Assembly (NCBI GenBank): GCA_027036135.1
Contig: JALVSY010000007.1
Span: forward strand, 100,880-164,879
Source of the DNA: Pyrodictiaceae archaeon
Lineage (GTDB): Archaea; Thermoproteota; Thermoprotei_A; Sulfolobales; Pyrodictiaceae
Direction: 5' to 3'
DNA length: 64,000 nucleotides
The notes under the pieces are model-generated. The model did not search any database. It saw only the letters and a program-made list of their open reading frames with translations, and was not told where the DNA came from. Shown one piece after another: positions 1 to 64,000 of the stretch. Each line of letters opens with the position of its first letter. The first letter of the stretch is position 1. The position numbers and the translations under genes were made by a program.

Positions 1-157
1 CCTAGATTTTATCAGCTCCCCCCATGCATCCCTTATCGCCTACTCTGCGAGCACGGTATGAGGGAAGCCATGGGAAGAGGGATTCTTTATCCATGTTAAC
101 CTGTTAGCTTTATATTGGTGTGGGAGTCCTAGTTTATGTTAACAGGGTGCATCTGGC

Positions 158-505
158 TTGGAGACGTATCGGGAGCTTGCGTGCCAATACTTGTTGAGTC
201 TTCGTGATAACTTGTGTGAAGGCCGCTGGGCACCCGCGGCTAGTGATGCACTCCACTTAGCTGATATGGTAGCGGCTATGGTTCTCGAGAAGCACGGGGT
301 ACCTGTTCCTAGGAGTCATCGTGGACGCCTCCTGGCTCTTAGCAGACTAGATGAAGTACTGGCCAGGATTTATGGAAGATTACAAGAGCTGTATTCGAGG
401 ATGAGCTACCTAGGACTCGATGGAGGCTTAGCCAGGGAGGTTGAGGAGCTAGTAGAGCAGCTCCTTGAGGGGCTTGGGAGGCATGGACTCGGTCTCCGCT
501 GCTAA
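158..505 (+). CDS. HEPN-like helical protein (putative toxin of an MNT-HEPN pair)
   Basis: 115 aa all-helical protein with a PRSHRGR motif; overlaps the nucleotidyltransferase gene. Confidence 0.6.
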   Translation: METYRELACQYLLSLRDNLCEGRWAPAASDALHLADMVAAMVLEKHGVPVPRSHRGRLLALSRLDEVLARIYGRLQELYSRMSYLGLDGGLAREVEELVEQLLEGLGRHGLGLRC

Positions 506-1214
506 CTTGGCGGGAATGGTGCTTAGCCAGTGCCCTGGGGCACAGGCAGTGCTGCTCTACGGCTCTGCTGCCAGGGGTGAGGCTACAGAGAAGAGCGATG
601 TAGACGTGCTCGTCATCTCCAGCGAGCCTTGCCGGGTTGAGCTCGGGCCGCCCTATAGTGTGGTACTGCTTACCCTGGAGGAGTGGCTAGGGGCCCCGGA
701 GACGTTTAGGGCAGAGGTGCTCCGGGATGCACTAGTACTCTATGCGTCTAGGCTCCGGCTAAGAGACCTAGTAGCGGGAGAGCCATGGCTCCTCATCCGC
801 TATACAGCCCCGGCGCCATCCTCGAGGGCGTGTGTCTCCAGGGCTGTAGCGGAGCTCGAGAAGAAGGGGTTCGTGGAACGAGTGGCTCCCGGCACCGTAC
901 TTGCCCCGCTCAAGGCTGTTGACAAGCTCTTCGAGGTTATCGAAGGCTGTGGAGCAAAGATAGTCTCCTCGCGAACCATAGTTTACCGGGTAACCAGGAT
1001 GTATTGTGGTAGGTGCCCCTACTGCGGCGCAAGAATAATTGAGGTGGACTACGAGGAGGCGAAGAAGCAGCTGCGAGAACACCTACTAGTAGCTCATCGG
1101 GACCGGGTCGAGGAGGTAGCTGAGAAGCTACGGAGAGAGGGGAAGGGCTTACCCGGGGGCAGTCTCCGCGGCCTCGCTGGCTACCTAGCCTCCCTAGCTA
1201 TTCGTGAGTGTTAA
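465..1214 (+). CDS. Minimal nucleotidyltransferase (MNT) with C-terminal extension and C2H2-like Zn finger
   Basis: LYGSAARG...SDVDVLV pol-beta motif; CPYC...HLLVAH near the C-terminus; probable start ATG ~483. Confidence 0.8.
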   Translation: MRGLGGMDSVSAANLAGMVLSQCPGAQAVLLYGSAARGEATEKSDVDVLVISSEPCRVELGPPYSVVLLTLEEWLGAPETFRAEVLRDALVLYASRLRLRDLVAGEPWLLIRYTAPAPSSRACVSRAVAELEKKGFVERVAPGTVLAPLKAVDKLFEVIEGCGAKIVSSRTIVYRVTRMYCGRCPYCGARIIEVDYEEAKKQLREHLLVAHRDRVEEVAEKLRREGKGLPGGSLRGLAGYLASLAIREC

Positions 1215-1440
1215 CCCCACTTGATCACGGCCTGGCTCGCCAAGTAGCGCGTCCCACAGATACTTTTCCTTTTTCACTTTTTAGTCGCTCTCTAGTTCTC
1301 CGCCGCAGTGTCAACATGGCATCTATGTTTTGCCTAGCAAGGGTGATCCCGGAGAAGGGGCTAAGGACTCTGAGAAATCTGGTCCATGGCTATTTCTGCC
1401 GCTAGCTCCTCTCGGCTCTGCAATTGGCTTAGGTGGTGGT

Positions 1441-2306
1441 TTAGGGAGGGACTAGGACGAGGGCTATAGAGGACGGGTAGAGTGGTATCTTTTTTGTGAC
1501 TTGTTCTCCGTCGGCGTAGCTTAGCCTGACAGTGATGTAGCCTAGGTGGTAGAGCTTGACCGTTATGTTTGCACCAGGGCAACTAGCTTCTAGGCGGTGA
1601 TAGCTCTTATCAAGGGTTCTTAGTGGCACTATTACTCCGTTTCTCTCATTGAATGGTGGTGAGTAGGGGCTTGTCCCCGTGAATTGGGCGTAGAGCCTGG
1701 CCTCGGCCCGGTTCTCGCCCTTTAGGGTTATTGTTAGGTTGCAGGGCTTATCCGCTACTATGGCTGCGTAGAGTGGGGTGATACGGGGAACATTCAGAGA
1801 TATCTTGTTGGAGGCGCTCCTGGATTCTACCTTCTCTATCTTTATTGCTTGGAGGATACGGGAATCGTATTCTTGGTTGACGCGTATTATTGCGGTGACC
1901 TTGTGGGGCTTGGAGTAGAGCCTTACTAGTGCTGTTAGCGTGCCCCTCGTGGATGAGGTGCTATAGGGCCCGGACATAGAGACAAATAGTTTACTTTATG
2001 GGCCTTCTCTCCTCTGAGCCCTATATGGGCCAATACGTGCCCATCGTAGATAATATCCATGCCTACTAGCCCAACGCCTGGATTAGCGCTCATAGAGCCT
2101 ACGCAGGTCACGGCTGTGAAGTTGACTTGTAGCCCCGGAGGCCCTGGAAGTACGCTGCAGTACTCGGAGAAGCTCTTCCCGGAATAAGTGTTGCTGGGCC
2201 TACTTAGCAGTTGGAGAGCTATGAGGGTTGCTGAGAGAATAGCGACGACGAGGACTATTGCTACTGCTTTGGCTGTGTCGGAGTCTCGCGGCAACACAGA
2301 AGGCAC
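1441..2306 (-). pseudogene. Membrane-anchored hypothetical protein split into two overlapping ORFs (1935-2306 and 1441-1977)
   Basis: First ORF has an N-terminal TM helix; the second frame is open across the junction near 1990, so a single frameshift would join them. Confidence 0.45.
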
Positions 2307-2415
2307 TGATAGTGATACGGGCCACGTATCACCTTATATAAGCATAATGCGTAGTAATCACCGAGATGTGGCCAAAAGGCTTCTACTGGAGCTCGATGAG
2401 CACCCTCTAAGAGGA

Positions 2416-3174
2416 CTAGTCCATGGCTGCCTGCTTCCCTATCACTAGCTCCTCCTTGGCCTCCTTCGCGGCTTTGAGCGCCTCTCTCAGCGTTTTCTCG
2501 GAGAGGGGCGAGGAGACGAGGACCCCGTCTACTAGGCCTACTAGCTCCTTCATGACCCTGGGCAGGTCCTCGGGCTCGTAGACTGGCTGGTGGCCTCTCA
2601 GTGTCTCGTAGAGGAGTTTGCGGTTATCAGCCTCCGCTATCACTATGTATGGGATTATTCTCTTGCCCCAGCGCCGCCGAGCCTCCTGCACCACTCCACC
2701 GAGCTGCCGGGGCGACCATAGCCTAGTGGCGAGGAAGAAGTCTATGGGCTGGGCGAGCCTCTTCGCCTGCTCCTCCACGGGCTTCGCTAGGCTCAGTATT
2801 GCGCCAAGCTCTACTCGGAGCCCCTTGGACTTGACGAGCTTCACTGCTGCCTCTGTGCTGAGCTCCGCCACTGACCTCCCGTACTTTGGGGGATCGCCTT
2901 GGAGGAGTACTACGCCGCGAAGCCCTAGTAGCTGGGCAGCACCCACAAGGCTTAGCAAAGCATTAGCATTTATGTCTAAGAGCCTAATATTCGCGACACC
3001 ATGCGCCACTGCCTCCCGGGCAACCAGGTAGCTCACCGCGATGGCGTGCGCACTAGGCTTGCCGAGAGGAGCTTCAGGCACATTAACCACGTCGGGGAGC
3101 CCACGTATGCTACGAGCAACAGCCGCTACCTTAGCCGGGTTCTTGCTCGGCGACACCTCGGCCCAGATCTCCAC
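2416..3174 (-). CDS. metF: Methylenetetrahydrofolate reductase-like FAD-linked oxidoreductase
   Basis: EVSP, VNVPEAP, RLLDINANAL, LLQGDPP and DFFLAT match the MTHFR pattern. Confidence 0.7.
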   Translation of the reverse strand: MEIWAEVSPSKNPAKVAAVARSIRGLPDVVNVPEAPLGKPSAHAIAVSYLVAREAVAHGVANIRLLDINANALLSLVGAAQLLGLRGVVLLQGDPPKYGRSVAELSTEAAVKLVKSKGLRVELGAILSLAKPVEEQAKRLAQPIDFFLATRLWSPRQLGGVVQEARRRWGKRIIPYIVIAEADNRKLLYETLRGHQPVYEPEDLPRVMKELVGLVDGVLVSSPLSEKTLREALKAAKEAKEELVIGKQAAMD

Positions 3175-3496
3175 GGCCCTATCACACCTCTTCGTCTAGG
3201 CTCTTCGGTCGACGTATCGCATGCTTATACTATACCGTATCTTATTCGCTATGACGTAGGAGAAACGCTGTCTTCCTACTAAAATATTTCCACTATACTC
3301 AGTCTCGGTTCTTCTTCGCTACGTGTCTACACCTAATCTATCCCTAGAGCCTAGGTATACGGCGGTAACCACGCATAGCTAATCTCTAACACCCTATGCA
3401 GAGATTTTGATCTTATACCAGGCTAGCCCTAGTGAAGAGCACTGACGTTAATACTTGTACTCTAGTAGGATAATATATGAGGGGTTGTAGCCTACC

Positions 3497-3751
3497 TTGA
3501 GCATAGTGGTTAGTATACATGTTAAACGAGATATTGTGCTGCTCGTCGACGAGATGGTTCGTTACGGGATGGCGTCTTCTAGGAGCGAAGCTCTTCAACT
3601 ACTACTTGAGGCGGGTGTAAAGGCTGTCAGGGAGGAGCTAGAGCGTAGAAAACGCATCAGGGAGCTAGTGGAGCTGTTTGAGAAACAGGGTGGTATACGG
3701 CTAGGCAGGAGAGTAGATGTTGTAAGCGAGCTACGAGAGATGAGGGAGTAG
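3497..3751 (+). CDS. Ribbon-helix-helix antitoxin (VapB-like)
   Basis: SRSEAL RHH signature; C-terminal VVSELREMRE; directly upstream of a PIN gene. Confidence 0.8.
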   Translation: MSIVVSIHVKRDIVLLVDEMVRYGMASSRSEALQLLLEAGVKAVREELERRKRIRELVELFEKQGGIRLGRRVDVVSELREMRE

Positions 3752-3756
3752 CTAAG

Positions 3757-4218
3757 GTGACTGTAGATTATCTTGATACCAGCTTTGTATTATCTCTTTC
3801 AATAAAGGATGACATCAATCACGAAGCCGCCCTGGAACTGGAGAAGACAATAGGCGATGCAATTGTCTCCAAGCTGGTCATAGCCGAGCTGTATACGTAC
3901 TTTTCCCGCGTCCTGGACCAATACAGAGCAATCTCCTCGGGAACTGGGAACTATGAAGAGTACGTTGAAGCCATGGTTCAATATAGTATTCAGAGAACAC
4001 ATGCTAGGATAATTAATACAAGCCTAGACGAGCTACTAGAGATGACCTCGCACTATGCTCCTAGGCTTAGACTGAGAACACTAGACCTCCTTCATGTACT
4101 AGCGGCATACAAGCTAGGCGCAAACCGAATAATTACACTTGATAAGGACTATGAGGCAAAGAGCCACTTGATAAAGAAATGGCTTGGCTTAGAAGTAGTA
4201 ACTCCTTGGCCAAAATAG
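3757..4218 (+). CDS. vapC: PIN-domain toxin (VapC), intact
   Basis: YLDTS, LRTLDLLH and ITLDKD PIN motifs. Confidence 0.9.
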   Translation: MTVDYLDTSFVLSLSIKDDINHEAALELEKTIGDAIVSKLVIAELYTYFSRVLDQYRAISSGTGNYEEYVEAMVQYSIQRTHARIINTSLDELLEMTSHYAPRLRLRTLDLLHVLAAYKLGANRIITLDKDYEAKSHLIKKWLGLEVVTPWPK

Positions 4219-4355
4219 GTGCTGATAAGTGTTAGAAGCTGGGGAGCAGCGACGTAATATGTAATATATGGTATTTCGCAAGCAGGATATAGACCTACCT
4301 AATACGGAAAGTCAACGATTTAACCCGTGTGTAGTCCGTGTAGAGTCTCTATAGT

Positions 4356-5141
4356 CTATGGTTGAGCTATTGTAAGGAGTTTTATTGCTTCGTGTACTAG
4401 GAGTGCGAGCGCTGCTACCGTTGCTAGTGCTGCGAGGAGCTGGGCTAGGCCTGCCTTGGTTAGTATTGCTCCGGGTGTTAGTAGTACGAGGCTTGCTACT
4501 TTGCCTAGGCTCGGGGTAGCGGGGCTTCCTAGGCCTAGCATGCTTAGCCCCGCCTCAGCGTAGACTGCTGCAGAGGAGGCTATGCTAGCGTAGCTTGCTA
4601 TGGAGCTCCACGCGTTAGGGGCTATGTGTCTGAGTATTATTCGGTGGCGTGGCGCGCCTATCGCGTGGGCTGCTTCGACGTAGAGGCTTCTGGCTATTTG
4701 CCTGGCTCTAGCCGCGGTTGCCCGTGCTCCTTGTAGGGAGGCTAGTAGGCCTATTAGGAGCCCTATCTCTACGGGGCTTAGCCTCGTCGCCAACGCGAGT
4801 ACCATGAGTAGGCTCATCCGAGGCAACCCGGCTCCGAGCGCCGCCAAGGAGTCTACGACCTGCCCAGCCTTCTCCGAGACGCCTGCCGCGAGCGAGGCTA
4901 TGAGCACTAGGATCGACGATGCCAGGGCAGCGAACGCGGCCTCTACGCTAGCCCTTATCCCCATGAGTAGCTCGCAGAGCGCATCCCGGCCAATGGGGTC
5001 AGTGCCCAGGGGGTGTCTATGGCTGGGTGGTAGGAGCGGTTGATAAGACATGGGGCAACTATGTAGGGCTAGGCTGGGCAAGATGGCTAGAAGGGCTAGC
5101 AACGCTATTATCGCTGCCGAGGCCAGCGCCTTGCTCATCAT
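4356..5141 (-). CDS. Peptide/nickel ABC transporter permease (DppC-like)
   Basis: HPLGTDPIGRD, EAA loop YVEAAHAIGA, EAGLSMLGLG. Confidence 0.9.
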   Translation of the reverse strand: MMSKALASAAIIALLALLAILPSLALHSCPMSYQPLLPPSHRHPLGTDPIGRDALCELLMGIRASVEAAFAALASSILVLIASLAAGVSEKAGQVVDSLAALGAGLPRMSLLMVLALATRLSPVEIGLLIGLLASLQGARATAARARQIARSLYVEAAHAIGAPRHRIILRHIAPNAWSSIASYASIASSAAVYAEAGLSMLGLGSPATPSLGKVASLVLLTPGAILTKAGLAQLLAALATVAALALLVHEAIKLLTIAQP

Positions 5142-5146
5142 AGCTG

Positions 5147-6064
5147 CTATGCACCCGTGCCCGTGGCTAGTCTCGGATCAAGGGCTCTCTCGGCAAACCT
5201 ACCAACGACCACCACTAGGTACGCTACTGCGCCAATGAGGGTGAACGCTGTAGCTGCTAACACGGGGTCGGCGCTAGCTACTCCACGGTAGAGCATTAAG
5301 CCTAGCCCGGTGTAGCCTAGGAGTGGCTCGAGGATAACGCTTCTCTCGAGAACCATGCCGAGCATCGTGGAGGCGTAGGCCGTGTAGGGCGCCAGTACCG
5401 TTCTAAGCAGCTTAGCGTTTACCCGGTGCTCCGGCACGCCTATGGCTCGAAGTGCTTGCACTACTTGTCCCAGCTCTAGGCCCGGGTCCTCAACTATACC
5501 TGCAAGGCCGTGGAGGAGCCTAGGCCAGAGCGCGAGCCAGACAACAAGGATGTATGCAGCGAGCTTCTCGGCTCCGTGGCCAGGGAGGGGCGGGGGCCAT
5601 CCTAGCCACCAGGATGAGAGGAGCAGGAGCACGGCGTAGAAGTAGCCCGGTATGAAGCTTAGGGCACGGATGGCTCGGGGGATCCTTGGCCCCAGAGCAG
5701 TTACCCATGCCGCGGCCGTGGCATATGCTACTAGGAACCCTGCTCCTATGCCGAGTAGGGTCCAGGGCAGTGCCTCCAGGGCTAGGCTGAAAGCGGGCTT
5801 GTTATAGAGAATGCTTGGCCCCGTATCGGCTCTCAACAGCCCAGCTAGGAAGCCCAGTAGGCCCTCTCCAAGAGGCTTGTCTAGGCCGTAGATGTGTTTG
5901 AGGGCCTTCTCCTCCTCTGGGCTTAGTCCCTGGCTGGCACCGAGCCCCGTGAAGGGGTTGCCTAGGCCAGCGCGAGCAGAGACATAGGCGAGGACAGCTA
6001 CTACGAGGAGACCTAGGAGTAGCTCAGCTAGTAGCCCTGCTAGGCCTAGCCGCCTCCTTGGCAC
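5147..6064 (-). CDS. Peptide/nickel ABC transporter permease (DppB-like)
   Basis: YGLDKPL, DTGPSI, ILEPLLGYTGLG; multiple TM helices. Confidence 0.85.
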   Translation of the reverse strand: MPRRRLGLAGLLAELLLGLLVVAVLAYVSARAGLGNPFTGLGASQGLSPEEEKALKHIYGLDKPLGEGLLGFLAGLLRADTGPSILYNKPAFSLALEALPWTLLGIGAGFLVAYATAAAWVTALGPRIPRAIRALSFIPGYFYAVLLLLSSWWLGWPPPLPGHGAEKLAAYILVVWLALWPRLLHGLAGIVEDPGLELGQVVQALRAIGVPEHRVNAKLLRTVLAPYTAYASTMLGMVLERSVILEPLLGYTGLGLMLYRGVASADPVLAATAFTLIGAVAYLVVVVGRFAERALDPRLATGTGA

Positions 6065-6542
6065 GCTTGAGCACCTCTCGGGGAGAGTCTAGGCCCTCGC
6101 TATACGCCTTGATATCGAGCACGGGTGTGCCGTGGAAAGCGTCCAGTCCTCTAACCGCTAGGCTGCAATCTCCTACCTCCTCTACGTAGACGAGGGTTAA
6201 GCCTAGGGGACATGGCCTAGCAGGGCTACGGGTGGCGAATACCCCGGTAACGGGGAGAGAGCTATCCATGAACGGCTTGACCGTGAGCGGGGCCTCGTCG
6301 CCACTGGGCGCGCGGTGAGCGTACCAGATGACCCAGACAAGGGAGCCAGGGGACAACCCCTTGAGCGCATCGCAGTACTTCTCCCTTATCCTTATCCTGG
6401 CCCTCTTCCTCATTATCTCCTCGTTGTACTCTATCACTGTGTCGCGGCCACTGGGCCACTCCTCTGGTATAGGCTCCTCCCTCTCAACATAGCCGACTGG
6501 CTCGCAGCAAACACTATCCATACGGCGCGCCTCCTTCGCCAA
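6024..6542 (-). CDS. tsaA: TrmO/TsaA (YaeB/AF0241) family SAM-binding protein
   Basis: GVFATRSPARP and GLDAFHGTPVLDIKAY motifs. Confidence 0.9.
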   Translation of the reverse strand: MAKEARRMDSVCCEPVGYVEREEPIPEEWPSGRDTVIEYNEEIMRKRARIRIREKYCDALKGLSPGSLVWVIWYAHRAPSGDEAPLTVKPFMDSSLPVTGVFATRSPARPCPLGLTLVYVEEVGDCSLAVRGLDAFHGTPVLDIKAYSEGLDSPREVLKRAKEAARPSRATS

Positions 6543-6621
6543 AAAGGCTCCTCCCCTAGAGAAATGCCTAGAGGAATAACACGGACTGTGAAAAAGCGTA
6601 GGTGGGATAGATAAGGGGCCT

Positions 6622-8358
6622 CTAGTGGCTATGTTTCGGCGTTATTAGTGCGAGCTTGTTATAGGGCAGGGGTATGCCTCCGTCGATGCCTCCTGCCGTG
6701 AAGAACCAGTGAACCCTTACACCAGGCCTTGTCACCACGAATATGTTGGGGTAGTAGAGCGCTATCCTGGGGAGCTGCTCCGCTATAACCACTTGTAGCT
6801 CCTTGGCGTACTTGATGGCTTCCTGCTTGGTCTTTGCCGTTATTAGTTTCTGTACTAGCTCCCAGTAGGTCTTGTTGTTCCAGCGTGTACCGAAGTAGCC
6901 GCTAAAGTACCACGTGAACGCTGTGGGCGAGTTACCGACTGCTCCGTGCCCGTTTATCTCTAGGTCGTAGGCTCCCTTCTTTATCAACGCGTCTAGCTGG
7001 TGGAAGGAGTTAACAGTCTTTATCTCTATACATATCCCTACCTTTTTCAGCATGTCCTTGATTATTAGTGCTTCCTGTGTATACCAGCTCGGCGCGATTA
7101 GCACGGGGTGCCAGGGCTTACCGTTTGGCAAGTCTCTACAACCATCACCGTTCTTGTCTATTAGGCCTAGCTTGTCTAGTATCTTCTCGGCCTTGACTGG
7201 GTTGTAGGGGTACCTCGGTATGTCTGGGTTGTAGAACGGGCTGTAGGGCGGTATGTAGCCCGGTGAGCCGGGTAGTGCTGCTTTTAGGCTCCCAGTCGCC
7301 TTGATGACTAGCTCTGTGAGGTTTAGTGCATAGGCTACTGCTTTGCGGAACATTGTCTCGTTGTAGGGCCATTTGTCGAGGTTGAATCCTAGGAAGAGTA
7401 CCCAGTACATGGGCCCGCTCTGAACCCTTACGCCTGGCACGCGCTGCTCTATCATCTTTACTACTCTATAGGCCTTGCCCATAAACGTTGCTGTATCGAC
7501 CTTGCCGTTGATTATTGCTAGGGCGGCTTGTTGCGGGTTGCTGAAACCAATGTTCACGACTCTTATCTCGTCGTATAGTGGCTTCCCGGCCCAGAACCTG
7601 GGATTAGCCACGAAGACGTACCCTTGCTGCGGCTTATAGGTCTTCAGCATATAAGGCCCAGTCCCTATGAATGCCTCCTTGCCGCGGAAGCTGTAGGGGT
7701 TCGTCACGTTGTGCCAAATATGCCACGGCAGTATGAACACCGTGGAGGCGTAGTCCTCTAGGAAGAACGGGTACGGCTTAGCAAGCTTTATCACGACAGT
7801 GTAGTTGTCTTCGGCATACACCTTCTTAATTATGCTGGGGCTTAGCGTTTTCCACGCCCAGTGATGCTCCATTAAGTACTTGAAAGTGAATACCACGTCC
7901 CTTGCTGTGAAGGGCCATCCGTCCTGCCACTTCACGCCGCGGCGCAGGTGGAATACCCAGGTGTAGGGGTCTGGGTGCTCCCAGCTAGAAGCAAGCCATG
8001 GTATCACGCCGCTCTGGTTCTTCCACACCAATGTATCGAAGATGAAGCTTGTCAGTACGTAGCCCGGGCCCCGTGGATAGAAGAGGAAGGGGCTCGGAGC
8101 ACCCCAGTCACCCATGGCAATGATTAGGGTCTTCTTCCTAGGAATAGGCGTGCTCGCCGGACTAGTGGTTGTCGGTGTAGTGGTAGTCTTGACGGAGGTG
8201 GCTACTGTAACTGCTTGTGTTGGCTTAGTGGCTGTACCGCTATGCGTTATTGTACTTGTCGTGGAGGTATGGCTGTGTAGGGCATAGTAGGCTGCTCCCA
8301 CCACTATAGCTAGGACAATGATCACCGAGGCTACGAGACCCGCGCGGCTCATAATCAT
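6622..8358 (-). CDS. ABC substrate-binding protein, family 5 (peptide/nickel), with Thr-rich linker
   Basis: N-terminal TM anchor, PWLASSWE, GVKWQDG.PFTARDVVFT, GTGPY. Confidence 0.92.
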   Translation of the reverse strand: MIMSRAGLVASVIIVLAIVVGAAYYALHSHTSTTSTITHSGTATKPTQAVTVATSVKTTTTPTTTSPASTPIPRKKTLIIAMGDWGAPSPFLFYPRGPGYVLTSFIFDTLVWKNQSGVIPWLASSWEHPDPYTWVFHLRRGVKWQDGWPFTARDVVFTFKYLMEHHWAWKTLSPSIIKKVYAEDNYTVVIKLAKPYPFFLEDYASTVFILPWHIWHNVTNPYSFRGKEAFIGTGPYMLKTYKPQQGYVFVANPRFWAGKPLYDEIRVVNIGFSNPQQAALAIINGKVDTATFMGKAYRVVKMIEQRVPGVRVQSGPMYWVLFLGFNLDKWPYNETMFRKAVAYALNLTELVIKATGSLKAALPGSPGYIPPYSPFYNPDIPRYPYNPVKAEKILDKLGLIDKNGDGCRDLPNGKPWHPVLIAPSWYTQEALIIKDMLKKVGICIEIKTVNSFHQLDALIKKGAYDLEINGHGAVGNSPTAFTWYFSGYFGTRWNNKTYWELVQKLITAKTKQEAIKYAKELQVVIAEQLPRIALYYPNIFVVTRPGVRVHWFFTAGGIDGGIPLPYNKLALITPKHSH

Positions 8359-8655
8359 TGTACACCTCTTCTCGGTGCACTAGTGTACATCCAAAAGTGC
8401 ACAATGATGCTGGGAAATAAAATCTTTACTCATACGAAAAGGACGTTTAGAAATGCATATTCCGCCAAATTTTACACTAAATTTACTAGATAATAGATAG
8501 TAGAAAACAAGGAAACCCCTAATTCATTATGAAGCTAGTGTATATAGCTTACTTTAAGACTCCGAGAGACCCTCAGTATCGGTTCCCACTGTATTACATC
8601 GTTGCAATAATAGTAATAATACGTATCCGTACTACAGAGCTTACAGGGTACTGCG

Positions 8656-8886
8656 TTGAGTATTGTTATTAGTGTACGTGTGCCTCAAAGACTTAAGGAG
8701 GAGATGGATAAGCTACGCGGCTATGTTAACTGGAGCGAGGAAATAAGAAGGTTTCCTGAAGAGAGAGTAAAGGAGCTTCGTAGAAAACGTGTGCTAGAAG
8801 AGGCTAGGAAGGTCATAGAGAGTCTCCCTGAGTTATCCCCGGGTACCGCTACAGAGTATGTGAGAGAGGACCGTGATAGTCATTAG
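8656..8886 (+). CDS. RHH antitoxin (VapB-like), orphaned
   Basis: VISVRVP...NWSEEIR; C-terminal YVREDRDS. Confidence 0.75.
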   Translation: MSIVISVRVPQRLKEEMDKLRGYVNWSEEIRRFPEERVKELRRKRVLEEARKVIESLPELSPGTATEYVREDRDSH

Positions 8887-8905
8887 CGCGTCTACACTAG
8901 TTTAA
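8873..8905 (+). pseudogene. Remnant of a PIN toxin N-terminus
   Basis: GTG ATA GTC ATT AGC GCG TCT ACA CTA GTT TAA = VIVISASTLV*, resembling a PIN start (MIVIDAS..); overlaps the antitoxin stop. Confidence 0.5.
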
Positions 8906-8978
8906 TAATAAGCTGTGTCCGGAGACTACTTTGATAGAGTAAAATAGCCGAATTCTACTATGGGGCCTAGGTGGTGTG

Positions 8979-9563
8979 TTAGGGTATTTTTATGCCTGGT
9001 ATGCTTGGTGCTTGCCCTGTTTCTGCTAGCTTGCACAGCGTCGCTGCTACTTTGAGCGCTTTCTGTAGTGTTGGCGTGGTCTTTATCTCTATGCTTGTTG
9101 GCTTGGTGTTTATTGGTACTGTTATGTCCTTGTAGCCTATTTTGCCGAAGAGCATAAGCGTTATTATTGTGTAGCCCTTCACCTCTAGGGTTACCCTGCC
9201 CTTTGCCAGGGCGTCTACTACTGCACAGGGCAAGTGGAGAGTGTCTATGAGTAGGCTTAGTCTCACCTTGTTGTGCCCGGGGCGTAGCTCTAGGTATGGC
9301 TTGAGCCCCTCGCCTACGTAGTTGTTGTCCAGGTATAGGCTGTACCATAGGAGCTTTGCCTTGACCGTGCTGTGGGAGGGATTGTACACGTCTAGTACAA
9401 GTGTTACTTTGAGCTGTGTACCGACCGGTGTTATCTCGGGGCGTTGTGCCAGGGTTACTTGCCACCCTGACCTGGTGTAGTAGAGGTCTGCTATGAAGAA
9501 GACTATGCCCAGGATTACTACTATGTAGAATAGTGCTCGTAGCGCGTTCATGGCCTTGCCCAA
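8979..9563 (-). CDS. LEA_2/WHy-domain membrane-anchored protein
   Basis: TM helix followed by LDVYNPS...YSLYLDNNYVGEG, typical of the WHy domain. Confidence 0.7.
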   Translation of the reverse strand: MGKAMNALRALFYIVVILGIVFFIADLYYTRSGWQVTLAQRPEITPVGTQLKVTLVLDVYNPSHSTVKAKLLWYSLYLDNNYVGEGLKPYLELRPGHNKVRLSLLIDTLHLPCAVVDALAKGRVTLEVKGYTIITLMLFGKIGYKDITVPINTKPTSIEIKTTPTLQKALKVAATLCKLAETGQAPSIPGIKIP

Positions 9564-9753
9564 GACGCGGCCACCTCCTTTATTCCTGCCTCCTTGTGTA
9601 CTGGTTCCTTCCTACCTGGTCGCGACCGCGTTATCTCTGTTGCCCCCCTTGTCTCTGCGCGGACCCGGTTGTTTCCAGAGATGCGTGTTTTTCGATAGTA
9701 GAGATAATTACGTCTACTATGCATACTATGTTATCCCGGAGGGCTAGAAGTTC

Positions 9754-10566
9754 TTGAGTAGCGTCCAGGGTCTTCTTAGAAAGTATCGTGGCCTCGTAGA
9801 GAGCCTTGGGGGCGTTGAGGAGCAGGTGTTTGGGCAGCGAGGCGTTTTCTCTGTTCACGGCTTGCTCGCTGGCCTCTACGCGTACACTGCTGGGCTACGC
9901 GCTGGTCTCGACGCGGAGGCGTTGTTCGTGGCAACGGTTCTGAATGAGGCTACGCGGCTACTGGAGAGGCGCATAGGTGATGTGTGCCCGCATCGCCGCG
10001 GAGAATTGCTCGTGGAGGCTCTCCGGGGCGCTGGGTACCCCGAGGAGCTAGTGGAGCGCGTGAAGAGGGTTCTTGACGACCCTGTGGCTGCGAGGATAGT
10101 TGTTGATGCTGCCTCGCTCGCGAAGCTCTCCCTGCCTGGCTTCGTTGGGCTCGTCTACTCTCGCATAGCCCGGGGTAGTGACCTCTTGGCAGGGTTCCTC
10201 GAGGCAGTCTCCAAGGAGCTCACCGCTATACAGAACCTTGGCTGCCTACTAGGCACGAGCACCACGAGGGAGCTGGGCGAGGAGCTTGCGCGGCAGCTAA
10301 GCGAGACAATAATGCAGGGTATAAGGAGCCTAGAGGGGCTAGGAGTACCGATAAGGCTTGCTGAAAAGAGAGTAAATGATCATGTCGTTGTTGTCGCGGA
10401 GCCGGGGCACTGCCCCCGCTGTGGCCACGAGCTAGAGATAGGGGAGGAGGCCAACCCGGGGTGCGGTGGGCTAAGGAGGACCTACCGGTGCCCTAGCTGC
10501 GGCTGGGAGATGAGGGTCACGGTCTGCCCACCACCGCCCTGTAGGCAGGAAGAGAAACAATCCTAG
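9754..10566 (+). CDS. Degenerate HD-fold-like protein with C-terminal Zn ribbon
   Basis: ATVLNE where HD proteins have LLHD; ARIVVDAASLAKL; CPRC...CPSC. Confidence 0.5.
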   Translation: MSSVQGLLRKYRGLVESLGGVEEQVFGQRGVFSVHGLLAGLYAYTAGLRAGLDAEALFVATVLNEATRLLERRIGDVCPHRRGELLVEALRGAGYPEELVERVKRVLDDPVAARIVVDAASLAKLSLPGFVGLVYSRIARGSDLLAGFLEAVSKELTAIQNLGCLLGTSTTRELGEELARQLSETIMQGIRSLEGLGVPIRLAEKRVNDHVVVVAEPGHCPRCGHELEIGEEANPGCGGLRRTYRCPSCGWEMRVTVCPPPPCRQEEKQS

Positions 10567-10639
10567 CACGGGGCTGCCTCACATTTTCTACCGATACCTT
10601 GCCTTCCCTACCGAGGAGCCCCTGGGTTTATTCCTGGCT

Positions 10640-12073
10640 TTGCTACAGCTAGAATATTATACTCTGAGTGTAGTATCTCTAGGTGTAACCAGGGTTGCTG
10701 GGGGATTGGTTGAGCCTAGCGTGTTCGTTGACCGTGGGCACGAGTTATCGCTTCTCGAGGAGCTGTGGCGTAGCGGGGAGCCCGGGTTAGTCATAGTTTA
10801 TGGTCGTAGGCGTGTTGGTAAGACGAGGCTCCTGCTCGAGTGGGGGAGGGGGAAGAGGCTTGTCTATTACCAGGCTAGTCTATGGGGGCATGAGCAGAAC
10901 CTCCAGGGGCTAGTCGAGGCTATTGTCGAGCAGCTTGGCCTCGAGGAGCTCAGGGAGTTCAAGCCTAGTAATCTGAGGGCGTTGCTGCGCCTACTAACTA
11001 GGCTAGTGGGCAACGAGAGACTAGTCCTAGTTATTGACGAGTTTAGTTACTGGCTTCGCGTCGCCGAGCCAGTGCTGGCTGATATACAGTGGTTTGTTGA
11101 CCACGTCCTACCCTCTACCCGGATACTGCTCGTGTTATCGGGGAGCATTATTGGGCTCATGGAGCGAAGCGTCGCTGGGACGGGGGCACCGCTCTATGGA
11201 AGGGCCAGGCTAAGGATTAGGCTAGACGAGCTACCGCCGTGGTGCCTCCCCTTCTTCGCACCGGGGTACAGTGCGGAGCAATTGGTTGAGTTGTACTCGT
11301 TGCTCGGCGGTATCCCCCACTATCTCCGCTTGGTTGATGACTCCCTGGAGCCCCTGGAGGCCTGGCTAAGACTATTCGGCCCTGGAGGCGTGTTGCAGGA
11401 CGAGCCCTTGTTCATAATGAGGGAGGAGTTCCGCGACCCCCATCCCTACCTCTCACTGGCCCGGGGCCTCGCGCCGGGACCGACTAGCCTAGGCAAGGCT
11501 GCTAGCGCTGCTGGTATGCCGACGAGCCACGCCTCTAGGTACATGTACGCGCTCGTCAGCCTCGGCTTCGTTGAGGAGGTGCCGCTCCTCTTCTATAAGC
11601 GTAGGCGCCTCTACCGCCTAAGGGATAAGGCTCTCCGCTCCTGGCTATACCTGCTAGAGCCCCTCCTCATATCGTCTCCTAGGTCGATGCAGAGGCTAAG
11701 GGAGAGATTCACCCACGTAGTCGCTACCACGTGGGAGGAGCTAGCCGAGAAGCACTCAACAACAGTGCTCGCCCCTGGCCAGGGAATCAAGCCAACTATG
11801 GCTGGGAAGTTGCTCTCGCGGGGAGAGGAGATCGACTGGGTGATAATAGATAGTGATAGGGAGCGGGTGCTAGGCGTTGAGGCCAAGTGGAGCGACCTAG
11901 GCCCCCGGGACGCGGAGAGAATAGTGGAGGAGACAAGGAGGAAGATAGCGGCGTTGCTGCCTGCTAGGCTCCGGGGCTACCGCGTCGACGTGGTTATCTA
12001 TGCTAGGAGTTGTGAGGGCTGCGACAACGTTGTCACGGCGAGGGATCTGCCCTGGAAAACAATGTGCAAATAG
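10640..12073 (+). CDS. Archaeal ATPase (AAA+ with DUF234-like nuclease-fold tail)
   Basis: FVDRGHEL, YGRRRVGKT, LVIDEF, EIDW..GVEAKW; likely start TTG 10706. Confidence 0.9.
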   Translation: MLQLEYYTLSVVSLGVTRVAGGLVEPSVFVDRGHELSLLEELWRSGEPGLVIVYGRRRVGKTRLLLEWGRGKRLVYYQASLWGHEQNLQGLVEAIVEQLGLEELREFKPSNLRALLRLLTRLVGNERLVLVIDEFSYWLRVAEPVLADIQWFVDHVLPSTRILLVLSGSIIGLMERSVAGTGAPLYGRARLRIRLDELPPWCLPFFAPGYSAEQLVELYSLLGGIPHYLRLVDDSLEPLEAWLRLFGPGGVLQDEPLFIMREEFRDPHPYLSLARGLAPGPTSLGKAASAAGMPTSHASRYMYALVSLGFVEEVPLLFYKRRRLYRLRDKALRSWLYLLEPLLISSPRSMQRLRERFTHVVATTWEELAEKHSTTVLAPGQGIKPTMAGKLLSRGEEIDWVIIDSDRERVLGVEAKWSDLGPRDAERIVEETRRKIAALLPARLRGYRVDVVIYARSCEGCDNVVTARDLPWKTMCK

Positions 12074-12092
12074 AGAGGATATTTATGGAGAC

Positions 12093-13073
12093 TTAGTGCT
12101 CCTCGGCTACCGTGTCGCGGTGGCTGGCTAGTATTCTTAGCTTTTTGAGGGCTTCTGTGAAGGGTATTAGGTCTAGTGGAGCGCTCGTGGTGAGCGCTAT
12201 CCTTGACTCCTTGCAGGCCCCGCTGACCTCTCTTAGTGCTTTCCTGGTTCTCTCCACGGGGTCGGGATAGATGCTCCTAGCATTGATTACTCCGAGGCCT
12301 ATTCCCCGGGGACAGGCCTTCCCAAGGGCCTCTACTGCCTTGCTGGGTGCGTCAACATAGCTTATCGCCACGTAGTCCGCCTTAGCCCCTGCTAGCTCCT
12401 CCATTGCCTCGGGGCTCGGCGGGTGATAATAAACCGAGAGTATCTTCTCGCCCCCGGCGCCAGCGAAGTACTTGTTGAACAGCTCCCTCACCAGGGCAGC
12501 ATGCTCTTTAGTAGCGTCGGGGTCTCCTAGCCAGGGCTCAGCAACCTCGAACCCAGCAGCACCGACCTCAACAGCGCGGCGAGCCTCCTCGCCAAGAATC
12601 CTTGCAACCTCCTCGACAACGTCCTCGAAGCGGAGCCCACCGAGATCAGAGAGCATAGTGAACGTCACGGGCCCGGGAAGCACGACCTTGAATCCATGGC
12701 CCTTGGGGAGCCTCGCTGAGTACAACTTGGCGCGGCCAGGGAGAACCCACCTAGCGGGATCGGGCTTGTCGCGGAACACTGGTACGCGGTAGAAGAAGTT
12801 GTTGTCAAAGAACCTCTGCAGCCCAGCTATCGCCACATTCCTCCACGCCTCGGCGAAGGGGCGGAGCAAGTCATGCCACGAGAGAACCGGGTCGCTGACG
12901 AGCCTGTAGCCCAGCCCAACCTGTGCACCAATAACCAGTAGCTCCTCCATGAATATCGTCCGCTCAGCCTCCAAGACTGGCAACACACCGTTATCTAGGT
13001 CGCGCATAGCATGCCTAGCATTATCGCTGCGAGGAAACCCTCCCAGCACAAAAGCCTCAACCAAGACCCCCAA
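12093..13073 (-). CDS. Cobalamin-independent methionine synthase-like single barrel, probably the non-catalytic half of split MetE
   Basis: GGFPRS, RFFDNNFFYRVP, KVVLPGPVTF, LGVINAR; no HxC or PDCG Zn ligands. Confidence 0.75.
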   Translation of the reverse strand: MGVLVEAFVLGGFPRSDNARHAMRDLDNGVLPVLEAERTIFMEELLVIGAQVGLGYRLVSDPVLSWHDLLRPFAEAWRNVAIAGLQRFFDNNFFYRVPVFRDKPDPARWVLPGRAKLYSARLPKGHGFKVVLPGPVTFTMLSDLGGLRFEDVVEEVARILGEEARRAVEVGAAGFEVAEPWLGDPDATKEHAALVRELFNKYFAGAGGEKILSVYYHPPSPEAMEELAGAKADYVAISYVDAPSKAVEALGKACPRGIGLGVINARSIYPDPVERTRKALREVSGACKESRIALTTSAPLDLIPFTEALKKLRILASHRDTVAEEH

Positions 13074-13247
13074 TCCCCCAAGCCAAGAGAACCACTCGCT
13101 ACGAGACTGGGAAGTCCTCTAAGCAATAAAAGCACTTTCTCATAACATAGTCATCAATTAGGCTAAGCTGAATGAACCATGGAAAACACGACTCACGACA
13201 ATATACTCCTAAGCCGAATATTCTTAGCAATGATAACAGGCACGGCA

Positions 13248-13350
13248 CTACCTATTTTCCCTATCCTGGCGTATTAGCGGCGTACTATCGCTCACCTTTT
13301 TCATTACTGAAAGGTTCTCTCTTAGGATCTCGGCGAGCCTCACCATTTCT
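13248..13350 (-). pseudogene. C-terminal remnant of a VapB-like antitoxin
   Basis: Minus strand reads MVRLAEILRENLSVMKKVSDSTPLIRQDRENR*; DS..LIR.DR is a typical archaeal VapB tail; boundaries approximate. Confidence 0.4.
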
Positions 13351-13673
13351 TCACGCCTATGATCCTTCTCGGAGCACTTAGGCCCACAATCCCTGTTCAT
13401 ACTGTGACGCCTCGCACCTATTCTAGTACCTTTTTCGTTGAAAGGTCGCGGTTATAGCTTATCCTAATCACCTATGCCGCGACCAAGCTATAGGCAGTTG
13501 TGATGGGTAATGGGGGTGCGTCGGCCAGCAGCCCCTTCTCGTCATCAATGGCTCGGCTCCGCGGTTTCTCCCCACCGGGGACAGATTGGCTCCAGTTATT
13601 CATTATTGGGCTTATTGAGAGTGTTAGGGTTTTGTCTCCTCTCGGAACAAGCGTGTTAAGGGATTCCTCGCTG

Positions 13674-14360
13674 ATGGGTGGTGCTTGCTCTGTGAATAGA
13701 CTTGTTTACTTGTCTAGGACGTCTCTCCTAGTGTTTCACAGCGTTGCTCCGTTATTTCGGCGCTTGTGGAGGCTTGGCGACATGGTTTTCTTTGTTCCTC
13801 GTGGTGTCTTTAACCCGGTTGTCTCGGTCTCTTCTGCTTTGCTTGTGGAGCTTGTTAGGAGGTATGCTAGGGGCCTTGTTGTTGATGTTGGGTGTGGCTC
13901 TGGTGTGCTCAGCGTCGCTGCTGCTAAGCAGCCTCGCGTGGATCTGGTTCTCGGTGTTGATTCATCTCTTGTCAGTGTCGCGGCTACCTGTGTCAATGCC
14001 CGGCTCAACGGGGTGGAGGATAGGATTCGTTGCTATCCTTCGTGGAGACGCCTCCTAGGAGAGGTTACTAGCCGCGGCGGCGCCGACACCGTTATCGTTA
14101 ATCCCCCGTATCTTCCCTGCGACCCCTTGTTAGTGGGCGAGGAGGCGTGGTGCGGGGGCAGGGACCTGGGCATCGCTCTTGGGCTCTTGGGTCTCGGCCT
14201 AGGGCTTCTCCGGGACAGTGGCGTGCTCTTGGCTAGCTTCTCTAGCCTAAGCGGGTCCAGGATACCAGGCTTTCTACGGAGCAGGGCTAGGTGTTTCGAC
14301 AAGGTATCTAGGAGGATCGGGGCCGAGGAGATAGTGGCGGTCGCGTGTAGGCCTGCATAG
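13674..14360 (+). CDS. Class I SAM-dependent methyltransferase (HemK/PrmC-like)
   Basis: VDVGCGSG and IVNPPY motifs; the ORF track extends upstream to 13500. Confidence 0.85.
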   Translation: MGGACSVNRLVYLSRTSLLVFHSVAPLFRRLWRLGDMVFFVPRGVFNPVVSVSSALLVELVRRYARGLVVDVGCGSGVLSVAAAKQPRVDLVLGVDSSLVSVAATCVNARLNGVEDRIRCYPSWRRLLGEVTSRGGADTVIVNPPYLPCDPLLVGEEAWCGGRDLGIALGLLGLGLGLLRDSGVLLASFSSLSGSRIPGFLRSRARCFDKVSRRIGAEEIVAVACRPA

Positions 14361-14457
14361 GAGCCCTTTATTGTCGTCTCAGGGGCTTTGTCCTATCTAT
14401 TTATTCCCCTTCTCGGCGCTATGTGTTTCTCCTCCCTAGAGAGGGGCTTTTGGGGCC

Positions 14458-15495
14458 TTGAGGACAGGGGTAATAATAGCGCTCATAGTTGTTGGCGCGT
14501 TGCTGCTACTCGCCGCCCGTGTCTTGGAGCAGCCGTTGCTCGGGATGGGTGCTGCGCTTCTCCTAGTGGCTGTTTTCGGCGAGCTAGCCGTGTATGGCGT
14601 GGAGGGCCTCTCGGCCCGCGTAGGGCTAAGCGGCTATGCGTCGAGCGTTGTTGTTAACACTATAGCTGTGCTACCTGAGCTCTTCTCTGCGCTCGCTCTC
14701 GGGCTACGGGCGCTTGGTGCTGGGAACCAGTGGCTCGCGGAGATAGCTTTGCTCTCGGTGCTGGTTAGTGCCTCCTTTAACTTCGTCGTGCTGGGCTTGG
14801 TAGGCCTAATAGCGAGGGGTGTTGGTGTAGCGGAGGAGACGTTGCACCTAGAGCTCCCTTGATGAGGGTCACTGTTGCCTCGGTGGCCCTTCTCTCAGCC
14901 TACGCGGTCATAGAGGCTGGTCTCGGCTCCATCCATGGCTCTATTAGGGCCCCGGTAGCGCTTCTCGTCGCGCAGCTAGTCTTCTGGGCCTACTACGTAG
15001 CAATGGCTGTTAGGAGCGGGCTAGGCGGGGAGAGACGCGAGGCTCCGCGTGGCTGGCTAGTCCTCTTAGTAACGGGTATACTTGGTTATGGTCTTCTCCG
15101 CGGAGATGTTGGCGGGGAGCATTGAGGAGATGATACACAGCCTCCACATAGAGCACATAGGTGAAGCAGCGCTAGCCGTGGGGGTAGCGAGTAGTGCGCC
15201 CGAGGCAGTACTAGCACTACTAGCCACGAGGAAGGGAAAGGCACAAGAGGCTACCGGGGGCTTGCTGGCGGCTTCCTCCACGTCTCTTCTCCTCATCTAC
15301 CCCCTGGTCTATATGCCGCTAGCCAAGGCCTTGCCAATGGACGCGTTCACGACCTACACGCTCGCGATGCTCGCAGCGATACTCTGGGTCACGAAGAGGA
15401 GCCTAGCACACGAGAATATGCTAGACACCGGCGAGGCTCTATACATACTCGTACTAGCCTCCACCGCGATGGCAACGCTAGCAGCAGTGAAATAG
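14458..15495 (+). pseudogene. Sodium/calcium exchanger family protein with two frameshifts
   Basis: Alpha repeats AVLPELFSA and ASSAPEAVLA lie in three ORFs; frames join at CTCCCTTG (~14856) and GGTTATGG (~15085). Confidence 0.7.
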
Positions 15496-15644
15496 CATAG
15501 GGACTGGGCCTTAACTGCTATCCTCCTTGGCTTAGGTAATGTAGAATTCATTATATCTCAGCGCTTTTTATCCTTCGGCCAGCCTCTCCTCATAAATCAT
15601 ACCTCTTCGACTGGAGGCGTAACCTTCTTGGCTCAAGCAATGCT

Positions 15645-16853
15645 GTGGAGCAGGCACTAGCTAGGCGAGGGATTGTAACTGCCTTGTCTCTGTGGGTTAC
15701 GTTGGGCGGTGTTAGCCAAGCGTTACTAGGCCTAGTGGAGATAGTGCTGTATACCTTCATTGCCTACCAAGGAGGAGTCTCTGGTACCTCCCTTGCCCTA
15801 CTAGCCGCTGCTTGGAGCTTTGTGTTCTTCGTCGCTAGTCGCTTAATGGCTCCTAGTGCCGAGGCTGGGTGCAACAAGGGCCTCGGCCTAGTAGCGCTTG
15901 TCTCTATGATTGCTAGTGTTGTCTCCTTCGCGGCGCTCCGCAGCCTTATTGGTGCCGCCGCTGCGTTCCTATTCCATGCCGTGGCCTCGGCCTCGCTGAG
16001 CGTCTCGCTGGGGCTCACATCGATGGAGTATACTGAGTACAGGTACTGGGTGAGGATAGACATTGTTGAGCGTATCCTCAGCCTACTCTTCATCGGCGCT
16101 GTCCTAGTTGCTCTCGGGAGGAGGATTGTTACATGGTCGCCTCTCGAGATGATGCTGGCTGGTCTCGGCGCCGTCGCCGCCTATTATGCCGCTATACCGC
16201 CCGTGGTGCTCGACTTCGAAAGAAGATACTACAGGTTCAATAGGTACGTGGAGAGCATAAGGGGTTACGTGCATGCCATGAGTGTTCTTAGCTACATAGG
16301 CTCTCCCCGAGTCATGGAGGCGGCTTATTCACGGATAAGGGCGAGGATACCGAGCTACCTGAGCCCCGAGAGAGTCGCTCTAGGAGCGCTACTAGCAACC
16401 GCTGTCGGAGAGTACATAATGGCTGTTCTCCCAGTCAACATGAGGGACATAATGGCACTGACCACGCTGTGGCAGGGATACGGCTACGCAGCGATAATAA
16501 CAGCTATAGCTCTGCTGCCAATAGCACTTACCCAGAGAACGAGCCCAGTACTAGCTGGCTCCCTCTCACTTCTCCGAGGCGTTGTACTCGTAGCCTTCTT
16601 CCCCTTGCTCCGCACTATAAGGGATATAGCACTCTACGTAGCCGCTTCCTCGATACTCTTCGGCATAATAGACGCTATACTCGCGAACTACTTCGTTGAC
16701 GCCGCCTATGCGCGCAGGGGAACCTTTTACCAAGCAATGAGGGAGATAGGAAGCGTGGTAGGCCCCTTGCTTGCAGCAGCGCTGTACGGCACGGGCTTGT
16801 TCGGCCCAGTAGCAATAACCCTAGCCATATTCTCCCTTATAGTCCTGCTTTAG
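15645..16853 (+). CDS. MFS-like multi-pass membrane protein
   Basis: About 12 hydrophobic segments with a central loop; REIGSVVGPLLA. Confidence 0.6.
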   Translation: MEQALARRGIVTALSLWVTLGGVSQALLGLVEIVLYTFIAYQGGVSGTSLALLAAAWSFVFFVASRLMAPSAEAGCNKGLGLVALVSMIASVVSFAALRSLIGAAAAFLFHAVASASLSVSLGLTSMEYTEYRYWVRIDIVERILSLLFIGAVLVALGRRIVTWSPLEMMLAGLGAVAAYYAAIPPVVLDFERRYYRFNRYVESIRGYVHAMSVLSYIGSPRVMEAAYSRIRARIPSYLSPERVALGALLATAVGEYIMAVLPVNMRDIMALTTLWQGYGYAAIITAIALLPIALTQRTSPVLAGSLSLLRGVVLVAFFPLLRTIRDIALYVAASSILFGIIDAILANYFVDAAYARRGTFYQAMREIGSVVGPLLAAALYGTGLFGPVAITLAIFSLIVLL

Positions 16854-16866
16854 GCTTTGGAGAAGA

Positions 16867-17355
16867 ATGGGGTGTTTCCAAAAACCTATTTTAGCCCGTG
16901 ACAAAATACTTCTTAGTACTTTAACTTGGGTGAAAGGAGCCACGACGATATCTCTCCGAGATGCAATAGCTTATTTGCTCTGGCGGCACGGGTGCCTCCA
17001 TGCGTACCGGATTAGCAGGATACTAGTGCTCGCTAACTGGAGGGCCGAGGAGAAGCTAGGCAAACCAATAACACGGTTCAGCGTCGAGGGCTTTGAGGCA
17101 GGCTTCGTTATACCCGAGATAGGCGAGATAAAGGAGAAGGTCAAGAAAGGGGAGGAGAAATGCATAGTGCCAAACGAGGAGAAGAAGTGCTTCGAGTACA
17201 CCTGCAACGAGCCGGTCAACATACCCCCGGAGTACGCCGAGATAATAGACCAGGTAGCAGAGGAGACGAAGAACCTGGACGATGTCTCCCTTAACCGCCT
17301 TGTTATCCGTGATCCGCGCTACAGGGAGCTCCTCGGAAAAGGTGGGTTCCGGTGA
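16867..17355 (+). CDS. Hypothetical protein resembling a divergent Panacea (DUF4065/SocA) domain
   Basis: RISRILVLANW...LGKPIT...GFVIPEI and EIIDQVAEE..NL...L follow the DUF4065 pattern. Confidence 0.45.
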   Translation: MGCFQKPILARDKILLSTLTWVKGATTISLRDAIAYLLWRHGCLHAYRISRILVLANWRAEEKLGKPITRFSVEGFEAGFVIPEIGEIKEKVKKGEEKCIVPNEEKKCFEYTCNEPVNIPPEYAEIIDQVAEETKNLDDVSLNRLVIRDPRYRELLGKGGFR

Positions 17356-18239
17356 GAGTAAAGCTCGCCGTCACCGGGGGTAAGGGTGGTACTGGTAAGA
17401 GCACAGTAGCCACTAACCTCGCTGCTCTCCTGGCCCGTGAGAGGAGACTAGTATTAGCGGATCTCGACGTAGAGGCCCCTAATGACCATATCCTGCTCGG
17501 GGTGGGCCTCGAGAACGAGGAGCCTGTGAAGATAATGCTGCCATTCATAGACTACAAGAAGTGCACTAGGTGCGGCGTTTGCGCAGAGGTCTGTGACACG
17601 GGGGCAATAGTGCTTACCCGGGACAAGACGCCTTACGTTGTGCCGCGTCTCTGTAGCGGGTGCCGTGCCTGCTACTTCGCGTGCCCAGAGAAAGCGATAA
17701 TCGAGGGACAGCGCGTAATAGGCTACACCTATCACACAAATGTCCGGCTCAAGACGAGTAGCTTCGACCTAGTAACCGGGGTTCTGAGGGAGGGCGAAGA
17801 GCACACCCCGCCAGTGGTCTTAGCGGCTAGGCGCCGAGCAATGAAGCTAGCCAATGACGTTCTACTCGTTGATACGAGCGCTGGCACTGCTAGCCATGTA
17901 GCGATAGCGCTTGAGGGCTCCAAGCTAGCAGTAGCTGTTACGGAGCCCACGCCGCTAGGGCTCCACGACCTAGAGATGATTCTGAAAATACTGAGCGAGC
18001 AGGGAATAGAGGCATGGGTCGTAGTTAATCGCTGGGGGATAGGCTCCTCAGGGAGAATGATGGACCGGCTAGCCGAGACCGCTAGGAACTACGGCGCCGT
18101 CATCAAGGCACGTATACCCTACTCCAGGGACATCGTGGACTCCTACGTCAAGGGAGTACCCATAGTTGAGATGCTCCCTGATCACGAGGTCTCGAAGGTC
18201 TTCTACTCACTAGCCAAGGAGATACTCGAGACGATCTAG
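17352..18239 (+). CDS. MinD-superfamily P-loop ATPase with inserted 2[4Fe-4S] ferredoxin domain
   Basis: GGKGGTGKS, DLDVEAPN, CTRCGVC...C, CSGCRAC...CP, VTEPT. Confidence 0.92.
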   Translation: MRVKLAVTGGKGGTGKSTVATNLAALLARERRLVLADLDVEAPNDHILLGVGLENEEPVKIMLPFIDYKKCTRCGVCAEVCDTGAIVLTRDKTPYVVPRLCSGCRACYFACPEKAIIEGQRVIGYTYHTNVRLKTSSFDLVTGVLREGEEHTPPVVLAARRRAMKLANDVLLVDTSAGTASHVAIALEGSKLAVAVTEPTPLGLHDLEMILKILSEQGIEAWVVVNRWGIGSSGRMMDRLAETARNYGAVIKARIPYSRDIVDSYVKGVPIVEMLPDHEVSKVFYSLAKEILETI

Positions 18240-18259
18240 GCAAGCGGGGTGAGCGGGGA

Positions 18260-19237
18260 ATGCCCCTCGAGATAGCGGTTGCGAGCGGGAAGGGGGGAGT
18301 TGGCAAGAGCACGGTCTCCTCCACGCTAGCGCTCTACCTCAAGGAGAGAGGCTATAACATCATAGCTGTTGACGCTGACGCTGATGCCCCTAATCTCCAC
18401 CTAGTACTCGAGGTTAAGTCGTGGGAGCAGGAGGAGGGGTTTAGCGATGCCTGGGTATCAGAGATAGACTACTCGCGGTGCACTAACTGCGGTGTATGCG
18501 CAGAGGTATGCCCCTACGAGGCAGTAAGCTTCACGAATGGCAAGTACGTGATTAACCCGGTTATATGTGAGGGCTGCCTAACATGTGCACTAGTCTGCCC
18601 CGAGAAGGCTATCCGGAGAAAGCGCGTAGAGAGGGGAGTGATAAGGCTCGCTAAGACCCGGTACGGGTTCCCGCTCTGGACAGCCGAGCTAATGCCCGGT
18701 AGACCCAATACTGGCAAGCTGGTAACCGAGATAAAGAACCGCGCAAAGGCAATGGCGGGGAAGGACACAGTAATAGTTGTTGACTCCGCTGCTGGGATAG
18801 GGTGCCAGGTAATATCCTCCCTAGCAGGAGCTAATGCAGCGATACTGGTGGCTGAGCCCACGCCTGCTAGCCTAAGCGACCTGAAAAGGGTACACACTAT
18901 TGCTAAGCAGTTCCTCCTACCCTCAGCCCTCGTAATAAACAAGTACGACATAAACCCAGAGTATGTTGACAAGATACTGGAGTACGCCAAGGAGGAGAAC
19001 ATCGACGTAATAGGCATGATACCCTACGACGACCACGTACCGAGAGCAGCGGCGGAGATGAAGCCCCTGGTAAAGCTCTACCCCGACTCCCCGGCAGCCA
19101 AGGCATTACTAGAGATAGCGAGAAGAATAGAAGAGACCATAGTGAGGAACTGGAGAGACTGGGCCCGCAAACACATGCCGAGAAAACCAGTACACTACAC
19201 ACCAATAGTTATCAAGCCCAAGGAGCTAGGCAGTTAA
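18260..19237 (+). CDS. Second MinD-superfamily ATPase with inserted ferredoxin domain
   Basis: SGKGGVGKS, DADADAPN, two CxxCxxCxxxCP motifs, GIGC. Confidence 0.92.
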   Translation: MPLEIAVASGKGGVGKSTVSSTLALYLKERGYNIIAVDADADAPNLHLVLEVKSWEQEEGFSDAWVSEIDYSRCTNCGVCAEVCPYEAVSFTNGKYVINPVICEGCLTCALVCPEKAIRRKRVERGVIRLAKTRYGFPLWTAELMPGRPNTGKLVTEIKNRAKAMAGKDTVIVVDSAAGIGCQVISSLAGANAAILVAEPTPASLSDLKRVHTIAKQFLLPSALVINKYDINPEYVDKILEYAKEENIDVIGMIPYDDHVPRAAAEMKPLVKLYPDSPAAKALLEIARRIEETIVRNWRDWARKHMPRKPVHYTPIVIKPKELGS

Positions 19238-19328
19238 CCCAGTACCTTCTCCATATATAACCTCTTTTACCCCAATAATGACCAAGCTATTCCCGGCTCG
19301 GAGAACGAGCCTAGGAGGTGACACATGC

Positions 19329-19676
19329 ATGCCCAAGATAGCCATAGCCTCGGAGAACGGCGGAGGACTAGACGACGTAGTCGCGTCACGGTTCGCCCGG
19401 GCCCCAAAGTTCACCATAGTTGAGCTAGACGAGAAGGGCAACATAGTCAATGTGAGGGTCATTGATAACCCGGGTGCACAGGCTACTGGCGGCGCAGCGA
19501 TAAAGGCTATACAGGCACTGATAAACGAGGGTGTCGACCTAGTCGTTGGGCCAGCGTTTGGCCCGAATGCACAAGCGGTATTGACGGAGATGAATATTAA
19601 GAGCATGACCGCGGCAGCGGGTACGAAGATAAGGGACATTGTTGAGCAGGCTAAAAAAGAGCTGGGGCTCGGCTAG
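19329..19676 (+). CDS. NifB/NifX family Fe-Mo cofactor-binding-like protein
   Basis: KIAIA, RFARAPKF, GPNA; the usual partner of the two ATPases. Confidence 0.88.
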   Translation: MPKIAIASENGGGLDDVVASRFARAPKFTIVELDEKGNIVNVRVIDNPGAQATGGAAIKAIQALINEGVDLVVGPAFGPNAQAVLTEMNIKSMTAAAGTKIRDIVEQAKKELGLG

Positions 19677-20239
19677 AGCTTTATCTCAACCTTTTCCAGG
19701 TTTTCTTTGGCATAGTTGTAGCCAGCGTCGAATGCCTTGAGGTTTATCTCTATCCACTTTGGCCTCACACTTGTCTTAATAATCTCCTCCATAGTCTCCG
19801 GGTCCACTAGCCCAGTTACGTAGCTGAAAACCCCCAGCATGAAGACGTTGGCTACTCGGTAAGTACCCACCTTCTCCTCCGCCAGCCTCGTGAACGGTAC
19901 CTTGAGGACTCGTGGCCAAGGCTTCGCGGGCTCCTCTATGAACGTGCCATCCAATATTATTAGCTGGGCGTCCGGCTTCACGTACTCGGCGTAGCTATGC
20001 ATCTGGTCCTTGTACATGAATATCGCTATGTCCGCTTTCCTTACCTTTATTATGTCGATCTCGGCCTCGCTTGGGAACACTATGAGGTCGCTACGCGAGA
20101 AACCGCCACGAGTCTCAGCGCTATACATCTCGCTATTAACGACGTAGTAGCCCTTCTTGACCAGGGCCTTGCCCAGCAAGTACCCTGTAAGGAGTATGCC
20201 CTGGCCTCCCCTACCAGCTATGATTATCTCGAGAGTCAT
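19673..20239 (-). CDS. 2-oxoacid:ferredoxin oxidoreductase gamma subunit
   Basis: AGRGGQG, YSAETRGG, ANVFMLG, NLKAF. Confidence 0.93.
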   Translation of the reverse strand: MTLEIIIAGRGGQGILLTGYLLGKALVKKGYYVVNSEMYSAETRGGFSRSDLIVFPSEAEIDIIKVRKADIAIFMYKDQMHSYAEYVKPDAQLIILDGTFIEEPAKPWPRVLKVPFTRLAEEKVGTYRVANVFMLGVFSYVTGLVDPETMEEIIKTSVRPKWIEINLKAFDAGYNYAKENLEKVEIKL

Positions 20240-21123
20240 TGCTTGCTCCACCTCCTCTCGGGCAACTCCTTGCACCAATCATAGTTATAGACCTGGCAAA
20301 TGGACTCCATGTACCCAGGCTCGTCCTTGTCCACGAAGACTCCTAGCGTTATCTCGTCCTCCCAGTCATACTTGATCTCCTCTAGGGCCTTCGGCTTCCT
20401 CACCTTGGCTACCTTTCTTAGCCTCTCATAGAAGTCTACTGGGCTCCGGAACCCTATGTGGCGCCCAAAGATCTCCGGGCATATCGATACTACCTCTATG
20501 AAGCGGAACCCACGGCGCGGTAGCGCCCTTTTCACGGACTCCTCTATGTGTACTGGGTAGTGTATACTCCAGCGAGCAACGTAGTTGGCTCCGAGCGCTG
20601 CTACTAGCCTAGCTACGTCCATCGGTCTCTCCGGGTTCCCCTTGGGCGTCGTTGTGCTATAGGCTCCATGGGGTGTTGTTGGGGCTAATTGTCCACCTGT
20701 CAACGCGTAGTTGAAGTTATTGACCATTATTACTAGCATGTCGAAGTTCCTGCGAGCAGCGTGGAGCAAGTGATTGCCACCAATACCTGCTAGGTCTCCG
20801 TCGCCGCTAAACACTACCGGCACCAGCTTGGGATTGGCTAGCTTCACTCCATAGGCATAGGCTATTGGCCTGCCGTGGGGCGTGTGGGCCCCGTCTAGAC
20901 GCACATAGCCAGAGGCGCGCCCAGTGCAGCCTATACCGGTGACGAACACTAGTTGCTTCCTATCAATAACCCCCTTGGCTTCTAGGGCCTTGACTGCTCG
21001 GAGGAAGGCTTGCAGCGTTATCCCTATGCCGCACCCGGGGCACCATACGTGAGGGAGTCTCTCGGTTCTTAGGAGGTCGTCTACACGGTGCCTATACTCT
21101 AGCTTGGGGACCTGGACGGTCAT
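20236..21123 (-). CDS. 2-oxoacid:ferredoxin oxidoreductase beta subunit (TPP-binding)
   Basis: WCPGCG, GIGC, SGDGD, TGGQLAPTTP. Confidence 0.95.
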   Translation of the reverse strand: MTVQVPKLEYRHRVDDLLRTERLPHVWCPGCGIGITLQAFLRAVKALEAKGVIDRKQLVFVTGIGCTGRASGYVRLDGAHTPHGRPIAYAYGVKLANPKLVPVVFSGDGDLAGIGGNHLLHAARRNFDMLVIMVNNFNYALTGGQLAPTTPHGAYSTTTPKGNPERPMDVARLVAALGANYVARWSIHYPVHIEESVKRALPRRGFRFIEVVSICPEIFGRHIGFRSPVDFYERLRKVAKVRKPKALEEIKYDWEDEITLGVFVDKDEPGYMESICQVYNYDWCKELPERRWSKQ

Positions 21124-22274
21124 ATCTCTACACCTGCTTTCCTGAAGTAGCCTAGTAGCTCATCTGGGCCTGGGAGCTCGGGGGTTAGGACAGGGACTAG
21201 CTCAATCTTCCTACCTGTTGGGCCTAGGATTCTCGCTACCTCGCGGTATAGCTGGCCAAGGTTCATCTCAGCGACGATTACTCTATCGGCGTGCTCGACG
21301 GCCTTGCTGAGGCCCTCCTCGTCCAGAGGCCATATCGATACCGGTCTCCATAGCCCAACCTTCTTGCCCTGCTTGCGCAGATCCTTGACAAGCGCTAGTG
21401 CTGAGCGAGCCAGTGTGCCGAAGGCCACTATGACTGTCTCGGCGTCCTCGGTGTACCTCGCCTCGGAGCTGACGACGTGGTGCTTGTTCCTAGTTATCTT
21501 CTCCTCTAGCCTCTTGACCAGCCTCTCGTAGTTCTCCGGGTCGGTGGTATAGTATCCTCTCTCATCATGGACAAGGCTCTCTGCTAGCACAGCATAGCCC
21601 TCGCCATAGAAAGCCATGGGTGGGACTAGGTCATCGGGGTCTGGCTTGAATGGCTTGAACTCTCCTGGCGGCTCCCGTGGCGGTTTGCGGTCAGCGACCT
21701 TTACCTCGCCCGGCTCATAGACTACTGCTAGCTCACGGGTATGAGCGATAACTGCGTCCGATAACACTATTGTTGGTACTCTTAGCCTCCACGCAGTATC
21801 GAAGGCCTTGACTACTAGGTTGTAGGCCTCCTGTACGCTCCATGGCGAGTACACTACTACCCCGTAGTGGCCGTGGCTAGCCCACCGGGACTGCATCACG
21901 TCGCCCTGCCCAGTACCCGTGGCTATACCAGTGCTAGGCCCCGTCCTCATATTGTAGACAATGACTATTGGTGCCTCGAGCATCGCGGCTAGGCCCAGGC
22001 TCTCAGCCATGAGGCTAAAGCCTGGCCCACTAGTAGCTGTCATGGCCTTGGCTCCAGCGTAGGTTGCGCCGACGAGCGCGTTTATCGCAGCTATCTCGTC
22101 CTCTGCCTGGAACACGACACCGCCGTAGCTCGGGAGCTTCTCCGCAAGGTACTCGAAGAGGTCGCTAGCAGGGGTTATGGGGTAGCCTATGAATACTCGG
22201 AGCCCCGCGGCTATAGCTGCCTCAGCCATAGCCTCGTTACCGGTTAGGAACTCGCGCCTAGCCATGGGAACCAT
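21120..22274 (-). CDS. 2-oxoacid:ferredoxin oxidoreductase alpha subunit
   Basis: GNEA, YPITP, EDEIAA, TATSGPG, EMNLGQ. Confidence 0.95.
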   Translation of the reverse strand: MVPMARREFLTGNEAMAEAAIAAGLRVFIGYPITPASDLFEYLAEKLPSYGGVVFQAEDEIAAINALVGATYAGAKAMTATSGPGFSLMAESLGLAAMLEAPIVIVYNMRTGPSTGIATGTGQGDVMQSRWASHGHYGVVVYSPWSVQEAYNLVVKAFDTAWRLRVPTIVLSDAVIAHTRELAVVYEPGEVKVADRKPPREPPGEFKPFKPDPDDLVPPMAFYGEGYAVLAESLVHDERGYYTTDPENYERLVKRLEEKITRNKHHVVSSEARYTEDAETVIVAFGTLARSALALVKDLRKQGKKVGLWRPVSIWPLDEEGLSKAVEHADRVIVAEMNLGQLYREVARILGPTGRKIELVPVLTPELPGPDELLGYFRKAGVEI

Positions 22275-22295
22275 GCACCTCCGGGCGAAGCAGGT

Positions 22296-22580
22296 CTAGT
22301 CCTTTATGACCTCGACCTCGTTTTCTCCCCAAACGATTAGGCCCTTGGGTACACCATCGCTGGAGGGCTCTATCCTTATCACGAAGTCGGGGCAGCTGAA
22401 CTCGCAGAGCCTGCAACCAATACAATCAGAGGGCTTCGTGACTGTTGTTACACGGTAGCCTTTCTGGTTCTGCTTGTTACCAGTCACGAGAATCTTCTTG
22501 GGACAGACATGGATACAGAGACCACATTCCTTGCACCGATTAGCTAGAATAATTATGTCGTATGCGCGTCTCGGAGCCAC
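22296..22580 (-). CDS. 2-oxoacid:ferredoxin oxidoreductase delta subunit (ferredoxin)
   Basis: CKECGLC..CP and CIGCRLC..CP. Confidence 0.92.
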   Translation of the reverse strand: MAPRRAYDIIILANRCKECGLCIHVCPKKILVTGNKQNQKGYRVTTVTKPSDCIGCRLCEFSCPDFVIRIEPSSDGVPKGLIVWGENEVEVIKD

Positions 22581-22998
22581 TCATGCATCACCATGGGGGA
22601 CAGCGTCCTAGGGTTTTCAAGGCATATGCACCACGCGTACGGGGTTCTCTCCTCCTCGCCGAGCCATGCCCGGGGATGGGTCTTGCTCGTGTAAAGACTA
22701 TGTTAAGGAGAAGGTTAAAACCTTCTACGTTGCTATGAGAGGGGGCCGGAATAACCGCATTGCTCACAATATTCTCGAATATATACAACCCTATCAGAGA
22801 ATGAAAGGCTCCTAGGTATTAACAATGCCTCGCTACGCGTTCTGCTCTTGGGCCTTATAACGATGCTTATGGAATAGAAGCTTCTTATCTGCTCACAGTA
22901 TATCAAGGAGATAACTACATAGCTATTAATACTAACCAATAATAACCGTTGATAGTGAATGGAACTACATGTAGGACTCGGAAAGGATGTGCTGAAAC

Positions 22999-24054
22999 GT
23001 GCAACTAGGCCTAGGAATAATCGTAGCAATCATAGCCTTCGCAGCCGCTGCTGGCGCAGCCTACTATGCACAGACACAGCACGCAGAGGCACCAACCACT
23101 TCGCCTACACAGGCACCCAGTACGAGCATACCGGTAACAACAAGCACTAAGGCCACGAGCACGCACTCAGCGAGCACAACCAGTTCCCCAACATCATCTA
23201 CGCATAACGGAACAACCACGGGTACAACGAGCACGACAAGGCCCAGTAAAACAAGCAGCACAACAAGCACGACAAGTACGACCACTACTACGAACACCGC
23301 GAGCTCTCCTAGCCCAACAAGTACCACTACAACAGCTACGACGAGCACTGCGACCGCTACGGCTACGAGCACGTCACCGACTCAGACAACCACAAAGCAT
23401 ACAACAACGACTACGCCCAAGGAGGAGGTACTAGAGCCAGCGGTCTTCCACACCTATCGCGAACTCCTACAAAACTATAGTCATGCAGAGATGTACTACA
23501 AGCTCGTCAACGGCTCAGAGACGACAGAGCTAATACTCTCATACAAGGCCAGCAAGACGGGTAACGGGTACCGAGTGGACATAAACACCGCCCAGATAGA
23601 GAACGGCGAGACATCCTCAAACAACACCATAACAATATTCCTGGACAAGACCATGACGACAGCGACAAAGATGATAATGCCTAATGGACAAGTCTACGAG
23701 GGCCAAATGGCCCAGATAGCTGGCCAGAACCTACTCGAGGCACTAAACCACGCAGTCGCGATGATAGCGTGGGTAGGCGATATAAAAGTAGCCATAGCCG
23801 AGGGAAGCTATGCCGCGACAAAGGCTGGCTGGGAAGTAACCAGCGTAGAGAAGACAAGCGCTACAATAAGCGGCAAGACATACAATGCGTACAAGGTACT
23901 AATGCTCAACAAGGGCGACAAGGACTCCGACATAACCAGGGTAGACTTCACCCTAGCAGAGATAAAGAAGGACACCTAGATAGCCTACAGGCTCCACGCG
24001 GTACAGAGAGACGGCAGCGAGTTCACCTGGGAAATCACTAGCCTAGAGCCCTAG
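22999..24054 (+). CDS. Membrane-anchored Thr/Ser-rich surface protein; in-frame TAG at 23977 before the last 24 codons
   Basis: Signal/TM, ~110-aa Thr-rich stalk, globular domain; after TAG the frame continues IAYRLHAVQRDGSEFTWEITSLEP*. Confidence 0.7.
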
Positions 24055-24190
24055 CGGTAAAAGAGCAGCAGAGGGTAGCCAAGATCAAGGGCTGCAAGGA
24101 AGACACGAGAGCCCTTCTCCTAATAAAAAGAAGCCAATAAGGGAGAAGGTCTCAGCCATCTTTTTACTAATGAATAAAAAGACGTATCCT

Positions 24191-25456
24191 CTACTTAGCC
24201 TTGGCTAGTATCTGCTCCATGAGCCTCGCATAGACCTTTGCGACAGTTCTTAGCTCTGTTAGGGAGACGTACTCGTCTACCTGGTGGGCCATGTGCCCTG
24301 GGCCGGGCCCATAGGTTATGGTCTGTATGCCTTTCTCCGTGTAGAACCTCATGTCTAGTCCTCCTAGGCAGATGCTCGTCCTCGGCTCCGAGCCCGTTAC
24401 CTCCTTCACTACGCTCTTTGCTATCCTTACTAGCTCGGCGTCTCTCGGCGTAACTGCTGGCTGTAACCTGTTAGTTACCTTGGTCTCTATGCGTACCTCT
24501 GGGTAGCGCTTCCTCAGCTTCTCTATGAACTCGTTGACCTCTTTCTCGACTTCCTCCACGGTCTCCTCAACGATCAGCCTACGGTCTACTGAGAAGGCGT
24601 AGTAGCCGGGTAGGATGTTCACCTTCGTGCTCCCCTTAACCTCGCCGCCCAGGGTTATTGTCGGGGAGGCGCCCCTGGGGTCGTCGTACTCGTAGCTGCT
24701 CTTCTTCCTCGATAACTGCTCGCGGTACTCGGTCGCAAAGTCGAGGGCTATACGGGCCATGTACTCGAAGGCGTTTACGCCGAGCCACGGGGAGGAGCCA
24801 TGTGCCTGTCTCCCGTATATCTCTACGTAGAACCAGTAGGCGCCGCGGTGCCCAATCCATATCGTTGCTGAGCCACTCGGCTCAGCTATTACTACGTAGT
24901 CTGGTCTAGTGAGATCTTGATCCACGAGATACCCTGTCCCGGTCTCGCCGCCTATCTCCTCGTCCGGCACCAAAGCAATCTCAAGTGTACCCTTGAAGTC
25001 TGGGTAAGCACTGAGGAACGCCTTGGCTGCTAGCAGTGCTGCCGCTATGCCTCCCTTCATATCGACTGCTCCACGTCCATAGAGCTTATCGCCCTCCACA
25101 ACCGGGTCGAAGGGGTCACGTCTCCACCCAGAACCGGTTGGGACTACGTCGTAGTGGCCGTTGAAGTGTAGCACTGGCTTACCGCTGCCGCGGCGCGCGA
25201 GTATAACGTAGCGCGGGTATTTGCTTAGCCCGGGGTGATGTTTCTCAACAAGATCGCTTGGAACACGATGGATCTCAACCTCGTCGAATCCTGCCTCGCT
25301 TAGTAGGCGGCAAGCAACCGAGGCGAATTCCCGGAAGTTCTCGCCTGGGGGATTAACCGTGGGTACCCTTATCATCGAGCGAAGAGCATCTACTCCCCAG
25401 TCAAAGAACTCGTCCACGAGCCTAGTAGCACGGGACAAGCCTAGATGCACCCCCAT
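24191..25456 (-). CDS. M20 family metallopeptidase (ArgE/DapE-like)
   Basis: NGHYDVV, GRGAVDMKGG, DEEIGG, AHQVDEY. Confidence 0.93.
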   Translation of the reverse strand: MGVHLGLSRATRLVDEFFDWGVDALRSMIRVPTVNPPGENFREFASVACRLLSEAGFDEVEIHRVPSDLVEKHHPGLSKYPRYVILARRGSGKPVLHFNGHYDVVPTGSGWRRDPFDPVVEGDKLYGRGAVDMKGGIAAALLAAKAFLSAYPDFKGTLEIALVPDEEIGGETGTGYLVDQDLTRPDYVVIAEPSGSATIWIGHRGAYWFYVEIYGRQAHGSSPWLGVNAFEYMARIALDFATEYREQLSRKKSSYEYDDPRGASPTITLGGEVKGSTKVNILPGYYAFSVDRRLIVEETVEEVEKEVNEFIEKLRKRYPEVRIETKVTNRLQPAVTPRDAELVRIAKSVVKEVTGSEPRTSICLGGLDMRFYTEKGIQTITYGPGPGHMAHQVDEYVSLTELRTVAKVYARLMEQILAKAK

Positions 25457-25690
25457 GCACGGGGACTCCTAGACAAGGGGAGGGAATGAGTTAGGGATAC
25501 GGGGAGAAAGCGCCGCCCATAGGCGCCCAGCTATTAACTTAGCGCAGGCTCCTCTAGATAAACTCTGAGCCGAGCCCTAATAAGAAGCCCTTCATGCCTC
25601 CCTTGTCCTAGGAGCCCTCCTCGAGGCTCCCTAACACTCTCTTCACCGCTTGCTCCAACTCCGCACTGCTTTGCCAGGGATTGGGGAGCC

Positions 25691-26725
25691 GTGATACTGG
25701 ATCCTGGGCCGAAGACCCGGCGTGAGGAGCTATATGGCCGTGGCTTCGAGCTAACCACGTTAATCGATGTCGTCATTGGGCAGAAGATACCGATAACCGT
25801 TATAGGTGGTGTCCGCCGGGTCGGGAAGACCTCGCTCATACTAGTAGCAGAGAACGAGCTGAGGAGTAGCGATAGGTTCGTAATAGTCTACCTCGACGCG
25901 GGTAGGATTACTAGGCGTGACCAGCTAGGCGAGGAGATTGCCAGGAGGCTACGAGTAGAACCCAGCAGCGACCCAGTCGAGGTTCTGCACCGAGCCAAGA
26001 GCCTTGAGCGACACATAGTGGTTGTGCTCGACGAGGTCCAGGAGGCTTCCCGGAGAACCCGTTACGAAATAATGGACTTGGTCGAGGCAATAGCCTACAA
26101 GATTTACCACTCCACGCTCATACTGCCAAGCTCTGCGCCCGGTCTCGCGAAGGAGGTAGCAGGGTTAGAGAAGGACGGTAAAGAGATGATTCAGAGCCAC
26201 GATGTATGGCTAAACCCTCTAAGAAAGGATGACGCCGAGGCATTGCTCATAGATGGGCTACGTGAGCGAGGAATAAGCCCAAGCCCCGACGTCGTGGAGG
26301 AGGCTGTGGAGTTCTTTGGCGCGATACCTGGGTGGCTTGTCTTCTTCGGTCTCCGCCTGGTAGCTGGACTCAAACCCGAGCAAATATATCGGGAAGCGAT
26401 AGATACCGCGCTGGAGGAGATAAGGAGGCTCGCACCGAGGCCACAGCTATTGCTAAAAGTCCTAGCCGAGGGCAACGACTCGTGGACAAAGGCGCTCAAG
26501 GCTCTAGAGGACCTAGAGGGGAGATGGGTATCCCGCAACGGGTTCGCCAAGGCGCTCCACTACTTGGAGAAAAGAGCCCTGGTAAAGGACTACAAGATAC
26601 TAGACCCTGTCTACGAGAAGGCCGCGAGGCTCCTCGACCCAAGCGAGCCACTGGCGAGACTAGGCCTAGCCCCGGGAAAGGGCAGCGCTGCGAGGCAGGA
26701 GCTAGGAGCCTCTCCTAGCCAGTAA
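25691..26725 (+). CDS. Archaeal ATPase (AAA+)
   Basis: LYGR..EL, GVRRVGKT, VLDEVQ, GAIPGWL. Confidence 0.85.
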   Translation: MILDPGPKTRREELYGRGFELTTLIDVVIGQKIPITVIGGVRRVGKTSLILVAENELRSSDRFVIVYLDAGRITRRDQLGEEIARRLRVEPSSDPVEVLHRAKSLERHIVVVLDEVQEASRRTRYEIMDLVEAIAYKIYHSTLILPSSAPGLAKEVAGLEKDGKEMIQSHDVWLNPLRKDDAEALLIDGLRERGISPSPDVVEEAVEFFGAIPGWLVFFGLRLVAGLKPEQIYREAIDTALEEIRRLAPRPQLLLKVLAEGNDSWTKALKALEDLEGRWVSRNGFAKALHYLEKRALVKDYKILDPVYEKAARLLDPSEPLARLGLAPGKGSAARQELGASPSQ

Positions 26726-27241
26726 GCGCCCCGTCTTCTCAAGCCCGCAGCCAGCGACGGGTTCGCTTTGGATAGGCGGCTCGCGGCCCGCGACAAGGCA
26801 GAGATAAGCAATAGCGTCGAGTACCTCGCGGACAAGCTCCTCGCGTAACCAGGGCTCGCCGCTAGCCGCGTGCATCTCTGCACTTGGGTGGAGGTACTCG
26901 CCTAGCCAGAGATAGACGCGTAGGATCCAGTGCTTTCGGGACCCATGGACTCCGCGGAGGCGCTTAATCATCGTTGCCGTGAAGCTCGCGGCTGCTCGGC
27001 TACGGCGACGAATCCTCTCAAGAGCCTCGCCCCAATCGATGCCCTGTAGCAGGTAATAGGCGTACTGTATAGCAGTCTCGAGGCCTAGGCGTAGCCAGGA
27101 ATAAGCACACACCACGTCACCCTGCTCCAGGGCATGCCTAGCCGCCAAGAGGCTCCGCTGCAATAATCCCGGCTCACAGCTCCCCAGCGCCCTTGCTAGG
27201 CCCTCTAGGCACTCCGCGAGCCCCAGCCTTGTCTCTGGCAC
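26702..27241 (-). CDS. HEPN-like protein
   Basis: LRLGLE and Y.WLGEYLHPS patterns typical of HEPN-superfamily (DUF5677-like) proteins. Confidence 0.5.
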   Translation of the reverse strand: MPETRLGLAECLEGLARALGSCEPGLLQRSLLAARHALEQGDVVCAYSWLRLGLETAIQYAYYLLQGIDWGEALERIRRRSRAAASFTATMIKRLRGVHGSRKHWILRVYLWLGEYLHPSAEMHAASGEPWLREELVREVLDAIAYLCLVAGREPPIQSEPVAGCGLEKTGRLLARRGS

Positions 27242-27306
27242 GCTTCCCTACCACGGCTGTGCTGAGACGCGTAAACCCCTTACAATACCCCCTGCCTAAC
27301 CCACTA

Positions 27307-28407
27307 ATGGTGGAGGCTCCGGCCTTGAGCAGGGAACTAGACGAGTTCTGGGCCTTATTGAAGAAGCTCTCCGACGCGTTCGGCGTCTCGGGCTTCGAGG
27401 ACGAGATAAGAGGCATAATACTCGATGAGCTTAGGAGCGTGGCTGACGAGGTCCGCGTCGATAAATGGGGCAACGTTGTAGCGGTTAAGCGCGGCCAAAG
27501 GGACGGCGCCAAGGTCATGTGGGCCGCTCATATGGACGAGATAGGGTTCCTCGTACGCGCCATCGATGACAAGGGCTTCCTCTACCTAGCTCCTGTCGGT
27601 GGCTGGAGTGACCGCGTAGTGCCTGCTCAGAGGCTCCGGATAAGGCTCGACAACGGCCGCACCATATACGGCGTCGTGGGGATGAAGCCGCCCCATCTCC
27701 TATCACCGGAGGAGCAGAAGCAGGTAATCCCGCTCAACAAGCTCTTCGTAGACATTGGCGCCTCTAGCAGGGAGGAGGCAGAGAAGATGGGGCTACGAGT
27801 AGGACTACCAGTAGACCTCGACCGGGAGGCCGGGAGGCTCACAGAGACAAGGGTGACTGGCAAAGCCTTCGACGACAGAGTAGGGGTAGCAGTAATGCTC
27901 TGGGCCTTCAGGAACATAGACCCCGATGAGCAAACAGTGTACGCGGTAGCAACGGTACAAGAGGAGGTAGGGCTCAAGGGCGCAAGGATAGCGGCCTACC
28001 AGCTAAGACCAGACGCCGCAATAGCACTAGACGTTACAACAGCGAACGACGTACCAGACGTGCCGCCACAGGACAAGGTAGTGGAGCTAGGCAAGGGCCC
28101 CGCGATAAAAGTAGCCGATGGGAGAGGAGCAAGCGGGCTCATAGCACACCCCAAGATATTCCACCTCCTAGTAGAAACCGCCAAGGAGGAAGGCATACCC
28201 TACCAACTAGAACTACTACCCGGAGGAACCACCGACGCAGCAGCGATAGCATTCACAGTAGAGGGAGTACCAGCAGGAGCCATCTCAATACCAACCAGGT
28301 ACATCCACAGCCCAGTAGAGCTACTAGACCTAAGAGACGCCCTGAACAGTGCCAAGCTACTCGAAAAAGCAACACTAAGAATAACCAAACAATACCTAGA
28401 ACAATAG
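27307..28407 (+). CDS. M42 family aminopeptidase (TET-like)
   Basis: AHMDEIG, AFDDRVG, QEEVGLKGA, GGTTDA, RYIHSPVE. Confidence 0.95.
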   Translation: MVEAPALSRELDEFWALLKKLSDAFGVSGFEDEIRGIILDELRSVADEVRVDKWGNVVAVKRGQRDGAKVMWAAHMDEIGFLVRAIDDKGFLYLAPVGGWSDRVVPAQRLRIRLDNGRTIYGVVGMKPPHLLSPEEQKQVIPLNKLFVDIGASSREEAEKMGLRVGLPVDLDREAGRLTETRVTGKAFDDRVGVAVMLWAFRNIDPDEQTVYAVATVQEEVGLKGARIAAYQLRPDAAIALDVTTANDVPDVPPQDKVVELGKGPAIKVADGRGASGLIAHPKIFHLLVETAKEEGIPYQLELLPGGTTDAAAIAFTVEGVPAGAISIPTRYIHSPVELLDLRDALNSAKLLEKATLRITKQYLEQ

Positions 28408-28532
28408 TTTTTGTCTCCTTACCTATCCCTTAATAATTCCCTTAATAATCCATATGATGGGGCTGCGACGAGTAGGAACAGTGTCAAAGGACTAGTTAGT
28501 GCTGAACTAGCAGACGGGAGGATGCAAAGAAT

Positions 28533-28760
28533 ATGGCTCCAACTAATAACGACTTAGGTGAGCTATTTCGCCGAAAAGATCCATGGGGCTACTACGTTAT
28601 CCCTGCAAAACGTGATGCTCTGAGCGAGCTTCCAAGCGATTTGCTAAAGGCGCTTAACATAGAGGATGCTGGTGATGTTATACTTTTAAGGACGCGCTCA
28701 AGAGCCTTAGCGAGAAAAATAGCACTAATTCTTTTGAGAAAAAGTCTCCTAGCACAATGA
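28533..28760 (+). CDS. Small hypothetical protein
   Basis: 75-aa ORF with ATG start and plausible protein composition. Confidence 0.55.
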   Translation: MAPTNNDLGELFRRKDPWGYYVIPAKRDALSELPSDLLKALNIEDAGDVILLRTRSRALARKIALILLRKSLLAQ

Positions 28761-28971
28761 AGCAGAATGTTGCCCAGGCTTTTCTTCCCCCATCGTAGAC
28801 GCTGAGATTACTTACTAGTAATATTATAATGTTGCTTGGAATATTTTTGTCCTCCCCAGTTCCCCGGTCAGAGATAAGTTTAAACGAGGTAAGCACTATT
28901 CAATAATACTTATACTATTCTACACGGAGGAAGCGAGAAACTAGGTAAAGGGACCACGGGGGTGAGGCCAT

Positions 28972-29454
28972 GTGACGAGGAGGGGTATTAACTGGGCGGC
29001 TGAAGTCCTCAAGAGGATTAAGGGCCTAGAGTTCCCGATAACCAAGGAGCAGCTAAAGGAGAGGCTCAAGGACTTCTACTACCACGGCATACCAGCAACT
29101 AGGATCGTTGACGAGGTTGACAAGGAGAGCTTTGCTAGCCCAGCAGAGCTACTAAAGGCTCTATCAGAGGCTATCAGAAAGCTAGAGGAGAGGGGCGAGC
29201 TACCAAGGGTAACTGGTAGGCGCGGCATCAACTGGGCCGCCGAGGTACTGAGGAGGATTAAGGGCCTAAGCTTCCCAGTGACTAAGGAGCAGCTAAAGGA
29301 GAGGCTAGCTGGGCTACAGTGGCAGGGCATTGAGATAACGAAGATACTTGACGAGATCGAGAAGGAGAGCTTCGCCTCCCCCGCCGAGCTGCTACACGAG
29401 CTAGCAGAGGCTATCAGAAAGCTAGAGGAGAGAGGAGAGGTACAGGCAAGCTGA
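28972..29454 (+). CDS. Tandem two-domain DUF2795-like protein
   Basis: Two ~80-aa copies of RRGINWAAEVL.RIKGL.FP.TKEQL...FASPAELL; RBS GGGGTGAGG. Confidence 0.8.
   Translation: MTRRGINWAAEVLKRIKGLEFPITKEQLKERLKDFYYHGIPATRIVDEVDKESFASPAELLKALSEAIRKLEERGELPRVTGRRGINWAAEVLRRIKGLSFPVTKEQLKERLAGLQWQGIEITKILDEIEKESFASPAELLHELAEAIRKLEERGEVQAS
28978..29446 (+). repeat. Intragenic 240-nt tandem duplication
   Basis: Repeat units start at 28978 and 29218; AGAGGCTATCAGAAAGCTAGAGGAGAG is identical in both. Confidence 0.85.
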
Positions 29455-29471
29455 GGAACGACTTAGTCCCT

Positions 29472-29666
29472 CTAGTCATCGTTTTTCTTAAGATTCTCGC
29501 ATAGCGCTATCTCACTTTGTAGTTTCTCTGATTCCTCCTCTATTTCTTCGAAGCTTGTCTCGCCGAACTTGGGATAATTAAGCGCTAGCTCAAAGGGATC
29601 TGGCACTAATTCCGTTGTTTCTGTTCTTTCACCGGTGCTATGTATTCTGATACCATGTCTTGTCAT
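29472..29666 (-). CDS. Small acidic protein, possibly an antitoxin fragment
   Basis: LVPDPFELAL...FEEIEEES resembles the C-terminal half of archaeal AbrB-type antitoxins. Confidence 0.35.
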   Translation of the reverse strand: MTRHGIRIHSTGERTETTELVPDPFELALNYPKFGETSFEEIEEESEKLQSEIALCENLKKNDD

Positions 29667-29829
29667 TACGTCTACCCTATGGTTCTCCTAGTCCCCTTTA
29701 TATGATAAAAATGCTGCGAGAGGTTATTGTTAACACGCGAAACATAATTAGGGCGAAGCTGTTTCGGAATCATGTTCCGGGATGAGTCTCTAGCCGGGAT
29801 AATGGTGGAGCCCCGGGTGATTAATTGCT

Positions 29830-30039
29830 ATGATTCTAGAAGCGCTGCGCCGCGTCGTGAACAACTATGTCTTTGGCTTCGTAGTCGTGACGCTTGTTTT
29901 CGCGCTGATGCTGCGCGGGCTCATCGCGGCGGGGGAGAGCATGCATGTAGGCCGCGACGTTGTCTTGGCTAGTGTCGCGCTGGCCACGCTTCTCTACGGG
30001 CTAGCTGTCGCAGCGACCCTCTATATTCGCAGGAAGTAG
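29830..30039 (+). CDS. Small two-TM membrane protein
   Basis: Two hydrophobic helices and a basic C-terminus. Confidence 0.55.
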   Translation: MILEALRRVVNNYVFGFVVVTLVFALMLRGLIAAGESMHVGRDVVLASVALATLLYGLAVAATLYIRRK

Positions 30040-30287
30040 TGCAGCAGCACCCACTGTGGCCGAGCAGCGCTCCTTATACAATGGCGCCTCCCCGACTTGT
30101 TTTCGCGACTATTCTTCGCCGAGAATCCTCCTTGTTGCTCTATTGTTGGTTGATTTCTCCGAGGCCTTAACTAGGGCTTTTATTGCCGCTATTATTACTT
30201 CTAGGCCGCTGGGAGCGGTATTTTGGTTTGTTCTTTCCGGGCTACGTAGGTCTTAGCTAGTGAGGCTGCCAAGGGTAGGGGGTCTAC

Positions 30288-31028
30288 TTGGCTGGTCGCA
30301 GCGGTGTGTCGGGGAGTATTGTCTTTGGAGAGGAGGTATCCTCAGGTCCTTGGAGGCTTAGGCGTAATGGTGTTGCCCGCATAGAGTTCCGTGACAACGT
30401 TATGAGGCTCTGTATGGGGCCTACTGAGGCGCTCTATTATTCCAACGCCGAGGTTAGTGATGGTGGGTTCGACTACTTGCCTCATAGTAGTGGTGTCTTG
30501 GAGGTTAATGCTAGGCTTACCCGGATGCACTTTGGTAGCGCGGGGTGGGGTTTCTGGAACTATAGTATGAGGATTGATGAGAGCTACCCTGTCTGGTTCA
30601 TCTACCTCTACACCCCCGGGCCCTACTTGCTCAAGGGCTTCTTCGCCCAGACTGGGGGCTTGTTCACCCCGGTAACGCTCTATCACCGCGGGGGCCGCGA
30701 GAAGCTCTACTACAGACTAATAGCGATTCTTTCTAGGATTGGGCTGGGGTTCGTACCTATACGTATTAGCCCTGGCCGCCCTGTTCTACCAGGCTTTGAT
30801 GTGACAAGGCCGCATAATTACCGTATTGAGTGGAGGCAGGGAGTTGCCCGCTACTATATCGATGGGAGGCTAGTCGCCGAGCATAGTGCTAGGCAGCTAC
30901 AGGCCCGCGTCGATATATGGATTGACAACGCTGTCTATACTCCCAGGCGCGGTGACCCCGCGAGGGTTTATCGCCACGTAACTATGGAGAACCGGGCCGA
31001 GGCCTGCCTAGAGATTATTGGGCTCTAG
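30288..31028 (+). CDS. Concanavalin/GH16-like beta-sandwich protein
   Basis: GSAGWGFWN and HNYRIEW...YYIDG; no clear ExDxxE catalytic motif. Confidence 0.55.
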   Translation: MAGRSGVSGSIVFGEEVSSGPWRLRRNGVARIEFRDNVMRLCMGPTEALYYSNAEVSDGGFDYLPHSSGVLEVNARLTRMHFGSAGWGFWNYSMRIDESYPVWFIYLYTPGPYLLKGFFAQTGGLFTPVTLYHRGGREKLYYRLIAILSRIGLGFVPIRISPGRPVLPGFDVTRPHNYRIEWRQGVARYYIDGRLVAEHSARQLQARVDIWIDNAVYTPRRGDPARVYRHVTMENRAEACLEIIGL

Positions 31029-32947
31029 TGGGAAGGGCATAGCTTGTTGCAGATGCTCCACTCGCTTGGCCCGCGGCTAGCTATGCACGCTAGGCATGCC
31101 GCTACCTGGCTTGCTGCTGGCCTCTCCCCGGGGTTTGTCGAGAGCATTTTCTCTAGCAGGGGTGCTAGTTTCTCGGCGCTACTCCTCCTAAGGAGCTTCG
31201 TTGCTTGTTCTGTGCTGCATGCCAGGCCTTTCTCGTAGTCTATTCTGCATAGCCTTGTGTGCTTGAAGCTTATGACTTGTTTCTGCTTCATACCGGTTAG
31301 TAGCTGAAGGAGTATCATCCCTAGGCTATACGTGTCCTGGCTAGGCTCTGCCACGGGTATTCTTGTACAAATAGGGGCTGTTTTCTTTCCCAGCTCGTTG
31401 CAGACCAGGTCGTAGCCCTCTAGCTCTGGTGCAGCGTAGCCAGGGGTGAGCTGCACCACTGGGCTACCTATCTTCACCGCTGCCCCTAGGTCGGATAGCT
31501 TGGGGACAATGCTTGCCCTCTCTGGTTCTAGTAGGGCTCTCTGTAGCTCGGGTAGCAGCCTTGTTGGCTCCACGGGGGGCTTCGAGGTGAACAAGATATT
31601 CTCGGGCTTCATGTCGCCGTGAACGTAGCCGCTTCCATGGACGTGGGCGAGGGCCTTAGCCACTACCGCGCCTATGGCGGCCACGACCCTGACCCACGAG
31701 GGGTTATTGGGGCTCGCTACTCGCCTCCTCCTAGCCTCCTCTAGGAACCCTACCAGGCTGCCACCGCCGAGGTACTCCATTATTATCGCTGGCGGCGATA
31801 CCATGTATATCTCTAGGCTGTCTTCCCTCACAGCCCTCGCGAGCCTCTCGGAGTCAATGTGTATCGCGCGCAGCCTCGCGACGTAGGGGCTCTTCTCGCT
31901 AAGCTCCCTGAGACTCATAGCCTCGCGCTCCAAGTCCCTCGCTACCACGAGGACGTCGCGTACAAGCCTGCTAGTAGTCTCCCCTGGGACCGGTGGCGGG
32001 AGAGGAACCAGGAGCTTGATCGCGGCCTTGTCCCCGGGGTCTTCGCGGGCATGTGCGCGCAGCACTACCCCGAATCCACCACTACCAATAAACTCCTCGA
32101 CAACGTAGCCATGAATCTCTCTCCCCACGAGGCACTTCTCCACGACCTCTCTACGGTTACGCGCTAGCTCCGAGAGCCTCACACCCCTGCAACTATCGCT
32201 CTGGGAAGGAGCACTGTTCACAGATTCCCCGCGGGGAGCCTGTACTTGCCTGGGCACGGCTACTCGCTGCGCCGTCTTAGGCCTCGCCACAACTACTCTG
32301 GGCTTCTCCATTGCCTGTTTCTTGGCCGCGCGCCGCGCAAGCGCTAGCTCGTAGCCCATGTAGATGAGCGCAGCCGAGGCTGTATAGTAGAGGACTGCCT
32401 CGTAGAGCGTGACACTTAGGCCTAGGAGGGGGCGACTGGTTAGCGGCGTGCTTGGCTTTGGTAGGCCTAGGTAGCTCCAAGAAGCGTCGTAGAACGAGTA
32501 GAGGAGAGCAACTATGCCCACTACGCTGCTAGTGGTCGCGGCGAGCCCGAGGCCTAGGAAGAAGAGAGGCGAGGACAAGTAAGCAGAGTAGATCATATCC
32601 TTTACCGGGGCCTGCCGGAGCAGTGCTGGTAACTGTAGGTGAGTAACTGATAACAGGTAGCTAGTTAGGGGCGGGACTAGGGGCGCGAGGAGACCATAGT
32701 ACCCGGATAGAACTCCTAGCCTACTCCACCCTAGACTCATTATGACCAAGCCGCTGAAGACAGCGAAGTAGGCTATAGCTGAGAACAACGTGTAGTTGCC
32801 TAGCTGGCCCCCCGTGCCCAGGCCGTAGAGCCACCACTTAAACGGGTCGAATACGAGGCCCTGGCTACGAGCCATTAGCTCTAGGAGAGCAGCCGAGTAT
32901 AGCCCGATTACTAGTAGCGCGTAGCCAGCTATGCGCGAGCGCTCCAT
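31025..32947 (-). CDS. Membrane-bound Hanks-type Ser/Thr protein kinase
   Basis: N-terminal TM bundle; GSGGFG, AIK, HGDMKPENIL, SDLG, YAAPE, DTYSLG. Confidence 0.93.
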   Translation of the reverse strand: MERSRIAGYALLVIGLYSAALLELMARSQGLVFDPFKWWLYGLGTGGQLGNYTLFSAIAYFAVFSGLVIMSLGWSRLGVLSGYYGLLAPLVPPLTSYLLSVTHLQLPALLRQAPVKDMIYSAYLSSPLFFLGLGLAATTSSVVGIVALLYSFYDASWSYLGLPKPSTPLTSRPLLGLSVTLYEAVLYYTASAALIYMGYELALARRAAKKQAMEKPRVVVARPKTAQRVAVPRQVQAPRGESVNSAPSQSDSCRGVRLSELARNRREVVEKCLVGREIHGYVVEEFIGSGGFGVVLRAHAREDPGDKAAIKLLVPLPPPVPGETTSRLVRDVLVVARDLEREAMSLRELSEKSPYVARLRAIHIDSERLARAVREDSLEIYMVSPPAIIMEYLGGGSLVGFLEEARRRRVASPNNPSWVRVVAAIGAVVAKALAHVHGSGYVHGDMKPENILFTSKPPVEPTRLLPELQRALLEPERASIVPKLSDLGAAVKIGSPVVQLTPGYAAPELEGYDLVCNELGKKTAPICTRIPVAEPSQDTYSLGMILLQLLTGMKQKQVISFKHTRLCRIDYEKGLACSTEQATKLLRRSSAEKLAPLLEKMLSTNPGERPAASQVAACLACIASRGPSEWSICNKLCPSH

Positions 32948-32956
32948 GAATCATCC

Positions 32957-33940
32957 CTATGTGTTGCCGAGAACGCTCTCGTCCCGGGCACCCTCCTCGC
33001 CGCTACCAGGGCCCTCCTCCGAGCCATGGGTGTCGCCGGGGTAGTATATGGGCTTTAGCTTCTCCTCACCAAGATCCAGTAGGAGCACTGCCGCCCGCCT
33101 CCCGTGATAGAGGCTAGAGAACACAGTCACGACCCCATACTCTAGCTCACCGAGACCAACCTCTCCCTCAAGGACCCGTTGCCCGCCATTGCCGAGCCAG
33201 GCATGGGTGCCATCAACTACCTCGTGGCCCCGGATTATCAGGGATAAGCCGTTTTCTCGGAGAAACTCCCTCCACGCAGCCCTCCCGTAGAGATAGGTGC
33301 CAGGCCCCCGTGGCCCAGGGAGGAACCACTCAATAGTCCCGCGGGGATCGTTCCACAGGAGCTGGCCGATAACGGGATCCGCCTCCAAGGGGTAGAAGGC
33401 CTTGTCACTACTCCTCATCTTCTCGGCGCGCTCAGCTATCTCCTCGAGCGAGACTGGCGGCTCGGGGCTCATAGAGCACTTCTTACAGGGAACACCAGCG
33501 TGGACGAGGAGCACGGGGCCAGCGATAGCGGCCACGGGCATAGCTATGTAGACTATGCTTGCTGCACCGAAGTAGTTCTCACCCCTCTTCTCATAGGCCT
33601 CCTCGGCGAACCCGTAGCTAAGATTCATCCCCGGGTCCTCATGGTTACCCCGCAACAAGTAGACATTATCGTTCTCGAGGAAGACTCTCAGAACAAGCTC
33701 AAGATTCTCGACGCCACGCGGGCCACGGTCAACATAGTCCCCGAGGAAAACAACAGCGTCAACACCCTCCTCTCTCGCTACCCTGAGAGCCCACTCAGAG
33801 ACCTCGGGATAGCCATGAGTATCTCCGACAACGAGGAAGCGCTCACCACTCAGCCGGAGCACCGCTGGCTGCTCAGCAAGCCTCCCCGCAGCCTCCTCCA
33901 AGAGACTAAAAGACTCGTCAAACCCGGTACCAGAACCCAA
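32957..33940 (-). CDS. PPP-family Ser/Thr protein phosphatase
   Basis: GDTHG, GDYVDRG, RGNHE, LLWNDP, IRGHE. Confidence 0.95.
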   Translation of the reverse strand: MGSGTGFDESFSLLEEAAGRLAEQPAVLRLSGERFLVVGDTHGYPEVSEWALRVAREEGVDAVVFLGDYVDRGPRGVENLELVLRVFLENDNVYLLRGNHEDPGMNLSYGFAEEAYEKRGENYFGAASIVYIAMPVAAIAGPVLLVHAGVPCKKCSMSPEPPVSLEEIAERAEKMRSSDKAFYPLEADPVIGQLLWNDPRGTIEWFLPGPRGPGTYLYGRAAWREFLRENGLSLIIRGHEVVDGTHAWLGNGGQRVLEGEVGLGELEYGVVTVFSSLYHGRRAAVLLLDLGEEKLKPIYYPGDTHGSEEGPGSGEEGARDESVLGNT

Positions 33941-34036
33941 GCCAAATCACCCAGCAACGACGAAGAAGGCACACTCTAGCTACGGCTAGGAGCTTCAACC
34001 AGGCCCCCTTTATAGGGACTAGGGGCCGGGAAGAGC

Positions 34037-34417
34037 CTAGACTAGCAGCGCCCTTATTGGGCGAAGAACGCGCTTGAAGGGGTCAAGCACTAGGCCAAAT
34101 ACCTCGAGAGTCACTACCCCGAGAAGATTCTCGTCATCCTTCTCCCCGAGCACAACGGGTGTATGCCTCTCACCATACCCAGGTAGCTCGAGAAGAACCT
34201 CTGAGACCTTACGCTTAACAACACTGCCATCGGCTAGGACAAACTCCATCTCACCCAGAGGCTCTAGGGCAAGCCAGCGCCACACATCCTCGCGCAAAAC
34301 AGTGTACGTCGCACCACTATCCACGAGAAAGCGCACTCTCTTCTCCCTACCACGATGCTTCACAACACCATCAACGTATACAATACCCATTAACAGCTCA
34401 CCACCTGCTATGTACAC
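34037..34417 (-). CDS. Clan AA (retropepsin-like) aspartic protease
   Basis: FLVDSGATYT, LADG, LLGVVTLE. Confidence 0.88.
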   Translation of the reverse strand: MYIAGGELLMGIVYVDGVVKHRGREKRVRFLVDSGATYTVLREDVWRWLALEPLGEMEFVLADGSVVKRKVSEVLLELPGYGERHTPVVLGEKDDENLLGVVTLEVFGLVLDPFKRVLRPIRALLV

Positions 34418-34573
34418 ATGTTTTAAGGTTTAGAAACTAACAGCTTATTTGAACACTTGTCTCACCGTTACCATTACTAATTAGTGCTTTACGTTATTAG
34501 GGGCTTGCCGAAGAGGCGGCTCAGAGCCTATTAGTTAGTACCTGGGTAACTATGTTTCTTAGGGTGACTGTGC

Positions 34574-34837
34574 CTGGCCAAGTTACGGGCAAAAGTTAGG
34601 GTTGGTAAGCGAGGCGTTATAGTTATTCCGAAGAATATTCGTGAAGAACTAGGAATAGCGGAAGGCATGGTGCTTGAGCTAAGCGTTGAGGATGACCGTA
34701 TAGTCCTTCGTAAGGATAAGGATCTATGGAGTGAACTGAGAGAACGTGGCAAGAGGCTCAAGGCGGACATTGATAAGGCTGAATCGGAGCTAGATGAGGC
34801 GGAGGAGCTTTGGGAGAAGAGACTAGAAGAGTACTAG
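34574..34837 (+). CDS. vapB: AbrB/MazE-type antitoxin (not in the ORF track; CTG start)
   Basis: Translates as KVRVGKRGVIVIPKNIREELGIAEGMVLEL...; RBS AGGGTGA at 34561; in-frame TGA upstream. Confidence 0.85.
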   Translation: MAKLRAKVRVGKRGVIVIPKNIREELGIAEGMVLELSVEDDRIVLRKDKDLWSELRERGKRLKADIDKAESELDEAEELWEKRLEEY

Positions 34838-35265
34838 TTGACACTTATGCTATTATCGCTGACTTAACGGGCCAAGTCACGCCAAAGGCTCGCCAGCTCT
34901 TAGAAGAGATAAGGCTAGGAGTTGCTGAAGGCGTTTTGCACTATCTCATAATTTATGAACTCTTTTATCATTGGAGAAGAGGCAGACTGCCCTTTAGGGA
35001 TGAAGAGGAATTACTGGATTTTGTTAACTCGTACTTCATTGTCAAGGCGCTGGATACAACGATTGCGATAAAGGCCTCGGAGGTAAAGCTTCTTGGAGAC
35101 AGATTGCTAGTAGCAGCTAGTAATCCCAGGCTTCGTAGAAGAAGACTATCAGTGGCTGATGCAACGACTATAGCTATAGCCAAGGTAGAGAATATGCCTA
35201 TAGTTACGGGAGATATTGACTTATCCTATGTCGCTAAAAATCTCGGAGTCAGTATTATATGGTAA
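34810..35265 (+). CDS. vapC: PIN-domain toxin (VapC), intact
   Basis: VLVDTYA, LSVADA, IVTGD. Confidence 0.9.
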   Translation: MGEETRRVLVDTYAIIADLTGQVTPKARQLLEEIRLGVAEGVLHYLIIYELFYHWRRGRLPFRDEEELLDFVNSYFIVKALDTTIAIKASEVKLLGDRLLVAASNPRLRRRRLSVADATTIAIAKVENMPIVTGDIDLSYVAKNLGVSIIW

Positions 35266-35589
35266 TTATTATTGTGTCATATTATAATTAACTGGCGCAA
35301 CTTGTAAATTGTTATAAATTTATAAATAAATAGGATATAGGGTACCAGATGGGGAAAATCTTGCCCAGATTCGTTAAGACCCTTGATAAGGATACCTTGG
35401 ACTTAATCAAGATGCTCAAAGAGACGAGAGCCTACGGCGACTATGTTGATTATTTCAAAGAATACGATTATGAGGATATAGGTGGCTAAATTGTCCTTCA
35501 TTATCCAGGGGGACTTTATGCTTGGCGCTCTACATAGCGCTCTCTTCGTCCTAGTAATAGAATGTCCTGGGTGTGGGTGTAAGGGATTG

Positions 35590-36753
35590 TTAGGCTGTGC
35601 GTAGTCTTTTTGTTGCTTCACTGAGCAGTCTTCTCGTTGCTTCTTCTGCTTCTACTCCCTTGAGTCTCTTGGTCTTCTCGGCTGTTTCCAATAGTCTCTT
35701 GGTCTGCACGACGAGGTCTATTCTCTTTGTCTTCTCTGCTTGTTTCTCCGCCTCTGCTAGCCTCTTTGTTGCTGCCTCTAGGTCTCCTTTCATGAGCAAG
35801 CGGTGGGCTTCCTCTACGTATACCTGGTAGAGATAGTTGTCGTAGACGTCGCGGTTTATCCCCTTTATGTACTCCTCCCTGGTCTTGGCTGGCTCGACTA
35901 CGTAGCTGAACCTCTTGGTCTCGGTCTTGCCTGTTGCTGGGTCCTCATAGGAGACTATTACCCGGGCTACTTCGCCGCTGAACTTTGCCGGTATCTCTAC
36001 CTCGCCGTAAAGCTCCATGGATTCCTCTGAGAGGGCTGGTATGCTCAGGGTTAGCTCGTCGTAACCTATTAGCCTAGCCTCTCCCGCTATTGGCTCAACT
36101 GTTATCTCAAGGTTCTTCGCGTAGGCCTCTGGGGCTGCTGCCTCCTCGAATACCTCTACTAGTTTCTCCACGTCGGCCTCGCTCACGTGCTCCATTACGC
36201 CGTGGCCTAGCTCCGCTAGGAGCGCTAACAGCTCCTTGTTGTAGTCCAGCCCAACGCCTATCACGTAGGCCTTCATCTTCTCGGGCCACTTGAGCTCCCG
36301 GTACTTCTCAGTACTCGTTATATCGGTTGGCTTCCCATCGGTCACGAGCACTATGTAGCCTGGCTCCCGATAGGCCTCGGCTATCTCGAAGGCCCTCTTT
36401 AGGGCACGGTAGAGCGGGGTACCGTCATCCGGGACTATAGTTGCCACAGCATCTAGTATCGCTTCCCTAGACTTCTCCGCATCAGCGTGCACGACGAGGT
36501 CGCGGGCCTGTAGCCCACCGAGGCCAAAGGCTATCAGTGTGACATAGTTGCCCCCGGGTATGAGCTCGACAAGCCTAGCAATAGCCTTCCTGGCGGCCTC
36601 TATCTTCTCCCCCTTCATGGAGCCACTAGCATCAATCAACACTATGTAGTGTAGCCCCTTGACACGGGCCGGGGCAGAGGAGGGCGCTAGGCGGAGACGA
36701 AACGCACCCTTCACAGGGGATACGAAGCTGTACTTATGGCTCTGCTCAAACAC
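35590..36753 (-). CDS. vWA-domain protein, ArnB-like
   Basis: MIDAS motif IDASGSM, GTP, LVTDG; helical C-terminal tail with repeated TKRL. Confidence 0.88.
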   Translation of the reverse strand: MFEQSHKYSFVSPVKGAFRLRLAPSSAPARVKGLHYIVLIDASGSMKGEKIEAARKAIARLVELIPGGNYVTLIAFGLGGLQARDLVVHADAEKSREAILDAVATIVPDDGTPLYRALKRAFEIAEAYREPGYIVLVTDGKPTDITSTEKYRELKWPEKMKAYVIGVGLDYNKELLALLAELGHGVMEHVSEADVEKLVEVFEEAAAPEAYAKNLEITVEPIAGEARLIGYDELTLSIPALSEESMELYGEVEIPAKFSGEVARVIVSYEDPATGKTETKRFSYVVEPAKTREEYIKGINRDVYDNYLYQVYVEEAHRLLMKGDLEAATKRLAEAEKQAEKTKRIDLVVQTKRLLETAEKTKRLKGVEAEEATRRLLSEATKRLRTA

Positions 36754-36925
36754 TATGTCTAGGCCCAGGAGAAACCACCCATACGGAACCTAGCCAAGGC
36801 CAGCCCCCATTATCTCTAACTACAGGGCAAGACAGATAACGATACGGCAAAAACACATGGCGCTGATGCGTGGTGCTGCTTTTCTACCCACGATACGGTT
36901 ACTCGTATACTGGTAGGGGAGAGCT

Positions 36926-37615
36926 ATGCCCTGGAAATGCCCAGTCTGCGGCCACGTAAACCCGGATGACAAGGAGTTCTGCGAGGTCTGTGGTGCGAAG
37001 AGGCCAGAGAACCCGGAGATCGTTGAAGCAGCTAGCCCCGAGGCTGTTAAGCTACAGGAGCCGAGAACCGTGGAGCCAGTCGGGGAACAGGCCGCGCAGG
37101 AGCAGAGCCCTGAGCAAGTAGAGGCAGTTACCGCCGAGGCCGGGGCAGTAGAGGAGAGCGCCGAGGAGAAGGTTGAGGAAGCTACCGAGGTTACCGAGGA
37201 GGCTGGAAAGGAAGCCAGAGCCGCCGAGAAGCCCGAGGAGACGGAGACCGCTAAGGAGCCCGTTGAGGAAAAGGCCCCGGAGACCATTTATCTCGAGGTC
37301 GTTAATAGCCCGGCCCCGGAGCTCATTGGGAAGAAGATACCCGTGCTTCTCAAGGTGTTCCCCCAAGTCAGTATTGGGAGGAGCCCAGAGAACGTGATAA
37401 TACTACCCGATCCCACGGTTTCCCGGAGACACGCAGTGATAAAGACCGAGGATGGGAAGCTAGTGCTCGAGGACCTTGGCAGCACTAATGGGACCTACGT
37501 ATACCGCCAAGAGAGCGGTGGCTTCGAGAAGGTTGAGAAAGTGGTGCTCGAGCCCGGTATGATCATAAGGTTCGGCGAGCAAACCATTGTACGCGTCACC
37601 ACGGAGCCAGCCTAG
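36926..37615 (+). CDS. RanBP2-type Zn ribbon + acidic linker + FHA-domain protein, ArnA-like
   Basis: WKCPVCG..N....FCEVCG; IGRS, VSRRHA, DLGSTNGT. Confidence 0.92.
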   Translation: MPWKCPVCGHVNPDDKEFCEVCGAKRPENPEIVEAASPEAVKLQEPRTVEPVGEQAAQEQSPEQVEAVTAEAGAVEESAEEKVEEATEVTEEAGKEARAAEKPEETETAKEPVEEKAPETIYLEVVNSPAPELIGKKIPVLLKVFPQVSIGRSPENVIILPDPTVSRRHAVIKTEDGKLVLEDLGSTNGTYVYRQESGGFEKVEKVVLEPGMIIRFGEQTIVRVTTEPA

Positions 37616-37697
37616 GAGAAGAGGTGGTCGCCTAGCCTAGGCGTTTTTGTCCCCGCCTAGCCCTCTTTATCCTCTAGCTATACCCGGTGTAATTCCC

Positions 37698-38742
37698 GTG
37701 ACTGATAGGGTTTTGCTCGATTTTGCTCCTGGGCTACGTGTACGCTTCGCTAACCGTGAGCGGGGCCTTAAGCGGATACAGGGCTTCGCTGGCGAGGCAC
37801 TAGCCTACCCGTGGTTATTTATGGCCCTGAGGGCTCCAGCAAGACGGCGCTCCTGCGCCAAGCGATGGTGCTTCTCCGGGAGCATGGGTACGAGGTCATC
37901 TACATTGATGCCTTGGCCGAGTCCCTTGGCGGCGCTGTCTCTGCGACCCCGGGTATCGGTGAGGCGCTACGAGGGCTTCTCCGCAGCCTCGTGGGCGAGA
38001 AGATCCAGGGCCTCGTTGAGGCCGTCTCGGTGCTTGTACGCGAGGCCCTGCGTAGGCTGGAGAGGCCCCGGCTAGCAGTGCTCCTCGATGATGCTTTCCA
38101 GGCTATTGGGCTAGGCAGGGTAGAGGCTTATGTGAAGCAGTTGCTTAACCTCATAGAGTACCCGGGCGCGGAGTACGATAGACTAGTGGTAATGGTTACG
38201 AGTAGTGAGGGGCGCTCACGCATAGTCCTCTCCAGGCATGCTTGGAGCATGAGCCTCTACCTATGGAACATGGATATGAACGGGCTCCGGGAGCTCTACG
38301 AGCAGCTGCCCGGCGACAAGCCAGGCCTAGGCACCGCGTGGCGTGTGAGCGGTGGTAATCCACGAGTGCTCCGGATCCTCTATGCGATGGGTTGGAGCAT
38401 TGAGGACGCCGTGGCCTGGCTAGTTGAGGAGAAGAGAGCCTAGCCGCGCTGCTGAGAAGGCTTAGACGGGAATCGCTTGAGGCCCTACGGCTCTTAGTCG
38501 AGGATCCTGGTGCTGCCGAGGAGAGGGTTCTCGGGGATAGGGAGCTACTAGGCCTGCTAGTGGATCATAACCTTGTATCAGTTATACCCGAGAGAAGGGA
38601 ATCCTTGTGGCTGGACAACGTGCCCCCGGCTAGGGACAGGGTACTGGGCATAGGAGGGAGCGTGGCGTGGCAGACCCCGCTTCACCGAGACGCCGTGGCT
38701 CACGTGCTCCAGCGCCTCTGGGCACGCACGGCCAAGGGGTAG
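37698..38742 (+). pseudogene. Archaeal ATPase pseudogene
   Basis: Three frames (FANRE / GPEGSSKT...GGNPR / WQTPLHR) joined by frameshifts near 37790-37810 and ~38435; degenerate Walker A. Confidence 0.8.
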
Positions 38743-39911
38743 AGCCCCAGGGTGGCTAGGAGCACTGCTGCAGCGACGAGGAATGGTAGGGAGCGCCCCG
38801 GGATTATCCATAGGCTCTCCTTGCCTAGCTGGGAGTAGAGCCACCCAGCTACGAGGGGCCCAACTACCTGGCCGAGACTGGACAACATGTTTGACAAGCC
38901 GACGAGGCTCGCGTAGACGCCCCGGCCTCCTCCCAGGGCTACAGCGTTCCTGGTTAGCGGGAGACTAGCCCTCCCAGCAGCGAGCGCCGCTGAGAGCCCG
39001 AGGAGGACGATGAGCGGGGAGCCGCCGAGACCGAGCAACAAGTGGCCAATAATACCCAGGAACAGCACCGCTACTAGCACCCTGCCAGTGCCGAGCCGGT
39101 CACTGAGCGGCCCACAGCCAGCACCACTCCGAGGGCTAGGAGACCCGCGGAGGAGAGGACATCGCTTATCATCCTCTTCGTGTACCCATAGGCGCTGTGG
39201 AGATATATGTAGAGGAACTCGCGGAGAATGCCCGAGGCATAACCAGCAGCGAAAGCAGCCAATATTATCCAGAAAGCCATGGGCCCGGCCCCCAGCACCT
39301 CGGAGAAGCCCCGAATACCACGACCCCTATGCTTGACCCCAATACGCTCCAGCGGGGCCCGGGCCCCAACATAGGCAAACCCGGCACCAGACACAACGAA
39401 GAGCAGCACAGAGAAGCGCAGCACATCGGCATCGCCTAGGCCTAGGCGCCCGTAGAGAAACTGACCAAGAAGGGTACCCAGGGACCCAATAGCGAAGTAG
39501 ACCGACATAACGGTGCCACTACGCCTCGGGGAAAGCGACGAGGCAACAGTCTGTACCAGAGGCCAGAACAAGCCACCCATAAAAACCCCAAGCAGTGTTA
39601 AGGCCGATGATCGCTGCCACGGAGCGCGATAAGCTAATACGATAAACCAGGGTAGCAACCACGAAGAGCGAAGAAGCAACAATCAGCCTCCTAGCCAGGG
39701 GGGACAAATCGCTCCAAACACTACCAAGAATGGAGGATGCGGAGCGAGCACCCATAAACCAGCTAGTAAGACTAGAAACAGTAACCACGCCAGCTCCGAG
39801 GCCAGCAAGGTAGAACGCAAGCCCGAGACGAGACAAGCCAGCAGCAATAGCCGATACAAACACACTAACATATACCACGAAGAGATGCCTAGTCACATAC
39901 CCGCTACCCAT
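38700..39911 (-). pseudogene. MFS transporter with two homopolymer frameshifts
   Basis: GVWSD and GPLSDRLG motifs lie in separate frames; joins at a coding-strand T run (~39580) and G run (~39110). Confidence 0.75.
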
Positions 39912-40099
39912 AACAGACACCAAGGCACCTCTAGGATCTAGACCCCTTGTCACGCAACCAAGCCGCCTCATCAGCCTTTAGTAATTCCGCCCAGTACATA
40001 GCAGAAAGCGTGACCCAGCTCCCCCCATTATTTACGCAATTCTTATAACTAGCTTAATACATTCCTAAGTATAACAGAAGAGTAATGGAGTGATCCATA

Positions 40100-42484
40100 T
40101 TGCTGCAAGAGAGTTCTATTCACCGCGGACCCCGAGCCAGGGGGTACCGTGGTATATCAACCGCGATAGCAGGGCTAATAGTGCTCACATTCCTCCTAGC
40201 CGTAGCCATACCGCTTCTCCTCAACATATACTCAGGGAGCGTACAATCACACCTCGCACTCAGCAACGAGCTAGCAAAGAAGCTGCAGGCTGTGTCACAG
40301 AACGTGAACATAACATATGACCCAGCTAGCTCGTCACCCCCAAGTCTGAGAGTCTACATAATGGAGAATAATGGGCCAAGTGATGCACATATAGAGTTCT
40401 ACGTTGTCACAGATGGCGCCAAAACCTATCTCGTAAAGGCTGCTAATACTTATAACAAGTATTTCCCGGTTAAAGACATTGAGATAGAAACCGAGCCCGT
40501 TTCCGCCTCAAATATAGTAGGCAGCTATATTGTGCTGAAGGCGCCTCTAGGCAAAGCATTAGTGAGGGTTATCAACGGGAAGCTTCTCGGAGCAATATTG
40601 GCGACGGGGAACTATATCCACGTAAACACGCCAGGAGTCACAGGAGCTACGGCTACTTATGCAGAAGTAGCCGCAAGTATAAAGACGAATTATATTAACT
40701 TGACAACGTTTAGCAGCCTCACGGGACTCTTTAACGACCCTAACATAATAATTGCTACGAATCCAGCTGCTAACCAGAGTAACTCCACATTATTGAACCA
40801 AGGAGCGTTCCAAGCCATTTGCTTTACTGGAACCAATCCCGACGACCCTAGCGGGGGGGTTAGTGGCGGCTTCCAGCCAACCGTTGACTCGGAGCAAGTA
40901 AACGCTGTCTATATTCATAATCTAGGGATATGGCCTGGCTCCATGGTGCTCGGGGGACGAAGCACAGACTATAGTACTAACTCAATACGATTCAGCCTAT
41001 ATATGGCAGGATATAGTCTCATAGCGTACAATACTAGCGAGCCCGGATTCCTCGCAATAACCACGGCTCATGATGGAAACGCGCTATGCTATAGCTTCGT
41101 CTTCAGCGATGGATACGTTATTAGCGATTGTATGCCAGAGGGAAGCATCACATGGGCATCATCCTTTATATCCTATGCGCTCTACAAGACTATGGCTGGA
41201 AAGCCCCAATACGGTACCTCGTACGTAGCAAGCGACACGCTCAATACAGTATTTAACACGGTGTATAGTGGTAAACTAGGCCTACTCTTCTGGAACAGTA
41301 ACTTCGTGGCTTATTGTCCTCCAGGCAGCTTTCATCTAAGCACAATGAGCGGTGAATACGTCTTCAACGTGACCGGGACTTGCTGGTTTGCTGAAAGATG
41401 GGAGAGTTACTGGGGTGAGGGAGCCTATGAAGGCATTATTAACGCTGGTAGCACGCTTACAATAACGTCTCCTCAAGAAATATTCGGGGATAATGACGTC
41501 GGAATAAAAGGTGAGGCAAGCGGCAATGTGCACTATGTGATAGAGTACATGCTAGATGCAAACCCTCTCGAGGTAAACGATAACCCTGACTTCGTGCAGG
41601 AATTCCCACAGTATCCGTCAGTGATAAAACTAACTTATTTAGCGGGTGATAAGAACCTACTCAGCGTATATGATAACACAGCAGGGAGAATTAAAAGAGG
41701 AGTTAATGCTTTCGGCATTTATCTCTACGGAGGAGAGTATCTAGCAACCGAGAGTGGGGCATCATACATTTACTATTACATACACGACTTATACGGCGAG
41801 GACGGCTATATAAGCGTATTTCAGTTCCAATTAGGAACCACGAGCGGATTAAGACCTTATATGGTACTCGCCGATACTGATGGAAACGGGCTTACTGAAC
41901 TCGTCTTGATAGATGAATGGTTTAGTCCAGATTATTATTATCATACTCATACAGATCTCTCAGATCTAGTAGGCGCCGGCGATATACGCTCAAGGTACTC
42001 ATATCACCCAGCAGCAGGGCTAATTGATACCTATGTCGGGTATGGCTGTGTTGCAAAAACCCTTGGCTACTTCTACATCAAGTTTGGCGGACAGTATGCA
42101 GTGAATGGTAGCCAGATAGCCGAGGTAAGCGTCCAGATACGCTTCAGCTACCACGACAACGTCGCAGGCGACGTAGATGAGGTAGACAACAGCACCACAG
42201 GTCTATTTGGCTTCGCCCTCGTGAACAGCAATGGAACCGAGGTATCAAGCAGCATGTACAACTACCAACAACTAGCGCCCCTCGAGGACACGTGGCCCAT
42301 CAGCATGCCTTTCCAGAGCCAGAGCGTCTACCTACCCGTGCCCGACAAGCCCGAGCTCTACTACGTTGTGTTCAAGTTCGGCGACCCTTATTCCTACGTC
42401 TATAGCGCGCGTAAACTCATACATGACGACGTCGACATGACTATAAGAGTTGAGTGGCTCGGAATATGGTATCTGCACCGCTAG
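40100..42484 (+). CDS. Large type IV pilin/archaellin-like surface protein (class III signal peptide), putative adhesin
   Basis: RG/ISTAIAGLIVLTFLLAV prepilin cleavage pattern; Tyr/Gly/Ser/Asn-rich beta body; DTDGNG Ca-loop motif; more AT-rich than neighbours. Confidence 0.7.
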   Translation: MLQESSIHRGPRARGYRGISTAIAGLIVLTFLLAVAIPLLLNIYSGSVQSHLALSNELAKKLQAVSQNVNITYDPASSSPPSLRVYIMENNGPSDAHIEFYVVTDGAKTYLVKAANTYNKYFPVKDIEIETEPVSASNIVGSYIVLKAPLGKALVRVINGKLLGAILATGNYIHVNTPGVTGATATYAEVAASIKTNYINLTTFSSLTGLFNDPNIIIATNPAANQSNSTLLNQGAFQAICFTGTNPDDPSGGVSGGFQPTVDSEQVNAVYIHNLGIWPGSMVLGGRSTDYSTNSIRFSLYMAGYSLIAYNTSEPGFLAITTAHDGNALCYSFVFSDGYVISDCMPEGSITWASSFISYALYKTMAGKPQYGTSYVASDTLNTVFNTVYSGKLGLLFWNSNFVAYCPPGSFHLSTMSGEYVFNVTGTCWFAERWESYWGEGAYEGIINAGSTLTITSPQEIFGDNDVGIKGEASGNVHYVIEYMLDANPLEVNDNPDFVQEFPQYPSVIKLTYLAGDKNLLSVYDNTAGRIKRGVNAFGIYLYGGEYLATESGASYIYYYIHDLYGEDGYISVFQFQLGTTSGLRPYMVLADTDGNGLTELVLIDEWFSPDYYYHTHTDLSDLVGAGDIRSRYSYHPAAGLIDTYVGYGCVAKTLGYFYIKFGGQYAVNGSQIAEVSVQIRFSYHDNVAGDVDEVDNSTTGLFGFALVNSNGTEVSSSMYNYQQLAPLEDTWPISMPFQSQSVYLPVPDKPELYYVVFKFGDPYSYVYSARKLIHDDVDMTIRVEWLGIWYLHR

Positions 42485-42501
42485 GAAGTGGGTGAAGCGC
42501 T

Positions 42502-43125
42502 TTGAGGGCGCAGGCGGAGGTTATATCAACCGCTATAATAGTATCGGTCGCGCTTATAGTGGCGCTTGGGCTGATTTATTACCTTAACCCGTTTACTGCA
42601 AGATCCCAGAGCCAGTATAAGCTCTACAGTCTCTTAACCTCCTATGCATCCGAGCTGGAAATAGCTCCCGTATCAACCATTAATACTACCTTGAATACTA
42701 CATCAGTGCTCATTGTTAAGAATACAGGGTCTCTGGGATTCCGTGCCTACTTGACGATAGTACCGTTCTACCAACGAGCCCCCGTAGAGGCTAATGTAAC
42801 CGGGCTAGTGTATAATATGACGAGTAACTACTCTGTTATTGATCCGGGTGATTTCACTGGGTGGACCCAGCTTAATGGGACAAATGTATCAGCGTTCAAT
42901 ATTCATCTCTACATTACTTCATCGTATTACAGATTATCCGACTTCGTTGGTGCAGCGAATGTAGCAGTGTACGATCTGGGAGTATTGAGTCCAGGTACTA
43001 CCCGTGTACTTAAAGTTGTACTAGTAAACCCTATCCCTACATATAGTTACTCAGTTATTATTCTTGCACGTGTTAGTAATGATTACTACGAGGTAGGGCG
43101 CTTCATACTATATAGTAGCGGCTAA
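42502..43125 (+). CDS. Type IV pilin-like protein
   Basis: MRA/QAEVISTAIIVSVAL class III signal; VKNTGS; several N-x-S/T sequons. Confidence 0.72.
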   Translation: MRAQAEVISTAIIVSVALIVALGLIYYLNPFTARSQSQYKLYSLLTSYASELEIAPVSTINTTLNTTSVLIVKNTGSLGFRAYLTIVPFYQRAPVEANVTGLVYNMTSNYSVIDPGDFTGWTQLNGTNVSAFNIHLYITSSYYRLSDFVGAANVAVYDLGVLSPGTTRVLKVVLVNPIPTYSYSVIILARVSNDYYEVGRFILYSSG

Positions 43126-43222
43126 AATACTAGCTTATTTGCATGGGGCGAGATTTGACTCTAAGGGTTACTTGAGGCAATCAGAGAAGCGCTTATGCCG
43201 AAGGAGTGTAATCATGTACTGT

Positions 43223-43594
43223 CTAGTATCCCAGTGTCCTTTTTATCTGCTCTATTAGCTGCTCCGCTGCACTTACCATGGCTTCTACGTCTTCTTTTGT
43301 GCATGTCTTCTCTGTTGCGCATTGATGTAGCCCGGCTGCGCGCTGGAATACGTCTAGGACTATGTCTCCGAGCTTCGTTGCTAAGTGGTTTTTGAGGCTC
43401 CAGAGCTCCTCGTCGCTCTCTATCCGCTTGCCCTCGGTCGCGTATATGTAGGCCTTGACTGCTAGGCTTACCGCGTCCCAGAGCATCTCGGCCGCCAAGT
43501 CCTTGCGCTCCGGGATGTTCTTCCTCGCTCTCTCTACGAGCTCCCTTGCCGTCTCTATGCACTCGTGTGCTCGTTCACGGAGACCCGTACACAT
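43223..43594 (-). CDS. PaREP1 family (HEPN-like) protein
   Basis: AAEMLWDAV..AVKA and A.GLH patterns. Confidence 0.75.
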   Translation of the reverse strand: MCTGLRERAHECIETARELVERARKNIPERKDLAAEMLWDAVSLAVKAYIYATEGKRIESDEELWSLKNHLATKLGDIVLDVFQRAAGLHQCATEKTCTKEDVEAMVSAAEQLIEQIKRTLGY

Positions 43595-43900
43595 ACCAGT
43601 TATTACCCCCTATGGATGCCATCATGCCTGGGGCTGTGGGCTTCTTAGCCCCCCGGGCCCTGGGGAAAACTGTGGGTATATTTAAACACTATCTAGTAAA
43701 TGCACGGTTCCTGGAGCGGTATATCGGCTACTTTATGTGGCTCCTTGTTGTCTGCGTTGGCTCTTTTTCCTTTGTCGAAGAATTGTAGTGAAATGGGGAA
43801 TCAGTGAGAATCAAGTATCGTTACAATGAAGGCTGAATAGTTTATATAGTTTATAAGGATATCTAGATATTCTTCTTAGCCATCGTGTTTATGGATGTGA

Positions 43901-44343
43901 TTATGGGAGTACTCTGAGCCATGGTATTCTCTTAAAGTCTTCGTCAAAGGTGAGGATAGTGTCTATCCGTAGTGCTTACAGGTAAGTGCTATGATCCCGT
44001 CTGCTGGGAGGAGATTGAAGCGCTTAATAACATCTACGAGTTCTTGGAGGGAGGCTTTGTCTTCAAGTACTGTTATGCCGAGTTGCCTTATGAGCTCGTA
44101 GACCATATCTATTTCTTTCTCAAATGATTTATAGCCATGCCTTCTTATGTATTCTCTTAGTTCCTCTATGCGTTTTATGCCAAGGTCTCTCCAGGCCTTC
44201 ATCCGAGTAAGAGTATATATGACCTCGTCGATTACTTTTATGCTTGTATAGAGGTTTTCTCCCGTTACGAGATTCTCTATAATCTCGGAATACGGTCTTA
44301 CATCATGTAGGTAGTATACTATAACGTTCGTGTCTAGAAACAT
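43901..44343 (-). pseudogene. vapC: PIN toxin with 3' frameshift
   Basis: FLDTN...LLPADG...CKHYG*; the shifted frame supplies IDTILTFDEDFKRIPWLRVLP*. Confidence 0.8.
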
Positions 44344-44347
44344 TCCC

Positions 44348-44560
44348 TTATTGCTCCTCCGCTTCTAGCATGAACTTGTCTAGCAGCTCTTTGGGGGCTG
44401 GGCCCAGTACTCCACGGTATTTTCGCAGGATACGTTTTCTTTCCTCAGTATTAATTATTTTTATTAGTAGCTCCTCTCCCTCCCTCAATTCTACCTTGTC
44501 GAGAGGCTTGAGTACACCGTTCTCGTATCTTACGCGGATAACCTTGGACAATGAATGCAC
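44348..44560 (-). CDS. AF2212/DUF104-like antitoxin
   Basis: VRYENGVLKPL.KVELREGE. Confidence 0.85.
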   Translation of the reverse strand: MHSLSKVIRVRYENGVLKPLDKVELREGEELLIKIINTEERKRILRKYRGVLGPAPKELLDKFMLEAEEQ

Positions 44561-44767
44561 CTAGTACTTCCTTGGTAATATATTCCTACCTTGTGCTTAG
44601 CTTAATAGTTTTAGTTCATTGTCTAACTCCTTGCATAGCCTGGTCCCATTATTTGGACACTTGTTGTGTAATATTACTGGGGGTAGTTTCCGGGGTGGGT
44701 CTTCTTATGGCTGCTTTCTCTCCTCTCGTCTCTTGAGAGTGCCTCGGTTACCTGGCTAGGTTATTGT

Positions 44768-46657
44768 GTGGTGTCTTGCTTGGCTTGTCCTGTTAATCCT
44801 CTTGTTGCTGGGCCTGGTTGTCGCTATGCGCTTATGGGTAATGAGGCTATTGCCCGGGGTGTTGTTGAGGCTGGGGCTAGTGTTGTGACGGGGTATCCGG
44901 GTACTCCTAGCTCTGAGGTTATTGAGACTCTTCAGCGTCTTGGCAAGGAGCTGGGGATTTATGCTGAGTGGGCTGTTAATGAGCGTGTTGCGTTCGAGAT
45001 AGCTTATGGCGCTGCTATTGCTGGGGCCCGGTCAATGGCTACTATGAAGGCTCCTGGGCTCAACGTTGCCGCGGACCCAGTGGTGTCTGCCGCTTATGGC
45101 GGTGTTGATGGCGGGCTCGTGGTCCTTGTCGCTGATGACCCTGGGCCTCATACTACTCAGACCGAGCAGGATAGTAGGTGGTTTGCCCACGTAGCTAAAC
45201 TGCCTATGATTACTCCCTCGTCGCCGCAGGAGGCGAAGGACTTCACTGTTAAGGGGTTCTTGCTAAGCGAGGCCCTAGGGCTACCAGTACTCCTCCGAAC
45301 CACTACCAGGGTTAATCACGCGGTCGGCGAGGTCGTGACGGGGGAGCGCTCTGAGCCGCGCTGGGCCCGGGGGTTCAGGAAGCAGGTTGAGCGCTTCGTG
45401 AGGGCCGGGATGTCGTGGAACCTTGAGAGGCATCGCTGGCTTAACAGGCAACTAGCTAGGGCAGAGCTTGTTGCCGAGGAGCTTGGGCTTAACCGCGTAG
45501 AGGGAAGCGGGGAGCTATGTGTCGTCACCGAGGGCTCCGCGTACAACTATGTTGTCGAGGCGCTGAGGGAGCTGGGCCTAGGGGCCCGTGTTGTTAAGCT
45601 TGAGTTGCTCCACCCGTTCCCGAGGAGCTTCGTCTCCAGGGCTCTAGCTGGCTGCGAGAGAGTAGTTGTTGTCGAGGAGCTCGACCCCTACGTAGAGACC
45701 ATGGTTAAGAAACTGGTAGCCGAGGAGGAGAGACTGCACGGCCTAACCGTGCTGGGCAAGGACGAGGACCTAATGCCATTGGAGGGCGAGCTGGGCCCAG
45801 GCCTCGTGAAAAACGCGCTAGCAAGAGCCGCTGGCCTAGAGTACAAGCACCAGGAGATTGAGGCGCCTAGGGCTCCTCCTAGGCCGCCACCCCTCTGCCC
45901 CGGGTGCCCCCATCGCGGCACCTACCTGGGTATATTGATTGGTATTAGCCGGGCTGGATATCGCCGCGACGAGGTACCCGTGTTCGGCGATATTGGCTGC
46001 TATGCTCTGAGCGTAGGGGAGCCACTGAGGGCTATCTGGACTGAGCACAGCATGGGCGCTAGTATCTCGATGGCTGTGGGGCTCAAGCTAGCTGGGTTCA
46101 GAAACCCTGTTATAGCTACCATCGGTGACTCCACTTTCTTCCATGCCGGGGTTCAGCCACTAATAGAGGCTGTCCATAAGCGCGTCGATATCTTGGTTGT
46201 TGTCCTCGATAACCAGGTAGTGGCTATGACTGGGCACCAGTCCACGCCAGCGTGGCCCCAGACAGAGACTGGCAGGGAGACTAGGCCGGTGAGCCTCGAG
46301 GAGGTTATCCGCTCGATCGGCGTTGATAACTTGGTGATAGTTGACCCCGAGAACGTTGACGAGGTAGCAGACACGGTCGCTAAGCTGCTCAGAGCCCCGG
46401 GCGTAAACGTGATCATTGCTAGGAGGCCCTGCGCGCTACTAGACGCTAGGCTTAACGGGGTTAGGCGCCGCTACCGCGTGGTCGAGGAAAAGTGCACAGG
46501 GTGTAATGCCTGCATAGCTGCTACTGGGTGCCCAGCGCTCTACCGAGCAGAGAACGGCAAGGTAGCGATAATGGAGGCTGATTGCCTCGGGTGTGGTATC
46601 TGTACCCGCTTCTGCCCATACAACGCGATAGTCCCCGTGGAGGAGGATAAGCAATGA
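44768..46657 (+). CDS. iorA: Indolepyruvate:ferredoxin oxidoreductase alpha subunit
   Basis: MGNEAIARG, YPGTPSSE, EQDSR, LCPGCPHR, GDSTFFH, C-terminal ferredoxin domain. Confidence 0.95.
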   Translation: MVSCLACPVNPLVAGPGCRYALMGNEAIARGVVEAGASVVTGYPGTPSSEVIETLQRLGKELGIYAEWAVNERVAFEIAYGAAIAGARSMATMKAPGLNVAADPVVSAAYGGVDGGLVVLVADDPGPHTTQTEQDSRWFAHVAKLPMITPSSPQEAKDFTVKGFLLSEALGLPVLLRTTTRVNHAVGEVVTGERSEPRWARGFRKQVERFVRAGMSWNLERHRWLNRQLARAELVAEELGLNRVEGSGELCVVTEGSAYNYVVEALRELGLGARVVKLELLHPFPRSFVSRALAGCERVVVVEELDPYVETMVKKLVAEEERLHGLTVLGKDEDLMPLEGELGPGLVKNALARAAGLEYKHQEIEAPRAPPRPPPLCPGCPHRGTYLGILIGISRAGYRRDEVPVFGDIGCYALSVGEPLRAIWTEHSMGASISMAVGLKLAGFRNPVIATIGDSTFFHAGVQPLIEAVHKRVDILVVVLDNQVVAMTGHQSTPAWPQTETGRETRPVSLEEVIRSIGVDNLVIVDPENVDEVADTVAKLLRAPGVNVIIARRPCALLDARLNGVRRRYRVVEEKCTGCNACIAATGCPALYRAENGKVAIMEADCLGCGICTRFCPYNAIVPVEEDKQ

Positions 46658-47307
46658 ACCGTGTCATTAACATCCTCGTTGCCTCGGTTGGGGGCCAGGG
46701 AGGCCTAACACTCTCCAGAGTAATAGCAGCAGCCGCCGTCATGGCAGGCTACAGTGTGAGAACCGGGGAGACGCTGGGAATGGCGCAGCGCTTCGGCTCA
46801 GTAAAGAGCTACATAAGAATAGGCGTGGATACACCGGTATACTCCCCGATATTCGAGCCAGGAGAAGCAGACATCCTAGTAGGAATGGAGGTTACAGAGG
46901 CCTACCGTAACCACCACTACCTAAGACCCATGGGACTAGCAGTGCTGAGCACCGAGGAGAAGCCGCCAATAAGCGTCTCACTAGGCAAAGCAGAGCCAGT
47001 AACCATGGAGAAGCTCATAGAGGCCCTGGAGAGCCACGGGGCAGAAATCATCATAATCGATGCACCACGACTAGCTAGAGAAGCAGGCAACCCTAGGGCA
47101 GCGAACATGGTCCTACTAGGAGCAATGAACACCGCGAAGAAAATCCTACCAGACAACGCTGTAGAGGAAGCGATAAAGGCCATACTGGGAGGCAAACGCG
47201 CAGAAACCTCGATCAAGGCCTACTACCTAGGCAAGGAATACACAGAGAAACACAAACCAAGCAAAGAACATAAAGAGGACAAAACACATGCATCTGAACA
47301 AACGTAG
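46654..47307 (+). CDS. iorB: Indolepyruvate:ferredoxin oxidoreductase beta subunit
   Basis: VGGQG, GMAQRFGSV, NMVLLGA. Confidence 0.95.
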   Translation: MNRVINILVASVGGQGGLTLSRVIAAAAVMAGYSVRTGETLGMAQRFGSVKSYIRIGVDTPVYSPIFEPGEADILVGMEVTEAYRNHHYLRPMGLAVLSTEEKPPISVSLGKAEPVTMEKLIEALESHGAEIIIIDAPRLAREAGNPRAANMVLLGAMNTAKKILPDNAVEEAIKAILGGKRAETSIKAYYLGKEYTEKHKPSKEHKEDKTHASEQT

Positions 47308-47332
47308 TTTCGTTCTTTTCCCTTTTCTCTAT
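47308..47332 (+). terminator. Pyrimidine/T-rich archaeal terminator after iorB
   Basis: TTTCGTTCTTTTCCCTTTTCTCT immediately after the stop codon. Confidence 0.55.
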
Positions 47333-47397
47333 TCACCTATCCTATACAGCGCCGGGAGCGTAAGCCTTAGCTAGAACCCCCGTAACATAGACTATAC

Positions 47398-47533
47398 TGG
47401 GGTGTCCCGCCCGGCGCCCCAGAGGTCCCCGGCGGCAGTCATATGCGCACCCGACTCCTCATAAATCAGAGAGACGCTTGCCTACCATCCCGCCGCGGGT
47501 CATGCCCCTGGGGCGCCGGGTCTCGGGCCCCCA
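47398..47533 (-). ncRNA. Putative BHB-processed hairpin RNA with box C/D-like elements
   Basis: Perfect 13-bp inverted repeat (47410-47422 / 47508-47520); GGGG-CCCG-AGA ... CGGG-ACA-CCCC forms a bulge-helix-bulge; internal CUGA, AUGAGGA and AUGA boxes. Confidence 0.65.
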
Positions 47534-47711
47534 CAAGCTTCTAGGAGAGGCATTACGTGATAAGGCCTCAGCTTTTCCTCGGAGGAAAGGAATCTCCTCT
47601 CTTGCCTGCCAGTCCTTCGTGACTGTCTAGGATTATAGTGCTTCGCCACACGTTTTAGTGCCCCCTTTATGCCTACTGTAGTATCGAAGAAGGAGCTTAG
47701 GAGGTACCCTT

Positions 47712-48491
47712 GTGTTGCGTATTGTTAGTCTCGCGCCCGCTATTACTGAGACTCTTGTGCTCCTCGGAGCCGGTGACGAGTTGGTCGGTGTCTCTGTTTA
47801 TTGCAGGGACTATGCCCCGGGCAAGCCCGTTGTCGGTACCTATATCTCGGTTATTTGGAGGAGACTCGAGCAGGCCCGGCCCGATATCGTCTTGTTGCAG
47901 GATTATGTGCAGCGAGGCCTCTACGAGGAGCTGAGGAGACAGGGCTACCGGGCCTATATTCTCCCGCTCCCAAGCAGCCTCCACGGCGTGGCAGAGAATG
48001 TTGCAGCTGTTGGAGCCGTTACTGGGAGAAGGCTGGAGGGCCTCGTGCTTGCAGAGAAGCTTGAGGACGAGATAACCCAGCTCGGGGAGACAAAGCCGGA
48101 GAAAACTATGAGGGTTTATGCCGAGTACATCTGGCCCGACTACACCACGCGCATGAGCCCCGGGGCACTGAGCTTCGCTGACCATGCTCTCCGCTTGGCG
48201 GGCGCGGAGAACATCTACGCAGGGGAGCCACGAGCCTTTGTCGAGCCACGGCCAGAGGACGTCATCGCAGCCGAGCCAGAGGCCGTGATAGTCTCGGCCG
48301 AGAAGCTCATGAATCTAACCAAGGAGAAGTACCTAGAGAAGACCCCCTGGATAAGAAGACTAAGAGCCATAGAGGAGGACAAGCTAATAATGCTGAGAGG
48401 CGGGCCCGGCCAAGACCTAGCACACCCAGGGCCCTCGATAATCGAGACCACTAAGAAACTAAGAACACTCCTAAAGAAATACAGAACATAA
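47712..48491 (+). CDS. Helical-backbone metal receptor (BtuF/cobalamin-binding-like), no signal peptide
   Basis: RIVSLAPAITETL, VGVS..C, PDIVL, PGPSI. Confidence 0.85.
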   Translation: MLRIVSLAPAITETLVLLGAGDELVGVSVYCRDYAPGKPVVGTYISVIWRRLEQARPDIVLLQDYVQRGLYEELRRQGYRAYILPLPSSLHGVAENVAAVGAVTGRRLEGLVLAEKLEDEITQLGETKPEKTMRVYAEYIWPDYTTRMSPGALSFADHALRLAGAENIYAGEPRAFVEPRPEDVIAAEPEAVIVSAEKLMNLTKEKYLEKTPWIRRLRAIEEDKLIMLRGGPGQDLAHPGPSIIETTKKLRTLLKKYRT

Positions 48492-48582
48492 AAACGAGGC
48501 ATAATTAACGAGAAACAGCATTGATTGAAAAGAAGCCGAGCAGGATTGCAGCCTATCTGAGTTATCATAAGGGTACCATACC

Positions 48583-49046
48583 TTACCGTATAACTCTCAG
48601 CCCTAGGCCCGAAGCAACGTAACCCAGGCCCCGATCACCAGTAATTATTGGAGCCCTGTAACGCATAGCTGTCACAATTATTGTTGAATCTACTAGGCTT
48701 AGCCTCCTAGCTCGTAGCAATGGACGCTAGAGGCGCGTAGCAATTCATCCCCTCTATGCTTTATATCTGGGCCGACTCAACCCAGTCGTTCAAGCTAAGC
48801 TCTATTACAACAGTAAAATATCTCGTAAGGAACGTTAAGACCTCCTCTATGCTCTCAGGTATACGGCCACGCAGCCAGTGCACAACATACTAATATAAAC
48901 AACTGTTGCCGGAATAAGACCTCTTACCCTGCACGTCTAATTCCCTGTAAGAGCCTTGCTGCATCCGCGCCCAGCTCTCCATAAGCCATTGCAAGAAGCG
49001 CATACGTATCTACTACTACTTTGTGCGGCTCCTCCTCGCCCGCCAC
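48583..49046 (-). pseudogene. Heavily decayed PIN toxin, paralog of 34810-35265
   Basis: Fragments KVVVDTYA, HWLRGRIP and RRLSLVDSTII...IITGD...GLRVIR* in different frames. Confidence 0.75.
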
Positions 49047-49258
49047 TCGTTCTCCTCCTCATCAAGCTCTCTTTCAGCCTCCTTGGCCGAGCCTTTGCAA
49101 CAACCCCGGACCTTGTCCCAGAGATCAGGCGGGCGAAGAACTATCTCGCGACTCCTCACCTCTAGCTCCAAGAGAGTACCTCAGCAATACCGAGGGACTC
49201 TCACACTCTTAGGCAGAACTATCGTTCCCATTCGTCCAATTCTTATAGTCAGGCTCAT
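49016..49258 (-). pseudogene. Decayed AbrB-type antitoxin, paralog of 34574-34837
   Basis: IRIGRMGTIVLPKSVR / LGIAE / EIVLRPPDLW...AERELDEEE, interrupted by frameshifts. Confidence 0.75.
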
Positions 49259-49580
49259 AAATTAGACCCACTAGTTAGTCTAAGTCACTGCTCCTATTTT
49301 AGGTTCCATTTCCCGGTCTCTTAACAGCTAGTCCTGCACTCATTCTTTTCACTGTCCCGGCCTAACAGAGACCGAGAACCAAGCGCATAATAACATAGCA
49401 ACGCCAACCATTATGAGCACTAACAGAGCCCCAGGCAGCAATAGTGCTCGAGCCACACTAGTAGTAAGCAATTTATCCACTGCCCTAGAACCCTTAAGAG
49501 TACAAATTATAACAAGTGAGGGGATTAAATATACCGGCTACAGTGTCCGGGCACCTAGCAGGTATACTCTGCACTAGCTC

Positions 49581-51602
49581 ATGGAGGCCGAGAGAGCTTT
49601 GGGCAAAGCGGCTTTAGCGGTCCTAGTCATAGTTGCTTTCATAGCGGGGCTACTAGTCTCAGAGGCCCCGATCATAGGCAAGGAGGCTAAACGGGTACTC
49701 TCGGGCCTAGGGCTCTTAGAGACGACGCGGCCAGAAACAATAACCGTTACGAGGGAAAACACGGTAGCAGTAACCCTTACCGCGACAAAGACCGTGACAA
49801 AAACAGTAGAGAAAACCGTGACTGCGACGAGAAGCCTAGTGACCACTATAAAGGAGACCATTACAAAAACAGTTACAAGTACCACGACAAGGACAATAAC
49901 AGTAACAAAGACAACCACCCAGCCAGTAACGATGCCGCTGACGCAGACCAGTCCCGCGCCAAGAACCATGCTGAGCCAAGGAGTCCGGAAAGGGCTAGAG
50001 AGGCTAATCGAGGGCCCCTCGCCACCAGTGCCCGGGAGCCCAGCCTACACGTATGGGGGGCTAAGGCTCTACGCCGGGAAATACCTCGCGGTTAGGAGAC
50101 CGAGGTACCCCGGCTACTATGTCGCAACAATATACGTTGAGAGCCATGGGGCTACTCGCTACCTTGTGCCCTGCTGCCTAAACACGAGCGAGATGCTACC
50201 CCCGAGCCTCCTACTAGCCAACAGTACTTCCTTCACAGAGTACTATAGCGCAAGGAGCCTCTACTCATTCCTCGGGCCCGGGCCCCACACCATAGACGTG
50301 CCCATAGATAGTGGACACGCAGTCGAGTGCAAGCTATGGATAACAAACAGCAATGTCGCGCTGAGTGGTTGCAAGCCAGTAATGGTACATGTTAGCGGGC
50401 CCAGGCTGAACGGGTACCCCTCCCTCCTAGACGCTGTGCTCGAGTCCTACAACGAGACAGTGTTCGAGAAGCTGAGAAACATAGTGTACGGTGGCAAGCC
50501 GCCCAGCGACCTCGCTGAGGCTGCTTGGACAGCACTGAGCTGGGTGAGTAAGCACATCAGCTACGACTATGCGAAGGAGAGGGAGAGGAGCCCCGCTGTC
50601 TACTCGCCGCTACAGCTCCTAGAGAAAGGCAAAGGTGTCTGCGGCGACTACGCCGTATTCCTCGCCGCAGCGCTGCTAGCAGCGGGGGCGAAGACCGCCT
50701 ACGTGATAGCTATTAGCCTGAAACCAATCCCCCACGCTGTCGCCGCGATAAGCCTTAACCACACAATGTTCATCCTCGACCAGCACCTGCCCCCGATAGA
50801 GGCCGGGGACTACGCAGAGTACCTCCTAGGAAACAGGACAATACATGTCTACGTAATCAAGGCGACGTGGACGAGTAGCGGCGTAGCAGTAAAGGCGTAC
50901 CCAGCGAAGCTGAGCCCAGGGCTAGACACCTACCCATGGGACAGGATACCCGTGGAGACCGTGGAGGAAGCAATAAGCCTAATAAGCAGGGATACTGGGG
51001 CAAAGCCAGCCAAGGAGCTAGAAACAGTCATCGAGACCGGGAACGTCTACACCTATGTAGACCGCTACCTAGAGCCCCTAGCAGGGATAACCGGGCACCC
51101 CGTGCCAATAGGGCTCCTCTACAGCCCAGTGTTCGACAAGGAGTGGGCCAAGACAATAGCCGCTACCGGGGAACAAATACTGAGACAATACTACCCCCAG
51201 GCACTAGGACAGGGCTCCTTCTGGCTCACCTTGAACCAGACAATGGAGGAGACAAGGATAGAGCTATACGCGGTCCCGTTCCCCGAGCCAAGGATAACCA
51301 TAACCCGGGAAGGAGACAACCTAATAATAACGATAGAGGCATGGCAAAGAGTCACAGAGACCAGTATCCAGCTCATAATATACAATAGCGACAAGACAGT
51401 ATGCGCCGCAATAGCTCCACAGGGCTACACCTATCCAGGCACCACGACAATAACCGCGACAAAGTGGACAACAAGGCAAAACACCGTAACAATAACACTG
51501 GATAAGACCAGGCTCCTAGAAGCTACGAGCCAGTGCACAAGCCCAGTACTAGACATATGGATGAACAAAGCAATAATATACTCACTAAGAATAAAACCAT
51601 AA
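49581..51602 (+). CDS. Membrane-anchored transglutaminase-like (Cys-His-Asp) protein with Thr-rich stalk
   Basis: GVCGDYA, PHAVAA, ILDQH; N-terminal TM and TVT repeats. Confidence 0.85.
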   Translation: MEAERALGKAALAVLVIVAFIAGLLVSEAPIIGKEAKRVLSGLGLLETTRPETITVTRENTVAVTLTATKTVTKTVEKTVTATRSLVTTIKETITKTVTSTTTRTITVTKTTTQPVTMPLTQTSPAPRTMLSQGVRKGLERLIEGPSPPVPGSPAYTYGGLRLYAGKYLAVRRPRYPGYYVATIYVESHGATRYLVPCCLNTSEMLPPSLLLANSTSFTEYYSARSLYSFLGPGPHTIDVPIDSGHAVECKLWITNSNVALSGCKPVMVHVSGPRLNGYPSLLDAVLESYNETVFEKLRNIVYGGKPPSDLAEAAWTALSWVSKHISYDYAKERERSPAVYSPLQLLEKGKGVCGDYAVFLAAALLAAGAKTAYVIAISLKPIPHAVAAISLNHTMFILDQHLPPIEAGDYAEYLLGNRTIHVYVIKATWTSSGVAVKAYPAKLSPGLDTYPWDRIPVETVEEAISLISRDTGAKPAKELETVIETGNVYTYVDRYLEPLAGITGHPVPIGLLYSPVFDKEWAKTIAATGEQILRQYYPQALGQGSFWLTLNQTMEETRIELYAVPFPEPRITITREGDNLIITIEAWQRVTETSIQLIIYNSDKTVCAAIAPQGYTYPGTTTITATKWTTRQNTVTITLDKTRLLEATSQCTSPVLDIWMNKAIIYSLRIKP

Positions 51603-51696
51603 GAAGCAAAGAAACCGGCTCTTCGCGCCCCTCGCCGAGAAGAGACCATCAACTATGCTTGGGAACAGACTTAGGGCAATGCTTCTTGCCAAGGAA

Positions 51697-51912
51697 CTAG
51701 GCTAATCTGTTCCCCTCCCTGTTCTCCGGGACTAGCTGTCTTAGTTTTCTTAGTGCTTCTTCCCTGCTTATCTCGCCCATTATCCAGGCCGTGTAGGTCT
51801 CTGCTGCTTCCTCGCCCCTACCCTCCAGGTAGGCTCTATATGCTAGCCTAGCTATCTCGTCTAGCTCCTGTTGTCTCTTTCTAGCCCTTCTTAGTAGCAG
51901 AGCGGTGTCCAA
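51697..51912 (-). CDS. Small helical protein, putative antitoxin downstream of PIN
   Basis: GEISREEALRKLRQL; homologous to 60106-60312. Confidence 0.65.
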   Translation of the reverse strand: MDTALLLRRARKRQQELDEIARLAYRAYLEGRGEEAAETYTAWIMGEISREEALRKLRQLVPENREGNRLA

Positions 51913-52357
51913 TCCTCAACCCTCGTGTACACACAGCATACTCCCAGCCTAATAGCTCTCCTACAAGCCGCCAAGTCCCCGTAACAAGGTCGGCTCCTAT
52001 CTCCTTGGCTAATAGGGCGTAAATAGTGTCATGAACCGTGTTAATGGATACACTCGAGGGGTCAACCCCTAGGGATTTGAGAGCATCTAGGGCTCTTAGA
52101 AAGAGTGCCTTGAACCTATCCCTTGTGAGGGATAGGAGCTTTATCTCGTAGTCTTCGATTGTTCTCCTAAGCTCTCTGCGCAGAACCTGGCGCTCCCTAG
52201 GATCCTCTACCCGTGCCTCAAGCTCGTAGAACACTAGGCGTGAAGCACATAACAAACCCTTGTTACGCACAGCGAACTCTTGAGCCCTCTTATCACCCCT
52301 AGCAAGGTCCACTACGAAATTAGTATTGACGAGATACCTACAACGCCTCGCTGGCAT
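51891..52357 (-). pseudogene. PIN-domain toxin with a frameshift in a G run
   Basis: YLVNTNFVVDL, NTVHDT; one extra G at 51977-51980 gives LVTGDLAACRRAIRLGVCC, matching its paralog; first catalytic Asp is Asn. Confidence 0.7.
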
Positions 52358-52588
52358 CTCTAGATACCACTCCTCTTTCTCCAAGTGCTAACATAATTGC
52401 GAATTCATGGTAACAAGATAACCAGGCATGGTAGCTTATAGATGAGTGAGGCTAGCCAAGCCCCTAGCCTACATGTTAACCCAACCCTCAAGATTATCTC
52501 CTCCTATTAGAACCTTTAAGTAGCGGAGAGGGAATGTAGAGAAAAACAGTGCATAGAATGCTAGAATTCGCTAGTGGTGCGGTAAGCG

Positions 52589-53422
52589 ATGCATAGGTGT
52601 TTCCAGGAGGGCTTGGAGAAGCTGTTCCGAGGTCCCTTGGCTGAGGCCTTCATAGAGCTCGCGGAATCCATGTGGGAGCGTGGCCGGAGAGAAGCAGAGA
52701 ACATTGCCACAATGCTACAGCGCCACGGCGTGGGCCCCGGGGCTAGGCTTCTAGAGCTCGGGGCAGGTATTGGCCGGGTAGCAGGCCACCTAGCAGCAAT
52801 GGGCTACAGGGTACTAGGCATAGACTACTCGGAGAAATTCGTTGAGAAGGGGAGAGAAATACTAGCCGAGAAAGGCATCACCGGCGTCGAGCTATTGGTA
52901 GCGGATGCATACACTCTCGAGGATGTACCCGGGCTAGGAAGCTACGACGCAGCCTATACGACGTGGACAACCCTCCTCGGCTACAGCCCCAGCCCAGAGT
53001 GCGACAAACAACTCCTAGAGACACTACACCGGGCAATCAAGCCAGGAGGACTACTAGTAATAGCCAATACCGCTAGCTACGACCGAGCCGCCTTCACCCA
53101 GGGCCTCTGCGGCTGCCGAGGCCCATTCCTCACCATACTAGAGAACTACGCCCTCACAGAGCAACCAGTACTAGACCCCGAGACAAACACCCTTACAAAC
53201 ACATGGACAATATACCGGCTAGACGGCAAAAACCTCCTATACCTAGACGAGGCAACCTTCAAGCTAAGACTCTACACCCTCAAAGAACTAAAACAGCTAG
53301 CCGAGCAAACAGGCTGGAAACTAGAAGCAGCCTACCACGACCCACAACACGGAACAACATACAAGCCGGGAATAAGCAGCCTCAACACAGTACTAAGACG
53401 AGGGGATGGTATCCTAGGATAG
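52589..53422 (+). CDS. Class I SAM-dependent methyltransferase
   Basis: LELGAGIGR, GIDYS, KPGG, RLYTLKEL. Confidence 0.9.
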   Translation: MHRCFQEGLEKLFRGPLAEAFIELAESMWERGRREAENIATMLQRHGVGPGARLLELGAGIGRVAGHLAAMGYRVLGIDYSEKFVEKGREILAEKGITGVELLVADAYTLEDVPGLGSYDAAYTTWTTLLGYSPSPECDKQLLETLHRAIKPGGLLVIANTASYDRAAFTQGLCGCRGPFLTILENYALTEQPVLDPETNTLTNTWTIYRLDGKNLLYLDEATFKLRLYTLKELKQLAEQTGWKLEAAYHDPQHGTTYKPGISSLNTVLRRGDGILG

Positions 53423-53488
53423 GGCCGAGCGCGTTAGGGAACAAAAACTACTAGGGGCTAAAAAGGGTAAAAACATGGACTAGGACTT

Positions 53489-53638
53489 TTAAGCTACTAC
53501 GCCGACATCAAACTCTTTAGATTCTGTGGGTAGTAGCTGCTTCGCGGCTAGTATTACGGCTGCCATTGCTGCTACGAATACCATCTTTAGTACTGGATCG
53601 TTCTTCACGAGTAGGGCTAGTTTCCTTGCGGCCTTCAT
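53489..53638 (-). CDS. 49-aa single-TM small protein
   Basis: MKAARKLALLVKNDPVLKMVFVAAMAAVILAAKQLLP...; GAGGTG-like RBS upstream. Confidence 0.4.
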   Translation of the reverse strand: MKAARKLALLVKNDPVLKMVFVAAMAAVILAAKQLLPTESKEFDVGVVA

Positions 53639-53742
53639 GCTTCATACACCTCTGCCTAGGCTATCGCCATGCACTATATTAGTGCGGTGGATACGCATTA
53701 TAAGATTCATGAGGCCTTAATACAGAGGCTAGGAGGAGTATA

Positions 53743-54914
53743 ATGGCGACTAGCATAAATAGGATCCCTTGCTATAAGGCGTTGGGGAGCACTGTCTCCG
53801 TGAGCGACGAGAAAAAGAAGCAAGGAGAAGGGCTAAAGGAGATTGCTATAAAGCTTTCATGTCATGATTTCAGGTTGGAGCCGGACAAATTCGGTTTAAC
53901 AAAACCAGCGCTGACCTCGTTAATAAGAAGGCTCCCGGACCCCATAGCTCATACTCGTAATATAAAACCTATGGGGTTCAAACACATAATAGTTGGGATA
54001 CGTAGCAAGGAGCTTTGGCGCAGACTAGTAGATGCTACCCTGGTTAAGCAGCTCGCCGGGTACCGTATCCGAGGCTTGTTAGTGTACTCGGGTTCTTTCT
54101 CGGGAATATAATTCACGTAGCATATATCGTGCATGAGTCCCTCTTTAACCTGGTCTATAGGGAGGTAAGTGCCTGGGTAGAGGATCTCGAGAGAAAAGGA
54201 GTTAGCATTGAGTACTTTTTTAGTGGATACAGTATCCCGGTTAGGAATTGTACTGGGTCTCTGGGCTTTAGCGATAAAGTCATTAATTCTGCTCGAGAAG
54301 CGTTCAACTCCTTGTTGAAGGATACTAGGTATAGTTCTCGTATGCCTTTCCTAGACTACATTATTATCGCGACTCTTGATTTGTTTCCGAGACTTACCCT
54401 GAGGCAACTAAGTCATCTCGTGTACGCGGCGAGGGCAAGGCTCGAGAAGGAGCTCGATAAGTGGACTCTCTCGTTTCTACGCTACCGGTTCATTAATCGC
54501 CACTATAATGCTTTATCAGAGGCTAGGATCATTGGGCGTATGTGGGTTCCGAGACCGGTTCTCGGAGAATGCTATGAGCGCCTCGGCTTCATAGCTACGG
54601 GTGACTGTGCTGAAGACGTGTACGTTGCTGCTGCCGCTACGCTGGGTGCCGCTAACATAGTTGTTTCAAGGGAGTACGTTATGGCTACTATAGGTATCCT
54701 GCCAGAGTACCGCAACGAGGTTATCAATCGGATTAGGGACTGTGTTTTAAAGACCTTAGTGTCTTATAAGGCTAGGGTATTTCCTTTGCCTTTTGAGCTT
54801 TATGACCCGGTGCACAGGGTTTGGCGCACCGAGCCTGTGGGCTATGATCTTTACTCGTTGCTTCGCAGGTTTAGGCTCATGGAGAAAAGGGAGGGTGGGA
54901 AGAGGGGGAAGTGA
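53743..54914 (+). pseudogene. Hypothetical protein, possibly a regulator, split into 53743-54111 and 54129-54914
   Basis: The second frame is open upstream through GFFLGNIIHVAYI, overlapping the end of the first ORF. Confidence 0.4.
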
Positions 54915-55020
54915 ATTCTTTTGGGTGTACTGTTTTATGTTTTTCGTAGGGTCTGGGATATGGGTTCCTTACGCGAGGAGTTTTTAAGAATATTGTGGCC
55001 TAGTAATACGTAGAGAAGGG

Positions 55021-55344
55021 GTGTCCCTAGGTATGGTATCTGTGGAGGAGGTTAGGAGGAGGCTTATGGGTAGCATGATGGGGTTGTATGCGGTGCTGAA
55101 TAGCGCTGCGAAGAAGAGCCATGGGCGTAGCTTCGAGGAGCTAGTGGTTAGCGACCCCGATGCTGCCCGGGAGCTCTTGGAGCGCGTGCTGGGCTCCCGT
55201 GCCCGCGTAGTTGCCGAGATATTGTTTCGGGGAGTTAATGGCTCCTTTCAAGGGGGAACAGGAGCGGGGGTAGAGGGTGCTGGCTGGGTTGATCCCTTTC
55301 CCCGCGGCTTCTATGGCCTTGGGCGTCTCCGGATCCTAGCATAG
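55021..55344 (+). CDS. Small helical hypothetical protein (DUF3227-like)
   Basis: SFEELVVSDPDAARELLERVLG pattern; family call is weak. Confidence 0.4.
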   Translation: MSLGMVSVEEVRRRLMGSMMGLYAVLNSAAKKSHGRSFEELVVSDPDAARELLERVLGSRARVVAEILFRGVNGSFQGGTGAGVEGAGWVDPFPRGFYGLGRLRILA

Positions 55345-55543
55345 CCCTGTGCCGCGCCTAAGGGTTCTCCAGTACCTCTAAGCAGGCCTCTCCGCGGTAA
55401 TCCTCCTAGCTAGGACTATTATAGAGCACCTATAGGGCCTCTTGGATTTCTTCTATTTCGTTCCCCTCTTGTGTTGCCTGGGTGTACTGGTTGGTTGATG
55501 CACCCGTGTACCTGGTTCTCGTTTTTCTCTCGGGGTGCCTTAG

Positions 55544-55906
55544 ATGCTTGGGTTAGGGGATATATTTCTTCAGCATTATCATTGTTTTCTCTTGGAGACG
55601 CTTGTCTTGGGCAACATTGACGAGGATGCGCTGATGGTACTGGATATGTATCTCGGTGATATTGTTACAGGGGTTGTTAGGAGGCATGGTTACCCTGTTG
55701 TGCTCGAGGAGGAGTACTACGATATCCTCATGTACATCTACGAGGAGCTGGTCAAGACCTGGTTCGGGGGCAGGGAGCCGGGCATAAGGGAGCTAAGGGA
55801 GAGGCTCAAGAAGGCCCGGAAGGAGAAGGCCCAGCTAGAGGTACTCGTAAGCTACCTTGTAAGCAAGTACCTGGAACAAAGCGGGACACTATACATCACC
55901 AGGTAG
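55544..55906 (+). CDS. Hypothetical protein
   Basis: 120-aa ORF with normal codon usage. Confidence 0.6.
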   Translation: MLGLGDIFLQHYHCFLLETLVLGNIDEDALMVLDMYLGDIVTGVVRRHGYPVVLEEEYYDILMYIYEELVKTWFGGREPGIRELRERLKKARKEKAQLEVLVSYLVSKYLEQSGTLYITR

Positions 55907-56051
55907 CTAATACATAGATATTCTAGTGCCGCGAATTATTCACCACTCTTGACCCATGCCTGATCCAGGGCCTTCACCCGCATAATAGGAGTCGCTTTCG
56001 CCAAGCTTTATACTACTGTATACATGGGATAGTCTACATGGGTACACAGAC

Positions 56052-56279
56052 TTGTCTACGACTACTCCGAGCACCCGGATTAAGAGAGAACTCAGGGAGA
56101 AAATGAAGAAGTTTAGCCATGTTGATTGGAGAGCTGAAATAGAGAGATTCATTGAGGAGAGAGTACGCCAAGAGGAGCTAAAGCAATTATTTAGTAAGAT
56201 AGACGAAGTCCTGAGAGACGTCGAGGTTAGTAAAGAGCCTGCATGGAAAACTATTAGAGAATATAGGGAGAAGAGGTAA
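56052..56279 (+). CDS. RHH antitoxin (VapB-like)
   Basis: RIKRELREKM...VDWRAEI; TIREYRE. Confidence 0.8.
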   Translation: MSTTTPSTRIKRELREKMKKFSHVDWRAEIERFIEERVRQEELKQLFSKIDEVLRDVEVSKEPAWKTIREYREKR

Positions 56280-56285
56280 GACAAG

Positions 56286-56711
56286 ATGTTCGTTGTGGAC
56301 TCCTCCATCTACGCAAGCGTCTTAGTGAAGGACTAGAACTATGAGAAGGCACGCAAGTTCCTAGAGCAACATAGGAAAAGCGAGCTTGCTACTGTAGCAA
56401 CCGTCTTTGTAGAGGTTGCTAATGTGTTATGGAAGCGTACTTATTTATTAAAGAGGATATCCTTGGAGGCTTATCGCGAGATGAGCACGCTAATCCAACC
56501 ACTCATTAGCGCTAACGCCTCAGTAATATATGAACCCCTGGACTTGCTAGGCGACGCACTAAGCGCTGCCATCGACTATGGAATAACTATTTACGATGCA
56601 CTCTTTGTTGCAGCTACTTTAAGAACAAGGGGAAAGCTAGTAAGTTTTGATAAAAAGCTTAAACAGAAGCTAATGACTAGGAACCCTGACATCGTATACC
56701 CAATGTCGTAA
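56286..56711 (+). pseudogene. vapC: PIN toxin with in-frame TAG at codon 17
   Basis: MFVVDSSIYASVLVKD*NYEKA...EVANVLWK...ITIYDALF...SFDKKL. Confidence 0.85.
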
Positions 56712-57088
56712 TTGTACAATGGTGCACTCGTAAACGTCACTAATTGATGAAAACTAAATGAATTAGCTTGAGAAACATGGCCACCCGGCCTAGTGACTAG
56801 AAGTGCACGTCTCCCTGAAGCAGCTTGCTGCCGCCCTGTCAGAGACCTTGCCGGGGAAGAGTACATTAGGGTAGAGGGGCCTAGGCCAAGGCTACCAAGA
56901 GGCTCTCATTCTCGGCTTGGCTGAGGTCCTAGGACCTTGCCCTACTGGGCTTGGCTGTCTATGTCTCCATAAAGGTTCCCGGGTATCTAGTGCCCTTTAC
57001 CCTGCACGCAATAGCCTCTACTGTTATTGCTACTCTTTGGATAACATTCGTGGAAAGTGCTTAGTACCTATATCGTAGCGGGGCCTCC

Positions 57089-57146
57089 GGGTACGTCAGC
57101 CTTCGGGGCCAGTGATCTTGGGCTCCCGAATCTCGGCGGGTTCGCA
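57089..57146 (+). pseudogene. Degenerate 3' two-thirds of a tRNA, probably Arg(UCG); possible att scar
   Basis: GTCAGC-CTTCGGG-GCCAG-TGATC-TTGGGCTCCCGAATCTCGG-CGGGTTCGCA maps onto anticodon arm, T arm and 3' acceptor strand; no D arm. Confidence 0.5.
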
Positions 57147-57256
57147 ACTTATAAACCCCAATATATTTAGACTCAATAATATGGTTGTTCCTTGTCTGTT
57201 CTTTCTAATCCCGGCAGTGATGCGGAGAAGCTATAAGCTATGAGAAGTACATCATA

Positions 57257-57514
57257 ATGGTAGGAGGTGTAAGTATGGCTCGTGTAGTTGTCGAGGTGTC
57301 TGAGGAAGTAGCTGCATTGCTAGAGAAAGAGCCTTTGCTAAGATTTGCTGTGGCTGAAGCCGTGAAAAAAGAGGTCATGGAATACCTGCTCACAGTTATG
57401 GCCTTAGATAAGCTAACAGAGGATTCTAGACTTAGCGAGGAGGATGTGCTGGAGATAAGCAGGCTTGTTAAGAGAGCTGTACGGGAGAAATGGGATGCTG
57501 AGAGTGGTGGTTGA
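57257..57514 (+). CDS. Antitoxin-like protein
   Basis: SRLSEEDVLEISRLVK; overlaps the PIN start. Confidence 0.75.
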   Translation: MVGGVSMARVVVEVSEEVAALLEKEPLLRFAVAEAVKKEVMEYLLTVMALDKLTEDSRLSEEDVLEISRLVKRAVREKWDAESGG

Positions 57515-57974
57515 TACGAATAAGATAATAGCCTCCTTGCTACGTGAAGGCAAGGTGAGAAGGCTTCTTTTCCATCCAGGCCTAGAAGTATTATTGCCGA
57601 AATATGTCCTGGAAGAGATAAATGAACATAGGAAGTACCTAGAGAGGAAAGTTTCTCCAAAAGCAATAGATCTCATTCTTTCAAAGATCTCGAGGAGGGT
57701 TAGAATAATAGGTGCTAGTGAGCTAAGCAGGGAGACCCTACATAAAGCCCGTAGGCTGGCTGGAGATTTCGATATTGATGACTATCCATTTATAGCCGTA
57801 GCGATAGAATACAATGCAATAATATGGACCAACGATAAAGAGCTTATAAAATACGCATTAATAAGTAACGAGTACCTAGCTGTAGATACACCAGCACTAG
57901 AAGAATTATTAAAAGGCAAAGAACTGTCTAAGATAATACAGACAATGAGAGAAAAGTATGCAACGCGTTATTAG
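57495..57974 (+). CDS. vapC: PIN-domain toxin, intact
   Basis: VVVDTN, DIDDYPF, IWTNDKEL. Confidence 0.9.
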   Translation: MLRVVVDTNKIIASLLREGKVRRLLFHPGLEVLLPKYVLEEINEHRKYLERKVSPKAIDLILSKISRRVRIIGASELSRETLHKARRLAGDFDIDDYPFIAVAIEYNAIIWTNDKELIKYALISNEYLAVDTPALEELLKGKELSKIIQTMREKYATRY

Positions 57975-58167
57975 TTAATGAAAGTCTAGTTTCTCAAATA
58001 AGTATACTATAACTATATCTGTGTATATTTTTCAATAATATGTACAGCGATATCTAGTCTTAACCCCCTTAACTCTCAGCTACATAATCTATAATTATTC
58101 AAATATCAAAATTATCGTCTAAGAATAATTCGGAATGAATAATCCTATGATTAATTTATAGGAAGAA

Positions 58168-58465
58168 TTATAAGGCATTGTCCCATATACTAGGTAATAG
58201 GTATGAAGTAAACTTATCTAGGCTTCCTTTCGCGAAGGATATGCCCTTGCTCCTAATGAGCCTCCTTAGGTCATAGGCCCTCTTTATACCATATTTGTTC
58301 ACGGCTTCTCTTCTTATAATGAAGTGAAGTACCTCGTCAACAACACCGATACTTGTCACTAATAAGGGGTATTTATCATAGGAGTTCTTCTGCTTCAGGA
58401 GCACGGGCACCCTCGTAGAGTAGTTGGATGAACACGTTGGAATCTACAAAGACATATTCCCTCAT
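58168..58465 (-). pseudogene. PIN toxin, frameshifted and 3'-truncated
   Basis: MREYVFVDSNVF...EELL*, then the shifted frame DKYPLLVTSIGVVDEV...; C-terminal PIN motifs are absent. Confidence 0.75.
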
Positions 58466-58674
58466 AGGGGCTCCCACTCTGCCTCAGCTAGCAACTCCTC
58501 TATCTCCTCCTCACTCGCCTTACCTAGTACGCCACGGTACTTTCGCAAAATCCTCTTCCTCTCCTCACCCACTGGGACAAGCACAGCTATTCTCTCCTCG
58601 CCCTCCCGAAGGTCAACAGGCTCTAATGGCTTCAACACACCCTTCTCATACCTCACTTTTACAACTTTAGACAA
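58462..58674 (-). CDS. AF2212/DUF104-like antitoxin, paralog of 44348-44560
   Basis: VRYEKGVLKPL...EERKRILRKYRGVLG is nearly identical to the 44 kb copy. Confidence 0.85.
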   Translation of the reverse strand: MSKVVKVRYEKGVLKPLEPVDLREGEERIAVLVPVGEERKRILRKYRGVLGKASEEEIEELLAEAEWEPL

Positions 58675-58971
58675 CTCCTTGCACCCATATAATGTATGGC
58701 ACCACGAGCCAATTAGCCTTTCCAACAAGGCCGAGTGATTCCAGGCTATCAGTGTGATAATTTATGGTTTCTATCTGGAAACTCTACTTTTATATCTTTG
58801 GGGTAGCGGCACATCTCTTCCAATGCATAGGTACATTACCAGACCACTTACCGCATAACCCATATAATTAATGGCTGATAGTGCTGCTAAGTCAGCGGCT
58901 CTTCAGCGTGCATTACTAGCCCCGACAACGAGTTCTTCCCGGTATACCCTTATTGGCTAGCCGTGAACCCA

Positions 58972-60003
58972 TTAGCGGCATCTATGTAGCCTAGCTTCTT
59001 GCCTCCTAACAGCTTCTAGCAGGTCTTTTGCCCGTAGCTCGTCTGGCGGTACTTGTTTCTCGGCTGCTTGTTCCAGGGCTGTCGCGTATACTGGTAGTTG
59101 GGGGAGGTATCGGCGGGGCAGGCTCGGGCACGGGTAAGCTATGTTTTCCCTAACGAGTATTTCTCCTAGCAAGTGTTGTCTCGGTGTCCTCGGCCTTGCC
59201 CCGCTAAGCAACTCATTGGCCTCCTTGACAACCTCTAGGGGGTCTTCTCCGAGCTCTAGCGCTGCTCGGTAAACCGCGTAGCTCAGCTGGCTAAGTCTCT
59301 CCGAGACCCAGTTGGCGAGCATCTTGTCGCTGAGGCTGCATAGCTCCACGAGGTAGCCTGGATTAGGGCCAGCGAGCCCAGTTATCTCTTCGAGGCTTCT
59401 CTCGCAGCCATTCTTCTCGCGGTACTCCTGGTAGAGCTTGGCGAAGGCCCTGGGATCCATGGGCTCTACGAGGAGGAACCCGGTGGAATACCCGGTGAGC
59501 CTACTAAGTGCCTCCGTTGTGGCAAAGAAGCCCTCGCTAACCGTCACCAGCAAGGAGGGGGTGCCGCAGGGCTTCTTGGCTAGGTAGCCAGCAAGGGCTT
59601 CGAGGGCCACGAGGGCTTGATGAGCATCTGTGAAGAGGAGGTGGAACTCGTCTAGCAGGATGAGGCTGGGCTTCTTCGCGCTCCTAGCTATCTCGGCTAC
59701 CAGGTCCACGAGGTTCACGGGGGCCCCGAGGAGACCCATAAGTTCCCGAAGCAGGCGGAGCGGCTCCACCCTCCCGGGGACCAGCTCGAGGGCCTTCCTC
59801 TCACGAGCATCAACTACTACCGCTCCGCCCACGTGTCTCCGGGCTAGGTAGTAGCGGGCAAGCTCGCTCTTACCAACACCCCGGGGCCCATAAACAACCA
59901 CGCTACGATAACCCCGGAGACTACTAGCCAGCTCATCTAACTCATCCACACGGTCATAGAACCCGGTCCCAAGACCAGTCCTGTATGCTGCGTCGATGAA
60001 CAT
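58972..60003 (-). CDS. Archaeal ATPase (AAA+)
   Basis: FYDRVDEL, YGPRGVGKS, LLDEFH, GPNPG. Confidence 0.85.
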   Translation of the reverse strand: MFIDAAYRTGLGTGFYDRVDELDELASSLRGYRSVVVYGPRGVGKSELARYYLARRHVGGAVVVDARERKALELVPGRVEPLRLLRELMGLLGAPVNLVDLVAEIARSAKKPSLILLDEFHLLFTDAHQALVALEALAGYLAKKPCGTPSLLVTVSEGFFATTEALSRLTGYSTGFLLVEPMDPRAFAKLYQEYREKNGCERSLEEITGLAGPNPGYLVELCSLSDKMLANWVSERLSQLSYAVYRAALELGEDPLEVVKEANELLSGARPRTPRQHLLGEILVRENIAYPCPSLPRRYLPQLPVYATALEQAAEKQVPPDELRAKDLLEAVRRQEARLHRCR

Positions 60004-60105
60004 GTTTCGCGCATTACCCCTCTGTATTCATAGGCCAGAGAGGGCAGTGCCTCTTCTAGGAATAGTATGACTATTCAAGATGAGCTAGGAGCTAGAGACA
60101 CATAC

Positions 60106-60312
60106 CTATATCTGTCTTGCTGGCTCCGTCTTAGCTCGTACCCGTAGTAGCTCCCTAAGGCGCTTTAGGGCCTCCTCAGCCTCTATTTCGCCCTTGAAGC
60201 ATTTCTCCATAATCTTATCAGCTTCCTCTGGATTAGTATCACGAGCCCTTAGATAGGCTCTTGTTAGCTCAAAGCTATGCCTTTTAAGCTCTAAGACCTC
60301 TCTTCTGGCCAA
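60106..60312 (-). CDS. Small helical protein, putative antitoxin (paralog of 51697-51912)
   Basis: RAYL...GEIEAEEALKRLREL. Confidence 0.65.
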   Translation of the reverse strand: MARREVLELKRHSFELTRAYLRARDTNPEEADKIMEKCFKGEIEAEEALKRLRELLRVRAKTEPARQI

Positions 60313-60780
60313 TGTCCTTCCCGTGTACGGTGATTTATGCAGGGGACTCCTAGTTTAACTGCTCGCTTACATACTCTCTTATCGCTTGTAACAAAGATTG
60401 CGCCAATGCTCTTGGCAGCTAGTATGTGGGCAGTATCATGAATAGTGTTCATTGAGGGATTCTTGGCCCCGAGTTCTCTAAGTATGTTCTCGGCCTGCTT
60501 CAATATACTTGGCCTAACCTATATAATGTCTATACCGTACTCGGCTGCTAATTAATCTACGAGCTACAGAGCCTCTATGAGCTGCCCGGTACTCATATAC
60601 AAGTAGTACCGAGGAGCAAAGCTCTCCCCTATGCTCCCTAACAAATCTAAGGGCTTCTAGCCTCTCTTTCTCTAGGTCGACAAAGAAGCTGGTGTCAAGG
60701 TAGGATTTGCAACGCTTAGCCTCGTCTCTCTCCCTTAATCCCTCTTTATCCCCGTCAACGAAGAAGCTATGGCATAGCAT
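60291..60780 (-). pseudogene. PIN toxin (paralog of 51891-52357) with a 4-nt duplication and an in-frame TAG
   Basis: YLDTSFFVDL...LCSS; duplication in TAATTAAT at 60549-60556; TAG at 60519-60521; NTIHDT...FVTSD. Confidence 0.78.
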
Positions 60781-60944
60781 TTAAGCAGTATAATCTAGGT
60801 AGTTAAGATCACCGCGCAAGCCAGAGAAAGCCCGGATTAAGCCAAGGCAATAACAATACTAACCAATCCTTAGGCATAATTTAGCCTAGATCCCTAGCCC
60901 TATACTCGGTAGCAAACCCGCCTAGTATCTATAGGGGACATGCC

Positions 60945-62213
60945 ATGAATAGATTGTTCTTGGCTGGGCTCGTCATTGACTTGATTACCGGCATCCTTAT
61001 TACCTATACTGTTGTGGGTGAGCACGCTTCCTCGCAGACCCCGGGCCCGACTAGCGGAGTCGTTACTGTCACGGTTACCTCTACCTATACGAGCATCTAT
61101 ACAAGTACCTATACCGAGACACTTAGGCCCAATACAACGAGCACGACTAGTACTCCTCACCGCATCATAATGGGGACCGTGACCGCTATAATATATCCCA
61201 ACGGCACGGTTATCTATGTGTACGGCCGGGGTGGGGCCGCGTACAACCCGACCATCAGCCCCACGGCAACCAAGACGTCTCTTGAGTGCGAGGAGCTGAG
61301 GCAGAGCTATGAGGAGCAAATAAGGCAGCTAAAGGAGAAGTATGAGGGCGAGAAACTAGCCCTCCAGGCCCATCTCGAGAATCTCAGGGAGAGGCTCCTG
61401 GCCAGGATAAGGCTGCTCAACGATACCGTGGCGGGGCTAGAGAAGACAATAAGCATGCTGGACCAGTGGTACGGGGTCTACACCAGCGACGAGGAAAAGA
61501 CAGGGTTCATACAGGGGCTACTAGTCTTGGCGAGGAACAGTCCTGCAGCAAAGAACCTGGCATCACAACTAGCCACAGAGACCAGGGAGCCCGGGGATAC
61601 TCTCATCGCTTTGTTCTCCTGGATAATGCTCCACCTAGCTTACTACCCCGACCCAGTCATGAACGTCTCCTTGCCAGGCGGAGCTGTTATCGCTACTCAG
61701 CAGTACTGGAGCCTGCCAAGCGAGGTACTCGAGCTACGGGGAGGGGATTGCGAGGACCTCGCGCTACTAGCCTATGCCGTTATTGCCAACATGTTGCCCG
61801 GTGCAGAGACATACCTAGTAGTACTTGGTAATGGGAGCAGCAAGGGCCACGTAGCAGTACTGGTGAGAACCGGGCAAGGCTGCTACATAGTGGACCCCGC
61901 CGGGGACTACTTGGATGGGCGGCAAGCAGCCCTCAGCATAGGCAGCAGCCTAGTAAACCCCCTGAGCCTAGAACCCGATGCAAAGAACACCCTGATAAGC
62001 AGCGGGGAGGCCAAGCTAGTCTACACAACACCACTAGAAACCACGACGAGGCCGAGCATAGAGCCAGCCAAGGATCCATCAGAGCTGTTAAGGGAGTGGC
62101 TAACAATCCTAGGACTAGACCCGAATACAACGAGAATAGAGCTCTACACACCCACATGGAGCCTCAAAGCCACAGGTGTAGAAGCAGTGGTTGAGGCACT
62201 CAGCACTAAGTGA
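60945..62213 (+). CDS. Membrane-anchored transglutaminase-like protein with Thr-rich and coiled-coil stalk
   Basis: GDCEDLA, GHVAVL, IVDPAG. Confidence 0.85.
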   Translation: MNRLFLAGLVIDLITGILITYTVVGEHASSQTPGPTSGVVTVTVTSTYTSIYTSTYTETLRPNTTSTTSTPHRIIMGTVTAIIYPNGTVIYVYGRGGAAYNPTISPTATKTSLECEELRQSYEEQIRQLKEKYEGEKLALQAHLENLRERLLARIRLLNDTVAGLEKTISMLDQWYGVYTSDEEKTGFIQGLLVLARNSPAAKNLASQLATETREPGDTLIALFSWIMLHLAYYPDPVMNVSLPGGAVIATQQYWSLPSEVLELRGGDCEDLALLAYAVIANMLPGAETYLVVLGNGSSKGHVAVLVRTGQGCYIVDPAGDYLDGRQAALSIGSSLVNPLSLEPDAKNTLISSGEAKLVYTTPLETTTRPSIEPAKDPSELLREWLTILGLDPNTTRIELYTPTWSLKATGVEAVVEALSTK

Positions 62214-62351
62214 TTCCATGCCTTGCTTCCTTCCAGTTATTCTATTAATTGCCTCTATTCCTCGTGGTAGCAACGTATTTATCTCGTTGCTGTAGCGAGA
62301 TTCTATCACCTTGGGTTAGTACACCTTTTAACATATATAGGTGCACATGGA

Positions 62352-64000
62352 TTGGATACAGAAGACAAACAAGTCAGAGTACTCGTCGTGTCAACGAGAA
62401 CTAGTCTTGCCCCTCTCCTAGAAGCCGCGAGGAGAATCAATGAGGCCCGAGCGGCCAGTATTAGTGTGATTATTTATTATCAGCACGAGCTTGATAGAGA
62501 CCCTGGCCTCCTAGAGGAGCTCTGTAGTGACGCTGTAGAAGCAGACATTGTCCTTATTGACTGGAGGTCTGGGATGAGCAGGGCCCTGGAGCGGCTATCT
62601 GAGTGCCTCTCGAGGAGCAGGGCCCGTCTAGTGATCCCGCTCGTGGCTGGTGATCCGCGTGTACTGAGGCTTGCAAGGATAGGTATCCTTAGGGGCTTTG
62701 AGCCCCGAATGGGGAGCAGCGATCGCATAGACTTGTCTAGGGTGTGGAGGTTTTTCAGCTGGCTAGAGAGGAGCAAGCTGGCTAAGGCTGCTCCGGGGCT
62801 ACGTGATGCGAGGCTATGGGCTCTTGCAGTGAGGTACTGGAGTGAGGGGGACTCTTGGAACATTGAGCAGATGCTGAGAATGCTTCTCTCCAAGCTAGGC
62901 CATGGGCTCAGCTACGAGCCGCCGCGCCGCATAGTAGAGCCTGGTAAGGTTTACTTGCCCGGCAAGGGTGTGCTGGGGCTCCGTGAGGCACAGAGACTCA
63001 TAAAGGAGCCTAGGGTCGCGATTCTACTATATGCTGGTATGCACTTTGACCAGACACGAGTCGTCGCAGAGGCCCTAGCAGACGCGCTTGGGAGAAGAGG
63101 TATAGGCGCGTACATGGTTATTGGGGGTGGAAGCGAGGACTTAGTCGGCCAAACCAGGCTCATAGAGAAGGCACTGAGCGGGGCGAGGATAGAGGCACTG
63201 ATTAATCTCCAGTGGTTCCGCATAGAGGGAGGCCCCTATGGCGGTGACTACGAGGAGGCCATTAACCTCCTCAAGAGATTTGATGTACCTCTCATAGACG
63301 GGCTCATCATGTATATGAGCGAGGTAGAGGAGTGGCGGAGGAGAAGCCAGGGCTTATCACCGATAGAGGTCTTGGCTGGCGTCGCGCTACCCGAGGCTGA
63401 TGGCGCTATTGAGCCGATACCCCTCGCAGGCCTCGATGAAACCAGGGCAAAGAACATGGTGGTTCTCCGCGACCGTGTCGAGAGGAGAGCTGAGCGCATA
63501 TCCTCTTGGGTTAGGCTCCGGGGCAAGAAGAACAGCGAGAAACGAGTAGCAATCATAATCTACAATTACCCGCCGGGCAGAGACAACCTGGGATCAGCTG
63601 CCTATCTCGACGTGTTCCGGAGCATTGAGAGACTCCTAGCCGCGCTAGGCTCCGAGGGGTATAAGGTGGAGCAGCTCTCAGCCACTGAGCTGAAGAGGCT
63701 CTTTGTTGAGGAGGGCCTCTTTAATGCGGGTAAGGAGCCGCCGAGGAGCTGTGGGATACGCGTAGGCGCAGCGACTTACAGGAAGTGGTTTAGTGAGCTG
63801 CCACGATGCCTCCGTGACCGCGTTGTGGCGGTGTGGGGCTCTCCCCCTGGCGAGCTAATGGTTGACGAGAACGGGTTATGTATACCCGGCATAGTTGTCG
63901 GTAATGTCTTCATCGGTGTGCAGCCGTCAAGGGGGGTGCATGAGGATCAAGAGAAACTGTACCATGACAAGGATCTCCCACCGCATCACCAGTACGTGAC
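62352..64000 (+). CDS. cobN: CobN/magnesium chelatase H family subunit (5' part; runs off the window end)
   Basis: Not in the ORF track; open frame from TTG 62352 with LPEADGAIEP, KRVAIIIYNYPPG, AAYLDV, GNVFIGVQPSRG, LYHDKD. Confidence 0.92.
   Translation, partial: MDTEDKQVRVLVVSTRTSLAPLLEAARRINEARAASISVIIYYQHELDRDPGLLEELCSDAVEADIVLIDWRSGMSRALERLSECLSRSRARLVIPLVAGDPRVLRLARIGILRGFEPRMGSSDRIDLSRVWRFFSWLERSKLAKAAPGLRDARLWALAVRYWSEGDSWNIEQMLRMLLSKLGHGLSYEPPRRIVEPGKVYLPGKGVLGLREAQRLIKEPRVAILLYAGMHFDQTRVVAEALADALGRRGIGAYMVIGGGSEDLVGQTRLIEKALSGARIEALINLQWFRIEGGPYGGDYEEAINLLKRFDVPLIDGLIMYMSEVEEWRRRSQGLSPIEVLAGVALPEADGAIEPIPLAGLDETRAKNMVVLRDRVERRAERISSWVRLRGKKNSEKRVAIIIYNYPPGRDNLGSAAYLDVFRSIERLLAALGSEGYKVEQLSATELKRLFVEEGLFNAGKEPPRSCGIRVGAATYRKWFSELPRCLRDRVVAVWGSPPGELMVDENGLCIPGIVVGNVFIGVQPSRGVHEDQEKLYHDKDLPPHHQYV

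Follow-up and report, generated by a model that had tools for sequence, protein, structure and literature searches.

On the minus strand of the stretch analysed here, a 64,000-nucleotide piece of the genome of a Pyrodictiaceae archaeon (the window), we found a small RNA gene that is wrapped in the fold at which tRNA introns are cut, i.e. the bulge-helix-bulge (BHB). Its RNA is therefore likely to be excised and to end up as a ring. Our best explanation, which we hold at a probability of roughly 60%, is that it encodes an exon-less, endonuclease-excised, probably circular and tRNA-directed C/D-like guide RNA. Such an RNA would have kept the intron signal while its exons were lost or had never existed, and would have a defined EndA/RtcB route to a circle with a single junction.

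A check of the sequence recovered all the BHB, stem and box elements of the initial annotation on the minus strand at 47399-47531, where the canonical motif reads GGGG / CCCG / AGA / 16-bp stem ... CGGG / ACA / CCCC. The 5' strand of the outer helix (GGGG, 47528-47531, with a fifth G at 47532) pairs with CCCC at 47399-47402, and that of the central 4-bp helix (CCCG, 47524-47527) pairs with CGGG at 47406-47409. Both bulges are 3 nt long and situated 3' of a strand of the 4-bp helix, on opposite strands, namely AGA at 47521-47523 and ACA at 47403-47405. The splicing endonuclease cuts after the second nucleotide of a bulge, which places the predicted cuts between 47522 and 47521 and between 47404 and 47403, and the predicted excised piece, 47521 to 47404, measures 118 nt. 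Within it, the inner stem joins 16 nt at 47505-47520 to 16 nt at 47410-47425, and the second stem joins CCCGCGGCGG (47490-47499) to CUGCCG, a bulged C and CGGG (47428-47438). Both stems are backed by the fold and by covariation as well as by the sequence, the 5' strand of the inner stem by compensatory changes in the close members of the family described below.

The second stem closes a 50-nt core with the layout of a C/D-box sRNA. From 5' to 3', this core consists of a degenerate C-like box, GAUGGUAG (47482-47489, with AUGGUAG at 47488-47482), for which GGGAUGG at 47491-47485 is an alternative register; a 12-nt D' guide, GCAAGCGUCUCU (47470-47481); a K-loop at 47456-47469, made up of the D' box CUGA (47469-47466), UUU and the C' box AUGAGGA (47462-47456) and recognized by its conservation as well as its sequence; a 13-nt D guide, GUCGGGUGCGCAU (47443-47455), complementary to the anticodon arm of tRNA-Ala(CGC); and a D-like box, AUGA (47439-47442). 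TTATCA at 47558-47563, a possible TATA-like element, lies 26 nt upstream of the first G in the outer helix. It is kept, at a different distance, in a syntenic copy in another genome (G002, contig C180). The other members have nothing comparable at a constant distance, and no promoter element is common to the members.

The minimum-energy fold is the same rod, with z = -4.0, and none of 200 shuffled sequences folded as well. Both strands fold well (-88.6 kcal/mol for the minus strand against -78.9 for the plus strand), and the G-U pairs, the K-loop and the canonical orientation of the bulges are found on the minus strand only. When four contigs of more than 100 kb were scanned on both strands for strict BHBs, with cut sites 20-400 nt apart and an outer helix of at least 3 bp, the window element was the only match with an inner stem of at least 15 bp (16 bp), the maximum in a mirrored-geometry control being 14. 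Matches with short stems were no commoner in these contigs than in the mirrored control, and the BHB geometry alone therefore has no weight at short stem lengths. That the element is more than a product of chance is shown mainly by its conservation. The strong folding of both strands and the intergenic site, which lies between iorB and a periplasmic-binding-protein gene, both on the plus strand, would also suit a bidirectional terminator or a GC-rich palindrome that arose by chance. This explanation was already disfavoured and we regard it as scarcely credible, as no U tract follows the hairpin, the unpaired K-loop and guide are conserved, and conservation spans three genera and metagenomes with compensatory changes.

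The initial annotation described an intron-like RNA with no host gene, and a stand-alone minus-strand RNA gene is indeed what we found: the flanking sequence shows no conservation from one non-syntenic copy to the next, and splicing yields no ORF. No tRNA, rRNA or Rfam family was identified in the window, where the Rfam check gave no match at gathering score, nor did any C/D family match the seven member loci checked. Between 47200 and 47800, two families stayed below threshold and were put down to chance, one of plant miRNAs, on the plus strand (E 0.069), and the H/ACA family PyrR205 (E 7.1; 12.7 bits, where the gathering score is 35.6). A reading as an H/ACA sRNA was likewise rejected. Such RNAs place a pseudouridylation pocket between a lower and an upper stem, with a k-turn in the latter and ACA 14-16 nt 3' of the pocket. 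The element has an ACA, in the form of its 3' bulge, but no upper stem separates its single-stranded arms from the K-loop. A search for the syntenic site elsewhere in the genus gave no match at the DNA level, and IorB of these other species is just 37-38% identical.

Since the BHB is the archaeal intron signal, the element might also be an intron that interrupts a host RNA or mRNA not recognised as such, the joined flanks being the functional product. BHB introns do exist in the 5' UTR of an mRNA and in rRNA, according to the relevant parts of PMC7714728. However, no reading frame arises when 47522 is joined to 47403, the flanks of non-syntenic copies are without similarity and without any Rfam family, and introns of tRNA and rRNA are placed inside a host gene with functional exons, which the window element is not. 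We consider a host intron very improbable.

Copies of the element define a family, with eight genomic copies in six out of the 29 genomes of one archaeal family, and two more on metagenome contigs (L234 and L235). Besides the window copy, the eight comprise a second one in the source genome (C30:283806-283917, below own C30), G002:C180, G002:C8, and those in G019, G015, G009 and G020; the source genome thus holds two copies and the others one or two each. The family was not found in 22 of the 28 other genomes of the archaeal family, nor in three of the four other genomes of the genus (G004, G001 and G003; 99%, 86% and 60% complete, respectively). Homology among the copies starts and stops at the outer helix of the BHB, and the window copy is syntenic with G002:C180.

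The motif itself is well kept. In the alignment of nine members (all except G020), the 5' strand of the central helix is CCCG in eight, as it also is in G020, and CCCA in G002:C180, and the 3' strand CGGG occurs in all ten members. The 5' bulge is AGA, AGC, AGU or AAA in the nine aligned members and AGG in G020. Strict BHB geometry holds in eight of the ten, being relaxed in G002:C180 (an A-C fourth pair) and in G015 (a bulge of 2-3 nt). The flanking helices (outer 4 bp and inner 16 bp in the window copy) are kept by covariation. The covariation analysis that the initial annotation had named as a check came out in its favor: in a six-sequence alignment, 96.7% of the cells pair, compared to 45-55% with the partners slid, and three base pairs are changed on both sides. 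The inner stems of G009, G015 and own C30 have a wholly different sequence and are still fully paired, and the outer helix in G002:C8 is kept through G-U pairs.

The viral, phage and plasmid collections held no match to the family. In viral contigs, two exact strings (from the BHB half and from the CRISPR spacer described below) had no match, and a gapped pattern found 85 stretches, about as many as chance would give for an 18-base pattern, none of which scored with model R1 (best E 0.063). A loose pattern in genome contigs had at least 119 matches in GC-rich bacteria, again attributable to chance. The same applies to a search of 351 genomes of the class for the same BHB with an insert of 40-70 nt, with three matches against about 13 in a reversed control. 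Weak matches in G006, G042, G012 and L233 were inspected and rejected as members, as were further ones at G019:1291547 and G009:84747, at two places in G006, in G010, and in two genomes of family f28.

Of the proposed C/D-like character, the spacing and the conserved K-loop stood up, while AUGGUAG turned out not to be a conserved C box. The guide spacers of 12 and 13 nt in the window copy match the roughly 12 nt that mark a guide. The K-loop follows the consensus C-[C/U/A]-GA, 3-12 nt, (R or U)-(U or G)-GA-N-GA in the nine aligned members and is kept in G020; in G019, its loop is replaced by a helix. A canonical box C/D terminus pairs a C box RUGAUGA with a D box CUGA in a k-turn with tandem G-A / A-G pairs. 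In the window copy, where GAUGGUAG faces AUGA, the 1b-1n G-A pair is kept and 2b-2n is G-G. That 1b-1n pair occurs in all eight members that were checked for it, own C30 and G020 not being among them, and 2b-2n is A-C in the G019 type and G-U in G002:C8. The terminal k-turn is canonical only in the two distant members G009 (GUGAAGA/AUGA) and G015 (AGGAAGA/CAGA), and in the G019 type the two terminal "boxes" can simply base-pair. The core AAGCGUC of the D' guide is conserved only within the genus.

A search of rRNA and tRNA for guide targets gave a mixed outcome: the D guide fits tRNA-Ala, the D' guide is an orphan, and rRNA was negative for both. The best rRNA matches of the two guides were no better than those of shuffled guides (285-294 out of 300; 150 out of 300 for a 12-nt variant of the D guide), GACGCUU is absent from 16S and 23S, and the D' guide had no match in rRNA or tRNA that beat shuffled guides. 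An exact 12-nt occurrence of the D' guide target on contig C13 falls within apparent coding sequence and was taken as chance.

The D guide forms a 9-nt Watson-Crick run with C34-A42 of tRNA-Ala(CGC), plus pairs with U32 and G31. Taken by itself this match is modest, as such a run was reached by 23 of 500 shuffled guides, and with G-U pairs allowed the match was no better than shuffled (360/500). The same test gave 10 nt (1/500) for the G019 type, 10 nt (3/500) for L234/L235 and 12/12 (0/500) for G009. The tRNA-Ala(CGC), which is encoded elsewhere and without an intron, is identical at 77/77 positions in G009, G015 and G019. The guides also follow the isoacceptor: those of the window copy and G002:C180 differ only at the two positions facing nucleotides 32 and 34, where A and G in the former fit U32 and C34 of Ala-CGC, and G and A in the latter fit C32 and U34 of Ala-UGC. 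Other members match the anticodon loop of tRNA-His (11 with G-U; 36/500 shuffles), the D arm of tRNA-Ser (9 nt; 26/500) and tRNA-Leu (10 Watson-Crick and two G-U pairs), and the two guide regions of G009 have complementarity, over 13 nt and 11 nt, to a single tRNA. A pairing of the own-C30 member with tRNA-Val was dismissed as not significant (168-179/500).

By the N+5 rule, under which the target nucleotide faces the fifth nucleotide upstream of D or D', the predicted sites vary within the anticodon loop, i.e. G35 (window copy and G019 type), U33 (G009), C32 (G002:C8) and C36 (own C30). To our knowledge, none of positions 33, 35 and 36 is a usual site of 2'-O-methylation in tRNA. The family members may be natural guides directed at tRNA anticodon loops, with predicted sites at 33, 35 and 36. 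Among the 110 C/D families of Pyrobaculum, 32 are directed at tRNAs, and the other guide is an orphan in about 80% of those sRNAs, according to the sections of PMC6009581 that treat them.

The scatter of these sites over 32, 33, 35 and 36, with none of them fixed, could instead point to an antisense RNA that binds tRNA without methylating it, the ring masking, sequestering or protecting the anticodon loop of one tRNA, and K-loop and clamp merely stabilising the ring, possibly in conflicts between mobile elements and host. The degenerate terminal k-turn of most members, the fit of both G009 guide regions to one tRNA, and the mobile-element surroundings and CRISPR spacer described below are in line with this. 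Yet methylation guides have this 12-13-nt spacing and this order of boxes, all four boxes (C, D, C' and D') are canonical in G009 and G015, and target migration by 2 nt is described for true guide families of Pyrobaculum in PMC6009581, as far as its text on these families goes. We therefore rate binding without methylation as unlikely.

Under the preferred reading, as a tRNA-directed C/D-like guide, a short minus-strand precursor would fold into the long rod with the canonical BHB at its base. The genome encodes two EndA paralogues (PF01974; ORFs at C30:170973 and C7:997554), RtcB and fibrillarin. Transcription, cleavage and circularity are predicted: the two-paralogue splicing endonuclease would cut both 3-nt bulges and RtcB would join the ends, giving the circle from 47521 to 47404 and a joined leader-trailer by-product. 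The circle would consist of a 26-bp clamp around the C/D-box-like core, in which the K-loop (CUGA-UUU-AUGAGGA) and the non-canonical terminal k-turn may bind L7Ae, Nop5 and fibrillarin. The D guide would pair with nucleotides 31-42 of the anticodon stem-loop of tRNA-Ala(CGC), leaving U33 unpaired, and the ribose of G35 would be methylated, the D' guide remaining an orphan. If no methyl transfer took place, the RNA might simply bind or chaperone tRNA-Ala(CGC).

The one accepted BHB-bounded C/D guide known to us is inside the tRNA-Trp intron, and in the full-text literature searched, whose coverage stops short of subscription journals, no paper on a free-standing BHB-flanked C/D sRNA was found. 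The window element is a variant on three known kinds of RNA, namely the guide within the tRNA-Trp intron, the SRP RNA that is circularised at a BHB, and the Pyrobaculum "MITE-like sRNAs". New are the complementarity of the D guide to tRNA-Ala, the isoacceptor difference between the window copy and G002:C180, the matches to tRNA-His, tRNA-Leu and tRNA-Ser, the mobile neighbors and the CRISPR spacer match.

In Euryarchaeota (Haloferax, Pyrococcus and Halobacterium), a box C/D guide is embedded in the intron of pre-tRNA-Trp, as stated in passages of PMC7714728, PMC12558985 and PMC9014305. In both cases a C/D guide is bounded by a BHB, the tRNA-Trp one being excised by the endonuclease and circular, which for the window element is predicted, and both have a guide that fits the anticodon arm of a single tRNA, at C34 and U39 in the tRNA-Trp case. 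Unlike the tRNA-Trp intron, the window element has no tRNA exons, its flanks being a few non-conserved nucleotides, and its tRNA-Ala target is a separate, intronless gene. It also has the 26-bp clamp between BHB and boxes and a predicted site at G35 instead of 34 or 39, and it belongs to another lineage, here with a two-paralogue endonuclease.

The permuted SRP RNA of Thermoproteus has a leader/trailer BHB that is cut by the heterotetrameric endonuclease in vitro, after which ligation of the ends yields a functional circle (PMC4731332, in the part describing this RNA). It resembles the window element in being a stand-alone non-coding RNA gene with a BHB at its base. However, the SRP RNA is a universal RNA in permuted form in which circularisation restores a helix, whereas the window RNA is unpermuted and would be a guide RNA, and the processing established by RNA-seq and a cleavage assay for the former is predicted for the latter. 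Box C/D sRNAs also occur as circles in the thermophiles Pyrococcus, Thermococcus, Sulfolobus and Nanoarchaeum, as described in parts of PMC7994747. The window RNA is predicted to share this state, but in contrast to these sRNAs its canonical BHB would fix a single junction via the EndA/RtcB route.

The third kind comes from one Pyrobaculum species, in which sR131, sR133, sR137, sR139 and sR141, along with 10 more copies, are listed as "MITE-like elements resembling sRNAs" (PMC6009581, descriptions and tables). Like the window element, these have a C/D-like core within highly conserved imperfect inverted repeats. Their guides are orphans or point to non-conserved tRNA positions (C16 of Leu, C15 of Thr and C39 of Gly), and they lie far from genes in unstable regions. 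They are about 77 nt long and present in 15 copies, compared to a unit of about 133 nt and one or two copies per genome here, and they combine near-consensus C/D with degenerate C'/D' boxes, whereas the window family has conserved C'/D' and degenerate C/D boxes. The comparison is one of descriptions, and those in PMC6009581 mention neither a BHB nor an endonuclease for these elements (no occurrence of the word "endonuclease" in the text at hand).

This analogue of 15 elements in one genome lends some substance to a reading in terms of mobile DNA. The window element would then be a MITE-like inverted repeat around an sRNA-like core, spread by or along with mobile genetic elements. Its stem and "BHB" would act as terminal inverted repeats at the DNA level, and any RNA would be incidental. 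Homology stops at the ends of the repeats, and the non-syntenic copies are in unrelated contexts, several of them beside integrase, HerA/FtsK-type ATPase, IS or ORFan genes. The G009 copy has an archaeal phage-type integrase (PF16795) at a distance of about 370 nt and, in its vicinity, a HerA/FtsK-type ATPase of 1073 aa that matches the viral family phrog_5156 (2e-40). Own C30 adjoins a HerA-like ATPase, and the G015 copy adjoins tnpA and tnpB of IS200/IS605. Around the G019 copy, none of the ORFs over at least 11 kb matches Pfam significantly (one PaREP1 match is below cut-off). Furthermore, a 53-nt CRISPR spacer in the source genome matches a variant copy at 32 of 33 positions, the variant being that of G019 and L235. 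On the other hand, the window copy is flanked by housekeeping genes and syntenic in G002, the viral, phage and plasmid collections lack the family, and no target-site duplication was noticed. The repeats are imperfect in exactly the fashion of a BHB, with the geometry kept while the stem sequences change, and the G-U pairs and the covariation of guide and tRNA point to selection on RNA. With just two copies in the source genome and one or two in others, the multicopy MITE that the initial annotation had allowed for is not what was found. An incidental RNA is thus improbable in our view, although mobility is compatible with the guide reading as an account of its spread.

The CRISPR spacer and the mobile-element neighbors add the possibility that cassettes are exchanged horizontally, and tRNA introns, mobile sRNA-like elements and the origin of new guide genes may be connected. 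One speculative and rather doubtful extension is that exon-less, BHB-bounded "free introns" travel with integrated viruses, plasmids or IS elements and are reprogrammed against anticodon loops (Ala, His, Leu and Ser). If so, the tRNA-splicing machinery of the host would excise and circularise the cassettes, whose purpose might be 2'-O-methylation at unusual loop positions, altering decoding or blocking anticodon-loop nucleases. The CRISPR system of the host would then see them as foreign, and the crRNA would be complementary to the element RNA if the array is read from the minus strand. Lastly, a candidate BHB in the processing stem of the 23S rRNA has the same central helix as the window element, CCCG/CGGG.

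We read the minus-strand element at 47531-47399 as an exon-less C/D-like guide RNA, excised by an endonuclease, probably circular and directed at tRNA-Ala, an interpretation from sequence to which we give a probability of roughly 60%. The observation behind the initial annotation was borne out, and its interpretation as a host-less, intron-like RNA was supported in part and is here extended by a tRNA-Ala target and a family of related elements.

The sequence reads GGGG-CCCG-AGA-CCCGGCGCCCCAGGGG ... CCUCUGGGGCGCCGGG-CGGG-ACA-CCCC. The 4-bp CCCG/CGGG helix carries a 3-nt bulge 3' of the helix on each strand, an orientation which we take to be that of the canonical archaeal bulge-helix-bulge (BHB), as in pre-tRNA introns, and is flanked by a 4-bp outer helix and by a 16-bp inner stem. 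Enclosed by the latter are a small internal loop, a further stem of 10 bp interrupted by a single bulged C, and a core consisting of, from 5' to 3', GAUGGUAG, GCAAGCGUCUCU, CUGA, UUU, AUGAGGA, GUCGGGUGCGCAU and AUGA, with guide spacers of 12 and 13 nt. This rod is also the minimum-energy fold (-88.6 kcal/mol, z = -4.0, equalled by 0 of 200 shuffles), and the BHB that had been proposed, i.e. the short helix, both bulges and the long inner stem, is present in sequence and fold alike. The plus strand folds too (-78.9 kcal/mol), because the element is nearly palindromic, but without the G-U pairs, and there the bulges would be wrongly placed relative to the helix. By scanning the four contigs above 100 kb of the window's own genome (G000) for strict BHB geometry, with mirrored geometry as a control, we found the element to be the only case with an inner stem of at least 15 bp, while the control reached a maximum of 14. 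For short stems the real and control counts were the same (729 vs 730 at 6 bp), and BHB geometry alone is therefore no evidence.

The element is situated in a 404-bp gap between the end of iorB (PF01558) at 47307 and the start of a periplasmic-binding-protein gene (PF01497) at 47712, both on the plus strand. A short inverted repeat (47577-47599; plus strand CUUUUCCUC-GGA-GGAAAGGAA) lies between the element and the downstream gene. No tRNA was found in the window, and joining the predicted exons around the element opened no reading frame, in agreement with the earlier statement that the flanks are neither tRNA nor ORF. Membership of a known Rfam family, raised earlier as a possible objection, found no match at gathering score in the window, and a permissive scan of 47200-47800 returned chance-level matches alone. 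The genome carries genes for RtcB, for fibrillarin and for two endonuclease paralogues. Its best candidate for a 23S rRNA processing-stem BHB (G000:C30:216474-216491 with 219675-219692; UGGUG-CCCG-GGG-CUCCU ... AGGGG-CGGG-CCA-CGCUG) shares its central CCCG/CGGG helix with the element. A strict BHB was not found around the 16S rRNA.

A similarity search of 40 relatives identified copies in two genomes of the same archaeal family, G002 (two copies) and G019, while a fourth match, in G006, proved spurious on inspection. The copy on G002:C180 is syntenic with the window copy, the iorA, iorB and binding-protein genes being 93-94% identical at the protein level. Those on G002:C8 and in G019 have unrelated contexts, and similarity starts and stops at the outer helix. 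A covariance model (R1) added members in G009 and G015, as well as a second own copy in the genome of the window (G000:C30:283806-283917; locus L100, 1501-1612), which is shorter, BHB-bounded and C/D-like (GGGG-CCCG-AAA ... CGGG-AUG-CCCC), with a perfect C' box (UGAUGA). A further member, in G020, was recovered by pattern matching and with another model (R2), and two more copies (L234 and L235), besides one chance match, from a scan of metagenome contigs. At E <=0.05, R2 matched 7 of the 29 genomes of the family; the match in G010 was rejected as an ordinary C/D sRNA without a BHB, and members are found in 6 genomes belonging to three genera. None was found outside the family in 151 genomes sampled from the order, and in 151 sampled from the phylum the sole extra matches were two with the core only, which lack a BHB and were rejected as members. 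An identical 70-nt hairpin RNA candidate in two genomes (family f28; loci L283:357-426 and L284:1501-1570), closed by an 11-bp GC stem and carrying GAUGA / GGUGA motifs, matched R2 through its core only and has no BHB. On the minus strand of L282:1476-1627, in the region of G009:C1:84747-84848, lies a GC-rich hairpin of great stability (-121.9 kcal/mol), in which symmetric GA/GA internal loops take the place of the BHB bulges.

The fold is conserved, as had been proposed for checking by covariation. Among the six copies that align closely, 96.7% of the pairing cells are paired, against 45-55% with slid partners, and three pairs have changed on both sides. The inner stems of G009, G015 and the second own copy are wholly different in sequence and still fully paired, within a preserved frame of GGGG-CCCG-A(G/A)N ... 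CGGG-A(U/A)N-CCC. Over nine aligned members and G020, the D'-loop-C' consensus is C-(C/U/A)-G-A, 3-4 nt, (R or U)-(U or G)-G-A-N-G-A, with a 4-bp helix standing in for the loop in G019, which is the pattern expected of a putative L7Ae K-loop or k-turn. The terminal box pair is less convincing than this internal motif. Numbered by the 1b/1n nomenclature as it appears in PMC6009581, the G-A pair adjoining the closing stem persists in all eight members that allow its placement (not in the second own copy or G020). The second pair has the canonical form in G009 (GUGAAGA/AUGA) and G015 (AGGAAGA/CAGA) alone, with G-U in G002:C8 and A-C in copies of the G019 type. In the window copy it is a non-canonical G-G, so that the earlier term "degenerate C box" is a fair description, and judged by this pair the element is at most a candidate member of the C/D class.

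Both rRNA and tRNA had been suggested as places to look for guide targets. Against rRNA, neither guide matches better than shuffled guides. The 13-nt stretch upstream of the D-like box (the D guide) shows complementarity to the anticodon stem-loop of tRNA-Ala(CGC), whose gene lies on the complement of G000:C30:62710-62786. Nine Watson-Crick pairs (C34-A42) are followed by a mismatched U33, an A-U pair at U32 and a G-U wobble at G31. The 9-nt run was equalled by 23 of 500 shuffled guides against 37 distinct ARAGORN tRNAs, and with G-U allowed the match is indistinguishable from shuffles; taken alone it is modest. It gains weight because the complementary core, UCGGGUGC, is the part of the D guide conserved across genera and is better matched elsewhere: over 10 nt in G019 (shuffles 1/500) and L234/L235 (3/500), and over 12 of 12 nt in G009 (0/500; 13 counting the first D-box base), the tRNA being identical (77/77) in G009, G015 and G019. 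The guides also track isoacceptors. Exactly two differences, GCGCAU vs GCACGU, separate the D guides of the window and G002:C180; these face nucleotides 34 and 32, the very positions that distinguish the CGC isoacceptor (U32/C34) from the UGC isoacceptor (C32/U34), and in each guide both bases agree with one of the two. Other members add matches to the tRNA-His anticodon loop (G002:C8; 11 with one G-U, shuffles 36/500), the tRNA-Ser D arm (G015; 9, 26/500) and tRNA-Leu (G020; 10 Watson-Crick and two G-U), and the other guide of G009 (D') matches the tRNA-Ala of its D guide at the 3' acceptor strand (9, 27/500). For the second own copy, a match to tRNA-Val was not significant against shuffles.

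Such targeting fits published Pyrobaculum data, in which 32 of 110 C/D families are listed as aimed at tRNAs, the second guide mostly being an orphan (PMC6009581). The fifth nucleotide upstream of the box faces G35 in the window copy and the G019 type, U33 in G009, C32 in G002:C8 and C36 in the second own copy. With sites that vary in this way, and with positions 33, 35 and 36 not, to our knowledge, sites of 2'-O-methylation, methylation is the least secure step of the reading. Shifts of 2 nt ("target migration") are reported for real guide families (PMC6009581).

BHB-dependent circles described in the literature include tRNA introns, rRNA intermediates, one mRNA leader and the permuted Thermoproteus SRP RNA (PMC7994747, PMC4731332, PMC7714728, PMC12558985), the tRNA-Trp intron being given as the sole C/D guide inside a BHB (PMC7714728, PMC12558985). 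Circularisation of Thermococcus C/D sRNAs is described as dependent on the Rnl ligase. A full-text literature search returned no account of a BHB-flanked C/D sRNA that is free-standing. The nearest analogue is the "MITE-like sRNA" class of one Pyrobaculum species, with a C/D-like core between conserved imperfect inverted repeats, odd tRNA targets, locations in unstable genomic regions, and one locus accounting for 13.6% of reads (PMC6009581). The likeness is by description rather than by sequence, and the account of these sRNAs in that paper invokes no BHB.

The family is small and patchy, and possibly moves horizontally. An archaeal phage-type integrase gene lies about 370 nt from the G009 copy, together with a gene for a 1073-aa HerA/FtsK-type ATPase with a viral-family match; a HerA-like ATPase gene adjoins the second own copy; and IS200/IS605 tnpA and tnpB are near the G015 copy, along with an HgcC-like RNA. 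This RNA (L097:2113-2209, minus strand; sub-threshold at 27 bits, E 0.009) is found at the 3' end of the TnpB/OrfB_IS605 gene, about 470 nt from the member, and looks like the transposon-associated guide RNA of the IS element. The ORFs neighboring the G019, L234 and L235 copies have no significant Pfam match, the neighbors of the window copy are ordinary metabolic genes, and no copy was found in viral, phage and plasmid collections.

Outside the window, the 5' BHB half has a 22-nt exact copy at G000:C7:579352-579373, inside a 53-nt CRISPR spacer (579342-579394; locus L002, 1491-1543) near the degenerate-repeat end of the array. The spacer matches the G019 copy at 32 of 33 positions and, by eye, L235 over 32 nt, and then diverges, its other end matching no sequence searched; the protospacer was therefore a relative with a different interior. 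Read on the minus strand, the CRISPR repeat ends in ATTGTAAG, which resembles the 8-nt crRNA handle of crenarchaeal repeats. If it is such a handle, the crRNA would be complementary to the element's RNA.

As for the assembly, the 1863-bp contig G000:C13, bearing tRNA-Phe and tRNA-Gly, is a variant of two stretches of C16 (96-97% identical), which suggests strain heterogeneity or a collapsed duplicate. Lastly, contigs C3, C10-C12, C25, C34 and C38 (1-3 kb) have a G+C content of 17-25%, compared with an assembly mean of 50%, and look like foreign or contaminant DNA.
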